Part shown: positions 1-64,000 of the stretch, in pieces
Layout: each line of letters starts with the position of its first letter
How positions within the stretch are numbered: the first letter of the stretch is position 1
Assembly: GCA_036867785.1 (NCBI GenBank)
Contig: CP145409.1
Span: forward strand, 806,001-870,000
From: Plasmodiophora brassicae
Lineage: Eukaryota
Direction of reading: 5' to 3'
DNA: 64,000 nucleotides
Notes under the pieces: model-generated
What the model was told of the DNA's origin: nothing
The model's database searches: none
The model's input: only the letters and a program-made list of their open reading frames with translations
Program-made: the position numbers and the translations under genes

Positions 1-1664
1 TGAAGAATCGCGCAGGTGGGCGGATGAGGAAAAGGCGGAAGCACCGGCCCATTGCCACGGGTCCTCAACGCCATTCGTGAACACCACGTTTGATACAGAC
101 ATGTCTGTAGGCAGCGGTCAGGTCGGTTACACAGCAGGAGCACGATGCAACCACACACCGAACCCACTGTACTCAATTGATGCACGATGACACGGGGGAG
201 GGAACGCGAGCACATCGCCGAATAACTTTTCGCAGCGGTCGCGATGCCATTCCATGTTGACCCGTTTAGAACGAATCGAATTCGTCCCTGGCGCGATCTG
301 GAACCAACCGACCTGACAGTGATTTCGTTTCAGGTCACAAACGCTGGACGTGCGCTCATGGTTACCTCATTGCATTTCATCCACCTAAGGAGCACATAGT
401 CATCAGACTGAATTCGAGACACCACAGCATATATTCGGAATTACCACCACTGCCGGCCGGACGAATCCGGTACCCATCGATGACTCGCCATAGTGTCGCT
501 GTCGTAATCTCCAGGAGAATTGCTCATCGAAGCGTAGAACGTACCCTGAACGAACTCTACAAACGCTGCGAGCCGATCGTCCCTGGATTCCTAAACTGCC
601 AATGAGAACTTACTTACTAGTATGGGCTCGGTGCTGTGTGGCAAACCGCTTGGACGATAGGGTCGCAGAGGGCTAATCGATGGCCGTACTGAATGGCTTC
701 AGCCATAGCATCAGCAATGAGGTACAAGAAGTCGGCATCCGACAATTGCGAGCACGAAAACAGGGCCTTCATTTCGTCAGCCAAGCGCCCACCCTCTTGA
801 AGTGCACCTTCCACCATTGCAGTGATCTTCGAGCACTGGCGTCAAATTCACATCGACACCACACGGCCATTTGTACACATTACGTCTTGCAGCGCGTGTG
901 TGCACGCTGGACCAGCTGATGATGCCACTTGCTCGTCGAATTCAGGGAACTCTGCAAACGGGGCAACCACAGCGCTCGATGCCAGTGCGCCTGCTGTCAG
1001 ATGCGGGTACTTCAGGCGATACCTGACGATTCGAATTCAGAGTCTGACCATTGGGCAGAGAGCCGATGGACCGCAGACCATGCTGCCAGAGCGCCGGGGT
1101 ATGATCCCCCGATTGTAATCCACTTGTTTGCATTCGCCCTGCCGATGTGCACGCGCTGGTACCAATCCGTGAAACAGGCGATGTCGCTCAAGGCTTGAAA
1201 GGTTGTCAGATAGGTGAGGTTACGAGGCGACAGGACGGAAAACGGGGACCTAGTTCGTCGTGATTCAGGTCATAACCTCCAGGCAAAACCATGCAGCTGT
1301 GGGTACGATTTGCCAAAGTATCGATGTTCGAGCACGAGGACGAGAGCGCCATAGCGTTCCGCGAGAGCTGATGGGAACTGGCGGCCATCCGTTACACCTG
1401 CACAGGTATATTCGCCGCAAAGCTGACGAACAGATCAGACAGCAGCCATCACCGCGGGACCCATCGGCAAACCTGAAGAATGACCGGGCCATCGGGTCCA
1501 CTCCAGAACTGATCGATGCGGAAGTACCTCTGCAAGAAACGAGCGCCGCCACCACCGATTGCAGTGTGGTCTACCAGCTGGTCCGGGAACACGTGCTCAG
1601 TCTGGACGTACGCGTGCCCCTGCCATGCCAGATAGGCGATCGCCCACAGCGCAATCCGCATCAT
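1..1664 (-). CDS. Serine peptidase family S28 (Pro-X carboxypeptidase-like), secreted; multi-exon, 3' end runs off the window
   Basis: Signal peptide MMRIALWAIAYLAWQGHA; FPDQLVDH...FLQRY; LVLVLEHRYFGKSYP; C-terminal NVVFTNGVEDPW read near 55-95 on the minus strand. Confidence 0.85.
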
Positions 1665-1935
1665 CACCAATGTACTCCTACTACCCAACATGCGGTCGCA
1701 GGGTGCGGGCGGCGGCGGCACCGATTCGGACACACGGTGGCACTGGGTGCGGGACGCCGCAGAAGCAGGCACCGCGCAAGCCACCAAAGTGGGTGTGCCG
1801 TGTGTGCCGTCTGCCAACGCGCTGAACCGTCAAAAGCCCAATTTCACAACGGGGTGTGGGTCGGGAGCGGCCTTTCTGTCAGACGTATTTTTGGTCGTGG
1901 GTCGCTGACGGTCGTCAAGCGACGTGACGGCAGAG

Positions 1936-4178
1936 ATGTCGAGCGCGGCGGCGTGTGTGCTGCTCCTGCTATGTGCTTCGGCGACGTTGACGTCGTCGTT
2001 TTACCTGCCCGGTGTCGCGCCGCGCCAGTTCGAGAAGGGCGAGCCCATCGACCTCAAGGTCAAGGAGCTGAACTCGGTCCAGACGCAGTTACCGTACGAC
2101 TACTACGACCTGCCGTTCTGTCGCCCGCCCGAGATCAAGCATTTCGCGGAGAACCTGGGCGAGGTCCTGTCTGGTGACTCCATTGAGAACTCCCCGTACG
2201 AGATCAAGATGGGCATGCCAGAGACCTGCAAAGTGCTCTGCGGGACACCGCTGTCGAGGACCAACGCCGCCGAGGCATTCATCTCCAAGATTCAGGAGGA
2301 TTACCGCGTTAACTGGTTGGTGCCGCGCGTTCTTGGAGCGCGGACGGCTTCTCTAATTTCCGTCCCGCCTTCCTAGGATCATTGACAACTTGCCAGCAGC
2401 GATGAAGTACAAGCTGTCTCCTGCGGATGGGACCGAAGGACAGCTGACCGAAGAAGAAGCAACTGTGTACGAGCAGGGGTTCCCTCTTGGGTTCATTGGT
2501 GGACCCGATGCGCCGCAACCTTCGGTGCCGGGTGAAGTGTACATCAACAACCATGTTACCATTAACTTGCTCTATCATGACGACCCGGCCTCCTACAAAG
2601 GCAGCAGGTATTTGTTTTAATTAATGGAGATATCAGGCCGATGCTGACTGATTTGTACAGGATTGTCGGCTTCGAAGTCGTCCCGCTCAGCATTCGCCAT
2701 GAGTACCAAGGAGAATGGCCATCGGATCCCGTCAAGGAGAAGGCCATGAAAGTCGAGTGCCACCCATCGAAGGTTGAAGCGATGAGCCTTACAAATGTAT
2801 GATCTGGATGAACCCGCGAACCTACACCGTGCTGACTCCTGCTTGCAGGCCGGTGGTGCTTCCCATCTGATCTGGACGTACAGTTTCGAGTTCCACCCGT
2901 CGCCAATCAAGTGGGCCTCACGATGGGACCTGTACCTGAAGATGACTGATTCCAAGATCCACTGGCTTTCCATTGTCAACTCGTTGATGATCGTGCTGTT
3001 CCTGACCGGAATGGTCGCCATGATCATGATGCGCACTCTGCACCGCGACTTCCGAAGGTACAACGAGCTGGACCAGGAAGAGGATAACCAGCAGGAGGAG
3101 ACCGGATGGAAGCTTGTCCATGGAGATGTTTTCAGGCCGCCCCCTCACGGTGGCCTCTTTGCCGTTCTGGTCGGCAGCGGTGTCCAGGTCACGCTGATGG
3201 CTGTCATCACCATGTTCTTCGCGGTCCTGGGATTCCTTTCGCCTGCGAACCGTGGTGGCCTAATGACTGCTCTTGTTCTCTTGTTCGTTTTCATGGGCGT
3301 TGCTGCAGGTATCTGTGAACAGTGTCGATTCGCCATACAATATCGTCTCTGACGTTGCTTTTTCTAGGCTATTATTCCGCGAGGACGTACAAGATGTTTG
3401 GTCTTCTTGAGTGGCGTAAGAACACGTTGGTTACGGCGCTGGCGTTCCCCGGTTACAATTTCGGTGTGTTCTTCGTTCTCAACCTGATCGTCTGGGCGAA
3501 GCACAGTTCCGGGGCAGTTCCGTTCGGGACTTTGTTCGCTCTTCTCATCCTCTGGTTTGGCATTTCTGTCCCGCTTGTGTACCTTGGCAGGTGGGTCCGG
3601 GGTCCCAACCAATTCTTCGGAAACCACTATTCTGACGGTCCGCGTGCATCAGTTACTTTGGATATAAAAAGCCAGCGGACCAGCTCCCTGTGAAGGTCAA
3701 CCAAATTCCTCGCCAGATCCCAACCCAGAGCTGGTACATGCGCCCTGCCTTCTCGCTGATTGTCGGTGGTATGCTTCCGTTTGGGGCTGTCTTCATCGAA
3801 GTCTTCTTCATCATGTCGAGCTTGTGGCTTCATCGCTTCTACTATATGTTCGGTTTCTTGGTCATCGTGTTCGTGATTCTTGCGATCACGTGTGCGGAAA
3901 TCACCATCGTTATGTGCTACTTCCATCTCTGCAGCGAGGACTACCAGTGGTGGTGGCGGGCGTTCTTCACGTCGGGTGCGTCGGCAGGGTACCTGTTTGC
4001 GTACTCTATCATGTACTTTGCAACAAACCTGAAGATCCACGAAGTCGCATCGACGATGCTCTTCTTTGGGTATATGTCACTTATTTCGACCGCGTTCTTC
4101 CTTGTTACGGGCACCATCGGCTACTTTGCCACGCTGGCGTTCGTCAAGAAGATCTACGGTTCGATCAAGGTCGATTGA
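1936..4178 (+). CDS. Transmembrane 9 superfamily (nonaspanin/EMP70) protein
   Basis: Signal peptide + FYLPGVAP, QLPYDYYDLPFC, ENLGEVLSGD, WASRWDLYL, IHWLSIVNS, GWKLVHGDVFRPP, C-terminal IYGSIKVD; several short GT-AG introns. Confidence 0.96.
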
Positions 4179-4419
4179 TTCGCTTCTGTCGGCTACATCC
4201 GCTCTTCAACGGCCTGGAAGCCCATGTCAAAATGCTATATGTCCACTAACAAGCCCGCGTTCAATAAAGTTGCGGTCTTGATGGTCTCTACAGATAGTGC
4301 CGATCAGTGAGGGCCTCCCGGGCACATTGCCTCAGTGCAATGTTGAACCGAGGGTACGTGGAGATGGATGCGTGCCCCTCCCCACAGTGCCATGAAATGG
4401 GGGTACTTATCCTGGTCAC

Positions 4420-4953
4420 CTAGAGAATACGGTGTATTGGTTCCGAGTTCATGATCCGCTCCAGCTGTTTGTAACCGACGCGGCCTTGCTGGCTGCCAGC
4501 GACGTACTCAAACGCCGCTCTTGCATCGGCGAGGGAAACTAGAGGAGCCGCCGACCGGGCCGCGTCAACGAAGTCGGCCTCGTCAATGAACCCTTTGCCT
4601 GCACGATCTAGCGCGGCGAACACCTCCCGTGCCGATTCGTGCCTTGGCAGGCGCCTCAGAAGCGGCAGCGTCACCTGTATGAACCGCTCCAGGTCCACCC
4701 CATTGCCACCTGTTCCGATCATCACGTCGACGTCTTCCGTCGCCGGCCTGAACCCGAACAGGTACTGCCTGTGTGCGCCCGGTTTGTCAGAGCTCGCACA
4801 TGTCTTCTGATGCTGAACGGTGTACCATGCCATCTTCACTTGCGTCCGGTTCAGGCGATGCAACCCGTCCCGGTCCAACATGTCGAACGTGCGACGTAGG
4901 CAGCGCACCATGGCCCGCTCTTCCCTATTGTCGTCGTCGCGTTCCCCGCCCAT
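4420..4953 (-). CDS. EFCAB11: EF-hand calcium-binding protein, EFCAB11-like
   Basis: FDMLDRDG, YLFGFRP, EVFAALDRAGKGFIDEADF..A..AAP pattern; probable in-frame intron around 4765-4825. Confidence 0.7.
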   Translation of the reverse strand: MGGERDDDNREERAMVRCLRRTFDMLDRDGLHRLNRTQVKMAWYTVQHQKTCASSDKPGAHRQYLFGFRPATEDVDVMIGTGGNGVDLERFIQVTLPLLRRLPRHESAREVFAALDRAGKGFIDEADFVDAARSAAPLVSLADARAAFEYVAGSQQGRVGYKQLERIMNSEPIHRIL

Positions 4954-5181
4954 GATCGATGCCCTCCTGTTCTAGGTAGGACCTGCGCAACCTCCCACCG
5001 CCTGCCGCCTTCGTCACAGTGGATCACTCCCACCCATCTCTCACGGCACCGATGAGGGCCGTCCCGATCCCCACCCGCGCGTGCTCATGTCAGATCGTCA
5101 ACGGTACCCTGAACATGTTCCGGTCTTGATAGTCGGCTGTCGGTGGATAACGTCCAACCGGGAACGTTGGGCAACGGCATC

Positions 5182-5844
5182 ATGGAGGACGACATCCACG
5201 CAATGCTGGCCAGCATTGACGAAGCGCTGGGTGCCGCTATACCGACCCGGACGTCTCCGCCTCCTGCCGCGAGCTGGGCGAAACCCGACCGTCCAGCAGT
5301 CACTCGGTCGCCGAACCAACTGCCAGTGTGCCATATGACAGACGACGATCTCGACCAGATGCTGCTAGATATCGATGCCGACCTGGACACGGCCGCACCC
5401 GACGCCCCGCTGTCTACACCTGGCAAGGGCAACTCAGGGTTTCGGAAGTGCACCGTCGTCATGCTAGGTCAGACACCAGCCGCATGCTCCAACCTACGAT
5501 GTACCATGTGCGACCACGTCGTCGTGCGCATTGTCAAACGCGAGTGGGACCCATCCTGCGACTACTTCTTCTTTCGTAGTAAGCCTCGAACCGGCTGCGT
5601 TGCTCTGCCGTCGTTGACGTGTGTGTGCCGCAGACAACGTACCAGATCTGACCAAACTCGGTCGCAAACTCAGAGATGCCCCACGTAAGCGCTATGGTGT
5701 GTGCTCCTGTCGGAACGTGCCGGTTGATGTTCTTAACCAGGTTCAACGGCCTACGCCTGCCAGTGCTCATGGACGACGGCAACGAACACGGTGGCCATCA
5801 CGTCGAGTTCGCCGCATAAATGGGTCTGTGCAGGGCACAGCTGA
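5182..5844 (+). CDS. CFAP418: Cilia- and flagella-associated protein 418 (C8orf37, RMP domain)
   Basis: After removing two introns: CSNLRCTMCDHVV..WDPSCDYFFFRNNVPDLTKL...AYACQCSW...WVCAGH-S-stop. Confidence 0.88.
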
Positions 5845-5914
5845 ACGATAGACGAGAGAGTCGATGCGTCACGCGGGCCGGCACTCTCGACACGATATGA
5901 GGCTAGAGGCGCGT

Positions 5915-8900
5915 TTACAGTTTAGTAGTGATGTGCTTCGAGGGACGTCTTCGATCATTGTAGGATTCCGCTCGTCGCAGCATGCGATCCTGGGACGACG
6001 CGCGTCGCCCCACCCGCGTTAATTCCAGATCGGTCATCGAACCCTGTTGCACAGTGGTCGTCCCAACGACCACCGAGACGAGGTTGGAGCTGAACCTGTT
6101 CGGTAGCCGGGACAGCACCTGCAGGCTGCTGCACAATGTGGATTCGTCTCGGAACAGCGACGTGATGACGGCGATGTCCTCCACCCCGCTCCCGCCTCGC
6201 ACCGCCCTGGCTTTCTTATCGCATACGGTCGCCAGCACGAACGCGTGGTCGTCTTTGGACACGACAGCGTCCGGTGGCGGGTTGCTGAAGATGTAGGGGA
6301 TCGGCGACCCGTATCGTTTCTTGTCGCGGAACAGCCCGATGCAGATGAACCCGTAGACGTCTGCGAACCATCGCGACAGCTCCGGGAACGGCTTGCCACC
6401 GAACCGTTCCGGGACGGCCACCAGCGCCACCTGCATATGCCACGAACGATGCCCCGGGGTGGGCGTCCCGAACAGCAGAGCGTTCACGATGTGGAAGATG
6501 TGCGGACAGTGGAAGCACATGGCGGCCATCGACTGTGGTGTCCCGGCCAGATGCACTGTCGCGAATCGGTCAGAACAAGGGAAGCGAGTGGGTTCGCACT
6601 CGCGACCCCACCTTTGGCGTCTGCTGCAGCGCTGCTGAATTTCAGGTCGGATTGGAGAAGCGGCAACGGTGCATTCCATTGCGCCTGCGCTCTGCCGTTC
6701 GTCGAGTGGGCATCGTACAGGTTGGGCCTGAGGAATTTGAGGTTGCTCTTGAACTGCAGCTGGAACATGACGTTGGAAGCGTTCGGGTTCTTGCGTTTGG
6801 CCAGGAATCGTTCCAGAGCGATCAGGTTGGTGATGGCCGCCACGTCCGTATCGACGACCATCTCGTAGTGCCTCGTCGCGTGGGCTTGCAGGTTCCGATC
6901 CACGCCGTTGGCCGGGTTCGAAAACATTATCGTATGACTCGCCGCGATCTACGACACCGATTAGAAACGACATCATGGCATTCCCGATGACGCATACGAG
7001 ATTGATTCGGAGAAGCAGGTCGTCGTCGTTTAGGCTGCCGATGACCATGTAGACGTCTTCGAATTGGCCAATGGCCTCCCGTATGGCAAGGTCGGGAAGA
7101 TGGTCCGGGACGATGACGATCGGGATCCGCCCTCGTTGGTACTGCTGCGATTTCCTGAACGTGAACAGGAACGTGCAGATGCGGATGTCGATGAAGCCGG
7201 TGATGATGATGTGGTCGCTGAACTCGACGCTGTCAATGGGGATGATCGGTGGCAGGTTCCGTTTCCTGTCCGTTTTGATGGCCGGCATAGACAGCCCATG
7301 CAGCGTGCCCGAATCCATTTGAAACGCGCTCTGCAGCGATCGTTTCGGGTCGCTAGTCACCCTCTTGCTCAGCTCGCTGGTCTGCTTCTTGCGGTCCAGG
7401 AACGTCCTGGCGGCGTCGATCGCCGTCTGTTCGCCGGCTTCCGGCATGGTAAACGTGGCCACCTTGGCACTGTGCTCAATGCTGCACACACAGAGACATA
7501 CACACCGGCGTTTGATAAGCTTCGAATACGCCCGAGCAACAGGAACGCACCTTCGTGCAATAACGTAGACGAGTTCGCCGGCTTCTATGACGCGATCCTG
7601 CGGGTTCAGTGCAACCCCGAGCGTGCCATGCTGGTCCCGAGTGGTCAACGCGATTGGAATGATGCCCAGCTTCTCCTGCAACATCAACGCGGCATCGCGA
7701 AACATCCGCCCATGGAAGTACTGGCTGAACACAGTTGGAACAACGGAGTGACTGGCGCCCCATTCATCTACCAACCACAGTCAGCAATGGTTCGTAGATG
7801 TAAAATGATGAGCGATACATTCGTCGATCCAGTTCGTGAGTGGGACCTGTTGTACCGATGGCGCGTTGTAGGATTGGAGCAGGTTGCCGACCAGGACGTG
7901 GAACCCAGGGCACAGGCACGACTGGGCCAGCAGCGCTACCGATAGCTGGTTGCTGCAAATGAGCTGGACGTTCGGGAACTTGTTGACCGTTCGCCACAGG
8001 ATATGGTCCTGGACTTCGGGGTTGTTCACCTGGACGTAAACGGGCACGTTCGGGCACACGTTCTTCACCGAGATCGCTGCCAGCAACGACTCGTTGTCCT
8101 CGTCGATCTCTTGTTGTCGGGTGACGCATGACCGGTGTGGCAACGTGAACACGGCCGACGCCAGCGATAACGCGCACCGGTGCAGATCGTTGTCCTCGTG
8201 CACCGACCCGATCACCAGGTCGACTAGGTCGGCATAGGGTGTCGTTTTCAACGATGCTGTCAGCAACTTCAACGTTCGTTTTCGCCCGAGAATCACGACC
8301 CGGTAAGGAGACGGCCCATGGAATGTGTGGAAGAACTCAGAGAGAAACTCGTGGATCTCCTCGATGGCGAAAGGACCCTGCAGAATGAGGATCACGTGCT
8401 GGTGAAGGTCGCTCGGCACGAATTGTGACAGAGTGTTGCCAGTCTGACGCGACAGCTCAATCGTGCGCATCGCTTGCATTGGAATCAATGTCCAGGTTGC
8501 AATCGCCACCAGCACGGTGAACAGTCGTGATCGGACGTTTGTCGGCATGACCTGGCGACGCACCGTCAGTGCATAATTGTTCGCCCCAAACGACGTCTCA
8601 CTCAAGCTAACCTCGCCGAATCCGACCGTGGTCATCGTCTGAGCGATGAAGTAGCAACTGTTGAAGAACGTGATGTCTCCCTGCAGCATCTGGAAGATGG
8701 CGGCGAACATGACGACGATGGCCGAGCCGATGACGAGCGTTACGGCGATCTGCTGCTGGACACTGTCTCGCAGCAGGACGATAACGCGATACACGCGAAC
8801 GACACGAACCACCCGCAGAACACGCAGAGCTTTCAGGGATTTGAACACGCGGATCACAGCTATGTTGGACCTGGCAAGGCCGACCACCGAGTCGAAGCCG

Positions 8901-9359
8901 TTGTCGCCTGGGCTGGCGATCAGCGGTATCACGGACAACAGGTCGACGATGCCTTCCTTGGTGAAAAGGAACTGATACCCGCGAGCAAACAGGCTGATAC
9001 AGAAGTCGACAGCGAACATGATGGCCAGGACCAACTCAATCGTGGATACGATCGTGCTGTTTGGGAAGTACGATGACACGACGAACAGAACGGTGCTGGT
9101 TATGCCGGCAAACTAACGTTCCGGAGGTCAGTGCGCGTTGGTGTTTCTTACCAGGAAGGTGCCAGACCGCTAGCGTAACATCTACGATGCTTCGGATGGC
9201 GGATGACTCGTAGGCGGTGACGGCGCGCTTGTACATGTTGACTTCGTTGCGCATTATCTTCAGGAACCCATTGTATAGGTCATCGCCGTAACTGGATATC
9301 GACCGGTCATCGCCGCTCTCGGCGGCAGCGACACCACCGGGCGCTTCACCGGCGATCAT
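5915..9359 (-). CDS. Slo/BK-type potassium channel (6TM voltage sensor + pore + RCK domains)
   Basis: S4 LRVLRVVRVVRVYR; pore TMTTVGFG; RCK motifs (HVIL, EFLSEFFH, GSV...DLHRC, SVKN..P, LLAQSCLCPG, CIGLFR, YIFSNPP); several introns. Confidence 0.9.
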
Positions 9360-9736
9360 CGCCGCGACGTCTGCACGACGCGGTCGTCTAGCCGCCCACC
9401 TGTCCCCTTAATCATAATGATCGTATCATGGGGGTACACGCGTGAGACCGGCGCCGGTGACCGCCACACGTCAACGTTCACAATAGTACAAACGTCTGGT
9501 TCGTCCCACTCTTGCTCACTGCATGGGTCAGTGTCGTTGCCGGACAGACAGGCCGCACTGCGTACGATTCGATTCAGTTCGCAATTCTCACAACGGGCCA
9601 CGGGGGCTGCTACGTCTGCCAGTGCCACTGGCCCACGGCCCACGGCAGTCGGCACTGGCGGCTACCCTCCACGGACTACCGTCGACTACGAACTACCGTA
9701 GTAGTTGTACCCCCACTTCGGCAAACTGTGATTTTG

Positions 9737-11380
9737 ATGTCAGCTCCAGTTGCGGTCGTCGTGGTCCGGCTCGTGCGATGTCTGGTACTAATGTCTATTG
9801 CTGCGCCTGCCTCCTGGAGCGTGGTCGCCGAATCAATGGCAGCCCTGCGAAACGACACGGCAGTAATCTCGAGGACGTCGCCTCCTCGTGCAGGCACTTC
9901 AGCGCCGACCGACAACCCCTGGCTCCACTGTTCGACTTCGTGGACGCCTGCTGGAGGTCCCTATATCTCCATATCGCAGGATACAGACCTCGCCGACTTT
10001 GATGCTGACTCGTTTCTTCTCTACGCCGACCCTGTCAATCATTGTGATCCTTCGCTGAGTGCGTGTCCCACTACGGCTCAATCTGTCGCTGATGGGTCAT
10101 TGTCGACAAACCAACATGCATCTTCAGTAGTCGATACGACCTGTCCGGCCTCCCTGATCGCTTGTTCGAACTGCAATGGCAACGACCACATCAGTTGCTG
10201 TCGCTGCGCTCGGTCTTGCGCTGGTGCTCAGTGTTGGGAAAGCACCTCCTTGTGCAATGCGCCTGGCTCCGTTGGTTCTCGACCACACGTTCCGGTCGGA
10301 TTCGGTTGGTGCGATTGGGGGCTCTTTACCAATCAACACGGCGTGGAATACCTGATAGGTCCCACTTCAGGTATATTGCATCCATCAAGCTGTCAGCTCC
10401 AAGTGCCAGCCTACCATAACGACGGCTTAAATGTTCTTCGAGTTGATGCGCGGATCCGGTCTAACCCCAGCACATTAGACCTAGTGAACTCTCGGAACTC
10501 GAACGGCTGTGCGGGTTGGGACTGGTTTGATCCATGCGCCGATGCGCTCCATTTCTCATGTCCCAGTTGCTGTCCAGCTCGACAGTCCTACCATCATTAC
10601 CGCATTTCCTGCCACCATTGGTGGAGTTGCATTGCAGATTGCTGTGCAGCCCCCAGCACCGACCACTGTTCGCAGGCACAGGGAAATTCAGGAGCGATTG
10701 GCGAGTCCGGTTCTGCTGATCCAAATGATTCATTGTGTCACCGGATAAGCCCCAGCTCAGTTCCTGTCAGAAGCAAGAAATCGACCAGACGAATCCGTCA
10801 GCGATGCGTGCACGGCATAACTCAGGGCTTCTGCATGGAATGCGACGGGACTGGCTTTTGTGAGCATGGACATCGAACGCGCCAGTGCGAGGATTGTCGT
10901 GCGAGTAGCATCTGTGTGCATGGACGGCCGAAGTGGCTCTGTACGGAGTGTGACGGCATGAGACTCTACAAGAACGGGCGCAAGGCGCGCAACGGAAAAG
11001 GGACTTGTCTACGTCAGATGCACACGCGCAAGAAGAGCGGGATTAAAACCTTGTGCGAGCATGGGCGGCAGAAGAGCCGCTGCAGGGACTGCGGCGGATC
11101 TAGCTTCTGTGTCCATCGGCAATACAAGTACTACTGCAAAGAATGCGGCGGGAACGGCGTCTGTCACCATGGGCGCCGGAAAAGCGACTGCAAGGAGTGT
11201 GGTGGAACTCGCTTCTGTGTTCATGGACGGTGGAAATATAATTGCAGGCCGTGCGGTGGTAGACGGTTCTGTAGTCATGGGCAACGGAGGTACACGTGTA
11301 ACGAATGTGCTCGCAAGGTCGAAAGCCGCCTCGCTGCAAGGTCTGGGGTGGTGGAGACGTCTGTCTGCATGGGGCCGTAA
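9737..11380 (+). CDS. Intronless Cys-rich protein with N-terminal hydrophobic leader and eight CxH-x6-CxxC repeats (putative Zn-binding)
   Basis: Long open frame (first ATG 9737); leader MSAPVAVVVVRLVRCLVLMSIAAPASW; basic patch RSKKSTRRIRQR; 18-aa periodic C-terminal repeats. Confidence 0.7.
   Translation: MSAPVAVVVVRLVRCLVLMSIAAPASWSVVAESMAALRNDTAVISRTSPPRAGTSAPTDNPWLHCSTSWTPAGGPYISISQDTDLADFDADSFLLYADPVNHCDPSLSACPTTAQSVADGSLSTNQHASSVVDTTCPASLIACSNCNGNDHISCCRCARSCAGAQCWESTSLCNAPGSVGSRPHVPVGFGWCDWGLFTNQHGVEYLIGPTSGILHPSSCQLQVPAYHNDGLNVLRVDARIRSNPSTLDLVNSRNSNGCAGWDWFDPCADALHFSCPSCCPARQSYHHYRISCHHWWSCIADCCAAPSTDHCSQAQGNSGAIGESGSADPNDSLCHRISPSSVPVRSKKSTRRIRQRCVHGITQGFCMECDGTGFCEHGHRTRQCEDCRASSICVHGRPKWLCTECDGMRLYKNGRKARNGKGTCLRQMHTRKKSGIKTLCEHGRQKSRCRDCGGSSFCVHRQYKYYCKECGGNGVCHHGRRKSDCKECGGTRFCVHGRWKYNCRPCGGRRFCSHGQRRYTCNECARKVESRLAARSGVVETSVCMGP
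10805..11308 (+). repeat. Coding tandem repeat, 54-nt/18-aa unit (C-x-H-x6-C-x2-C-x5), 3 + 5 copies
   Basis: CVHGITQGFCMEC, CEHGHRTRQCEDC, CVHGRPKWLCTEC, CEHGRQKSRCRDC, CVHRQYKYYCKEC, CHHGRRKSDCKEC, CVHGRWKYNCRPC, CSHGQRRYTCNEC. Confidence 0.92.
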
Positions 11381-11604
11381 GCCCATGTGCAACCTTTGTG
11401 GAAGTACCGTCACCTGAATGCACGCGCAACGCAAGCGTCGTGTGTGCAACGTTTACCGGATAAAATACATTGTTGCCGTTTTAGCTGCCCTGGAAGCGAT
11501 GCGCTGTGCGCGTGTGCGCCCAGACTTGGCATTCCTGAGCAGGAGGCCCCTTCTGATCATACGGCCATTGCGTCTCGAATTCCCTGATGAATCCAACCGT
11601 CCGA

Positions 11605-12107
11605 AAACACCACCCAGAACGAAGAACAAAGCCGTGCTGATATGCAACTGTAGACCGGAGCCCATTTCTACACAACCAACGAGATCTCGCGGTGCAGGCT
11701 ACCCTGCCCCGCCAAGGCCACAGGGCCTAAATGTTATGGGTGCCCGACAGCCCAGTAAGTGTCGTTTAGGAGTTTTCTTAGGGGATCACTTGAGCACGTT
11801 GGAAGGCGAAGGGGCGCCTGTAAAACAGGTGACCACCTCCCACGTGGGGGTGGATGTCGTCAGTAGTGTAGCCAGATCTACCACAGTGAGGAAGATCAAA
11901 GTCTACGAACCTGTGGGGTGCTCATTGAGCCCTCAGACTCGCCCCGGAGTCGCCAACCTGCGAGATCCCAGCACAAAGGTGACAGGCCGGCACTCCCAGG
12001 CCGGGAGAAGCTGCCGTTCTGGAAGCGATCCTACGGTCCTCGGGCCCGAGACCGAGGCGCCTGCCTGAAAAGCGCGAAACACAAATAAACTAAACTAAAC
12101 TAAACTA
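11605..12107 (+). mobile_element. Putative non-autonomous non-LTR retroposon (SINE-like) with structured RNA body
   Basis: Direct repeat AACCGTCCGA at 11595-11604 and 12108-12117 flanks it; 3' (TAAAC)5 tail; many nested complementary segments; no recognisable coding content. Confidence 0.7.
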
Positions 12108-12110
12108 AAC
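12086..12110 (+). repeat. (TAAAC)5 microsatellite tail
   Basis: taaac taaac taaac taaac taaac, overlapping the right copy of the direct repeat. Confidence 0.97.
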
Positions 12111-12388
12111 CGTCCGACAGCGCCGCGCCACCTGTATAGGGACGCCTTCAGCGCGGTTGCCACCGGTCCCTATACTGTGTGCTGGGGAACCGGCTTACGC
12201 AGCAGTATCTTGAAGGGGCGACGAGTCACGTCTGGCTGTGATCGTTGTTTCCAGAGTCGTCATGAGACCGTGAATGGCACGAGAAACATCTCGGTGAGGC
12301 GATAGACCTGACGCCAAACACGTAAGGCGCGATCGATGGTACGGTTCAGTCATCCGTTGTTCAACGTGGGTGGTCGTGGACGGGAATC

Positions 12389-15300
12389 ATGTTCGCGAAT
12401 ATCATGTGGCTGGCCGTGTTGATTGGTATGTCAACGTCTGCGAAGATTGCGGATCAGCCGTGCCTTACTGACGGTTCACGTGATTAGCCAGCGCTGCCAG
12501 GACCGACCTGTTCTCGTCCATCTTCGCGGCGGTGCTCGTCGTCCCTGTGATCAGGAAACTCATCATTATGAACGACCTGATCAACCAGGAGCGACAGAAT
12601 TGGCTTCGGCATTGCACTGATATCAGTCTTGTTCTGCATGTTTCGATTGGTATTACAATCTTGCAGATCACGCTACAGGCAGTGGCACTTCTGTTCCCTG
12701 AGAGCGTTCCCGTTATATCTGTCATTGGATACCGAAGGTCCATGGAGCATCTACCGGCAATGCTTGAGCCAGCTGACCTTTGTGCGTGCAGGATCCAGTC
12801 GTGGCTCACCGCTCTTGAAGCTCTCTGGCCTGAACTGATCGTCGTCGTCTCCGCTGTGGCCCGAGTTGCATATCGTCAGGAGCACAGAGGCAGCGATGAA
12901 CGACGCGATATCGGACCCATGGTCCTGAAGTATCTCAATCGGATGGGTCTCGTCGACATTGTCGTGCTAACGCTGCTGATTATTGTCCCTCTGACTAATG
13001 TGTCCTTCGTCGGTATTGTCTACATTGCGCTGTGCATGGCAGGCGTTCTCCGCCTGTCAAGATCGGGTCCTCTGCCAACGGCGCGTGGTTCGCCATTAGC
13101 ACGTGGCTTTGTATGCGCCGTTATCGCTCACCTCCTCTTACTTCGGTTTCTATCACTTTTGCCACCCGTTCCCGTCATCACGCTACTGTTCGGCAAGATG
13201 CCGTCCAGCGTGATCACGTCGCTACTCCAGGCGGTCCTCGTCTACTTGTCGACTAACGCGGGTGTCGTCGACATCAGTGAAACCAGTGATGATGCTGATA
13301 CGATGTACATCCCTATTCCAAGTGAAGCACCGCCGCTGAAGAACATACCAGCAGAACCGGCCATCGCGTCAGCGAAGCGACATGTCGGATCTCTAGGTGT
13401 GTACGCCCTGCGTTTACCTGAAGTAACGCTCTTTTGAATATCGTTCCTGCAGGATGGGCACTAATCTTGATCATGGGCGTATCGCTACGATCGGTTCCAG
13501 GCACGTTTCTGATGTGTATTGGATCAGTGTCTCTTGTCATCCAGTCGCATCGCGCCGCTCTTGGTGTCATCGCGGTCGCATTCTTGCAGGTGGGCGCCGA
13601 GTACATCTGCCTGAGCGCCGTTGAGGATCACACATCCGTTGCTGTGCATGGCCTATCGGGTACTTCGTTGCCTGCACTCGTCTTGCACATCGTTGTGATT
13701 GGGTTCTTTTCATCGACGACTTATGTTTCCCGTAATGCTCCGTTGAGAGACCCGCAGCGTTATGCGCCCAACCCAGTCGTCGTCAAGGCGGCAAGGTACG
13801 TTCAGGCCGCCCTCGCTCCCATCTCCTCGCTGTCCATAATCATCCTTGGCGTGCAACATGCGACATTGTTTCACGCCGTCTTCGTCGCGATTGGCGTGTT
13901 CGCTATAGCATCGCCATGTCGGACGGCATGCTTCTGGCGGTCCTGTGTTGTCATCCCCATTACCATCGCGTTATTCGCATACACCGTCAACGATATCGTT
14001 GTCATGTTCGACGTCACTCTGTCGGATTGGATCTGGATCACGACGGTCTACGCGACCAGCATCATGCGATTGCACGTTCTGCATTACAATGACAACGACA
14101 ATACGACACTCCTGCTGGGGCGATCTGGCGCCGCATTGTTCGGTGAACTAGGAGGCATTGCCTGTGACGCAACCGCCATAATCATCGCTGCCACCCACGA
14201 TGCATCGCTGGTCTTGGCCGTCCAGCTCCTGTTCGCCGTTTTACACGTTGTCCTGCGTGTCTCGTTGACACGTCGCCGCCTATACCTGATCTGGGTCATA
14301 GCCGCACCGCTCTCGATCTGCGCGTTCCTCCTGCAATTCGCATTCCAGCTGCGCGTCATATCGACAACAACATCTTCCCTTTGGCGGCGATTTCCAAGTT
14401 TGTTCAAGTTTATCGGTATCGTTCCCATCAATGAAAGCAACTTACCCGCTGCTCTTCTCCCGATGATCGGCATGGGCGCCTTACAACTTCATTATCTTCG
14501 TCTTGTTACGTCAACGACACGGCTTGAAAACAATGAAGACCTGGTCCTGGTTCGTCAGAAGTTATCGGGGTTTGTGTCGCGATGGGTGGCGCCCATGTTT
14601 CGTAATGTGTCCACGACGCTGCTGTTCATGGTGTCGCTTCTGGATCCAACCCTGACCTCGGCCATGCTGTCTCTGTTCGCGCTGAAGGTTCTGCTGGTTG
14701 GCTCCGGGGGCGAACGCATCTTGGTCTCGGTTTGCATGTTGGATATCCTCCTAGTCTATGGGTTCCATCTTGTGTTAGTCGTCATGAACGTCAACGCGAC
14801 ATTGTACTTGGTCTTGTCCTGGGTTGGCTTGTCATCCCTTGCCGTCCCACTAATCGCGTTCTCCATCGTAACCATCCAGATCGTATGCGACCGCGTCTAC
14901 AACGACATGCAGTGGCGGCAAGCGTTCTCGATCGACACGATCTTGGCGCTGGTAACTCGCGGCAACATGCTTGAGGTGACTTTGGTCATTCTGGTCACCT
15001 GTGCCATCCTGCAACGGCGCACGCTTCTGGGTTGCATTAACGTTGCCATTGTGGCCATTATAATGCGAGTCGGTCGAATCGGGGCCCCTCGCGTATTTCC
15101 TGTGCTGACCTGGTTCTGGGCCATATTGTTGTGGGCGCGCTGGGTGCTCGCGTCGGCCCAAACATTTCTTCCACCCGATACTATCTCTCCATTGTTGCCA
15201 TGGTCATCATTGCCAGTGGAGGTCCAGCAATGGATCGGTGTCGGTCCAATCACCACCAAGGACTGGACCGTCCAGCTCATCGTTCTCGTGATCGGCACGA

Positions 15301-18300
15301 TACAGAATCGCGCGTTCCGACGCGACGAGCACATCGAGCGAATTGCAGAACAGGTACTGGAGAATCCTGATGCTATCCATCGGCATGCTAAGACTGTTGG
15401 ACAGAATCCCAACCCGAGTGTGCAGTCGAGCCGGTTCATCATGTGGAAGGTGGGGGCACTGAAGATGGTATCGTTAATCGGTCTGGCGATCGTCACCTTC
15501 CTGGCTGTTTCCGCCGAACGCCTGCAAGTATCCGCTCTGGCCTACTGTCTGGTGTCCTTGTACCTCCTCGATCGAAGCACTATCCCACGCCCTGCACGAA
15601 CTGTCGTCTGGACCGCCCTGGCGGGTGCCAACCTTGCTGGTATGGTTGATGTTCCCTTCGAGCGGCTGATAATCATGCATGCTGGTCATAGTGGTGTTTC
15701 TGAAAGTCGCGGCGGCGTGCCCGATGCTGGATCCGTACCGCCCCGTTCTGGACATTGTACTATCGGCGCCTTCGACCTGCGACTTTGTCGTCTTCGTTCT
15801 GGTCGTCGCTCAACGTCGCGCCATCGAACTGGACTTGTTCCGGCATGTGCGCACGTTCGACCGATTCCAGATCCACATGCATCAGACACGGGCGCGCGTT
15901 GCCGCCCATCGGCAATGGCGCCAGCGCAAGCTCGCTCTGATACGTTTGCTGCGAGGGTTCATCATGCGCCAGCGACGGTACATCGAACGGTGGGGCCCAC
16001 GACGCGAAGAACAGCATGACGTCAAGGAAGTCAGCATCCTGAACAAGCTTGTCCGCGCTGGTCTTCTCGATGAACACGAGCACACTGGCTTGGAATCGGT
16101 CGACCAACTCCTGAAACGCATGGACGGCTGGGAGGTGCGCCAATGTCCACTGGTCCGGATCGATGAGTGCTGATGTCTCTTAGGTCGCCTTGTCGGCATC
16201 GGAACCCGCACCAGCGAGGGAGCTCCAGGCGAAGGACGACGATGACGAACACGAGGCGCAGGAAGGATCGGTCCACGATGATGATCATGATGATGATGAG
16301 AAGGAGGATAGTGCTGAGGACCGCCGTCGTTGGACAGCACCGACGTTGGAAGTTCCTTTGCTGGGCAGAGGCGCACGACAGCGGTACCATTCTGTGGCAC
16401 AGGACGCTTTCCAGCCATTGGATTTCGGTGAGCCGTTCTGGGCCGTCGACAACGCACACAGGGTCGACGACAACGAAGAGCCTTCTGGAGACTTCCGCGA
16501 TGAGATTATCCGGAGTGTGCCTCGTGTGGGGGACCTGCCTCCTGACCCGATCCTTGTCCGTTGGGCACGGTGGTTGCGTCGTGACGCCCACGACGAGTTC
16601 GACGTGCATGAATTGCACAGGGACCGCCCCGGCGGACGTACAACGAAGGGTCGCCTGTTCGAGCTGATCAGTGCGCTACTCCATTGGTTCATCGCCCGAG
16701 TCGCCATCTGGTTAGATGCGTCCGATCGATGTTTGACGATTCGCACTCTGACGTACAACTGATTGCAGGGTGCACTTGACGTTTCTTCTGTCGCACGTTG
16801 TTGAGCAGAGCCTGATTTCGCTGGTTTTCCCATTATCATTGTTCCTGTATGGGGTCAGCGCTCGCCGGCCGGTCGAGGAGCGCCGGTTCACGTACTGCAT
16901 GCTGGCGTTCACGGAAACCCTCGTTGTTGTCAAGCTCGCTCTGCGCTTCACGCCCGCCAACATGCGCGTGTTTGCATCCTGGATCTGTGCACTGTTGTAC
17001 CCGCGTCTTGATGACATACCGACGTCCTGGACAGATCTAGCCCTGAACCTTACCGGCGTCCTCCTGCTACTTATCCAGGTGGCTGTTCAGTTATGTGTGG
17101 TATCGCGTTTGAGTTTGACAGGAAACGTGTTCAGAGGTACCGTCTGCTACTGAGGAAGCTCCCTGACGATCGGGTGTCGGCCGAGCAAGCCCCCGAGGAC
17201 GCCGAAACGTCGCTTGTGGCGTTCTTTGGGCGCCTGCGTATTCAGTTCGCGGAGACTGGCACAGACCTGTACACGCCCATCTTCACGCTCGACTTCCTTT
17301 GCTTCATCTACATTGCATACCTGTATGGACGGCTGTCTGGGAACCCGAACAGCAACATTGTCCATTCCCTGATTTCGAACCAAGTCCCGCTGTATGTCAT
17401 GTGGGTCTACTTGGCAGACTGTCATGCTAACCGACGAGTCAGGACGTACTTCCTGTCCATACTGAGCCAGTTCTGCGTCATGATCCTCGATCGAATCGTG
17501 TATATGAGGTCGGATCTGACCGCGAAGGCGATCCTGCAAGGCGTGCACTGCATCGTCTGGCATAGCATCATGCTGACGGGCTATAATTCCGCCGATTCGA
17601 GATCGACAAAGGGGTTCCTCATCGCACTGCACGTCCTGAAATCCGCATACTTCTACGCCAGCGCCTGCCAGATTCGCGATGGATACCCGCCGTTCGCCAA
17701 AGGGCATTTCTTCACCCAGCAGGTATCGTTACCGGCCTACTGGTTCTACGTCGTCTACAGGTCCACACCGTTCCTATTCGAGATTCGTACAATCCTGTAG
17801 GGTTTCCCGTCTCGAGAGTCTGTCCCGTTTCGTAACCGCGCTCGACAGGGACTGGACGTGCACGCCGTCCCCATTGTCGATGTTTGACTGGATGAAGCTG
17901 GAAGACATCTACAGCACGTTGTACATTGCTGAATGCGACTAGTGGGTCCCTGTTCGTTCGGAACCCGACCGTCCATCTGATCAGGTTTGGTACCAGCGCG
18001 AGAAGGCGTCACATGCGTCGTCGTCGTGGTGACATTTACCCAGCGCGGATCAAGGCTGCGATTGGGGCCGCCGTTGTCGTCATCATGTGCCTGATCATTT
18101 GGGGCCCGTTGATGCTGTTCGTCAGTGGATTGTCGACTGAGAACACGTCGATCGTTAGCGATGTGTCGGTCTCGCTATCTGTTCACGGATCGCGACTCTT
18201 CTTCCAGAACGACGTCGATTCGACCCGGAACCTTACCGGGGACGACATCGGACGCCTGTCCAAGGCGCCCTACAATCTCGACATGAGCCGTGCTGGGCAT

Positions 18301-19148
18301 TTCCTGTTCGGTCAGCAGTTGAACGTCGCTGGGAACAGTTCGCTCGTGTGGAACGCCAGCCCCTGGGTCCGGCAGCAACTAGCCGAAAAGGGTCGATTGC
18401 CCATCGACGTCAGCTTCGGGTTCACTCGCGCCGGCGACAATGTTGACACTGTGTTCGCCGCCCACGAACGCGTCCTGGATGATGTCGAGATCAGCTTCCT
18501 GCTGGCCATACTCAACGGAACATCGACATCGATGCGGCTCCCGAGATTGTACCCGTTATTCTTTGCCATGCGACCCGACGGCACTGTCTCCATTGTTGAT
18601 GACGCGTACGCCGACTGCCAGCTGGCCCTGTTGCGAGACAGTGCAACCGGGAGCGATTGGTGGACTTTGACGACGGTCGGCGTCAATGGCGGCCTGCCCC
18701 AAGTTGAAAGCCGACCTGGCATCCTGCTGTACGCCCTGGCCGATGTCGTCCTATGGCAGTCGATCTCGGGTGGGCTCAGCACGACGACGATCATCACTCT
18801 GTAAGGCATTAGCAAGCGCTCTTGTGTCCACCTGGGCTCATTTGATTGCTGTCAAGGTACCTGACGATTGTATTGGCGATCGGGCGGTCGATTCGGTCAA
18901 TGCTGCCGCGAGTGGACCGGATCGTGTACGAGGAGGTGCCAGACGTCGCCGCCGTCAAGGAGCTATGCTGCGACGTGTTCCAGGCGAGGTTCGACGGCGA
19001 CCACGTCCTCGAGGAGGACCTGTTCGCTGAGCTCATCCAGCTATATCGGTCTCCCGAACAGCTTCGACACGTTACCCGACCACGTTTGCCAATGACGAAT
19101 GTCACCACGTGGCCATCCGCCGGCCAGCTCAAACCTAAGGAATCGTAA
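12389..19148 (+). CDS. PIEZO: Piezo mechanosensitive ion channel
   Basis: Very long multi-TM gene; DLY..IF..DF, M.LDRIVY, QIRDGYP, PFEW motif PFLFEIRTILDW, WMKLEDIY, IIWGPL.LF, C-terminal LEEDLFAELIQLYRSPE; ATG 12389 inferred from a first exon followed by a GT-AG intron. Confidence 0.94.
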
Positions 19149-19247
19149 TATACGACGGGCTGGCCGGGTTCCACAGAGACGGTCAGGAACAAGACCTAAC
19201 AGGGTCAGGCAGGCTGCGCCCAAGCAATACTCTGCTGGCGGCGAACG

Positions 19248-21886
19248 ATGGCCTCTGAAGGGGAGCCCAGCGACGACGGCCACAGCGCCATCTTCCGCAA
19301 GCTCCAAGTATTCGAAAGCAGAGCGGTCGGTCAGGGAGCGCGTGTGTGAGTGGCGAGCCCCGCCCTAAGCGCACGATCCATAGTGGTTCGTTGTTGTCGG
19401 CGTTCGCGACGACGTTGGCCGGTACGCCCTGCTGCAGATCGGGCGCAAACAGCCGGAATCGTCTGTGGTGCAGAAGGCAGACGTGTGCACCAAGGCGGAT
19501 GTGCAGGCGCAGATCAATGCCCTATCGACGCCCGACGACCCCGTTAAGCTCCGTTTCCGTGCGGACGCCCTGCTGGGCATCGTGTCGTTCTTCGGCCACT
19601 ACCACATGCTGTTCGTGACGCGTTCCGACCTAACCGCGCGCATTGCCGGCCACCCCATCTACGTCGTTCGCGACACGCTCCTGCTCCCGTTGCCCGATGC
19701 GTCCTGGCAGGCGCAGGTCGCTGGGAACAAGGACGCCGCCCGGTTCCGGCAGCTGTTCCGGGGCGTCGACCTCGCCGCCGGCGACTTCTACTTCAGCTTC
19801 ACGTACGACCTGACGAGGTCCCTGCAGAGCAACACGCTGCGTGCGCATGGGGCGCCGACGGCGCCGCCCTGCACGTACAACGGCGAGTTCGCCTGGAATT
19901 TCTACCTGGCGCAGACCATGCTGGACGCGCTCGACACCGCCAGCGAGTGGATCGTGCCGCTCGTGCACGGGTTCTGCTGCCAGGTCCCACACATCGACGT
20001 CAACGGCCAGTTCGTGGAGGTCACCCTGCTGGCGCGACGTAAGCAATCATCTGTGGTATCCCCACCTGTACCGTGTGCTTAGGACCAGCCCAGGTTCCAG
20101 ACACTGTGCAGGGACAAGGTACAACCGGCGGGGCATGTCCCCGGATGGGCACGTCGCCAACAGCGTCGAGAGCGAGCTGATCGTCGCCGTCAAGACGCGG
20201 GACCGGCTCCACGACCCGCGGGGCCGATCAATGTTCAGTTCGGTGGTGTTCGTTCGCGGGTCGATCCCGCTGTTCTGGTGCCAGATCGACCCGTTCCAGC
20301 CGCGACCCGAGATCCGCATCTCGAAACGGGAGCCGAAGTTCGATACCACCAAAGCGCACTTTGGGAAGATGGCGGCCGATTACGGAACGCCCATCACGGT
20401 CGTCAGCCTGATCAAGAAGAAGGAGACGACGCCGCAGGAGACGGTGGTCGGCACGATGTTTGAGGAAGCGTTGGCCGCATTGGCCGACACGAACCAGTTC
20501 GGGCAGCACGCGCTGCTGTACAAGTCGTATGACCTGTTGCAGGCCAGGGAGCGCCAGGAACCGGTCATCACCGCGCTGACGTCGCTGTTCAGCGGTATGG
20601 AGCTCGCGTTCACGTTCTTCGCGATCGGCGACCTGCCGCACCTGTACCGAACCGGCGATCACCGGGCGCTGGTCCCCGATTCGGTCCAGGCGGGCGTGCT
20701 GCGTGTCAACTGTATCGACTGCCTGGACCGGACGAACATCGCCCAGTTCTGTTTCGCCAAGGTGGTCGTCACGCGCATGCTGTTCGGCATGGACGTCATC
20801 GATGCACCCGACGGGAACCTGTCCGAATGGGCGGGCCTTGACAAGGCGCTGCGGGACATGTTCGTGGAGCATGGCGACCAGATCGCATTGCAGTATGCTG
20901 GGTCGGGCGCCATGCACAAGGACGCCCTGCAGCAGGATGCAGCCGGCCCGGAACAGCACTCCACCCTCGGCAGCATAGGCAACGCCATCACGGCTGTCAG
21001 GAGGTGCTCTTCGTCACGAACGTAATCAAAGAAGCCGCGCCTGACGCTGCCTGCAGGTACTATTCCAATGCGGTCACCGATGCCGAAAAGCAGTACGCCA
21101 TCAACGTGTTCCTTGGGGATATCATGCCCGAGGAGAAGAAGGTGTACCCATGGTGAGTGACCAATGAATTTGGGGGGCATTGGGGCACCGCGACTCAATG
21201 CACCCAATGTAGGGCAGTGCAGGGACCGCCAGCACCGACGGTAGGCGATTGCACGTTGAAGTACGGGAACGTGGCGGATCGATGGGTGGCCGTGTTCACG
21301 CTGCCGAGATCGCCCTATAGTGCCCGGCGGCTCCAGTTCGCCGAGAACTATATGGTCGCCGAGATGACGTCGTTCTTCCAGCTGGACGCCGACTATCGCC
21401 CCGGGATGAAGCCAGCGGCATCGCCCAGGAATACGCCAACGCCACGTCGGCTTTCGGCCAGCGACCTGGGCGGGACCGAATTCTTTGAGAAAACGCTGGC
21501 ACTGGAGCGGTCCCTGAACACGCCCAGTTCGCAGGGGTCGCCGATGGCCGCGGAACAGATGGCCACAGCGGTGACGCCAGCCGTGGCGCGAGCCAGCGCC
21601 ACGCTGGATAACGCTATCCAGCGAATGCAGAGCGGATCGTCGGCGTCGATCCTGTCCCTGGCATACATGCCCCGAATCGATTTCTACGAAAGGTACTGCA
21701 GGCGTTCATCGCGCATGGCTCGCAGTGGTTACAGAAGGCGCTGCCTGTAGGTACGTGGCTCTGGAAGATGTCAGCGACGGCGACGATCCGGACAGCATTG
21801 CGAAATGGAGGCGGGCCACCGAAGAACGTCTAGCCCGGCTCGAGCAGGAGTTGCACACATCGTCAAACCGTCGTGATATGCCTTGA
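19248..21886 (+). CDS. FIG4: SAC-domain phosphoinositide phosphatase, FIG4/SAC3-like
   Basis: FYFSFTYDLTRSLQ, AGTRYNRRG...VANSVESE, RGSIPLFW, catalytic RVNCIDCLDRTN (CX5RT), HGDQIALQYAGS, YYSNAVTDAEKQYAINVFLG. Confidence 0.87.
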
Positions 21887-21924
21887 TTGAGCCGGCACGA
21901 TAAGGGGCGACGGATCGTGCAAGT

Positions 21925-22801
21925 TTAGTGTTGAGTGCCTTTGGCGCGCTTCAGACTTTGTACCAATCTGTCAATGAAAACGTTAAGTGGTCGATCAGCT
22001 TCCAGCAGCACTGCGAAACGTACGCCTGAACTCGCATGTGCTCCGCTTCCTGGGTCTTCCTCTCCATTTGGCGAAGACGCTCAAGACGGAGTACTTCCTC
22101 GTCACGAAGTTGCCCTGAGTCGCCATCCTTGCCGTCGTCTTGATCCTTGTGCCGCGATTTGTGTTTCTTGGAACGCTTGCCCGTCTGCTTGTCGAGCTGT
22201 TTCTGCTCCCATCGCGCCAGGTCGTAGTACTTCTTATGTGGCAGTGTGGCCGTGTTGTAATCCTCCGTGTACTGTGCAAACAGGTCGGCCTCTTCCTTCA
22301 GCGACAGCTCCTCACGGACGACTTCCTTGACGTCGGCCAGCCAGGCGTTGAACTCGTTCGCCTTGGTGAACTTATCAGACGTTCGTATGATTCCGTACCT
22401 GCCGTTCCGGTTAGGAATAGGATTCGTGTTCGCATCGTGCAAGGCGAACGTACTTTCCCCACTGATGGGTCAGCGTTAGCGGCTTGGACGCCCGTTTTCG
22501 CTCCTTCTTCAGCCGTTTCTTCTCTGCCTTGCGCTGACGCTTCTCCTCCTTCCTTCTGCGCCTGCATCACCTCAGTTAACGTTTGGACGACCCAGCCACA
22601 CAAGCCGTGGCCGACTTCTTTTCCCGATACGCTGAAGAATCCGACCCACTGGACGTCGACGACGACGACGACGGTGAACGTGACCGTGATCGTGGCGGAC
22701 GTCTGCACCCGAACGCGCATCAGCCAGCGCCCACTGTGTGTGTACCGTGTTCGCCTGCAGGGGCACACCGACCTCAGCGGCATTGCAGGTGATGAGGACA
22801 T
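21925..22801 (-). CDS. Conserved uncharacterised RS/K-rich protein
   Basis: Spliced reading RSRSRSPSSS..., K/R-rich stretch, then YGIIRTSD..K..EF.AWL..VK...EDYNTATLPHKKYYDL; last exon LVQSLKRAKGTQH-stop; start uncertain. Confidence 0.75.
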
Positions 22802-22938
22802 GGTGCGTCTCGGACGCCGCGGATGGAACGATCTGAATGTCCGTCCAGCCCAGGGCAGAGGCGGGCTCTATCGTTGCGCTGAAGGGGCTTACCGTAATGG
22901 GATTACTCTAGTTTATGGGGGTTAACGACCAGGTCGGG

Positions 22939-23889
22939 TCAGCTTGTCAGCGCGACCGTCTCGAGGGTGGCCTCGTCGGCGGTGTGCTTGGCGACGTTGC
23001 CGTGAATGAGGAGAAGCTGGCCGCGAACGGTCACGGCAACGCCAACGGCGAAGAGAATGGCGTGGAGGATGGAGATGCCGCGGTACTCCTCGAAGAACAC
23101 GAACCCGAGCGTGACCGACCCGATGCACATCGCCGACTGTGATATGGGGATGACGTAGGTCGCCTCGAACTTCTCCAGGCAATCGTTCATCTGACGGATC
23201 TGCCCGAACAGTGTGGCCGCCATCAGTGCACCAGATACGATCATTGCCGTCATCGACGACACGTGCGAGTGCACGATGGCATCCCTCATCATTAGCGACA
23301 GCACCCGAGCCAGCAGCATGTTCGCGGCACCGAGTATGCCAGCTAGAACCGACGATATAAGCTGGCGATGCTCGGCGCTGTACTGTGCGCGTGGCGATGA
23401 CGATCGCGATGCCATCGTTATCATCGCCAGCTCGCGACGCTTCAAGTATGCGAGAAGCGCGACAAATACAACAACGTTCACGATCATATCGGGGCGCTGC
23501 GCCCGCGTGATAATGTGAACGGCGGAGACGTGAGCGTTCCGATAGGAGGAGAACAGAACGGCAAGAACGTTGCCGATTATGATGACGGCTGTGGCGCGGT
23601 AGCAGGCGCTGGTCACCTTCTCACCCAGGATGATCGGGCTCAGGGCGAGGTTCGACAGGAGGGTGACGGCGCCCAGCGGTGCGACAACGCTTTGCGGTAT
23701 CATTGCCAAGGCGATGTAGTCGGTGACGGATCCCAGGCCGAGTACGAGCAGACCGGCGACCCAGGTGCGGTTCCAGTACCGGTGCTCGTGCTGCTGGCCA
23801 TGCGCCAGCTTCTGCAGCAGGAACCCTGCGTTGCACAACACGGACGCTATGATGGACATGCCGATGCCCGCTACGAGTTCCACCTCCAT
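22939..23889 (-). CDS. NIPA-family magnesium transporter (DMT superfamily)
   Basis: G..LQK.AH, W.AGL...LG, ALAMIPQSVVAPLGAVTLL.N, ILGEK, F.AT.V.P, VFFEEY; intronless. Confidence 0.9.
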   Translation of the reverse strand: MEVELVAGIGMSIIASVLCNAGFLLQKLAHGQQHEHRYWNRTWVAGLLVLGLGSVTDYIALAMIPQSVVAPLGAVTLLSNLALSPIILGEKVTSACYRATAVIIIGNVLAVLFSSYRNAHVSAVHIITRAQRPDMIVNVVVFVALLAYLKRRELAMITMASRSSSPRAQYSAEHRQLISSVLAGILGAANMLLARVLSLMMRDAIVHSHVSSMTAMIVSGALMAATLFGQIRQMNDCLEKFEATYVIPISQSAMCIGSVTLGFVFFEEYRGISILHAILFAVGVAVTVRGQLLLIHGNVAKHTADEATLETVALTS

Positions 23890-24103
23890 CGTGGTGGCCG
23901 GCGTCAACGTCGCAGAGCGTATGCCCTTCCCGGGGTCAGGAACGGCATTCCGGAAGCACACCCAAGATTAACGCGAGGATCGATGCCGGGGGGTACTTTG
24001 TCGGACAACCGAGGGACGACGCGTTCCAAGCGCTCAAGTGGGCTTCCTGACAAGCGTCCTGCCCATATCCGGATGCGGTCGCGAACCGGTGGTCGTCGCG
24101 GTG

Positions 24104-24539
24104 TCATGCTGTATTCGTCGAGTCGAAGCACTTGGTCGCATCGTCCATTGCCGCTGTCAGCTGCAGCATCTACAGGCGTTTGTGTTAGCTTATGTGGGGA
24201 CCGGGACGCACGTGTCGGTTTACCAGGGACTGGATCTCGTCTTGGCCGACCGATTTCGCTTCAAACGCTGCCACGATCTCTTCGTACGCCATCCCCGCCA
24301 TGGCTTTCGGATCCGCCGGACGCCTACACGCGTGAGCCAATGTAAGTCTGCGATATCAGTCGGGAGCGTTGGACCCCCAACTGTTGGCACTGGGCGTGAA
24401 AGATCTTCTCCTGCAGCGCGCGGATGTGATCGAACTTGGCTCGCAGCGTCTCGTCGATGCCGGCCGGTTGATGATCGGTCCCGGGGACGCCGCTCTCTGC
24501 CGCCGGTTCATGTTTCGCGCTCGCATTAGCATCCTGCAT
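24104..24539 (-). CDS. Small coiled-coil hypothetical protein (weak CCDC28-like resemblance)
   Basis: Three-exon model: MQDANAS...KFDHIRALQEKIF / PADPKAMAGMAYEEIVAAFEAKSVGQDEIQSL / MLQLTAAMDDATKCFDSTNTA-stop. Confidence 0.55.
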
Positions 24540-25039
24540 TGTTTCTACCGCCCCGCCGCCCGGTATTGATGATCATCAACGACCTCTGTAACGACAGGAC
24601 TGGCGGGGCCGCCTGGGCGCTATGTGTGCACCGTACTGCAGAACACACGAGTTGCCGCCCCCCCCCCCGTGCCGGATGCTGTGCCTAGTTGGACGCGTAC
24701 TCCCACTCCACATTGCAGGATGGGCCCACCCTCTTGACTGGACGCTTGCCACAAGGGCATTCAATATCGGTCCCATCTAATAGGCGACATAACGAACTTC
24801 GTTAGCGCGGTGCATTTGCTGTCCTACTTGCCGACCGTTTGATGGGGGTCAGTGCTCTTCGCCACCGACTAAAGAAATGGATCTGGTTGGCCAGTGAAGG
24901 TACCTATGTAGGTACTCTGTATGTACAACAGCCATGAGGGCAGGAGAGCCGGCGATGATGGTGGGAGCGTATCACTCGTCACAGAGGCAACTGCGACCAT
25001 CGTGTGATGATGTGTGAAGATAGGCGGTTGCAGGGCACC

Positions 25040-26002
25040 ATGACGTCGCCCTGGCCGGCGCCAGCACCGTCGTCGCCAGCGATCGGCTCCGCCTACGACA
25101 AGGTCGTGCACGCGCTGTCGGACCGAGGCGTCGGCACGTCCTGGCGTCGCCGCCTGGCCTTGTCCCGGATGCTATCCGTCGGTACCGATCATCCGGTTCC
25201 TGCCCAGGCGGTGCGCGCTCTCGTCGCCCAGCTCGGCACCGCTGGCAATCACCCCGATGTCACGATCGCCGCCTGCAACCTCATCGAGGCCCTGATGTCT
25301 AAAGCCGCACCCAGCCGCCCCGACATCGCTCTCATCGCTCGCGCTTCCATCCCGTCCCTGCGCTCGTTAGCCCTATCGCAGGACGCCCGCCTGGCCGCAA
25401 CGGCCCGATCCTGCCTGGCCGCCATCGTCACCTCGATCCGCGACGACCTGGGCGCGTCCCTGCTGCTCTGGATGGTGCGGCAGACGGACCCAGTTGGTCG
25501 CGTTGGCGTCGCCTGCGCCGCCAGCGTCGTCGATCGCTGGCCGGACCGCCTGTTCGTCAGCTACAGGGATCAGCTGCAGGACGCCTCGGACGACATGTCG
25601 TCTCGCAGCTCGTCGACGACGGTGCGGCGCCTGGCGCGGCGTCTGCAGCACGTGGTGCAGGCACGCACCGGGCGGTGCGCACCCGTCGCGCCGAACGCCA
25701 TCGACACGATCCAGGCCGCCCTGATCGCGATCCGCGACGCGCGTCACCGCCGCCGACCTGGGCTGGGCGTATCCATCGATGTCGCGATCTGTCAGGTGTA
25801 TGCGTCGGTGAAGGTGGCCCGGCGCGTCGACGGGGAACAGGGCGTCGTGCAGCAGCGACACGTGGTGGCATCGTCCTGGTGCGTGCGACAGGTCGTCGAG
25901 CGTGCGACAGCGGCGATCGGCGCCCTGCTGAACGGGTTCGGTCTGACGCTGTCCTGCGACCTGGTCATCGACGAATGGTGCGCTGTGAAGATCCAGGTGT
26001 AG
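25040..26002 (+). CDS. Hypothetical helical-repeat protein, possibly a divergent TOG/CLASP-N HEAT domain
   Basis: Open frame with GC3-rich codons; SWRRRLAL, ACNLIEAL, IPSL.......LAATARSCLAAIV amphipathic HEAT-like pattern. Confidence 0.5.
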   Translation: MTSPWPAPAPSSPAIGSAYDKVVHALSDRGVGTSWRRRLALSRMLSVGTDHPVPAQAVRALVAQLGTAGNHPDVTIAACNLIEALMSKAAPSRPDIALIARASIPSLRSLALSQDARLAATARSCLAAIVTSIRDDLGASLLLWMVRQTDPVGRVGVACAASVVDRWPDRLFVSYRDQLQDASDDMSSRSSSTTVRRLARRLQHVVQARTGRCAPVAPNAIDTIQAALIAIRDARHRRRPGLGVSIDVAICQVYASVKVARRVDGEQGVVQQRHVVASSWCVRQVVERATAAIGALLNGFGLTLSCDLVIDEWCAVKIQV

Positions 26003-26189
26003 ACCCCCTCCCCAAAGGGCCAGACTCGATAAAAGGATGCGGAATGATACGGGCGCTAGGGGAGCGAACTCGCTAGGTAGACCCCCCACCGTCGTCCCTG
26101 TGTCGGGCACCAGCCGGGATCGACTGACGTAGGCAGGCAGTACCCGGGGCGTGGGCATTAACGGGCGATTGCCAGGGCGGCCGGCGCCT

Positions 26190-28811
26190 ATGGTCGCCGA
26201 CGAGGACCCGCGCCCGGGCACGTCCCAATCCGGGAACGATGCGGACGACAGCGACTGTTCGGCGGTGACGGCCGTTCCCATTCGGTACGAGGACGCCAAG
26301 CCGACGGCGCCTGGAACGACGACGGTCGTACCGCAGCCGGCCGAGCTCTCCAATATCGTCGTCGTCGTGAGGAAACGCCCACAGAACGAACGCGAGAAGG
26401 CGGCCGGCGGGCGCGACGTCATCCGCGTCATGGACGGGCGCCTGGTCGTCCTGCTGGACTCGACGTCGTCGTCGTCCGACTTCCTGCGCCATGGGCGAAC
26501 GCGCGAGAAGCAGTACATGTTCGACCACGCGTTCGACGAGTTCTGCACGCAGGAGGACGTCTACGAGCACACGACGAAGCCGCTGATCGACGCGGTCGCC
26601 AGCGGGTACAACGCCAGCGTGTTCGCCTATGGGTCGACCGGTGCCGGCAAGACGCACACCATGATGGGGACGCCGTCCCAGCCCGGCATCATGATCCTGG
26701 CGCTCGAGGACCTGTTCTCCCATGTGTCCTCCATCACCGACTCCGTCTTCAAGGTGACGCTCTCGTACCTGGAGGTGTACAACGAGAACCTCAGGGACCT
26801 GCTGCGCCCATCGACCACGAACCTATCGCTGCGGGAGGACCCGCTGCGAGGCATTCAGGTGTCGGGCGTGTCCGAGATTGTGGCGAACAGCGCCCAGGAG
26901 GTCATGGAACTGCTTCGCCTGGGCAACGCCAACCGCACCACCGAGCCGACGGCCGCGAACCAGACGTCGTCCAGGTCGCACGCCGTCCTGCAGATCGTCG
27001 TGGAGCAGCGCGACCGGACGCCATCGACCACCGAAACGCTTCGGGTCGGGAAGCTGTCGCTGATCGACCTGGCCGGGTCGGAACGCGCGGCGATCACACA
27101 GAACCGAGGGCTCCGTATGATCGAGGGCGCCAACATCAACAGGTCGCTGCTGGCGCTTGGCAACTGTATCACTGCCCTGGGCTCCAACTCCAGCTTCGTC
27201 CCGTTTAGGTGGGGCGTTGCTGGTACCGCTCCCCGCCTAGCTCATAACCGTCGTTGCAGGGATTCGAAGCTGACGAGGATGCTGAAGGATTCGCTGGGCG
27301 GTAACACGAAAACGGTGATGATCACGAACGTCAGCCCGTGCGATCAGTCGTTCGAGGACACGCACAACGCGTTGAAGTACGCGAACCGGGCGAAGAACAT
27401 CAGGACGACGGCGCGCAGCAACGTGGTCGAGGTGTCGCACCACGTCGCCAAGTACACCGAGATCATCAGCGACCTGCGACGGGAGATCAGCTCGCTGAAG
27501 TGCCAGATGCGCGTCTCGTCGCTCATGCAGCAGCGCCGCGATACGAAATCGCTGACGCACCAGCTCGAGCTCGAGCACTGGCTGTCGGCACGGGACATGA
27601 CGACCTGGGCGGAGGCGCGGCAGAAGCTCCAGGCGATCTTTGACGAACGCAAACAGGTCGCCGACAGCATCAGCGCCATCAAGATCAGGAACCTGGACGC
27701 GGTCCGCGAGCTTCGCAAGGCGAGGATCCTGAACAAACTCGGCGAACCGGTCGAGAAGGACGTCGGCGCGCTGGAACACGAGATCACCAGCGGGTCGCAG
27801 CAGGTCCAGCGGCTGAAGAAGAGGGACAACGACCTTGTGCAGCGCGAGAAGGAGCTGCGCGCGCAGGTGGGCCTGGCAGGCGTCAACGCGTCTCAGACGA
27901 TCTCGCAGATTCTGGACCTGGAGATGGACATGCACAACGTGAAGGTCGAGAACCTGAAGCTCCAGCATGGACGGGCCGAATCGGACAAGGGCCACGCCGA
28001 CTGGATCGAATCGCTCCAGGACCAGGTCCGCATTCGGGATCGGATCATTGCCGACCAGAAGGCGGCGTTGCGCTCGCAGGACATTGTCCTGTCCAGGCCC
28101 GAGTCGCGGTTGCCTGACCCCGTCCAGGATGCTGCTAGACTGGCGGCCCCGGCTCCACCATCGTCGTCAGCGCCCATGCCGAAGGCGGACGGCGAACGGG
28201 AACCTCCGCCAATTATCGCGACACCGGCTAAGGTGCCGTCGGCCCCAGCGTCCTCATCTCCTTCGCCAGTACCTCCTGATCCTCTGCCTGCACCGTCTAT
28301 CCACCCTCCGCTTGTCTCGCGTCCTTCCATGGCTCGTCCCAGCAAGACCGGCGACACGAGGGCGCCGATCCGGGAGCGGAAGCCGTTCCGGTCGGTGGTC
28401 ATGCCTTCGGTGACGGTGTCATCCAGGCTTCAAGCAATCGCAGGGCTTGGGCAAGGTACGGCGGGTGCGCAGAGAGCGCGACGATCGCTCGGCGAAGCAG
28501 GGTCGACGATGCTGCCGGCAGCAGAAGGCCCCCGGCGGCCGGCGCCGAAAGGGTTCGCCGCCGCCATCACGAGACGCATTCGAGCGGCCGGCGGGCGTCG
28601 CGTCGAGATCAAGCGGACCGAGACGCCGAAGCTGAGTCGGAGGGCGTCGCTGGCCCCAAGTCGGTCGATGTCGCGACGCAGCCTGCATCTGGACGAAGCG
28701 CCTGCCCTGCCCGATGCCATCTCGACGGCCCTGCAGCACACCAGATCGCTGCGCGCCAAGTACGTCGATTCGCCCACCGTCAGCCACGACCCTGGCGAAA
28801 TGTCGTGCTAA
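26190..28811 (+). CDS. Kinesin-8 family motor (KIF18/KIF19-like)
   Basis: FAYGSTGAGKTHTM, SYLEVYNE, NQTSSRSHAVLQI, LIDLAGSERA, EGANINRSLLALGNCI; in-frame 51-nt intron 27209-27259 restores VPFRDSKLTR. Confidence 0.93.
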   Translation: MVADEDPRPGTSQSGNDADDSDCSAVTAVPIRYEDAKPTAPGTTTVVPQPAELSNIVVVVRKRPQNEREKAAGGRDVIRVMDGRLVVLLDSTSSSSDFLRHGRTREKQYMFDHAFDEFCTQEDVYEHTTKPLIDAVASGYNASVFAYGSTGAGKTHTMMGTPSQPGIMILALEDLFSHVSSITDSVFKVTLSYLEVYNENLRDLLRPSTTNLSLREDPLRGIQVSGVSEIVANSAQEVMELLRLGNANRTTEPTAANQTSSRSHAVLQIVVEQRDRTPSTTETLRVGKLSLIDLAGSERAAITQNRGLRMIEGANINRSLLALGNCITALGSNSSFVPFRWGVAGTAPRLAHNRRCRDSKLTRMLKDSLGGNTKTVMITNVSPCDQSFEDTHNALKYANRAKNIRTTARSNVVEVSHHVAKYTEIISDLRREISSLKCQMRVSSLMQQRRDTKSLTHQLELEHWLSARDMTTWAEARQKLQAIFDERKQVADSISAIKIRNLDAVRELRKARILNKLGEPVEKDVGALEHEITSGSQQVQRLKKRDNDLVQREKELRAQVGLAGVNASQTISQILDLEMDMHNVKVENLKLQHGRAESDKGHADWIESLQDQVRIRDRIIADQKAALRSQDIVLSRPESRLPDPVQDAARLAAPAPPSSSAPMPKADGEREPPPIIATPAKVPSAPASSSPSPVPPDPLPAPSIHPPLVSRPSMARPSKTGDTRAPIRERKPFRSVVMPSVTVSSRLQAIAGLGQGTAGAQRARRSLGEAGSTMLPAAEGPRRPAPKGFAAAITRRIRAAGGRRVEIKRTETPKLSRRASLAPSRSMSRRSLHLDEAPALPDAISTALQHTRSLRAKYVDSPTVSHDPGEMSC

Positions 28812-28937
28812 ACTACGCTGCGAAACTGCCACACGCACCTGCTCCTTGAAACTCTATGGCAGGCGCCCTAATATTGCGCGGCACCGGTCGGTCGGCGGCC
28901 GCTCCTGACAGTCAGAGCGGGGCGAGGCCAGCCGATG

Positions 28938-29068
28938 GACGTCACCGGTTTACATAGGTCCAGTTTGGGTCGGTTGACATCGCAGCACCAGTCGTTGTTG
29001 TTCCTCGTGACGTATGCCACCGTGACGTCACGAGGGCACTGGCAGAGGGCGCCGGAACGTGACTCACG
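28938..29068. promoter_or_regulatory. Cluster of bZIP-type (CRE/AP-1-like) palindromes upstream of the CCCH gene
   Basis: GACGTCAC 28938-28945, CGTGACGTA 29006-29014, CGTGACGTCACG 29021-29032, CGTGACTCACG 29058-29068. Confidence 0.45.
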
Positions 29069-29220
29069 AAGGGGCAGGGCGGAACCGGTTTGGGACGATG
29101 CTGTTCAGGATCGTCGGTGGTTGCCAGGCATTCTTGAATTGGCTCATAATTGCCAAAGCGACCCGTCCCCCTCGAACGGCACTTCTCAACTTCGGTAACT
29201 GATTCCCCCGGTTCGAAACC

Positions 29221-30066
29221 ATGATGCCCGTCTGCCGCGCGTTCGCCAAGACTGGACAGTGCCCCAACGGCGACAAGTGTTTCATGGTGCATCAGCGTCC
29301 AGCGGCCACGTCGCTGCGGGCGCCGTTGCTGATGCCACGTTCCGTCTCCACGACGCCCCGCCTCCTTAGCAATGCCGCCCTGGTCCAGATGCAATCGTCC
29401 GGCACGTGGCGATCGTCGGCGTCGTCGTCGTGGCGTGCTCCGGCGATTGATAACAATCGCCCGCAGGTGACGACCAGCCGCGCCTGGCCGCTGACCTTGT
29501 CGGATCGCATCTGGGGGCCTCCCACAGTGGCACCACGCCCGGCAGCGCTGTCTCGGAACACGTCAACGGCGTCGACGACGTCGCTGGCCAAGTCCGATCT
29601 GTACAAGACCGAGTTGTGCCGGTCGTGGTCGCAGATGAACACCTGCCCGTACGGGGCCAAGTGCCAGTTCGCGCACGGCGCCGAGGAACTTCGTCCCGTT
29701 CAGCGGCACCCGAAGTACAAGACAGTCGACTGCAAGCAGTACAAAGCGACCGGCACGTGCTCGTTCGGATCCCGCTGCGTCTTCGTCCACGAGGAAAGCG
29801 AGCGGCGCGTCCTGCCGACGGAAACGACGGCGTCGACACCCGCCAAGCAGTCCGCTGATCAGCCATGGCAACCCGCTGAGATTCGCGCGCCGTACATCCA
29901 CCCGGATTCCCAGGCGGCACCCGCCCCGGCCACGAAGCGGTTCACGCGCTTCTCGGACCTGAACACGGCGACCAACACGGAAGCCGACCTGGTCAAGCGC
30001 CTCGAGTCGGCGTTCCCGACGTTCGGCGACTCGCTCGTCAGGAGCCCAACTGCGGCCGACAAGTGA
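29221..30066 (+). CDS. Tandem CCCH zinc-finger protein, tristetraprolin/ZFP36 family
   Basis: LYKTELC-x8-C-x5-C-x3-H ... KYKTVDC-x8-C-x5-C-x3-H with an 18-aa spacer; additional N-terminal CCCH finger; intronless. Confidence 0.92.
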
Positions 30067-30337
30067 CTGCCCAGCAGCAGATCTGACTTCAACAAAAGTG
30101 GTGGATAAACCAGGGTGGCCCCGATGTTTCGGTGTGGACGTGCCTACGCTCCTGGAGGCCCCCTCGCTATATTTAGGGGATACATAGGCCATTCAACAGT
30201 CGGAGCCGCCACGTTTGAGGGGGTGGCGCGGCACCGCCGCGGGTGCGGTCGAGAGCGACAGTCAGACGCCGTTCGTTGTCCTTCGCGTGCGTTCCAGCCT
30301 GCAGGACCGTCTGTCGGCGAGATTCGTGGGCGGGGGC

Positions 30338-30682
30338 ATGGATGCGGTCGGCGAGTGGGTCTGGCAGGAGGCCACCGCGACCGATGACGTCGAGGTGGTC
30401 GACAATGCGTGCGAGCCCGACGACGCGGTTGCGGCTCAGGACCACGAGCTCGTCACAGTGCTGCTGCTGATGCTGACGACAGTCGCCGAACTTGCGGCCA
30501 TTGCGTGCCAATCCGTTCGCCGAGTCGTGCGCTGCCCTGAGACGAGGGCGTTCGACGTGGCTGTACGTCGGGCGCCGATCTTTGTTGCGTCGGGCATGTC
30601 GCAACTGATTTCGTACCGCACCGCCCTTCTCGGTAGGATTGACGCGTTCGCTGCTGGTCACAATGTCGGCTCAGACGGATAG
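30338..30682 (+). CDS. Hypothetical protein
   Basis: ATG-initiated open frame with an acidic N-terminus and a hydrophobic segment; no recognised family; abuts the next gene. Confidence 0.3.
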   Translation: MDAVGEWVWQEATATDDVEVVDNACEPDDAVAAQDHELVTVLLLMLTTVAELAAIACQSVRRVVRCPETRAFDVAVRRAPIFVASGMSQLISYRTALLGRIDAFAAGHNVGSDG

Positions 30683-31767
30683 TTCAGCGGGCGTCATGGC
30701 GGTGTGGTCGTCCAGTGCGGTGCGACAGCGCCGACGAAGCGATAAGGCGTTGCTCGGTGAGCGTGTTCGGCGGACATCAATGGCGCTGTCGATCGTGTTC
30801 ATTGTCATGATGTTCCTGCTGCCTGCACACGCGCCGCACCTGCCGCTGGTCAGCACACCGATGTGGGCGCCGTTCGTGGCGATGTCTGCTGTATACCAAT
30901 GCATCACCCTCGCATTCGTGGCCGTCGCTTCCCGGAACGTCGGCTGGATTCGCAGCCGGCTCCGGAAAGGGCGCCAGCGCCATACCGTGCACGATTTTGT
31001 CGTGATCGGCGCGACTCACGTCACCTCCTTTATCCACGCGATTGTATCGTCGACCGGGGCTCTGACGCTCTACCTGAGTGCAACGGCACCGATGCACCAA
31101 GACCATATATTCGCGCGGGACCTCTGGGCCGAGCTTCTGGTCGTACATTCGTCCGGTAGGGATGATCTGCTGCCCGCTGGATGCCACTTCAAATAGGAAA
31201 TGACCCGAACGTGTCTCAGCGTATTTCTCCTCGGATATCGTCGAGATGATCAGGTTCCCCGGAGGACCGACCTACGTCTTCATCCTGCATCATACGATGG
31301 CATTGATCGCGTTCACGTTGGCCTTCTATAGCAAGTTCACCTACTTCGGCGTCGTGTTCCTGCTGTTCGAGCTATCCACTCCGTTCCTGGCGATACGGTG
31401 GATGTGTTTGCAGCTGAACTATCATCACCCTCTACTGATCAACGTCGTGAACTGTTCGTTTGGGTTCGTGTTCGTGGCAGTGCGTACCATCTGGGGTTCG
31501 TTCATTGCCACGCCTCGGATGTTCGCCGAACTATGGCCACCTGCGTCTGATGCGACCGTGTTTGCATTGCGAAATCCAACCGCAGCTGCCGACAGCGACC
31601 CACTATTCCTGCAGAACGCGGCCCGGCTCGTAATACTCACCGTCTTCCTGTTCAACTTGCTGAACGCGTTCTTCCTGTTCAAGGTCTTCCGAATGGTCAG
31701 AGGCGCATTCCTGCCACGAAAGCGTGCGGCGCCAGAATCGGAAGCCGATCATATTTCAGCCGGATAA
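30663..31767 (+). CDS. TLC (TRAM/LAG1/CLN8) domain membrane protein
   Basis: SFIHAIV, S.(intron)YF..D, FILHH, FELSTPFL.IRW, F..VR; start ATG could be 30663, 30696 or 30780. Confidence 0.85.
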
Positions 31768-31850
31768 TTAAACTGTGGAACCATAGCTGCCGTCATCCCT
31801 TCTCTGGATCAAGTAGAGTACCGTTTGGTCGTAAGAGGCACTGCCGTTCA

Positions 31851-32453
31851 ATGTCATCGGCGCCGTCGGGCGGTCCAAAGATCTGGGGCGGCTCGGACCC
31901 GTTCGCGAACTGGCCAACGCCCGCTGACGAACAGGCGCCAGAGGACGTTATGCATGAGCTCAAGTCCAACCTTGGGCTGTCGTCCTGGGAGAGCATGTTC
32001 GACAACTTTAATCGAATACGGGTCGCAGCGGCGACCCCATCGCGAGAGCCGACACCTGAATCGTCAGATGCACCTCCTTGTGCGGTAACGAGGGTCGATG
32101 GTGGCGTTCCTGAGGTGCGTATTCAACACGAGGATTTGGTTGACGATTTGGGCACCAGACGGACGGGCCCTCCGCCAAGAGCGTCCAGGTGCCTCCCAGT
32201 GTCCGCTGAGCAAACGCCGCCATGCGACGTCCAGACACTGGAGAGCCTCGTCGCCGCCTACAAATGTCGCAAACGTGACGAGATGTCCTATCCCAACGAT
32301 CGATCAGTCGATTCCCGAAGGCCAGAAGCCCTGCCGGTGCTTGACCGTATACGCTCCGACCTGCAACTGGTGCAGATACGCCTGCAGAAACATTCGTTGC
32401 CGCCGAGTTCCTTCCGAAACCTGCGACCGGCTTTCCCTAAAGGCGGCAATTAG
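31851..32453 (+). CDS. Hypothetical protein
   Basis: 200-aa ATG-initiated ORF filling the gap; no motif recognised. Confidence 0.45.
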   Translation: MSSAPSGGPKIWGGSDPFANWPTPADEQAPEDVMHELKSNLGLSSWESMFDNFNRIRVAAATPSREPTPESSDAPPCAVTRVDGGVPEVRIQHEDLVDDLGTRRTGPPPRASRCLPVSAEQTPPCDVQTLESLVAAYKCRKRDEMSYPNDRSVDSRRPEALPVLDRIRSDLQLVQIRLQKHSLPPSSFRNLRPAFPKGGN

Positions 32454-32654
32454 GCCGGCTAACACACTCCGACATGTGCCATAGTTCTGTTCATCCGCCT
32501 AGTACGTATCATGACGCATCGGAAGGTTGTAATGTGGAGCATGGGTGACTGGAGAAAAGGCCATAAAGGTGGAGGAATGTATCACCGCCCATCATCCTTC
32601 CCAGGCACGCGCCTGGTGCGCGCCTAACGTCAGGCCACGTCATTTGCAATAAGC

Positions 32655-32825
32655 ATGACCGTCTTGACCAAGACAGCGAGTGCCGCCAAGGCCGAGCGCG
32701 TTCTCGGTATCACCTTTGTGAAAACGAAGCCCGGTGAGCTGACCAAGGCCGAGCGCGTGCTGGGCGTGCGCTTTGGCTCGGCCGCTGTGCAGCAAACCTT
32801 CGCACGACGTCGTTTGCAGCCGTGA
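32655..32825 (+). CDS. 56-aa microprotein with a duplicated KAERVLG[IV]xF motif
   Basis: Manually translated MTVLTKTASAAKAERVLGITFVKTKPGELTKAERVLGVRFGSAAVQQTFARRRLQP-stop; the two KAERVLG copies differ only at synonymous positions. Confidence 0.55.
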   Translation: MTVLTKTASAAKAERVLGITFVKTKPGELTKAERVLGVRFGSAAVQQTFARRRLQP

Positions 32826-33114
32826 CCAAGACCTGTGACAAAGGGGGCATTCGTCGTCATGTAACCCACGTACTGCCTTTCAGTAAACGTTGTACTGCTT
32901 CCATGACGACGGCGTTGTGCAACCTCGTCGAGCGCGCGTTGCGTTTCACTCGCCCGGCATCGTCTCTGGTGGATACGATCTCGGCGACCTGCAAGACATG
33001 CGGAGCGAAGCAGAGCTAGTACTTGGGGCACTGACGGCCGCAACGAATAGCCAAGGGTGAAGAATTGTCTATTCGTGCAAGTTGCTACCTGCGGTAGTGG
33101 ATGGGCGCCGCCGG

Positions 33115-33809
33115 TCATCCAGCGGCGGCGCTGCTCTGGCTTTTCTCGAACTCCTCCAAGTCGTCCACCATCGTCTGTATCAGCAGGGCGTTCTGCCGGC
33201 GCCGCGCGTTATGTTCGTGGTCGGTCCTTTGAATAGGCGACCATTTGGGTAGCCAGGTCGCCTTCGGGTCCTGAACCCCGGGCTCGTCCGCGGCGTTCGC
33301 CCGCCTGCGGGCCCAGTTCCAGAGCATGTCGTTTCCCAGGCGAAGCGCACCGGCACCGAGCCCGATCACGATCGCGCTGCATGATCCTGTCAGACCCGGA
33401 ACACGTAGCAACGACATGCAATTACCCCTGAGCGGCATAACGGATACTGCCGTTCAAGAGGCCGATCATGGCACCTGTGGCGTGGCCGGCGAACACGACC
33501 TTCCTGAGGTCGGTCTCGGGGTCGTCGTATCCCAACCGGTTCCGGAACGCCATGTACATGGCAACGCCGATGCCGACGTTGAACCCGAACCGTGCCGCCG
33601 GGCGCACGAGAGGGTCCCCCGTGTACGCCTGCCGGATCGCATACAGGGAACCGCCGAGAGTCCCTATCACGCAAGGCAGGCCCCCCTGGTCAAACAGTAG
33701 CCAGCGGGCCCATACCCGGAACTGTCGTACCATAGGCCAGGGCAGGGCCGACGATGGATCGAATCGATGCGGGCGGCGCGGCACCTTTGGTGTCGTCGAC
33801 GTCCCCCAT
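33115..33809 (-). CDS. Tim17/Tim22-superfamily-like membrane protein
   Basis: Gly-rich TM helices (IGTLGGSLY, FGFNVG, AGHATGAMIG, VIGLGAG) and C-terminal WLPKWSPIQ; two introns. Confidence 0.6.
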
Positions 33810-33876
33810 CGCGCAATGACGCGATTCGCGAGGCGCCACACCAATACAGAGGTGCCCCACCGGTGTAATGATATGT

Positions 33877-34701
33877 TTATCTCGACTGGCGATGCGCTTG
33901 GACGAATTGCCGGTAGACGACGGCGCTATCTGGTGCCGTCGGGATGAAGTGCCCGCCTGGGTGGTGATGGACGGCGGGTGATGCGAAACAAGTGGACAGA
34001 TGCATGCTGACCTCGGGGGGAACCATCGTATCCGTGTCGCCGACGATGTGCAGGCTGGGGATCGCGATCGGCGTGGAGAACAGGGGCTGCAGGTCTGGGG
34101 CACGCGGCACGAATCCACCAGCCAGGATGGCGAACCTGAACGCATTGTCGAACTGGTTGGCCTGCTGTGCGGCACAATAGACGGCGGCCATGCAGGCGCC
34201 CTGCGAGAACCCCAGAATTCCGTCGAACGGCCCGCGTTCTTTCACCACGTCACGAATCAGATCCACGCTCGCCTGTTGACGAACACATCAGTGAGGACGT
34301 GCAACAAACCGCCCCGGGGGACAGACCTGCCAGCCTCGGTACTCGAGCGTGGCATCGTCCAGCAACCACCAGGCACATTGGAGCGGGACCTCATCCAGCG
34401 CTAAACGTCACATCAGCGCTGTCGAATTCGCCACCGGCACACTGGCCGACTGACTGGTGCCCTCTGGTGCACTCAGCGGCATGACACGATGTGGACCTTG
34501 AACATAATCCAAATCCGCGACGTCCTTCAGGACACGCCTGCGACACGCGCGTCAGCAGACGGTTCCCGGCCGTGTCGCGACAGGGACAATCGTTCGTACG
34601 TACTTCAAGGCTGCGGTCTTACCGCGAAATTGGCTAGCGTGCTGACGGAACCCATGCAGGCAGAGGATGCGAAGCGGGGGCGACGTCAACTCTGCCATCA
34701 T
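33877..34701 (-). CDS. FSH1/OVCA2-family serine hydrolase
   Basis: LRILCLHGFRQ, GPFDGILGFSQGA, PSLHIVGDTD, HPGGHFIP. Confidence 0.93.
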
Positions 34702-34831
34702 GCGCGTCTCGCCACGCACCTGGCCGTAATCCGAAGGCGACCCTGCTCCGCCTATACGTACTGCTGTCCTACCAAACCGGCCCAGGATTGTGACAACAGC
34801 GAAATGCGGGATTGTATGACCGGGATGTAGA

Positions 34832-35353
34832 TCACAGCTCGCTGCTGTCGTCGACGTCGTCGTCTTCATCATCAGCCTCGTCGTCGGTGGCGAACTCGTC
34901 CTGTTCGCCATGCATGTCGTCGGCTGCGCCAGGATCAACGCCGAGCAACGAAGCAACGGCCTTGTGCTGAAGGAAATCGGTCAAGGCCGTCATGACTGCC
35001 GGCGGCATCTTGTCGCTGAGGAGGGTATCGAGGAACTGTTTCTGGGCGTCCGGGCTGGGATCCAGGGCCATGCCCGCGATCCCGCTCACGTGCTTCATCA
35101 CGTCATCAGCGGTCAGCGCGTCGATCTTGGAGTTCAGGTCGTCGTCGGCCTGGGCCCCACCCAACATGTGGAGAATCCCCTTCTTGATATCAGCGGGACT
35201 CCTCTGATCCCGGAACATCTGTACGACTTCGGCGACCTTGCCCGTGAAAAACGGCTTGCCCGATTCGAGCTCATCGTCGACAACAGCATCAGAGAAGGCC
35301 ACGGGCGCCGACACGAACAACAGGGCAATGAACGCAACGGGGAACGAAGGCAT
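34832..35353 (-). CDS. Small signal-peptide protein with an acidic tail ending SSEL
   Basis: MPSFPVAFIALLFVSAPVAFS leader; intronless; C-terminus DDEDDDVDDSSEL. Confidence 0.8.
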   Translation of the reverse strand: MPSFPVAFIALLFVSAPVAFSDAVVDDELESGKPFFTGKVAEVVQMFRDQRSPADIKKGILHMLGGAQADDDLNSKIDALTADDVMKHVSGIAGMALDPSPDAQKQFLDTLLSDKMPPAVMTALTDFLQHKAVASLLGVDPGAADDMHGEQDEFATDDEADDEDDDVDDSSEL

Positions 35354-35568
35354 GACTGTCGCAGCGCCGATTCGCAAATGGAACGCGATAGGCAACCGGT
35401 TCCGATCGGTACAGCGCTTGCCGGAAGCAACGATCGTGACTCACGGCGTATGCAGTATGCTAGTTCGGAAAGGCCGCAGGCGCCGCCCGGCATTCCGGCA
35501 GTCCACGTAGGCAAAACTATAAATAAATCGGCTGACGTGCAATCGTAATCACTAATCAGCACTGGGCT

Positions 35569-36336
35569 CTATTTGGCGATCGTCTTCTTCGGTTTCTTCG
35601 ACGACGATCCGCGTTTCTTCGACGCTGGTACTCTTCCCGGAGCGCCAACGGTCTTCTGGAACGCAGGCGTCATCTTGAGCACGCCGTCATCGATCAGGGA
35701 TTTCAGGTGCGCAATCGCCGCCGACCTCTTGCAGTTCACACACTGTATCCAGGTCAGCAACTGGGAAGCCAGGCGCAACCAGGCCATTCACCCACCTGCA
35801 TGATCTTGCTAATCTGGCCATCGAATTGGTTATAATACCTCTGCAGGTCATTGGAATCCTGGAGGCAGCGACGTTGAGCGATTGGGCTGGATCATCAAGG
35901 CAAACAATGCACCTGTCCGCTGATATTCGTACGTGCCTCTTTGACTGCCGACGCAATTTCATCCATATCGAGCGGTTTCGCCTTCTCGAACAGGTCGCGA
36001 CATACTTGCATGATACGGTCCTCGTCCGAGCTCGCATCGACCTGCAGATCGTCGGCATCGAAACCTTCACCGTCTAGATCGTATCGCGCACGCGTATCGG
36101 GATCACTAAGTACTTCGAATGCCCTCGAAAGCTCCTGCACTACCGTCAACATACGCGAACCCAAGGCGGTAGGTGCGCACCAGACCCACCTGAAATCTCG
36201 CAACGGCCTCTGGGCTCGGGTCCTTGTCTGGATGCACCAGCAGCGCTTTCTTGTAGTACGCTTTTCGCAGGACGTCGGCTGTCAGGTCGTCGGACTTGGA
36301 TACGCCGAGCAGGTCGTAGAACGTCGTCGCCGTCAT
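35569..36336 (-). CDS. DnaJ-domain co-chaperone (DNAJC9-like)
   Basis: FYDLLGV, LRKAYYKKALLVHPDK, FQ/ELSRAFEVLSDPDTRARYD; K-rich C-terminus; introns. Confidence 0.88.
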
Positions 36337-37132
36337 ACCTCCAGCGGACTTTCAAACTGTCGGCAGCTGGCCGATGCATTTTTGAGCAAAACTGGCCCCA
36401 TTCTGGCCCTTCATCTGGCTGATTAATATTTGTCCCCACCACAAGTCACATCGCCATGAAACGATCGCATCGAGGTTCCCCACCCTGCAATGCTGAGACG
36501 CTATGTGCGAGACGTGTTCGACCCTGCTTACGTTCGCGTGGAGGTCCGTTTGAGCGTGCTCTTCGTGCCCAGATGGTCGATGAAAGAATTGCCCAGGATA
36601 TGTTTCGGTCATGGTCATCCTTCTTCGTCCGTTTGGTGCTCTCGAGGGTCCCGAAACCTCCGCGATGTATTGTTTTCGACGTGTCTTCTTGTTTGGGCCA
36701 TCCCCTGTTACTGGACCGCGTTTGATATATATTGTAAAGCAGCAACCAGCGATCATCAGACGAAGCTGGCATCGAGGCGTAACGTCGTCCAACAAGGACT
36801 CAACCGTTTCGTCAATGACCGTGCCGCACGGTAACCCCTTTCGCAACGTTGAAAGGAAGTTTCAGACGGCATTGTCGTTGAGGAAACAGTTGAGGTCGTC
36901 GTCTGGCCAGTGCTCAGGGTCCACATGGTGGCGATAACGGCATTCAAGTTGTCAGCGTCCCGTGGATCGATCCAGGCCGACGCGCGTTAATCGACTTCGA
37001 TACCGAGATTACCACGAAGTACAATGACAGGTCGTCACAGCCCGTCATCGATTAGGAAGATCCGGTCGGCGTCATAATTAACGTCGACTGGACGGCTGGT
37101 GGCGTTGTATCTAGATCGGCAGGCGCCACCAG

Positions 37133-38380
37133 ATGGCCCCCGATCTGCTATCCCTGGACATCATCATGTCGTTCGTGACCGCCGAGGAGCGCGCCGTCCT
37201 CGCCACCGTTAGCCGTCGCTTCAACGTAGCCGCACGACGTGCCCTTCAGGTGACCCGTCTCGCGGCCGCGTCCCTGGCTATAGAACGGACCATGGGCGTC
37301 CCGGGCGCGTCCCCGTTCGGGTTCGGCCTAGTCCAGACCAGCATCTGTGTCGTCTACCGTAAACACAAGTCATGGTTCCGAGCCGACACAGGCAACGAGA
37401 CACGTCGGGACACGTTCCGCGCCTACCCTTTGCACGTGCGGTCGGTCGGCCTGGGGCGCGATGCCCGATGCCTGACCGTCATGTTCGACGAGACGCAAGG
37501 CGAAGCTCTCGTTCGCGATGCGGCAACAGGTACCACAGTCCAGAGGTTCCGCCTGCGAGAGGTCCCCGGGCTCTGCTGGCCGATCTCGCTGTCCCCATGC
37601 GGACGATGGCTCGCGTTCCCATTCAGAAAGTCCTTCGTCAACATCGGATGTCTGTCCAGCGGGCGTATCACCGGTCTGCCATCTCCACCTGATTTCCTAC
37701 CACGAGCGGCCGGGTTCTCGTTCGACGGGAACAAGGTCGTCATTGGGGGCACCCTTTTCGGCACGAGCAAGAAGCTGATCCTGCTCAACGAATATGACGT
37801 GCACACGCATCGGATGCTGACCAGTATGGAGATCAGAGGGCATCAAATCCCTCAACGGGAGGGTTTCATCGAGTTCTCCCCGACGGGTCGCCTGGTGCTC
37901 TTGCCGACGCGCAAGTCCATCGCCATGATCAACCTGGCCACGAAGCGCATCGTCCACCATCTCATGACCAGGTCGGCGGAATCGCCCGACGTCAAGGACA
38001 ACGTCCACCTGCTTAAATCGTTCGACAACCAGTTCGCGACGTTCTCGGCGGATGGGTCCTGGATCGTGACGACGAGGGAGAAACGAGGCTGGCTACAGAT
38101 CTGGGACACGGCCACCGGCATCGAGCTGGTTGCTATCGACGGAGGCCACTACTGGGCCTGGCCGTTGCCTCGAGGCGGGCTGCTGACCAGCTTGCGATGC
38201 GCAAACGGGTGGCAGATGGCGGTGATCGGCGTGCAACGAGGCGGACGACGTGGCGTCAAGAGAAGGATCGGCGGCGCTGATGAACCAGTCCCGACTGTAC
38301 GACGATGCCTCTGCGACGCGAACGCACCGACCAGCTCATTGGCCATCAGGAATCAACCGACCGCAACTGAGGAGCAATGA
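37133..38380 (+). CDS. F-box-like plus WD40/beta-propeller protein
   Basis: N-terminal IIMSFVTAEERAVLATVSRRF (F-box-like); repeats LSPCGRWLA, FSFDGNKVV, FSPTGRLV, FSADGSWIV..LQIWDTATG; intronless. Confidence 0.72.
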   Translation: MAPDLLSLDIIMSFVTAEERAVLATVSRRFNVAARRALQVTRLAAASLAIERTMGVPGASPFGFGLVQTSICVVYRKHKSWFRADTGNETRRDTFRAYPLHVRSVGLGRDARCLTVMFDETQGEALVRDAATGTTVQRFRLREVPGLCWPISLSPCGRWLAFPFRKSFVNIGCLSSGRITGLPSPPDFLPRAAGFSFDGNKVVIGGTLFGTSKKLILLNEYDVHTHRMLTSMEIRGHQIPQREGFIEFSPTGRLVLLPTRKSIAMINLATKRIVHHLMTRSAESPDVKDNVHLLKSFDNQFATFSADGSWIVTTREKRGWLQIWDTATGIELVAIDGGHYWAWPLPRGGLLTSLRCANGWQMAVIGVQRGGRRGVKRRIGGADEPVPTVRRCLCDANAPTSSLAIRNQPTATEEQ

Positions 38381-38472
38381 ACTCGGCAGAACGGATTCCA
38401 GTGAAGAATATTGGAGAATTTATGGCAGCAACGTATGTGTCGGCGGTGCAGGCGGCCGTTCCATGACGGCGA

Positions 38473-40657
38473 TCAGCGAGCGAATGCGAACACCTTCTCG
38501 GTCAGAGCATCATCGCTACGCGCGATAAATTCCGAACTCAGGCTGCCATCGCTGATCAGGATATGTAGCACCTCGCCCAGGCGTTTCGGCGCGATTGGCA
38601 GGTCGTCGATGATGTCGGGCAGCGCGGCTAGTATATCGCTGATGCCATTGTCGACGTCGTCTGTGGACAGCAGCTTGTACTCCTGAAGCAAGCGTGTGAT
38701 GAGAGACGCCGCCCGGGCCCGGCCTGGCGCCTCATTCTCCTCCATGGCATGCATTAACAGTGACGAAACAACGGTCACGTTACGGAACGCGTTGTCGTCT
38801 TGCGAGAGCTCCTCCATGCATGTGAGGACTTCGGCGATGTCGTGAATGCTCAGGAACTCGCGAACCATGGAGTCGACGCCGGCCTTGATGTCGCTGTCCG
38901 GCAGGGCGGGTTTCGACGGGTCAGGTCGTGCTTCGGCCTCGCCCCACTTCTTCCCAGCAGCAGCCGCAGAGGTCGGTTTCGCCGTCTCGTACCGTTTGGC
39001 AAGGTCCTGATCGGTGACCACAGGCGAACTGAGTTGCGACGTTTGCGCGCGTGCGTATCGATCCATGTGCCGGGGCGTTCTGGTTGACGCGGGTCCAGCC
39101 GGACGCGACCCCGACGAGACGGACGCAGGCGTTGCCTGACGAGGCGTGCCGGTGCTGCTCAGCGGCGACTCGGCACTAACGGAGAGGAGCGATCGGAATT
39201 GCGCCTTCATCGGCTCCTCCTTGGCCCTGAATTCGTCAATCTTCATCGCCTCCGGCTTCTTGCGGCGGGGAACCCATCCACTGGAACGCAGTTCGAGCAC
39301 CTCCCTCACCAGGAATCGCGTCCTTGAGTCGATCTATCCACATGTCAGTAGCCGAATCAAATCACGGCGACGACCAGAGTCAACTTGCCTCGCTGTTGGA
39401 TGGGCTCATGTTTCCAATAGCGGTCAGTCGCTGGAAAATGTCACGAAGCTGGGCCTCGGGTGCCTTCTGGCCAGCGGCAGCCTTCTCCAGCGTTGCTCCG
39501 GTGACTTCGAGGAGCGTGCAGGCGGCTTCGAGATGATCGGATCGTAGGCCGGATGTCAGCTGACGCGCACAGTAGATAATGACGGACATGTTCAGCAAGC
39601 CCTTGTTGTAGAGCTCGCCGATAAACTTCATGTTCCCCAGCAAACGATGCCGCTGCTTAAGGCGGAGCGTTTCCGCCTGTGCAGAGCCGTAGGCCGGACT
39701 GGCCGTTGACGAAGGCAGCACAGCCAGATACGCTTTCTCGAATTCGCTTTGGCACATCGACAGCATAACCGACTTGAAAGTCACCTTCTTCGACTGCTCC
39801 TCGTTGTGGTCAGCTGGGATCGCCGGTAGCTTCTCAGACAGCAGGACGACGAGTCGCGGGTACATGTCGCCAAAGTTCATCTCGTCAAGCGCTTTCTCGA
39901 ACACAAGCTGGACAGCTTCGCGAAGTTCAGCGAGCGTCGGGCACCCCGTCAAAACCAGGTTGACAAATTGGGTTGACAGCTGTTCGAATTTGTCCACCGT
40001 GAGCTTGTTCAGGATACCCTAAACAGAACATGTTGTTGAGCACACGCTCACGCAGGGCAGAGCGGCGGTCGATATCGAACCTTGAGTTTCTTCAAGAGGC
40101 TCGCGAGCCCGCTGCTGGACTGGGGACGCCATCGGTTCTGTGACACCGACAGCGGTTCGTACACAGCCTGCTCGCCCAGAGAATCAAGCGATGACGGCTT
40201 GCTCTGTTGCTGCTGTTCCAACGCGTCATCCATGGACCTCGTGATCTTAATCTTCAGTTTGCCCTTCTTGTGATCGCTCTGCGCCGTCGCCTGCGACGTC
40301 GACCGCAGACCCCAGGTCAGTGAATCATCGGCGCCAAGTTCAACACAGGACACATCGGGCAGATCCTTCGGACACAGCACGAACTTTGTTCGAACTGCTA
40401 ACATTTCCTCCATGGTGTACATTTTCCGGTTCGATAGGCTTTTGAAGTATGCCCGCGCTGAAGGACACCAGAACGTTAGCGGCGAGCTCGGCTGCCCGAA
40501 CGCACATTGCAGTCGAACCAGGCGTGTGTGGCGTCGTCACGTTCGACACATTCTGCGAGCTGGATCCAGAGGATCGCGCCCGAACCTTCAGCAACGACGT
40601 CGGACGCAACGGGAATAGGTCGACGGCGGTCGACGATGCTGCAGCTGAGACGGACAT
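38473..40657 (-). CDS. Translation initiation factor eIF4G, short eIF(iso)4G-like form (MIF4G + MA3)
   Basis: GILNKLTVDKFEQL, LVFEKALDE..F..MY, LGNMKFIGELY, RTRFLVREVLELRSSGW, MA3 (EFLS..D..E; DIIDDLPIAP); YTMEEML eIF4E-site-like motif. Confidence 0.9.
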
Positions 40658-40807
40658 GGTGAGACCGCGATTGCGCGCACGGCCAATGCAAACCAATCAA
40701 TGCCTGTGGCGGCACAAAATAGTCCGCAGCGGACTCCGCGCGTTCGCGTTCCTGGGCCCCGGCCTCAAGAGTCCAGACGCTCGTGCAACCCGTCTGCTGT
40801 CGTAATG

Positions 40808-40962
40808 GCATACCCAGTACTGTAGCGGGAGACGAATCTACATTCTCTTCTGTCTACGCATCGGTCTTCGCGACATAACTGCAGCTTTCGGTCTCTGTCT
40901 GGCAATCGCGAAGAGCAATGCGTACGCGGACGAGAATGATGATTCGCCAGCAAATGGGTTGC
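40808..40962. ncRNA. Long imperfect hairpin (pre-miRNA-like or decayed foldback)
   Basis: CGAATC/GATTCG, CATTCTC/GAGAATG, TACGCAT/ATGCGTA and TCTTCGCGA/TCGCGAAGA all pair in one register (i+j=81779). Confidence 0.5.
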
Positions 40963-41226
40963 ATGAGGGTCTTCGACGCGGACACCCGTTCCTGAAATTC
41001 ATCTTGTAACAGTGTTCATAAGGTTGTAAAGGGGTCCATCTACATCGTCCACGGCAACAATGTGAAACCCTTCAAGGGTCAGTGCCAGTTGAATTCAAAA
41101 CAGGAAGCGCTCAGGCTGGTCAGTCGCCCGTTCCCGAGCACAGCCTAGGTGAACAAGGTCGCGCCGAATGATCGCGAAGCAGCGAAATGCCTTCAACGGT
41201 CGTACTGAGTCGGTATATCACGTGTT

Positions 41227-43263
41227 CTATTGATGAGTATGGATGATGTTCCGCACCATTTGGCGCATGACGCGTTTGTTCTTGAGCGTGGCGAGGTACT
41301 CCCGGCGGCCGTTGTCGTTGATGATGGCGTTCCGGGATGCGTTGCGTTTCGGGTCGATTACCTGGGACAGCTGGCGGCGTAGGGTACGAACCCTGTGGGC
41401 AAGACCGGGCTGTCTTGGACTGGTAGGTCGTGGGGCGCTCTTCGTACCGCCGGTATGGCATTTCGGGGTAGACCATGATCGACGATGGGCGAGAACGCCG
41501 AACGGCATCGAATTCGAGCGGCGAAGCCCGATCTGGACGACGGGCGATATCCTCGCGTTATTGAAGAGTACCCTTTCTGGGAAGACGCGCCATCGGTCGC
41601 CTCGAGAGACGGAAGCGTCGTCGCCGTCCCAGTCTTCGCACAACGGCCGCGGTGCACGATACGCCAGCGTAGGCGATTGACTCTCGTACTCCTCCTTCAG
41701 ACGTTGTCTACCAGCGTGGAAGGTTTCCCAGAGCGTGGCCATTTCGGCGGGGGTCGGCCCCCGACCCATGCTGGCTTTGAACGCCTCGGCCAGCTGCGCG
41801 TGGTGCACGTCGTCGAGGAACGGCCCCTGGAACAATGTCGCGCGCGTTGCCTCCATGACCAGCGCCGACTGCACCGTCCCGTTGAGCATGAACAGCACGT
41901 CGCGAAGAATGTCGTCGCGTAGCGAGCCGTTGATGATCGTCGGGCAGCCAGCGTAGAACACGCTATCCATGGCGACGAATAGGAGCTCGCTGAGGGCCAT
42001 GGGCAATTGCAGGAGAACGGAATCACGTTGCCGAGCGGCCAACGCGGCCTTCGTCTCGGGGACTGGACGACCCAGCAGGGAGTCGAGCCGCGCGACGATC
42101 GACCTCCAGGACATGGCGATCCTCCTGAACAGTTCCGATTGGGTCGAGATCGCTGACGTGCGGAAGTGGCGCGTGAACGTGAACCAGAACAGGTCGGTGA
42201 ACAGCTGCGCCACCGGGTCTGACAGCAGAACGACCGCCAGTGGCGATGATTGCTGACGTTGGCGTCCGCTTAGGAACCGTTTGGCGAGTCTGCTGAGCAG
42301 GACGGTGGGCCGGAAGTCCAGCGTTGGGGTCCCGCTCCGGAACCAGCGATGATCGCGAACGTCGCGCTTGCCGTCCATGAAGTCGTCGAACGTGTCGACC
42401 CCGATTAACGAACTACGCGCGATGACGCGAGCGCCACACACCTCGAACGGTTTCGTTGTGATCGGCGCCGTCATGTCGATTGGAATGTAGGCAATCATGA
42501 CGCCACGATATTGCAGGTCGTAGCGCAACGTCTGGATGAAGTCGAGTGCCGACATGTCCTCCAGGGCGACCGGCAGCAGAATCAGGTCGAACAGGCGACG
42601 GTCGGCAAGCGGATCGCCTTCGTCATCGATTGACGATACGATGTCGCATCGTTTCCTGCATTCGTGGATGGCCGACGGTCCTGTCGGGCAGTGCACAACG
42701 GGTTGATAAGCCCGCTCCCAACTTTGGATGAGCTCTTCGAGCAGGATGTCCTTGGGGCCGACGATCAGGCACCGGAAGTTGTCGTCGGCAGTGGCCCACC
42801 GGTTCCGATACTGTCGTGTCAGCTGGGCGCGATGCATACGCAGCTGAAGCTGGCTAGCGCTGGTTCCCCGTTCGCCGAACTCCAGCGGCTCGGTGACCTG
42901 GCCCGGGCCCGCAGTGACCAGCGACTCGTCGACGTCGCCGGCGCTGACAACGACCAGACTGTTGGCTAGTTCTGCCCTGAGACGCGCGATCGTGTCACTT
43001 GGAGTGGCCGACGAAACCGGCTCCCGGGACGTGCGCGCCACCGATGACATTGGCGTGCGAATGGGCCGTTGTGTCGCCGACCTCTGGGATGGAGCAAGAG
43101 CATCGCTGGTAGCGCCGTCGTGAGAAAGGTCGAACGATGCGATCGCGGTGAACATGTCGGCGACTTTCGCCTGCAACGACGAGACGCGGTCCATGGCTGC
43201 TTGCATGACCAGGAGGGACTGATCCTTTTCCGCCCTAGGCGGGTCGGTATCACCCGCCATCAT
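41227..43263 (-). CDS. FAM227 (FWWh-domain)-like protein with a degenerate receiver (REC)-like domain
   Basis: LFTDLFWFTF.....Q.ELF.RIA, LP.ALS...F, FNNARISPVV; upstream RCLIV...G..A......FDLILLP..L.DM.ALDFI..LR. Confidence 0.7.
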   Translation of the reverse strand: MMAGDTDPPRAEKDQSLLVMQAAMDRVSSLQAKVADMFTAIASFDLSHDGATSDALAPSQRSATQRPIRTPMSSVARTSREPVSSATPSDTIARLRAELANSLVVVSAGDVDESLVTAGPGQVTEPLEFGERGTSASQLQLRMHRAQLTRQYRNRWATADDNFRCLIVGPKDILLEELIQSWERAYQPVVHCPTGPSAIHECRKRCDIVSSIDDEGDPLADRRLFDLILLPVALEDMSALDFIQTLRYDLQYRGVMIAYIPIDMTAPITTKPFEVCGARVIARSSLIGVDTFDDFMDGKRDVRDHRWFRSGTPTLDFRPTVLLSRLAKRFLSGRQRQQSSPLAVVLLSDPVAQLFTDLFWFTFTRHFRTSAISTQSELFRRIAMSWRSIVARLDSLLGRPVPETKAALAARQRDSVLLQLPMALSELLFVAMDSVFYAGCPTIINGSLRDDILRDVLFMLNGTVQSALVMEATRATLFQGPFLDDVHHAQLAEAFKASMGRGPTPAEMATLWETFHAGRQRLKEEYESQSPTLAYRAPRPLCEDWDGDDASVSRGDRWRVFPERVLFNNARISPVVQIGLRRSNSMPFGVLAHRRSWSTPKCHTGGTKSAPRPTSPRQPGLAHRVRTLRRQLSQVIDPKRNASRNAIINDNGRREYLATLKNKRVMRQMVRNIIHTHQ

Positions 43264-43362
43264 GACGTTTGCGTCAACCCTTCGCCTACGGTACTACGGT
43301 TGTAATGGAAGTACAACCAACGATCTTGCTCTAGGTAGGCACTGGACGGGATGATTTTAGAA

Positions 43363-43988
43363 TCATGCAGAGGCTTCGGCCGGCGCGCCCATCTTCCATC
43401 CTCGAAGCGTGCCGACGAGCACGTACTTGGATTCTTTGTCGTAGAACGATTTCCACTCCTCGATCGACTGGACTTGTTCACGCGTCAACCCAGACAAGGC
43501 CAGGTCGGGCTTGAAGCATTCGTCCCTGAAGCACCCGTCTATGAACGAGCGCGACGCGTCCTTCCCGGCGAAGAAACTATGAAATCGCACGGGTCAACCT
43601 GGGTCGACACCTGGACGGCCACCACATCGCTTTACCTGTACGAACCATTGGGGCCATAATACTCTGGCGCAGCCGATACATCGTACACATGACCGAGAAT
43701 TGAAATCATAATCAGGTCACCACCATCCGAACCGGTGTACTTGGCGAGCTCGTCGCTCGTGAACTCATGCGGGATCGGCCATGGGTACCGCTGGCCTCCC
43801 GGCGTCGTCCCGACCATGACCCGCATGCCCACAAAGACGACCATCGCGATAACACCAATCGCCGTCACCGCCGAAATCAACAGTGCCTTCCAGCAGGTCT
43901 GCCGCTTCCGGCGCGGCGTTCCTTGCGGCCCCGCCCTGGCATCATCTGCCACGTCCGCCTCGCGGTGACGCTGACGCAAATCCGCCAT
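43363..43988 (-). CDS. Membrane-anchored cytochrome b5-like heme/steroid-binding protein (MAPR/neuferricin-like)
   Basis: TM anchor, FT..EL.KYTG, SILGHVYDVS...YYGP.GSY, FAGKDASRSF, W..FY....Y..VG.L; one intron. Confidence 0.9.
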
Positions 43989-44334
43989 TCTGACACTGGG
44001 CGAGGACGCACACGCGCGTACCTGGCCGGGCGACGACGGGGTGTGCTCGATCGACCGTTCTAGAATAAACTAGTCAAGTGCCGACCATGCCTTTAGCGGA
44101 CAGGGGGAGGGCACGTGCTCTACCAGTTCGAGGCTGTCAACCGGGTCGAGGAGAACGGCCTATCGACGTGATCCGCTGCTGTTGCTCCCCATTGAGGCAC
44201 CGAGCTCCGATGGCTGCTCGTTGACGACTGATTTCAACGATCGTGGGTCGGGACAATCGCTGAGCCATAATTGGCAGCAGCAGCGGTCTCTGCGGTGTGT
44301 TGAACGTCGTCATCGAGTCCTGCCTTCCCTGACC

Positions 44335-45217
44335 ATGGATCTGGAGAGGACCAAGGAGCGCACCTCGGAGGAGGTAGCATTTAGGCGATGGGCTGTAGGC
44401 GATTCGGATACTGACTAGGAGACAGGGAATGGCGAAGCCAGGAAGGCTGGTGGAGCTGTCTGTCCGAATGCCATCGATCGTTGACGTCGAAGGCATGGTC
44501 GAGATTGTCAGCCACCCGATAGCGAAGCCGTTTCACCACGTGTTCGAATCGTTGCATACCGTGGCGCTATGGAAGGAGATGTTCATCCTGGATAACGTGT
44601 TTGACTTCGATATTCCAAACAAGCTTGAAGGCGACCGCCAAAAGGGTCCGCGTGATCACGCGTCGCAGCTGGGAGGCGATCAGGCCATGCTGACTCCGGC
44701 GGGTGTCAGGGGAACCGTGTCGGAGAACGCTTCGCGGCGTACGGCCCAAGAAAACGTATCTAAAGGCGTATTCCGTTCAGCCATCGTTTACAGCAGAGCA
44801 TACGTAAGGATGCCGGCCGTGGTCGGTTACAGGCGCGCGCTTATCGTTTCAACTGTCAGGTCAGGATATGTTTCGCAAAACCATGCCGTATACACAATAT
44901 CTAGCGACGTCCAAGGCATCGGGTTCGGCATCGACCTGGACGTATCGTTTCAAATCGAAGTGGTCGGAAGAACAGGTAGCTGCGTATGCACTGTATGCGA
45001 CCGATATCTGACGTTGACGTTAGAAACTTCCAGCAGCGTCGTCGTCGCGGTCAAACCCAATGTAAAACGGGTCCCTTTTTGGGGCTTGTCCAGACTGGTC
45101 CACCAGGCTATCGTTGACGAAACGGCGGCTGTATTCGGTAACCTCCCGGTTGTCATTCTCCGAGTTCTGGAAAGCGAACCCCTTCCTGCCAGTCCGCGCC
45201 GTCAACCTGGTACCTAA
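44335..45217 (+). CDS. Hypothetical protein, possibly a VASt/StART-like lipid-binding fold
   Basis: Exon MDLERTKERTSEE spliced to the 262-aa frame; beta-rich YTISSDVQGIGFG..VSFQIEV followed by a C-terminal helix. Confidence 0.45.
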
Positions 45218-45389
45218 CGGCAACTTGGGACCACACTGCTGATCGAATAAACGTATTTCTTCCCCTGAGTGGTATAACAGGCAGACTGCGGCCGCACTTC
45301 GCTTACCTGTGTCCTCTTGTGGTTATCTAATTTCGCGTTTCCGGCCAAAAATATGGTCGACGAATCATTTTGCGTTTCCAGCGTCGCTG

Positions 45390-46848
45390 ATGGCTGACGA
45401 CACTATCGTCGATGATTACGTGCTGATCAGGAATGACGTCAAGGCGGTCGTCGACGACGTCGTAGAGCGTATTGTGGCCGCAGGACCAGAGCGGGTTGGA
45501 GAAGAAGCGACCACTGCAAATCGTGATGAGGTCGTAGCAGTCGAGGAGGTTGCTGCGCGTGACCGCAGACCAGCACCTGTTGTTATGGCGGCCGATGAGA
45601 AGCGTGATGGAGTTCAACCAGCTGCCAGGGCTAATACCGACGCACCAGTAACAGCTAGCACGAGCGCGTCGCCGCCGCCGCCGCCTGCCTTTAAAGACGT
45701 TGCTGCGTCGTTCGCCCGCGACTGTGATGGGTTCATTATGTCAGTTCTGGATGACGTTTTCGGGATCTCACTGTCTCTAACAAATATGTAGCGAGGATCC
45801 TACGGTCGCCCAGAATGATCAATCGTTGTCGCCCGAACGAATACGCCGTGACAATTCGCGACTAATGAAATGGACCCACATGCTCAACGACAACATGAAG
45901 GTGTTCAACAAGAACCCGAAAATGGTCCGCCGACGTGTTCGTAAAGGCATTCCCGACGCTGTTCGAGGGTTCGTCTGGAAGAAGCTCGCCGATTGTGAAT
46001 CTGTTCAGAGCAAGGCCCCCAGGAACTACTATCACGCGACGCTGACATTGGAGACGTCCGAATGGGAAGCGCATATCGAGCGTGACATTCACAGGACGTT
46101 CCCCAAACACGTCCTTTTCAGAGAGCATACTGGGTTTGGCCAACACGCTCTGTTCAATGTGCTGAAAGTGTACTCTATTTATGACAAAGAACTCGGGTAC
46201 TGTCAGGGCATGGTGGGTTCTTTGTCGTGCCGGACTACCGACAGTTTCTAAAAATGTGTTCTCGCAGGGCTTCATTGCTGCCATGTTCTTGATGCACATG
46301 GGCGAGGAGGATGTGTTCTGGATGATGGTCAAGATATTGCAAGACGAAGGATACGGGATGCGGTCACTCTTCATCGCCGGGATGCCAATGACTCTGCTTC
46401 GTGTGTACCAGCTAACGAAACTGCTTGAACGACGGGACATGAAACTCGTGCAGCACCTTCGCAAAGAGAACGTCGATATCATGTCCCTCACAATGCAATG
46501 GTTCATCACGAACTTCTGCTACAACCTTCCGTTCCGCGTTCTTCTGCGAATCTGGGATGTGTTCCTCCTAGAGAGATCTCCTAAGATTATCTTCAAGGTC
46601 GCTTTGTATTTCTTCCAGTGCTTACGCGGTAAGGGTATCCGTCTGTCCAGTGAACGGACGCTGCATCTGACGGTAGTGCTCCAGACGAGATTCTCGCTTC
46701 GGAATTCGAGACGATCATGACGTGCATGAAGACGTTCTACGGCACTCTTGATCCCGACACAGTGATGGTGCACGCACTGAAGATCAGGGTCACCACCAGG
46801 GAACTGAAGGACCTAGAAAACGGATACTCTTTGAAAAATGGGGGTTAA
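45390..46848 (+). CDS. TBC-domain Rab GTPase-activating protein
   Basis: RRVRKGIPDAVRGFVW, IERDIHRTFP (R-finger), GYCQGM (Q-finger), QWFIT.F, LRIWDVFL. Confidence 0.93.
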
Positions 46849-47187
46849 ACTGTAATATCGGTTCGCCATCTCATGCCTCGCATTAGCTTGTCGATATGCT
46901 GTGAGCCAGTACGAAACGGTCAAAACAATGAGGTGACGTTGCCCGTATCATTTGACTGCAGCAGCCTTCGATGGGGCAACCCGGCGCCTACGCCGACTCG
47001 AACGTCAATGACGGAACCTTGCCGAAGGCGCTTGCATATCCGCCTGCAGGACCTAGGTACGCATTTACCCCCCAACACACATCGGCTTAGACATAAATAC
47101 AAAGAGACCTGTATTAGGGCGGGCCGGTCTGGAGCGGCAAGTTTGAAAAACTGGTCAGATGCATAGCCAATGACGTATCTTTGGTGA

Positions 47188-47326
47188 GGTACGAGCTGGT
47201 GATCTGAGCATACATGAGAATCACGCAGTTGGAATCGAACAGGAGGCGTGCAAAGCATCGCAGCGATGGTACGAGCAGGTGATCCGAGCATATCTGAGAA
47301 TCACGCAATTTGAATCTAGGAGGTGC
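47188..47326 (+). repeat. Imperfect direct repeat, ~60-bp unit at 80-bp spacing
   Basis: ggtacgagctggtgatctgagcatacatgagaatcacgcagttggaatc (47188) vs ggtacgagcaggtgatccgagcatatctgagaatcacgcaatttgaatc (47268). Confidence 0.9.
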
Positions 47327-47395
47327 CTGCTGAGGCATCCCAGCGAAGGCGGGGGCGGTTCTTGCTGGCCTGTGCAACGGTGTAGGTCGCCGCGG

Positions 47396-49004
47396 ATGCT
47401 GGCCGTGGGGCTTGGAGCGGTAGTCGTCTGGGGATGCATTCTGGCATTGCACCTGGTCTACATGCCAGGAGCCCTCTTCCTCTACTGGACCCGTCAAACT
47501 ATGGTACAGTACTATTGCCTTTTCAAACGTACGAAACGCGGCCTAATAGGTATGGTGATGCGGTCAGGATCCGGTTCGCAATGGAGGCCGCACTGGCTTA
47601 CTGTTCACCATCAATGTCATCTTGTTCGCCTTTGTTCTGACAACGATTGCTGAGAACCTCGTTCCCGAGTACATCGGGTATGGCATCTTCGACGTGTTCC
47701 ATATGGGGTCCCTGGGCCTCTTCATTGATCTACTCGTTGTCTATGGTAGGGTCCCTCACACGTTTTATTGAGCTAGGAGCATTGGTTTTCCCTAGCTGAT
47801 CGCTGTTCCTTACAGTTGGCTCACTATATGTCAGCTTCAACCTGGTTCGAGACAAGCTTCAGCTGGCGTCATCATCCCAACCGAATGACGTCGCGGTCTC
47901 CAGTCTGATTCGTCGCGCTAAGTTTCTCCTGTCCCGCCAGGCCGCCATCATGTACGTCACCGTACAGAGCGCCCTCCTTCTCCTGCTACAGATCCTGTTC
48001 CTCGCGTTCGAGCCTCAACTGTGGACCCTGACAGTGTACGAAGCGGAAGTGGACCCGAACACTCGCATCTATCCGAATACCGACTTCCAATGGATGCGAT
48101 ACGCCGCTGTGTTCAAGGTCGGTGCTAGCCTCTGCATTCTGGCCTGGCTGGCAATGAAATTGCGCCTGCTCAATGATGGCCTTGGAATCAAACGCACGTT
48201 GATCCGTGTCGCCTACTTCCTGGCGAGCATGTTTATCGGATACCTGCTGTTTGGTGACATCCTGGAGAAGGCCACACACTACGAGTACGGCCTGATTTAC
48301 ATGTGGGTTGTGGCCATGGCCGATGGCGTCTTCTTCGTGTAAGCGACGACCTCAATGTCAAACATTAACGGAATTAATCATTGCACACACATAGGTCGAT
48401 CACCGAACCAGTCCTGCGTTCGTACCTGCAGAAGCAGGTCGGCGATGTCGGCGAAGGAACTCTCCTGGAACAGTTCCTGCGTCGCCCCGACCGCCTGTTG
48501 CTCTTCAAGTCGTTCTTGGAGAGCGTCTTTGCCGTAGAGAGTCTGCTCTTCTGGGCCGACGTCAATGACTTCCGATCAGACTTCAAATCGAAGACAATCG
48601 ATGATGCCATCGCCCTGTACCGTAAGTACCTGGCACCCGACGCGCCGCTGGAAGTCAATTTGCCCAGCAAGGACCTGCGGTTCTTCCGGGACCTGTTCAG
48701 CGCTGGCCATGAGGAGGAACTTCAAAAGCATTTCAACGAAACCATGTTTGACAACAGCGCCAAGCAGCTCATTGTTCTGCTCGAGGTCAACTTTGTCGAC
48801 CTGTTCCGTTCGGGGGCAGGCCGGACGGCCTGGTGCCAATTTCAGGACGAGGTCAACGAGCAGAATATCATCCTGAATACGAACGGCTCGCGATCGCAGC
48901 GAGTCATCGACCGGTCCAGTGATCAATCGACGGGGGCGTCGCCGTCGACGGTCGGCGGTTCTGCACGCCCCGTTCTGCTGACCAGCGTTGAAGCGCGAAC
49001 GTGA
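47396..49004 (+). CDS. 7TM-RGS protein (multi-pass membrane region fused to an RGS domain)
   Basis: Several hydrophobic helices, DGLGIK; RGS: FKSFL...FAVESLLFW..V..F, Y.KYL.P.APLEVNL, FD.....I..LLE.N. Confidence 0.87.
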
Positions 49005-49139
49005 TTGTCGCACTGCACTGCGTGCCCAGACACTCGCCGTACCTGTTCCAGTTATTTGCACTGCATGCGTGAAGGAAGCACGCCACGTTGTTCTGACGTC
49101 GGCCAGGTCCCTCAATAAACACGTCTGTTACGTCAGGCC

Positions 49140-52100
49140 TCAGAGGAACACAGCCGATGACGGTGAAAGGCTGCCCACTTGTACTTCAACACTTCTGCCA
49201 TCGAAGAATCGCCGACTTGAAGGTCGGCGCCCTTGCCTGAGGCGGTCATCAACCGCTGCGACCATGTGCGCATTTGGATGGAATCGCCGCTGCTCTGGCG
49301 ATTCGCTGCGGTGGCCGCAGTGGGCTACTGCTCACCATTCGTGATGTTCTGACCGACTTTCTTACGACAACAATCACTGGGAACCTCATCACTGAGAACA
49401 ATGAACATAGCATCTGTGACCAGTCCCGCATGGAGAATTTCGTGCAATCCCCAGATCCGGCAGTGAACCTCGTTATCAAAGCTATGAACGCCGAAGAAGG
49501 AGGCCACTCTGGAAACGCGAGAATTCATGTAATATTAGCAAACTGATACCCTCATATATGTCCAATTGCTTTCCACAAGTTTTGTCCCTCATCGTCGACA
49601 AGAATACAGGTAAGCGCCACAGGTTTATCCTGGAAGTAGACGGCGACTGAATTCATCTGTGCCAACTCCAATCCGATCGACATTCCGTGTCGGTCCAGCA
49701 GACCGATGTCCGCCTGTCCGCAACAATGTCATATTCCAATCGGGTCACATGTAGGCATACACGTAATCAAATTACCTGAACGTCGAAGTTCTCGATGCCG
49801 TTAGCGACAGTAATGGCGAGCTCATGTGACGGAATTTGGAAACAACCTTCCACACAACAGTATGGACAGCAAGGCACCCTGTGAAGCCTGAGTTCAGGTG
49901 ATTACCGTACTGCTGGATTGCACGTACCCAAGAACGTCGTCGTTGAAGCGGCACGTCCTTTGACACTTCGTATACCGATAATGGCTGGCGACCTGTAGTG
50001 TCACACGACAGATAAGCTCATGAGCGGGAAACAATCACGCAGCAGTATCGTACGTGAGTGACAGCTTTTATCCGTCCCGTTAACTCCAACACTACATGGG
50101 GTTGGAAACGAAGCGATGGCACAGTTGACCTGTCGGGTCGTCGAGTCATCACCGGTATATCTGTATCCGGTGAAACGACGATACTGCTAAGGTCATCTAA
50201 TGTCATCTCAATGACATGATTGTCCAGCCGCTGCACACAGAGGTCTTGGCAGATCACGGGCGACCCCCGCTCCCGCAAGAGGGCGGCAGACTGTTCCCTG
50301 AGGTCGCCCCTCAAGGTGATGGCGCACGAACCCGTTTCGAAATCACTCAGGGAACCATCACTGACGAATATACGCTCAACGATACCGGGCGACTTTGCTG
50401 CGACGATACACACGACCCACACAGCGCAAGAATGTCGGCGGACCTCGGAGGAGCGGCTGGTCGCGTTCAGAATGTCAGCGAGCGCTTCGATGACAGGAGG
50501 CCGGTAGCAAGTTGGCAAGGACGCTGAACTCTGCGGTATGGCAGATGAAACACCGTTGACAAACTCGAAGACTGGAATGTCGTGGCACGTGTCATCAAAC
50601 AGTAGAGCGAACGAAGTGCAGTCTCTGTGCTTCAACTCGGGCGGTGGACGTCTTTGTAATCGCTGGAATTCTAGGCAATCACCCTGGCTCCTGCGTACCT
50701 GCGCCTCCAATTCCGCACCGAATTCAACCTCGAACAAAGATGACGACTCCTGATCTTGCACGAGTAAAGACAGGCACCTACAGCCTATACATACACGTGT
50801 CAGAACCAGCCCGTCCGCTTCTAGTATGAATGATCAGCGTACGCAGAATGGGCGAGGCGTGATTTCCGCATCCTCGAACAATAACGCGCTGAATGATGCC
50901 GCACAGAGAAGCCGAATTGATGTCGGTTGAGGTAGCAGGCGCCGTTTCAGGACGAGGTGCAGACACTTGGCTAGTATTAGGGCACGGGGCATTCCGGCTG
51001 ATATCGGCTTCCTGCAGCTGCAACAACGGAATTGCCAAATCGTCTGACTCTGGGACAACTCGAAAGTCGGCGACGAGAAGGATTGGACGAGGCCACGATG
51101 GTATTGAAAGCTCAATCTCTCGTCCACTCGTTGCGATAACGCTGCCGGTCTGTAGGGCATTGGTGCACCAAACATCGTCACAAATGAGGACGTCGGCGAA
51201 CAGAACATCAGAGGAACCAACGACATTGACAAGACTCACGCAGCAGTGCAGATCGAATCGAGAATCAAAGTCGTGTCGACGCAAGTGGCACACACGGAAG
51301 GCGTTGCTCCTGGAAGGTCTCGAACCCATGTCGGTAAAACAAGTTGGCTGGGGCAATGACAATCGGCGGGAGATGGACCGAAATCGCAAGCTGAGCTGCC
51401 CCAAAGAACGTCGACGTTTGAGTCCTGATCCAACGTCTGGTCGTCGTTGTTGGGAAGTTGGAGATGACACCGCGAGATCGTCATGACTTAGCCACCGAGG
51501 CAGCTTTGGAGATGGCGACGAGGGTACTGGCTCCCCCTCGTTATTGCGTGTAAGAGACTCGATCGACTCACGTTCGTGGGCGACAGACCGGGAAATTTGA
51601 GCAGTAATCCTCTCAGGGTTCTGTTGACGATTACCTGGCGGAGGGACGATGTCTTCGGCAAGCCTTTCATCGTCAGCGGTTCGTCTGCGGCCTCCCCCAA
51701 GCTTCACTGGTGTCTGTGCAGAAGACGAGTCATCGAACTCAAACGCCAACTGCCTAGACAAGGGCGTGTGCGAAGATGATTGAGTGGATCCAGGTTCCAG
51801 TGGCGGGTCTCGCGTGGGGCTTGGCGTCGCAGATGGCAGGATATCATCCGTCCAGCGCTTCGACGTCGGCGCCGCCGCACGAGTCTGACGGGCGCCCGAC
51901 AGCTGACGAACCAGTTGGGATGACTGGCTTGTCATAGACAGAACTCGACTGGCACGCCCCGACGCTACACGAGGCGTCGGCGACAACGTTGCACGGGACC
52001 CTGCACGTCGACGGACAGCGCGTCGAGGCGGCGGCGGTGGCGGCGACGATATCTCCCCGACCCATGACGGGCACTGCACCGCCATCTGCATCTGGCGCTG

Positions 52101-52169
52101 CGGGACCCAAACAGCCTCCTCCTCATCCTCCTCCTCCTCGTGGCCGTCCTCCTCCCAACCATCATTCAT
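49140..52169 (-). CDS. Large multi-exon protein, possible SPIDR-like OB-fold scaffold
   Basis: Disordered acidic N-terminus, then LSIPSWPRPILLVADF, LCGIIQRVI, VQDQ..S.FEV; 3' exons and stop uncertain. Confidence 0.55.
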
Positions 52170-52446
52170 GATGGCTGCAAAATGGGCGCGCCTGATCGCT
52201 CCGACTACCGTATCCAGTGCCTACACGGGCAGCACTGCAGCACCCAGCGCTGCCGAGTGATTTGCGAAACCGTTTGGCACGAGGTTCTATTCCAGCCGGG
52301 ACCCGCCGGGTCGACCTGTGCTGATCGCGATAAACGATTCCTGGCGTGCGGGGATGTCTGTCGAGCGAGTTGGCTCGGAACGAGTCGCCGTGGAACACGC
52401 CGCCGACTGCGCGCCCGACGGGGATGCTCCGTGGCCATTGGTGTCG

Positions 52447-54341
52447 ATGGTCACGGAGGATGACGTACAACCGTACCAGGTCGACGATGCCGTGCGTCGT
52501 CATCGACAGGAAGAGATCGAACGGAAGCGACAGCGTTTAGCAGAGTTGCGTCGCCAGAGGCAGCAGCGTCGCGACGGGAGGACTGGGCTAACGGCGGCGT
52601 CGTTTCAAATTCCTGGGCGGCCGTCCAGCCCCTCGCACATACTTGCTGAAGTCGATCGCATGCTGGCGTCGTTTGGGGCTGCAGATGAAGGTCTACTGGT
52701 GGCACAGTGTCCAACGCCCTCCCCATCATCAAACGTGGCCGCGATTGCTGTGCAGACGGATCTAAGCGACGACGATCGATCCCGGGCAGCAAGCCCCGCC
52801 GTAATAACGTACGACAAGACGATTCAGACGGATGTTGTAGAAGAGCACATTCCCGAACCCGTTACTTTGGCCGATGATACCATCGATGGCGCTCCGCATC
52901 AACAAGTTTCGGATGAAGCTCATGCTGAGAGTGCTGCAGAACCTGTTGCTGTTGGCGATCTTGCCGCTAACGACGATTTTGCCTCGTTTGTAACTAGAGC
53001 GTCTACCCTTATTGATCGCGAACTGGATGAGCCCGCGTTTAGGGCTGCTACACCGAAATACCTCGATGACGATGACGAAGATGAGCGGTAAGCTGCGTAG
53101 CAGTAATCCCAAGGTTCCCCGAAGGCTAAGTCCTTTCTAGTGAAAGTTGTCGCGGTGGCGCTCTCGTTAAGTCGAAGACGCAATTCAGTTTGAACGACTC
53201 TACTGAAAACCATCCGGTATCGTCATTGGACTCTTCCAGCAAGGTGAGCAATACCAGTCACGTTTCGAACTATCGCAAATTGACGTTGTGGTTCCAGCAC
53301 CCCGAGCTGATCCTTGCGTCATACGCTCGCGAAGACACCCAAGACTCGGTCCTCATTTGGTCGTTGCATTCCCCGTCCGTTCCTCTGTCGCGATTCCAAT
53401 GCCAGAGCACGGTTCTTTGCGCCAAGTTCTATCCGTCAAATTCCCATCTCGTCGTAGGGTCCACTCGGTGTGGGCAGATTGTGGTCTGGGATCGTCGAAC
53501 GGGAAAGCACTGGCCAGTCAGCTCTACTACGATGTCGCATGGCCATGTACATCCTGTTTACGACCTGGCGATGACGCCTATGAATTCCTTGGTGTCTGCG
53601 TCCACTGATGGTCGTCTGTGTGTGTGGACGGATAAGGTCCTGAAGGTCCCAGCGATTGAGCGTGACGTGTCAACGGGTTCATCCTCCGCGTCGTCTAAAG
53701 GGGATAGTCTGTTCATGCCGACCTGCCTCGGGCTATCTGCTGTCAATCACAATTTGGTGCACTTCGGCTCAGAAAACGGATCCGTTTACAAATCTGTTCT
53801 GCAAGCCGAAACTGGTGAGAAAGTCGCGTTGGATTCGTTTCCGGCCCACCCTGGGTTCCCGGTGACATCGTTACGATTTCATCCCGCGCAACGGCACGTG
53901 CCACAGTGTCTCTTTGATTTGTATCTAACATCATCAGTCGACTGGACAATTGCGCTTTGGTCTGTCAAGCAGAAACGTGGTCCAGCGATCCTGACGTTCC
54001 AAGCTGAGGACTCTGTCACCGACGCTGACTGGTCGCCCGTTCATCCATCGCTCTTTGCGTCTGTCGACGAAAGCGGCTCGCTCGATCTCTGGCAGCTATC
54101 AGCCAGCACTGATGTCCCTGCCTGGCAAGGCCCGGTAACCAACAACAACACCGCCGCCACTCGCCTTTCCTGGTCTGCAGACGGTCGTCGAATTTCAATT
54201 GGGGACACATCCGGAACCGTCTCCGTCGTCGACGTATCCTGCGAACTCGCCAGACCCACTCAGCAGGACGGTCCCGCCCTTGCCAGTATCGTCCAGCAGG
54301 CAGTATCCAGGAACGCTGCCGACGAGGCTATCGACAGATAA
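52447..54341 (+). CDS. Cytoplasmic dynein intermediate chain (WD40)
   Basis: EEIERKRQRLAELRRQR N-terminal helix, light-chain sites AVQTD and YDKTIQTD, HPELILASY, H.HPVY, TSSVDWTIALW, WSPVHPSLFA; start 52447 or 52354. Confidence 0.9.
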
Positions 54342-54502
54342 AACGCTTCATGAATCGATGCCGTTCTACTATGCCTCCTCATTCCGACACGGCCAGGTGC
54401 AGACCGTGCTGTGTGTCTTAATGTACTACCTACATAAGCAGGGGGTACTGCAGTAGCGGTTGCAGTGCGGTGTCCGTCGTGCAGTCTGTATTGTACGTAC
54501 CA

Positions 54503-56090
54503 ATGATGATGATCCGTGGACTACATCGTCGTTGGGGGCGTCGCCTCCTCCAAGTCGATGCGCGCATCGCCGCCCCGCAGCCATCGCCATCGGCCATCGA
54601 CATGACTCCGGAACAGGTTTGACGATAGGGTCCTGCTGCCTTCTGCGGTTGTAAAGGCAGCTGATCCCGAGCCTGTTGTAGATCGTTGGGGAGCTCGATC
54701 GGCATATCATCGGGCAGAAGCAGGCGAAGCGCGCCGTTGCGATTGCGTTACGTGAGCGATGGCGTCGTCAGCAATTGCAGCCGTCGATGCAGAAGGAGGT
54801 GTACCCGTCGAACATCCTCATGATCGGTCCTACAGGGTCCGGTAAGACGGAAACGGCGCGTCGCTTGGCGCAACTCGTCTGTGCCCCCTTCGTCAAGGTC
54901 GAGGCGACTCGTTATACGGAAGTCGGCGTCTACGGAACGGATACCGACACGATGGTCAACGACCTCGTCGAGGCGTCCATTCGCCTGCACCGGCAACGTC
55001 GCGAGCGTGAAATGGCGGCCGACATCGAGGCGGCCGTCGAGAACACGTTAGTGGACGCCCTGTTGGATGCAGAAGCCGGCCCCGATCGGGACTCTGTTCG
55101 ATCCTTGCTGCAGTCGGGCCAACTCGAAGATGAAATGGTCAGTGTCAAAGTGGCTGATCAAGGCGAGCAGTCGGGAAGCCCCCTGGAAGGGTTGCTCAAG
55201 TCGGTCGCATCCATGGCTAAATCTGGCCGGGCCCCTCCTGGCAGGAGACCGGGCGTAACGATGATGGTCGACATGACCGAACGGCTTGTAAACTCGAGGA
55301 TGAAAGCCCCTGCCGAGCCAAAGAAAATGCCTGTACGGGAGGCGCGCGAGGCACTTCGTCGTACAGAGCAACAGCGCCTTCTACCAGATGACGAGCTTGT
55401 TAAGCGCGCCATTGCCGATGCCGAAGAGAATGGCATTATCTTCCTCGACGAGATTGACAAGATTGTTGACACTCGAGACAATCTCGAGGGTAGCCGACGA
55501 TCGGTAATCGTTGCCTGACCAACCAGCGCTTCCTGCGCAACCTACTGATGCGAGTGTTTGCGATGTAGCTGAAAGGCGAAGGTGTGCAGAAAGAGCTACT
55601 GCCGATCATCGAGGGGACAGTCGTGAAAACCGATCACGGTCCTGTTCGTACGGACCACATTCTGTTCGTCGCGTCAGGCGCGTTCTCGAAGTCGAAACCG
55701 TCTGATCTTCTACCTGAACTGCAAGGACGTCTTCCTATACGTGTTCAGCTGGAGCCCCTCACTGCAGACGACTTCAAGCGAATCCTGACCGAGACTGAGT
55801 TCAACCTGATCGAGCAGCATCGTGCGATGCTCGCAACGGAAAACATTACGCTCGGCTTCACTGAAGATGGCGTCAGCGAGATCGCATCTGTCTGCTTCAC
55901 AATTAACCAGAGCGTTGAGAATATCGGCGCCCGCCGGCTGCGGACCGTTCTGGCGAAAGTCTTGGAACAGATCAGCTTTTCGGCCGCGTCCACTCCTGAC
56001 AACACCACCGTCATCGTCGATGCCAACTACGTTCGCGACGCAATGAAAGACGTGAAGAAGGCGAACGACCTCAGCAAGTTTATCCTTTGA
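54503..56090 (+). CDS. hslU: Mitochondrial HslU (ClpY) ATPase subunit of the HslUV protease
   Basis: Arg-rich presequence [84 protein letters not shown]-stop. Confidence 0.95.
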
Positions 56091-56169
56091 GAGAGGGCAT
56101 TCGTCAACTCGTTAATTGTATACACCAGCAGTACAGCGCGCCTTTCTGATTAAGTGCCCATTAACATAT

Positions 56170-57199
56170 TTACTGCCATACTCTTATGGTACCATCGGTG
56201 CCAGCAGAAACCATCTCAGTCGCGGTCGGGTGGACGACGAGCCGCGCAGCAACGCCCTGGTGGGCTTTCAGGCGTCGCACGAGATCGCCCGACACGAGGT
56301 CCCAGCAGCGGATGACACCATCCTCCCCACCGCTGACGACGAAAGCATCGTCACGTGAAAACCGAGCATCGACCTGGCAACTGACACTAATCTTGCCTTG
56401 CGAATCGCTGTACTCGTTGAGGAGCTCGCCGTTCGACCGATCTATCAACCGAACGCCATGCCCGCCCAGTATCGACAGCAACAGGCAGTTGTCGTCCGAA
56501 GATACGGCCAGCGACGTAATCGCTTCCCCCATGTGATCGGTCGTGATCCGGCCACCTCTCAGGTCATAGGCACGGACGCACCCATCGACACTGCTGACAA
56601 TGATTTCTGATGAGCGCGCGACGATGCCGCTGACACTGTCGCGAGCCTCCTTGAATACATGGATAGGGTCACGCGACAGAGACCTTAGATCCCTGCGTAC
56701 ACGACGGTCAGACTCGTACAAAGACCACGTATTGTCGGTAGCCCGGTACCATGCACAGACAGTTCTGTCATACGATCCTGAAAACAAGACGCTCGCGTCT
56801 GCGTTGAATGCAACGACGTTGACGCGTTGTTCATGCTTCGAGTAGCGTTTCAAGACGCGCCCGGACGCAACATCCGTAACGAACACGGTGCGGTCACCAC
56901 CGCACGATGCGAACTTCGCATTATCGAACGCGCACGCGATATCACGTATCTCATAGCCGTGCGTGCCTTGGTACTGCTTAATCTGAGTCCCTTTCCTGGG
57001 ATTCCACAATCGCACCGTCTTGTCGTGCCCGCCAGAAAGCGCATACTGCCCGTCGGAATTGTACGCCAGCGCTAGCACGGCGCCCTGCAAGCCCCATTAG
57101 TGACGTGGGCGTTCAGGAAGCGCCGCATACGACGACCTGATGCGCCGGGAGAGTCGATGCCAGGCCGGCCGGCAGTGATGATACATCGGGATCTGGCAT
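56170..57199 (-). CDS. WDR83: WD repeat protein 83 (MORG1)
   Basis: HQ/GAVLALAYNSDGQYALSGG.DKTVRLWNP, HGYE..D....DN..FASCGGDR, EARDSV, SVDG.VR.YDLR.G, GELLNEY. Confidence 0.9.
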
Positions 57200-57445
57200 C
57201 GCGACCTGCCACGCAGGTTTACTCCGAGCTGCAGTGCGGGCCACGGGCTTTAGGGTTGGGCCAGGCTCACCGGACGATGCTGGTTTCGTTTCCCCAGTGT
57301 TGCAGGGACTGCGGCAGTCTCAGAAGTCGATCAGGTTGCCCCGCGTGATTTGGGTACGGTCGCTGCTGGAAAATCTCGGAAGGGATCGTTCGTGTACACA
57401 TGAAGAGGGGGACGACCGTCATTTTGCTTGTCGTGAGGAGGAGCG

Positions 57446-58958
57446 ATGATGGGCGTGATCGCGCTATCGCACCTTGCCCCGTTCTCGTACATCAACCGCG
57501 GCACATTGACCTTCTTCGCTCTGGCATGGACGGTGATGCACATCCTTAGTACCAACAAGGGATTCGGCAAGATCAACATGTTCAACGCCAAGTACCGCAA
57601 CATCCGCTCATGCATTGCCTGGCTCACGATCCTGGCCCTGATCTTCTGCCTGATTTACGACATCATGAACACCTACGTCAAGTACCGGGAAGGTGACTCG
57701 TAGCTCGCCCTTTACCTGGCGGTACGTTAACCTGTGTGTACGTAGGCTTTCTGATTACAAGCAGGCTCCCGAATGGCAACGTGTTTGTCAAGCCGTCAGT
57801 CACCATCTTTGGCGCATCGCTGTCCTGCATCGTTGGTAAACGAGTGTGCAGGGCCGTGCCAACTCAGTGGTCCGCTGGAGACCTGGCGCTGCTCCCAACG
57901 ATGACCGAGCTGGTACCGATTGGCGAGTCCTTCGACAAGCGTCGTCTGACTTGTCCGTATCAGTTGAACCTGGCCTTTACTACGAAGAGCAGTGCCCACT
58001 TCCTGGGCCTGGCGTTCTGGTCGACAATGGCTAAGAAGAATTTCGGTAGCAGTGTGTTGCCTGTGGAGCGAACATATGACTGACGCCATTGGCGGTAGGC
58101 GCAACGTTCGGTTCGAGCACCGAGTTCATGGCCTACAAGGCCTACTCAGTGGTTTCCATTATTCTGTACCCGATTGCAGAGTTCACCGCCCCAACCGAGA
58201 CTCTGTTTGCCACTGACGCTCCAAGCCATGTCGAGCGAGGCTGATCAAATGGCAGGTCGATCATTGAGCCTCAGCTGGTGTACGCCTGCGAGAATGTCGT
58301 CGTTATGGTCCTCATTCTCGCCGTCAATCACCGTCTGGTTGGCCTTCTGGTAAGTAACGCGCATCAGCTCTCCTTTGAGAATAACTTTGGTCGTGACGGA
58401 CCGTCCTGCTGGTGCAGAAATCGTCGTCATTGTCGTTCGACATCCAGAACCGGATGAAGTTCTACATCGCGGTGAACCGCGCCCAGTTCTTCTTCGTCCT
58501 GCTCGAGTTCCTCGGCCTGGGCAGCATCAACATTGACCAGGCCAGCAAGTCCAACCTGGTGTACGCCAGTCCATTCTGGACCGACTTCGTATGCCTTGCA
58601 ATGCGAATTGCCGTTATTGTTCTGTGTGCTGACATCCGTTTCGATGTGTCCAGTGCACCCACTTCTTCGACATCGGTCAGCGGCACAAATCGATTCGCTT
58701 CGTACGGCTGCGTTCATATGCTGTATAGGGTTCCCCATGGCGTGTGTCACGTTGATCATCGCCATCTTCCCGAACTTCAATGACCGTCACGAGCAGCAGA
58801 GCGGCGGCCGTGGCACTCAGGACACGGGCACGCGTACTCTTGGGCAAACGGCGCAGCCAGCAAGGAAGGAGGGTGGCGTCGTGGCTCTTCCCAGTTCGGG
58901 AAACCTGTCGGGTGCAAACGATGCAGCCAAGCAGGCCGCAACGACTGCTTCTGTTTGA
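57446..58958 (+). CDS. Uncharacterised multi-pass (about 7TM) membrane protein, paralog 1
   Basis: Multiple short exons with hydrophobic helices (YDIMNTYVKYREG, EFMAYKAYS, FWTDF); exons near-identical to paralog 2 while introns are diverged. Confidence 0.85.
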
Positions 58959-59396
58959 AGTGCGCGCTTGAAATCCATTTCCAGAATCTCCTGAACGGAC
59001 TCAATAAATCCATGCTCAGTCGCGCTTACGTCGTCCTTATACGATGCACGTCTTGACCTGGATGCTGTCGTTGGCAATCCCCGGTCCTCTCAGTCGATAA
59101 ACCCAAACGATGCAAGTGCACCTCAAACTAGAGCCTCAGACCGGCAGGGCTCCACAGAGCTGACGACACATTCACGTCATCATTGGCATCGTACCTGCCG
59201 TCGTTCCGAATCGCACAGAGCTCGGCCAACAGAGTAAATTGGGCGGCAGGTTTGAGAACGGGCACGCAGCAGCCGAGCCATTAACTGTCGTGGTCCCAGG
59301 TACGGTCGCTGCTGTGGCAACCACGCGATAAGGGATCGTCGGGTACGCCTGATGAGAGCAGCAACCATTCCGTTTGCAGCGCGCGTCGACGCGAGG

Positions 59397-60926
59397 ATGG
59401 GCGTGATCGCGCTATCGCACCTGGCCCCGTTCTCGTATATCAACCGCGGCACGTTGAACTTCCTCGCTCTGGCTTGGACCGTGATGCACATCCTTAGTAC
59501 GACTAAGGGGTTCAGCAAGATCAACCTGTTCAGCTCCAAGTACCGCAACATCCGCTCGTGCATCGCCTGGCTCACGATTCTGGCCCTGATCTTCTGCCTG
59601 ATTTACGACATCATGAACACCTACGTCAAGTACCGGGAAGGTGATTCGTAGCTCGCCTCTACCTTGCGGTACGTTAACCTGCGTGTGCATAGGCTTTCTG
59701 ATTACGAGTAGGCTCCCGAATGGCAACGTGTTTGTCAAGCCGTTAGTCGCCGTATACCGCTATACTAGATTGCTTTTAAACAAGTGTGCAGGGCAGTGCC
59801 AACTCAGTGGTCCGCTGGAGACCTGGCGCTACTCCCAGCGATGACTGAACTGGTACAACTGGGGAACCCTTTGACAGGCGTCGACTGACTTGTCCGTATC
59901 AGTTGAACCTGGCCTTTACGGCGAAGAGCAGTGCCCACTTCCTGGGCCTGGCGTTCTGGTCGACAATGGCTAAGAAGAATTTCGGTAGCAGTGTGTTGAA
60001 TTTGAGCGAACATATGACCGAGGACATTGGCGGTAGGCACAACGTTCGGGTCGAGCAGCGAATTCGTGGCCTACAAGGCCTACTCAGTGATTTCCATTAT
60101 TCTGTACCCGATTGCAGAGTTCACCGCCCCAACCGAGACTCTGTTTGCCAATAACGCTCCCAGCCACGTCGAGCGAGGGAGTCTGACTGATCAAACGGCA
60201 GGTCCATCATTGAGCCCCAGCTGGTGTACGCCTGCGAGAATGTCGTCGTTATGATCCTCATCCTCGCCGTCAACCACCGTCTGGTTGCCCTTCTGGTCAG
60301 TAATGCACATCTGAGTGGCTTTGGTCGTGACGGGCCGTCCTGATGGTGCAGAGATCGTCGTCATTGTCGTTTGACATCCAGAACCGGATGAAGTTCTACA
60401 TTGCGGTGAACCGCGCCCAGTTCTTCTTCGTCCTGCTCGAGTTCCTCGGCCTGGGCAGCATCAACATTGACCAGGCCAGCAAGTCCAACCTGCTGTACGC
60501 CAGCCCATTCTGGACCGACTTCGTACGCATTCGCTCTGCAACGTATTGTTATTGTTCTGCGCGCTGACATTTCGATGTGTCCAGTGCACCCACTTCTTCG
60601 ACATCGGTCAGTGGCGTAAATGGATCCGCTTCGAACGGCTGCGTTCAAAGCTGCGCTGCTGTATAGGGTTCCCCATGGCGTGCGTCACGTTGATCATCGC
60701 CATCTTCCCGAATTTCCATGACCGTCACCAGCAACAGGGTAGCCGTGGCACACAGGACACGCGCGCCGGGACGCGCACCATTGGGCAGTCGGGGCAGACG
60801 ACAAAGAAAGAGGGAAACGGCGTGCTGGTGCCCAGCGGCAGCGTCCCTGCTGCTGGAGCGGTCTGTCCTTCGTTACCGGAGGACAGCGAGGAGCCAGCGA
60901 CCCCAGGGCCTGCCGATGCTATCTGA
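59397..60926 (+). CDS. Uncharacterised multi-pass (about 7TM) membrane protein, paralog 2
   Basis: Same exon-intron layout as 57446-58958; different C-terminal tail. Confidence 0.85.
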
Positions 60927-61286
60927 ACAACGGGTCTGCCAGCTCACTGCGTTTGTGGGACGAGGCCAATAAACTGGGCCGTCCGCCTGATGTTTCGTTC
61001 ACCCCATGCCGGCGCGCCACACGAAGCGGGGAGGGTGCCCATGACCGTTCGAGGAGCGTATGCCGTTGCGGTCGTCGTGAGGATCGTCATACCAGCAGGG
61101 TACCCCGACCTTGCTCAGTACGGCCACCTTCACGGAATATGTCTCGTCAGGGATGGTCGACCCCACAAGAGTGTATCGACGGTCGGCAGCGGTGATGCAG
61201 CACCACGTTCCAGTAGGACTGTGCAGATTCGAGGATTGATCAGAATGTGATAGGACTGCCGATGTATACCGGTTGGCGCAACGTAT

Positions 61287-62414
61287 TCAACGTTTATATT
61301 GAGCATCGCAACACTGTATCGACGAGACGACCATGGCCAGCACGCCGTTGCTGCTGGATGGCGGACAATCGGGAAGACGGCTGAACGTTTCTCGGCACGT
61401 CTGGACGAACTCGATGTCGGAATCGATCATCGATAACGTAGCAGCATATGTGGCGCGAATCCTGCTAGCCTGTTCCTTCTTCTGCTCGATCGACCACTGG
61501 ACGATACGTTGCTGGGTTGGTCGGAAGACCCGCTCCCTACGCGTCGTGCATCCAGCGCCAATGGCGGGCATCCTGTTTTCAGGCAAGTTACGAATATGAT
61601 GCAACTGAGCCACTGTCCGCGTGCGTCTCGCTCGGAAACGACCTAGGAGCGATTCGGCCGCCTGCAAGACGGCGGGCCTGGCGTGGACACACGAAGCAAA
61701 TGCAACGCCGAGATTACACGCGATCTGATTGACGCTGGTGAGCCCCTCGAGATTCACATGTGTCGTTGGGAGCGCAATGGCCGGGCCCTGAAACGCGTCG
61801 TGATGTGTCGACAGAGAGCCAGCTTGCCGGTGGTCAAAGGCGTAGGCGCTCGTGATCACTGCGGTCTCAGGTACAGACGTGGTCAGGATGCGATCAAGCA
61901 GAAAGATGCACCGGAGCAGAGCGCCAAGTGAATCCAGGAAGAGAACGGTCGGCTTGACGTGTGCGGTCGCCTTTGCGGCGAGGGTCGTAATAGAGTCACT
62001 GATGACCTTCAGAACGTAGAGGTGTGCAATCCGGGATTGAACGTCGGCGACGTTCAGCACCGGTGTTGCAAGGGCGTCCAGTTCGCTTTCGACATCGTTG
62101 ACAGCGTCCCAGACCTTCTCGTGGTCAAACGCGAATTCGTTGGCGTCGACGGCAGTGGCGACCGACAGGAGGTCCATCGACACCTGATACAATGAATCGT
62201 ACATGTCCCCACGAGGGCTCTGCCGGATCGCGCCGACCACCTCTCTGTCCGGCGTGTCGCTCGCGTTTCCAGACGCGTTGATCCACCACTGGACACGTGC
62301 ATGTGCTTCACGAATTCGATCGGCGACTGGCGCGCCCGCCAGGGACCATGGCTGAAAATGGGCCCTGCACGAGCCGATTACTGCCAGGGCCAGCAGCTGG
62401 GCGACGAACAGCAT
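61287..62414 (-). CDS. Secreted helical orphan protein (effector candidate)
   Basis: ATG 62414 begins MLFVAQLLALAVIGSCRA (signal peptide); 375-aa open frame, apparently intronless. Confidence 0.75.
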   Translation of the reverse strand: MLFVAQLLALAVIGSCRAHFQPWSLAGAPVADRIREAHARVQWWINASGNASDTPDREVVGAIRQSPRGDMYDSLYQVSMDLLSVATAVDANEFAFDHEKVWDAVNDVESELDALATPVLNVADVQSRIAHLYVLKVISDSITTLAAKATAHVKPTVLFLDSLGALLRCIFLLDRILTTSVPETAVITSAYAFDHRQAGSLSTHHDAFQGPAIALPTTHVNLEGLTSVNQIACNLGVAFASCVHARPAVLQAAESLLGRFRARRTRTVAQLHHIRNLPENRMPAIGAGCTTRRERVFRPTQQRIVQWSIEQKKEQASRIRATYAATLSMIDSDIEFVQTCRETFSRLPDCPPSSSNGVLAMVVSSIQCCDAQYKR

Positions 62415-62654
62415 CGCGAGTTTGCCGCGCCTGACGGGTGACTCGCAGATCAGAGCCGAACCTGGGTTTGTACGACTCCGTACGGGGCCGACCCGAGGTC
62501 TCCGTCGACACCGGTCGTCGTTTCGCATCGGGATACCTACACCAATCGCGCTGGCGGACCGTTCACATAAACAGCATTTTACAGATTCGGGAAACGTGCA
62601 GCGTTGGTCAACGCCAGTTGCTTGACGTTGACGGAGCCAATTGCTTGACGTGAT

Positions 62655-63050
62655 GTGAGGCGCACGCCAAGGATGGAACGGACCAGTTGGGCATGAGGCT
62701 GGCACACACTTGCCGTGGAGGGCGCAGCGGTTGGCGTCCTCGAACAAGGAGATGAGTGCGCCTGGGGCACTTCCTGCAAGGCCACCACGGCCGTGTCCTT
62801 GGAAACGCAGGTCAGGCTAGAAGTTCCGGGAGATCTCGCCAACCAGGCGTCGCCGGGACGGCATGGATCAGGAAGCGATTCGAGGCCGTCGAGCGGCGTA
62901 TCGTCGCACCAGCCGCCATAGAAACCTTGTTGCGTATCAGGGACAGGGTGGACCTCCCCCACAGTCGTCAGGCACGCTGCCTGGGTGCCGTTGCTCCTGG
63001 CATGAACACCGTCTGTTCGCGTGATCCGTGTCGGCCTGGGCGTTGGCCGT
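62655..63050 (-). pseudogene. Degenerate histone H3 pseudogene
   Basis: Fragments in shifting frames: IRRSTASNRFLIHAVP, RRLVGEISRNF*PDLRFQ, AVVALQE, LISLFEDANRCALHGKCV; TAG at 62817-62819 plus frameshifts. Confidence 0.85.
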
Positions 63051-63169
63051 TTCGTTGAAATCCGTCAGCACGATGTTGATCGTATTCATTACCTGGAACG
63101 GCTTCGAACCAATATTGCTCTGAAGAGGTCTCAGATGCCCTGGAGCGGGCGCTGCACTGATGCGGGCAT

Positions 63170-63930
63170 TGATATGTCCCGTACCGCGAATGTACCCTTG
63201 AACATGTCCTGCACAGGGTAGATTGGGGCACATTACGATATATGTACGGTTGATTACGAGCAATGGCAACGTATCTGATAAACCGTTAGACACCGACAGG
63301 TTATGCCCTCTTTGGTTCGTCAGCCTCGCACGAGTCCGCAGTTGGGGACCAATCGGTAGTCCCGACCATGACCAGGCTGGTAGTAATGGATGGACGCGCC
63401 GCGGTACAATGGCCATCCGGGTCGATCAACACTCGACCTATGACATTGTAAGCCCCTTGTTCGATGAACATGAACGAGGCACGGTGTGTCGGTCGGGGGT
63501 CTGCCTTTTACAGATTGTGTCAAGCTGCGGCATGGTTTCCCATGGCATGCGGCAACATTGCCCTTCTTCCCGAGCTTCCATGGCGGTCATCAGCAACAGG
63601 ATAGCCGAGGCACTCAAGGCACACACGGGCTGGGACGCGCACCGTTGGGCAGTCGGAGCAGATGAACGGCACGCCAGGTGCTCAGCGGCAGCAACCTGGT
63701 TGGAGCGGTACGGTCTGTCCGTCGTTACCGGACCACAGCGCGAGCCGACGAACACAGTGCCTGGCGATGTTGTCTGACCCACGAATCTACCATCAGCCTG
63801 CCGTTTCGTTCACTCCCTGCCCGCCAACCAGACGAAGCGCGAGGGGTCCACGCCCGGCCGTCCGGGGCGAGTGTACCGTTGGGGTCATCGTGAGGCTCAT
63901 ATTACCCGCCACATTGCTTAGTACGGTCCG
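63170..63930 (+). pseudogene. Decayed third copy of the tandem multi-pass membrane gene plus its 3' flank
   Basis: tgattacgag..aatggcaacgt..aaccgttag (63251-63289) matches 59700-59746; 63534-63777 matches the last exon 60667-60926 with frameshifts; 63800-63930 matches 60990-61125. Confidence 0.85.
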
Positions 63931-64000
63931 CTCGAGCGCCGACAATCCTTAACGAGGCACACTAGAGGCTCGAAGGCGTCTCGGGATCGTGGGCGTACGC

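Follow-up and report, generated by a model that had tools for sequence, protein, structure and literature searches.

The truncated copies of RTE LINEs consist of the element's 3′ end with a simple-repeat tail between duplications of 6–12 bp; they occur in large numbers and have in the past been wrongly taken for SINEs (PMC2887409). In the eel LINE UnaL2 the conserved 3′ tail measures about 60 nt and consists of a stem-loop followed by (UGUAA)n, and reverse transcription of the element begins within the repeat with slippage on the template (PMC1636434). Closer to the organism studied here, a review refers to a full-length non-LTR element from the sister genus Spongospora (S. subterranea; Bulman et al. 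2011; PMC12883290). For Plasmodiophora brassicae itself, the first genome paper puts the share of repeats at 5.4% and refers back to three repeat accessions (PMC4471660), a later annotation lists LINEs and SINEs at the class level (PMC11191646), and in a 2026 preprint transposable elements make up 11–14% of the genome, and LINEs count as one of the minor classes (bioRxiv 10.64898/2026.10.14.759018). The RepeatModeler libraries published for the species include LINE, SINE and “unclassified” repeats (PMC11191646; bioRxiv 10.64898/2026.10.14.759018; PMC4471660) and, as far as the accounts of them go, are represented by class totals only, namely 11.88% repeats and 11–14% transposable elements, respectively (PMC11191646; bioRxiv 10.64898/2026.10.14.759018). 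A family with some 100 copy-equivalents of its 3′ end, such as the one described below, would almost certainly be contained in these libraries. Our search of the literature, with supplementary repeat tables, Repbase and Dfam outside its scope, did not turn up any LINE or SINE of P. brassicae described at the level of the family; the present family could well have been catalogued before. A limited search for an element with a (TAAAC)n tail also found none, which is no proof of absence; where TAAAC appears in the text on lepidopteran RTE elements, it lies within an unrelated duplication (PMC2887409).

The copy analyzed here lies in the spacer between two genes of P. brassicae, in a window of 64 kb (the whole stretch of DNA that was analyzed). 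It has a target-site duplication, a tail, many relatives in sequencing runs, and boundaries that coincide with the breaks of contigs. We read its 506 bases (11605–12110) as the 5′-truncated 3′ end of a longer LINE-type element that was inserted by target-primed reverse transcription, and give this reading a probability of roughly 70%. The features of the locus are as follows.

9461 to 11380, forward strand: upstream gene, an open frame with cysteine-rich repeats of 18 codons (open reading frame; direct-repeat family D1, five copies spaced 54 nt)
11595 to 11604, forward strand: left copy of the target-site duplication, AACCGTCCGA (exact repeat)
11605 to 12085, forward strand: body of the retroposed copy, whose sense strand is the forward strand; most likely the 5′-truncated 3′ part of a longer non-LTR element, and probably untranslated (contig matches and depth gradient)
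11607 to 12068, forward strand: open frame of 153 codons plus TGA (12066–12068), which begins at the 5′ junction and ends 17 nt short of the tail (open reading frame listing)
12038 to 12057, forward strand: predicted hairpin with the stem CCUCGG/CCGAGG (12038–12043 pairing with 12052–12057) and a loop of 8 nt (minimum-free-energy fold of 11960–12110)
12086 to 12110, forward strand: 3′ tail, (TAAAC)5 (Tandem Repeats Finder: period 5, 5.0 copies, 100% matches)
12108 to 12117, forward strand: right copy of the target-site duplication (exact repeat; contigs of the right flank begin to align at 12118 and show 0 differences in the DNA runs X1, X4 and X5)
12390 to 18801, forward strand: putative gene model of a Piezo-type channel, with a candidate ATG at 12390 and then GTATGT at 12428 (Pfam)

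A target-site duplication, a simple-repeat tail at the 3′ end and microhomology between tail and target are together the signature of target-primed reverse transcription. All three had been pointed out in an earlier sequence-only reading of this DNA, and all three were confirmed in the window sequence: AACCGTCCGA is present in exact copies at 11595–11604 and 12108–12117 (direct-repeat family D5), the second of these sits at the end of the (TAAAC)5 tail, and the AAC at 12108–12110 is common to the last tail unit and the right duplication copy, a microhomology of 3 nt. Because this AAC belongs to both the tail and the repeat, the duplication proper measures 7 to 10 bp. The tail is the sole pentanucleotide array of at least four units within the 64-kb window. 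To put the repeat into perspective, an exact 10-mer has a second copy 100–1000 nt upstream at 157/62980 positions of this window (0.25%), and a 7-mer with the same spacing at 5649/62986 positions (9%); given these rates of chance recurrence, the 10-bp repeat by itself is suggestive, not decisive. It should be noted that the end letters of 11595–11604 are similar to what other members of the family have at this place (CCGAA in the window vs. CCAAC in the consensus of loose contig ends), and for this reason the exact position of the 5′ junction is uncertain by 1–2 nt.

The boundaries were also met independently of the duplication, in the contigs of sequencing runs. Contigs of the left flank align with 0 differences and stop at 11635 in X1 and X4, 30 letters inside the element, and at 11729 in X5; contigs of the right flank, from 12118, continue for a further 29–37 letters leftward and thereby reach 12081–12089. 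We assume that the overrun of 30 letters is the overlap length of an assembly from 31-letter words (Logan contigs). If the contigs were built in this way, the repeated segment extends from about 11605/11606 to 12110, which matches the prediction from the duplication and the tail. In the contig alignment 12075–12117 was masked as repeat, by which the letters of the runs at the right junction are hidden. The locus thus shows the duplication of a LINE-type insertion, a 10-bp repeat coincident with the contig breaks, and a simple-repeat tail at one end with neither terminal inverted repeats nor long terminal repeats: none of the nine inverted-repeat pairs in 11000–13000 connects the two ends of the element. 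On the forward strand the segment 11605–12110 is poor in T (84 T/506).

To interrogate the copy family, we aligned the Logan contigs of the DNA runs X1, X4 and X5 and of X16, a run guessed to be RNA, to 11200–12500 with a likeness cut-off of 80%. The matching contigs numbered 183 (X1), 106 (X4), 96 (X5) and 16 (X16), whereas only a few would be expected on a single-copy stretch. The multiple copies anticipated by the sequence-only reading are therefore present, at 96–183 contigs per DNA run, even though the 64-kb window itself holds no second copy (blastn of 11605–12107 returns the segment itself and chance matches of 12–23 nt). The summed depth of these contigs, a rough proxy and not a copy number, is distributed over the element as follows; values for the bins are multiples of the left-flank depth.

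Left flank, absolute summed depth: X1 209.8, X4 262.3, X5 68.8
11596 to 11639: X1 6.9×, X4 3.6×, X5 1.0×
11684 to 11727: X1 14.7×, X4 18.0×, X5 10.8×
11728 to 11771: X1 34×, X4 32×, X5 21×
11948 to 11991: X1 75×, X4 28×, X5 55×
12036 to 12079: X1 115×, X4 117×, X5 109×

In absolute terms the last bin reaches 24088 (X1), 30670 (X4) and 7517 (X5). Since the ratio at the 3′ end agrees in three runs from different studies, and given the contig counts, the data show a repeat family in which the 3′ end greatly outnumbers the 5′ part. All three DNA runs show many copies with a 3′-biased representation, as variable 5′ truncation would give, as far as summed contig depth can serve as a rough proxy; part of the gradient could stem from the 3′ end being better conserved, given the likeness cut-off of 80%, and not from truncation alone. 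From the bin 11992–12035 to the bin 12036–12079 the depth rises by a further step of 1.6× (X1), 4.7× (X4) and 2.1× (X5), which may be due to very short copies or to other families that share just the terminal block.

Further 5′, three contigs of X1 extend beyond 11606 with a common sequence of 30 nt and a mutual agreement of 0.82, where about 0.56 would be expected of unrelated sequences by our own calculation; this indicates that other copies run on 5′ of the start of this copy with related sequence, the sample being thin (three contigs of one run, with no extra cover at 11596–11639 in X5). Because of the gradient and of these copies extending 5′ of 11606, we consider the element in the window to be a truncated part of a longer one; the gradient, the contig breaks and the 5′ extension all come from the contigs of runs, not from aligned genomic copies. 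The sequence-only reading had noted that a tRNA-, 7SL- or 5S-like head is missing, and rightly so, as ARAGORN and Rfam (E ≤ 1) are blank over 11000–12800. It had proposed on this basis a retroposon family outside the standard classes, and here our analysis departs from it: the cover climbs towards the 3′ end and other copies extend past the 5′ end of this one, so that the missing head is explained by 5′ truncation and no new class is needed. Its assignment of the copy to target-primed reverse transcription is upheld by the duplication, the tail, the 3-nt microhomology and the multi-copy family.

The contigs have additional loose ends at 11737, 11827, 11865 and 12026–12030, and pieces of the family are joined on opposite strands at 11867/11941 in all three DNA runs and at 11871/12021 or 12026, likewise in all three. 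These show that the family comprises diverged sub-families and some inverted partial copies. One diverged family copy (matching 11852–12026, with 32 differences and two gaps) is found inside long contigs that are single-copy and measure 26246 nt in both X4 and X5. In X16 this copy has a depth of 368.6, compared with 194.4 for the gene upstream of the element, and because of this higher depth it may lie in a well-expressed transcript.

We further analyzed the coding capacity of the copy. The 153-codon frame, a length reached in 64/2000 shuffles, has no credible relative among 1.84 billion representatives in phmmer. The two hits returned by that search, both WD40-repeat proteins, were judged spurious: they are matched in six stretches and driven by repeats. 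No longer protein relative was found among 763 candidates of a word search, and neither a reverse transcriptase, an endonuclease nor any other Pfam family was found in the body of the element. Recognition of the frame in the protein atlas was low (1247, no usable hit), and the AlphaFold2 model from the single sequence has a mean pLDDT of 36.5. A comparison of one diverged copy with the window gave 12 third, six first and six second codon positions in 24 counted differences, from which, with 79 more left uncounted, no inference is drawn. The frame is therefore without support as coding sequence, and the copy was treated as non-coding, most likely 3′ untranslated sequence. For the window at large, Pfam detected no reverse transcriptase or endonuclease domain in the 67 frames, picked by eye, out of 124 open frames of at least 140 aa. 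Two patterns from the 3′ end gave 0 hits each in metagenome contigs, a collection in which this organism is apparently absent, and the result therefore has no bearing on the family.

The predicted hairpin at 12038–12057 sits in the most abundant, 3′-terminal block of the family. By analogy with UnaL2 (PMC1636434) it is a candidate recognition element for the reverse transcriptase; the fold of 11960–12110 as a whole is no better than that of shuffled sequences (z −1.05; 28/200 fold equally well). A private G of the window copy at 12044, where the family majority has A, falls in its loop.

The insertion could have proceeded in the following way. At the left edge of AACCGTCCGA, an endonuclease encoded by the element would nick the bottom strand, and the freed 3′ end (...GTT-3′) would pair with the terminal AAC of the UAAAC repeats of the RNA and prime the synthesis of cDNA. 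The tail at 12086–12110 represents the 3′ end of the RNA, since it is towards this end that the contig depth climbs. Slippage on the pentanucleotide repeat would fix the tail at five units, reverse transcription would halt or switch about 480 nt in and so leave a 5′-truncated copy, and a second nick 7–10 nt away would generate the duplication. The part recognized by the reverse transcriptase would be the last 45–70 nt, consisting of hairpin and repeats, as in stringent-type LINEs.

The alternative that survives best is that the segment is a complete or near-complete, non-autonomous SINE-like retroposon without a head derived from a Pol III gene, mobilized in trans by a LINE that shares only the last 45–70 nt and the TAAAC tail. 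The copy lacks a coding signal, SINEs are listed among the repeats of P. brassicae (PMC11191646), and the terminal step of 1.6×, 4.7× and 2.1× could mean that several families share only the terminal block, as do UnaL2 and the UnaSINEs (PMC1636434). The cover, however, is not flat and climbs about 100-fold towards the 3′ end; few copies reach 11606, and those that do go on 5′ with common sequence. Instead of the fixed 5′ end of a SINE family, in which most copies have full length, we thus see a steep gradient and three X1 contigs running past 11606 (contigs, not aligned genomic copies). No match to tRNA, 7SL or 5S was found either: ARAGORN predicts 0 tRNA genes and Rfam gives 0 matches at E ≤ 1 in 11000–12800. 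We therefore regard the SINE-like reading as unlikely.

A wider proposal is that Phytomyxea (Rhizaria) harbor a still-active partnership of a stringent-type LINE with SINEs, in which several families have a terminal block of 45–70 nt (hairpin and UAAAC repeats) in common and a single reverse transcriptase reads it, initiating through slippage on a pentanucleotide. The shared block would then have left its trace in the rise of the cover at 12036, by 1.6- to 4.7-fold. We offer this proposal tentatively, and would not expect it to hold on present evidence.

Penelope-like elements also use target-primed reverse transcription, and show 5′ truncation, variable duplications and frequent partial inverted or tandem copies; their defining features are a hammerhead ribozyme in the terminal repeat and a GIY-YIG endonuclease. 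A 3′ fragment of such an element would account for the joints between opposite strands (11867/11941; 11871/12021 or 12026; three of three DNA runs) as inverted partial duplicates. Against this, neither a hammerhead ribozyme nor any other Rfam family is found at E ≤ 1 in 11000–12800, no GIY-YIG or reverse transcriptase sequence was seen, and the regular pentanucleotide tail with a hairpin just upstream suits the published 3′ ends of LINEs, making a Penelope-like origin quite improbable.

That the segment is not mobile at all, and is ordinary intergenic DNA with a microsatellite and a chance 10-bp direct repeat, can be dismissed for practical purposes: a 7-mer repeat does occur at such a spacing at 9% of positions and the element is single-copy inside the 64-kb window, but the 96–183 contigs per DNA run, the 109–117× flank depth and the contig breaks exactly at the boundaries defined by the repeat speak against it, and contigs of a foreign organism in all three runs are an unlikely cause given the consistent ratio to flank depth. 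Two further candidates were rejected. A DNA transposon, MITE or Helitron is ruled out by the lack of terminal inverted repeats, the duplication with a one-sided repeat tail and the 3′-biased cover; a tail made of telomere repeats is ruled out by the telomere of P. brassicae, which is given as TTTTAGGG (PMC11191646; PMC6823432), not TAAAC.

Returning to the reading as a truncated LINE-type copy, the family looks young: contigs at least 95% like the window copy make up 140/183 in X1, 59/106 in X4 and 63/96 in X5. The window copy departs from the family majority at 11699, 11797, 11879, 11995 and 12044, and its minority letter at the last of these positions, G, reaches roughly the depth of one flank in X4 and X5, as expected for this locus alone. 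No joint that skips 11605–12117, as an empty site would give, was found in X1, X4 or X5, where the dropping of rare variants from contigs could hide a rare empty allele. By word index, 14 DNA-like runs (labeled as organism A or “plant metagenome”) contain 0.79–0.89 of the sampled words of 11100–12600; an empty site would leave about 0.64 by our arithmetic, and none of the 14 comes near that value. Six runs guessed to be RNA contain 0.35–0.42 of the sampled words of the same segment. Over the element, every contig of X16 has differences from the window copy, and these contigs hence represent other copies; X16 has no cover at 11508–11595 and 12080–12500, gaps that carry no inference. The sequence-only reading had suggested a recent insertion, and this is borne out in part: many family contigs are at least 95% alike (140/183 in X1), whereas the copy itself differs from the majority at several places and each of the three DNA runs carries the insertion, with no empty site seen.

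The element is placed between two genes of the forward strand, about 225 nt past the stop of the upstream gene and 273–280 nt before the candidate ATG of the Piezo gene. The distance of about 280 bp to a downstream Piezo gene given by the sequence-only reading is in line with this, the candidate ATG at 12390 lying 273 bp after 12117. In the downstream gene, Piezo_THU9_anchor was detected at 17015–17797 (E 2.1e-36) and Piezo_cap at 17896–18801 (E 7.2e-13). Between the insertion and the Piezo start codon, at 12134–12175, there is a perfect inverted repeat of 10 nt, GTATAGGGAC / GTCCCTATAC, with its arms 22 nt apart. The upstream frame of 639 aa (9461–11380) has no Pfam family. Its segment 11080–11373 holds five copies of an 18-codon cysteine-rich unit (C-x2-C-G-G ... 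C-x-H-G) at a spacing of 54 nt, the last one at 92 nt, which we take to resemble the EsV-1-7-type cysteine motif found in brown algae and in viruses of these algae. A contig of 1670 nt from X16 (guessed RNA) has 0 differences over 11200–11483 and ends at 11483, about 100 nt past the upstream stop. The upstream transcript may have its 3′ end here, with the element beginning some 120 nt further on.

The window is gene-dense and eukaryotic, and also encodes a SacI-domain gene and a kinesin-8; the 892-aa frame at 26133–28808 shares 98% identity, across 98% of its length, with the NCBI entry “Kinesin-like protein [Plasmodiophora brassicae]”. On the minus strand, at 5918–9112, two adjacent frames with Ion_trans, Slo-like RCK and BK_channel_a represent a BK (slowpoke)-type potassium channel gene, so that two large ion-channel genes, BK-type and Piezo, are found within 13 kb. 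We found no evidence for an effect of the copy on the Piezo gene or for a function in the spacer, and regard it as an ordinary truncated copy in an intergenic spacer.

These results provide a concrete anatomy, comprising a duplication, a candidate hairpin, a pentanucleotide tail and a 3′-biased spectrum of copies, for a retroposon family of the clubroot pathogen and, as far as the literature covered goes, the first anatomical description of the 3′ end of a plasmodiophorid retroposon. If the reading is true, this 3′ end would extend tail-specific recognition by LINEs to the Rhizaria. Should the family still be active, its insertion sites are possible neutral markers for separating clonal lineages; under a LINE/SINE partnership, young insertions like this one could vary from one clubroot lineage to another and be located in promoters, for instance the promoter of the Piezo gene.

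Among described systems, the truncated RTE copies of Lepidoptera share the layout of the P. brassicae copy, with a partial 3′ end, a short tandem-repeat tail and a duplication (6–12 bp there), and there too many truncated copies derive from few full-length ones (PMC2887409). The open frame ending 17 nt before the tail would, if it were coding, also agree with the layout of truncated RTE LINEs (PMC2887409). In contrast, RTE tails are di- or trinucleotide and the tail here is pentanucleotide, and the truncated copies described there encode a recognizable C-terminus of the reverse transcriptase (PMC2887409), while the frame here resembles no protein. The non-LTR element of Spongospora subterranea, known here by description only, suggests itself as a candidate for a related autonomous element (PMC12883290). 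The copy has no similarity in sequence to UnaL2 of the L2 clade, and it comes from a rhizarian protist instead of a fish. The arrangement may nevertheless resemble that of this stringent-type LINE: a stem-loop (here a predicted hairpin that is not significant) is followed by a pentanucleotide repeat, (UGUAA)n in UnaL2 and (UAAAC)5 in P. brassicae, and, as in UnaL2 and its partner SINEs (PMC1636434), conservation and sharing would be highest in a terminal block of about 60 nt.
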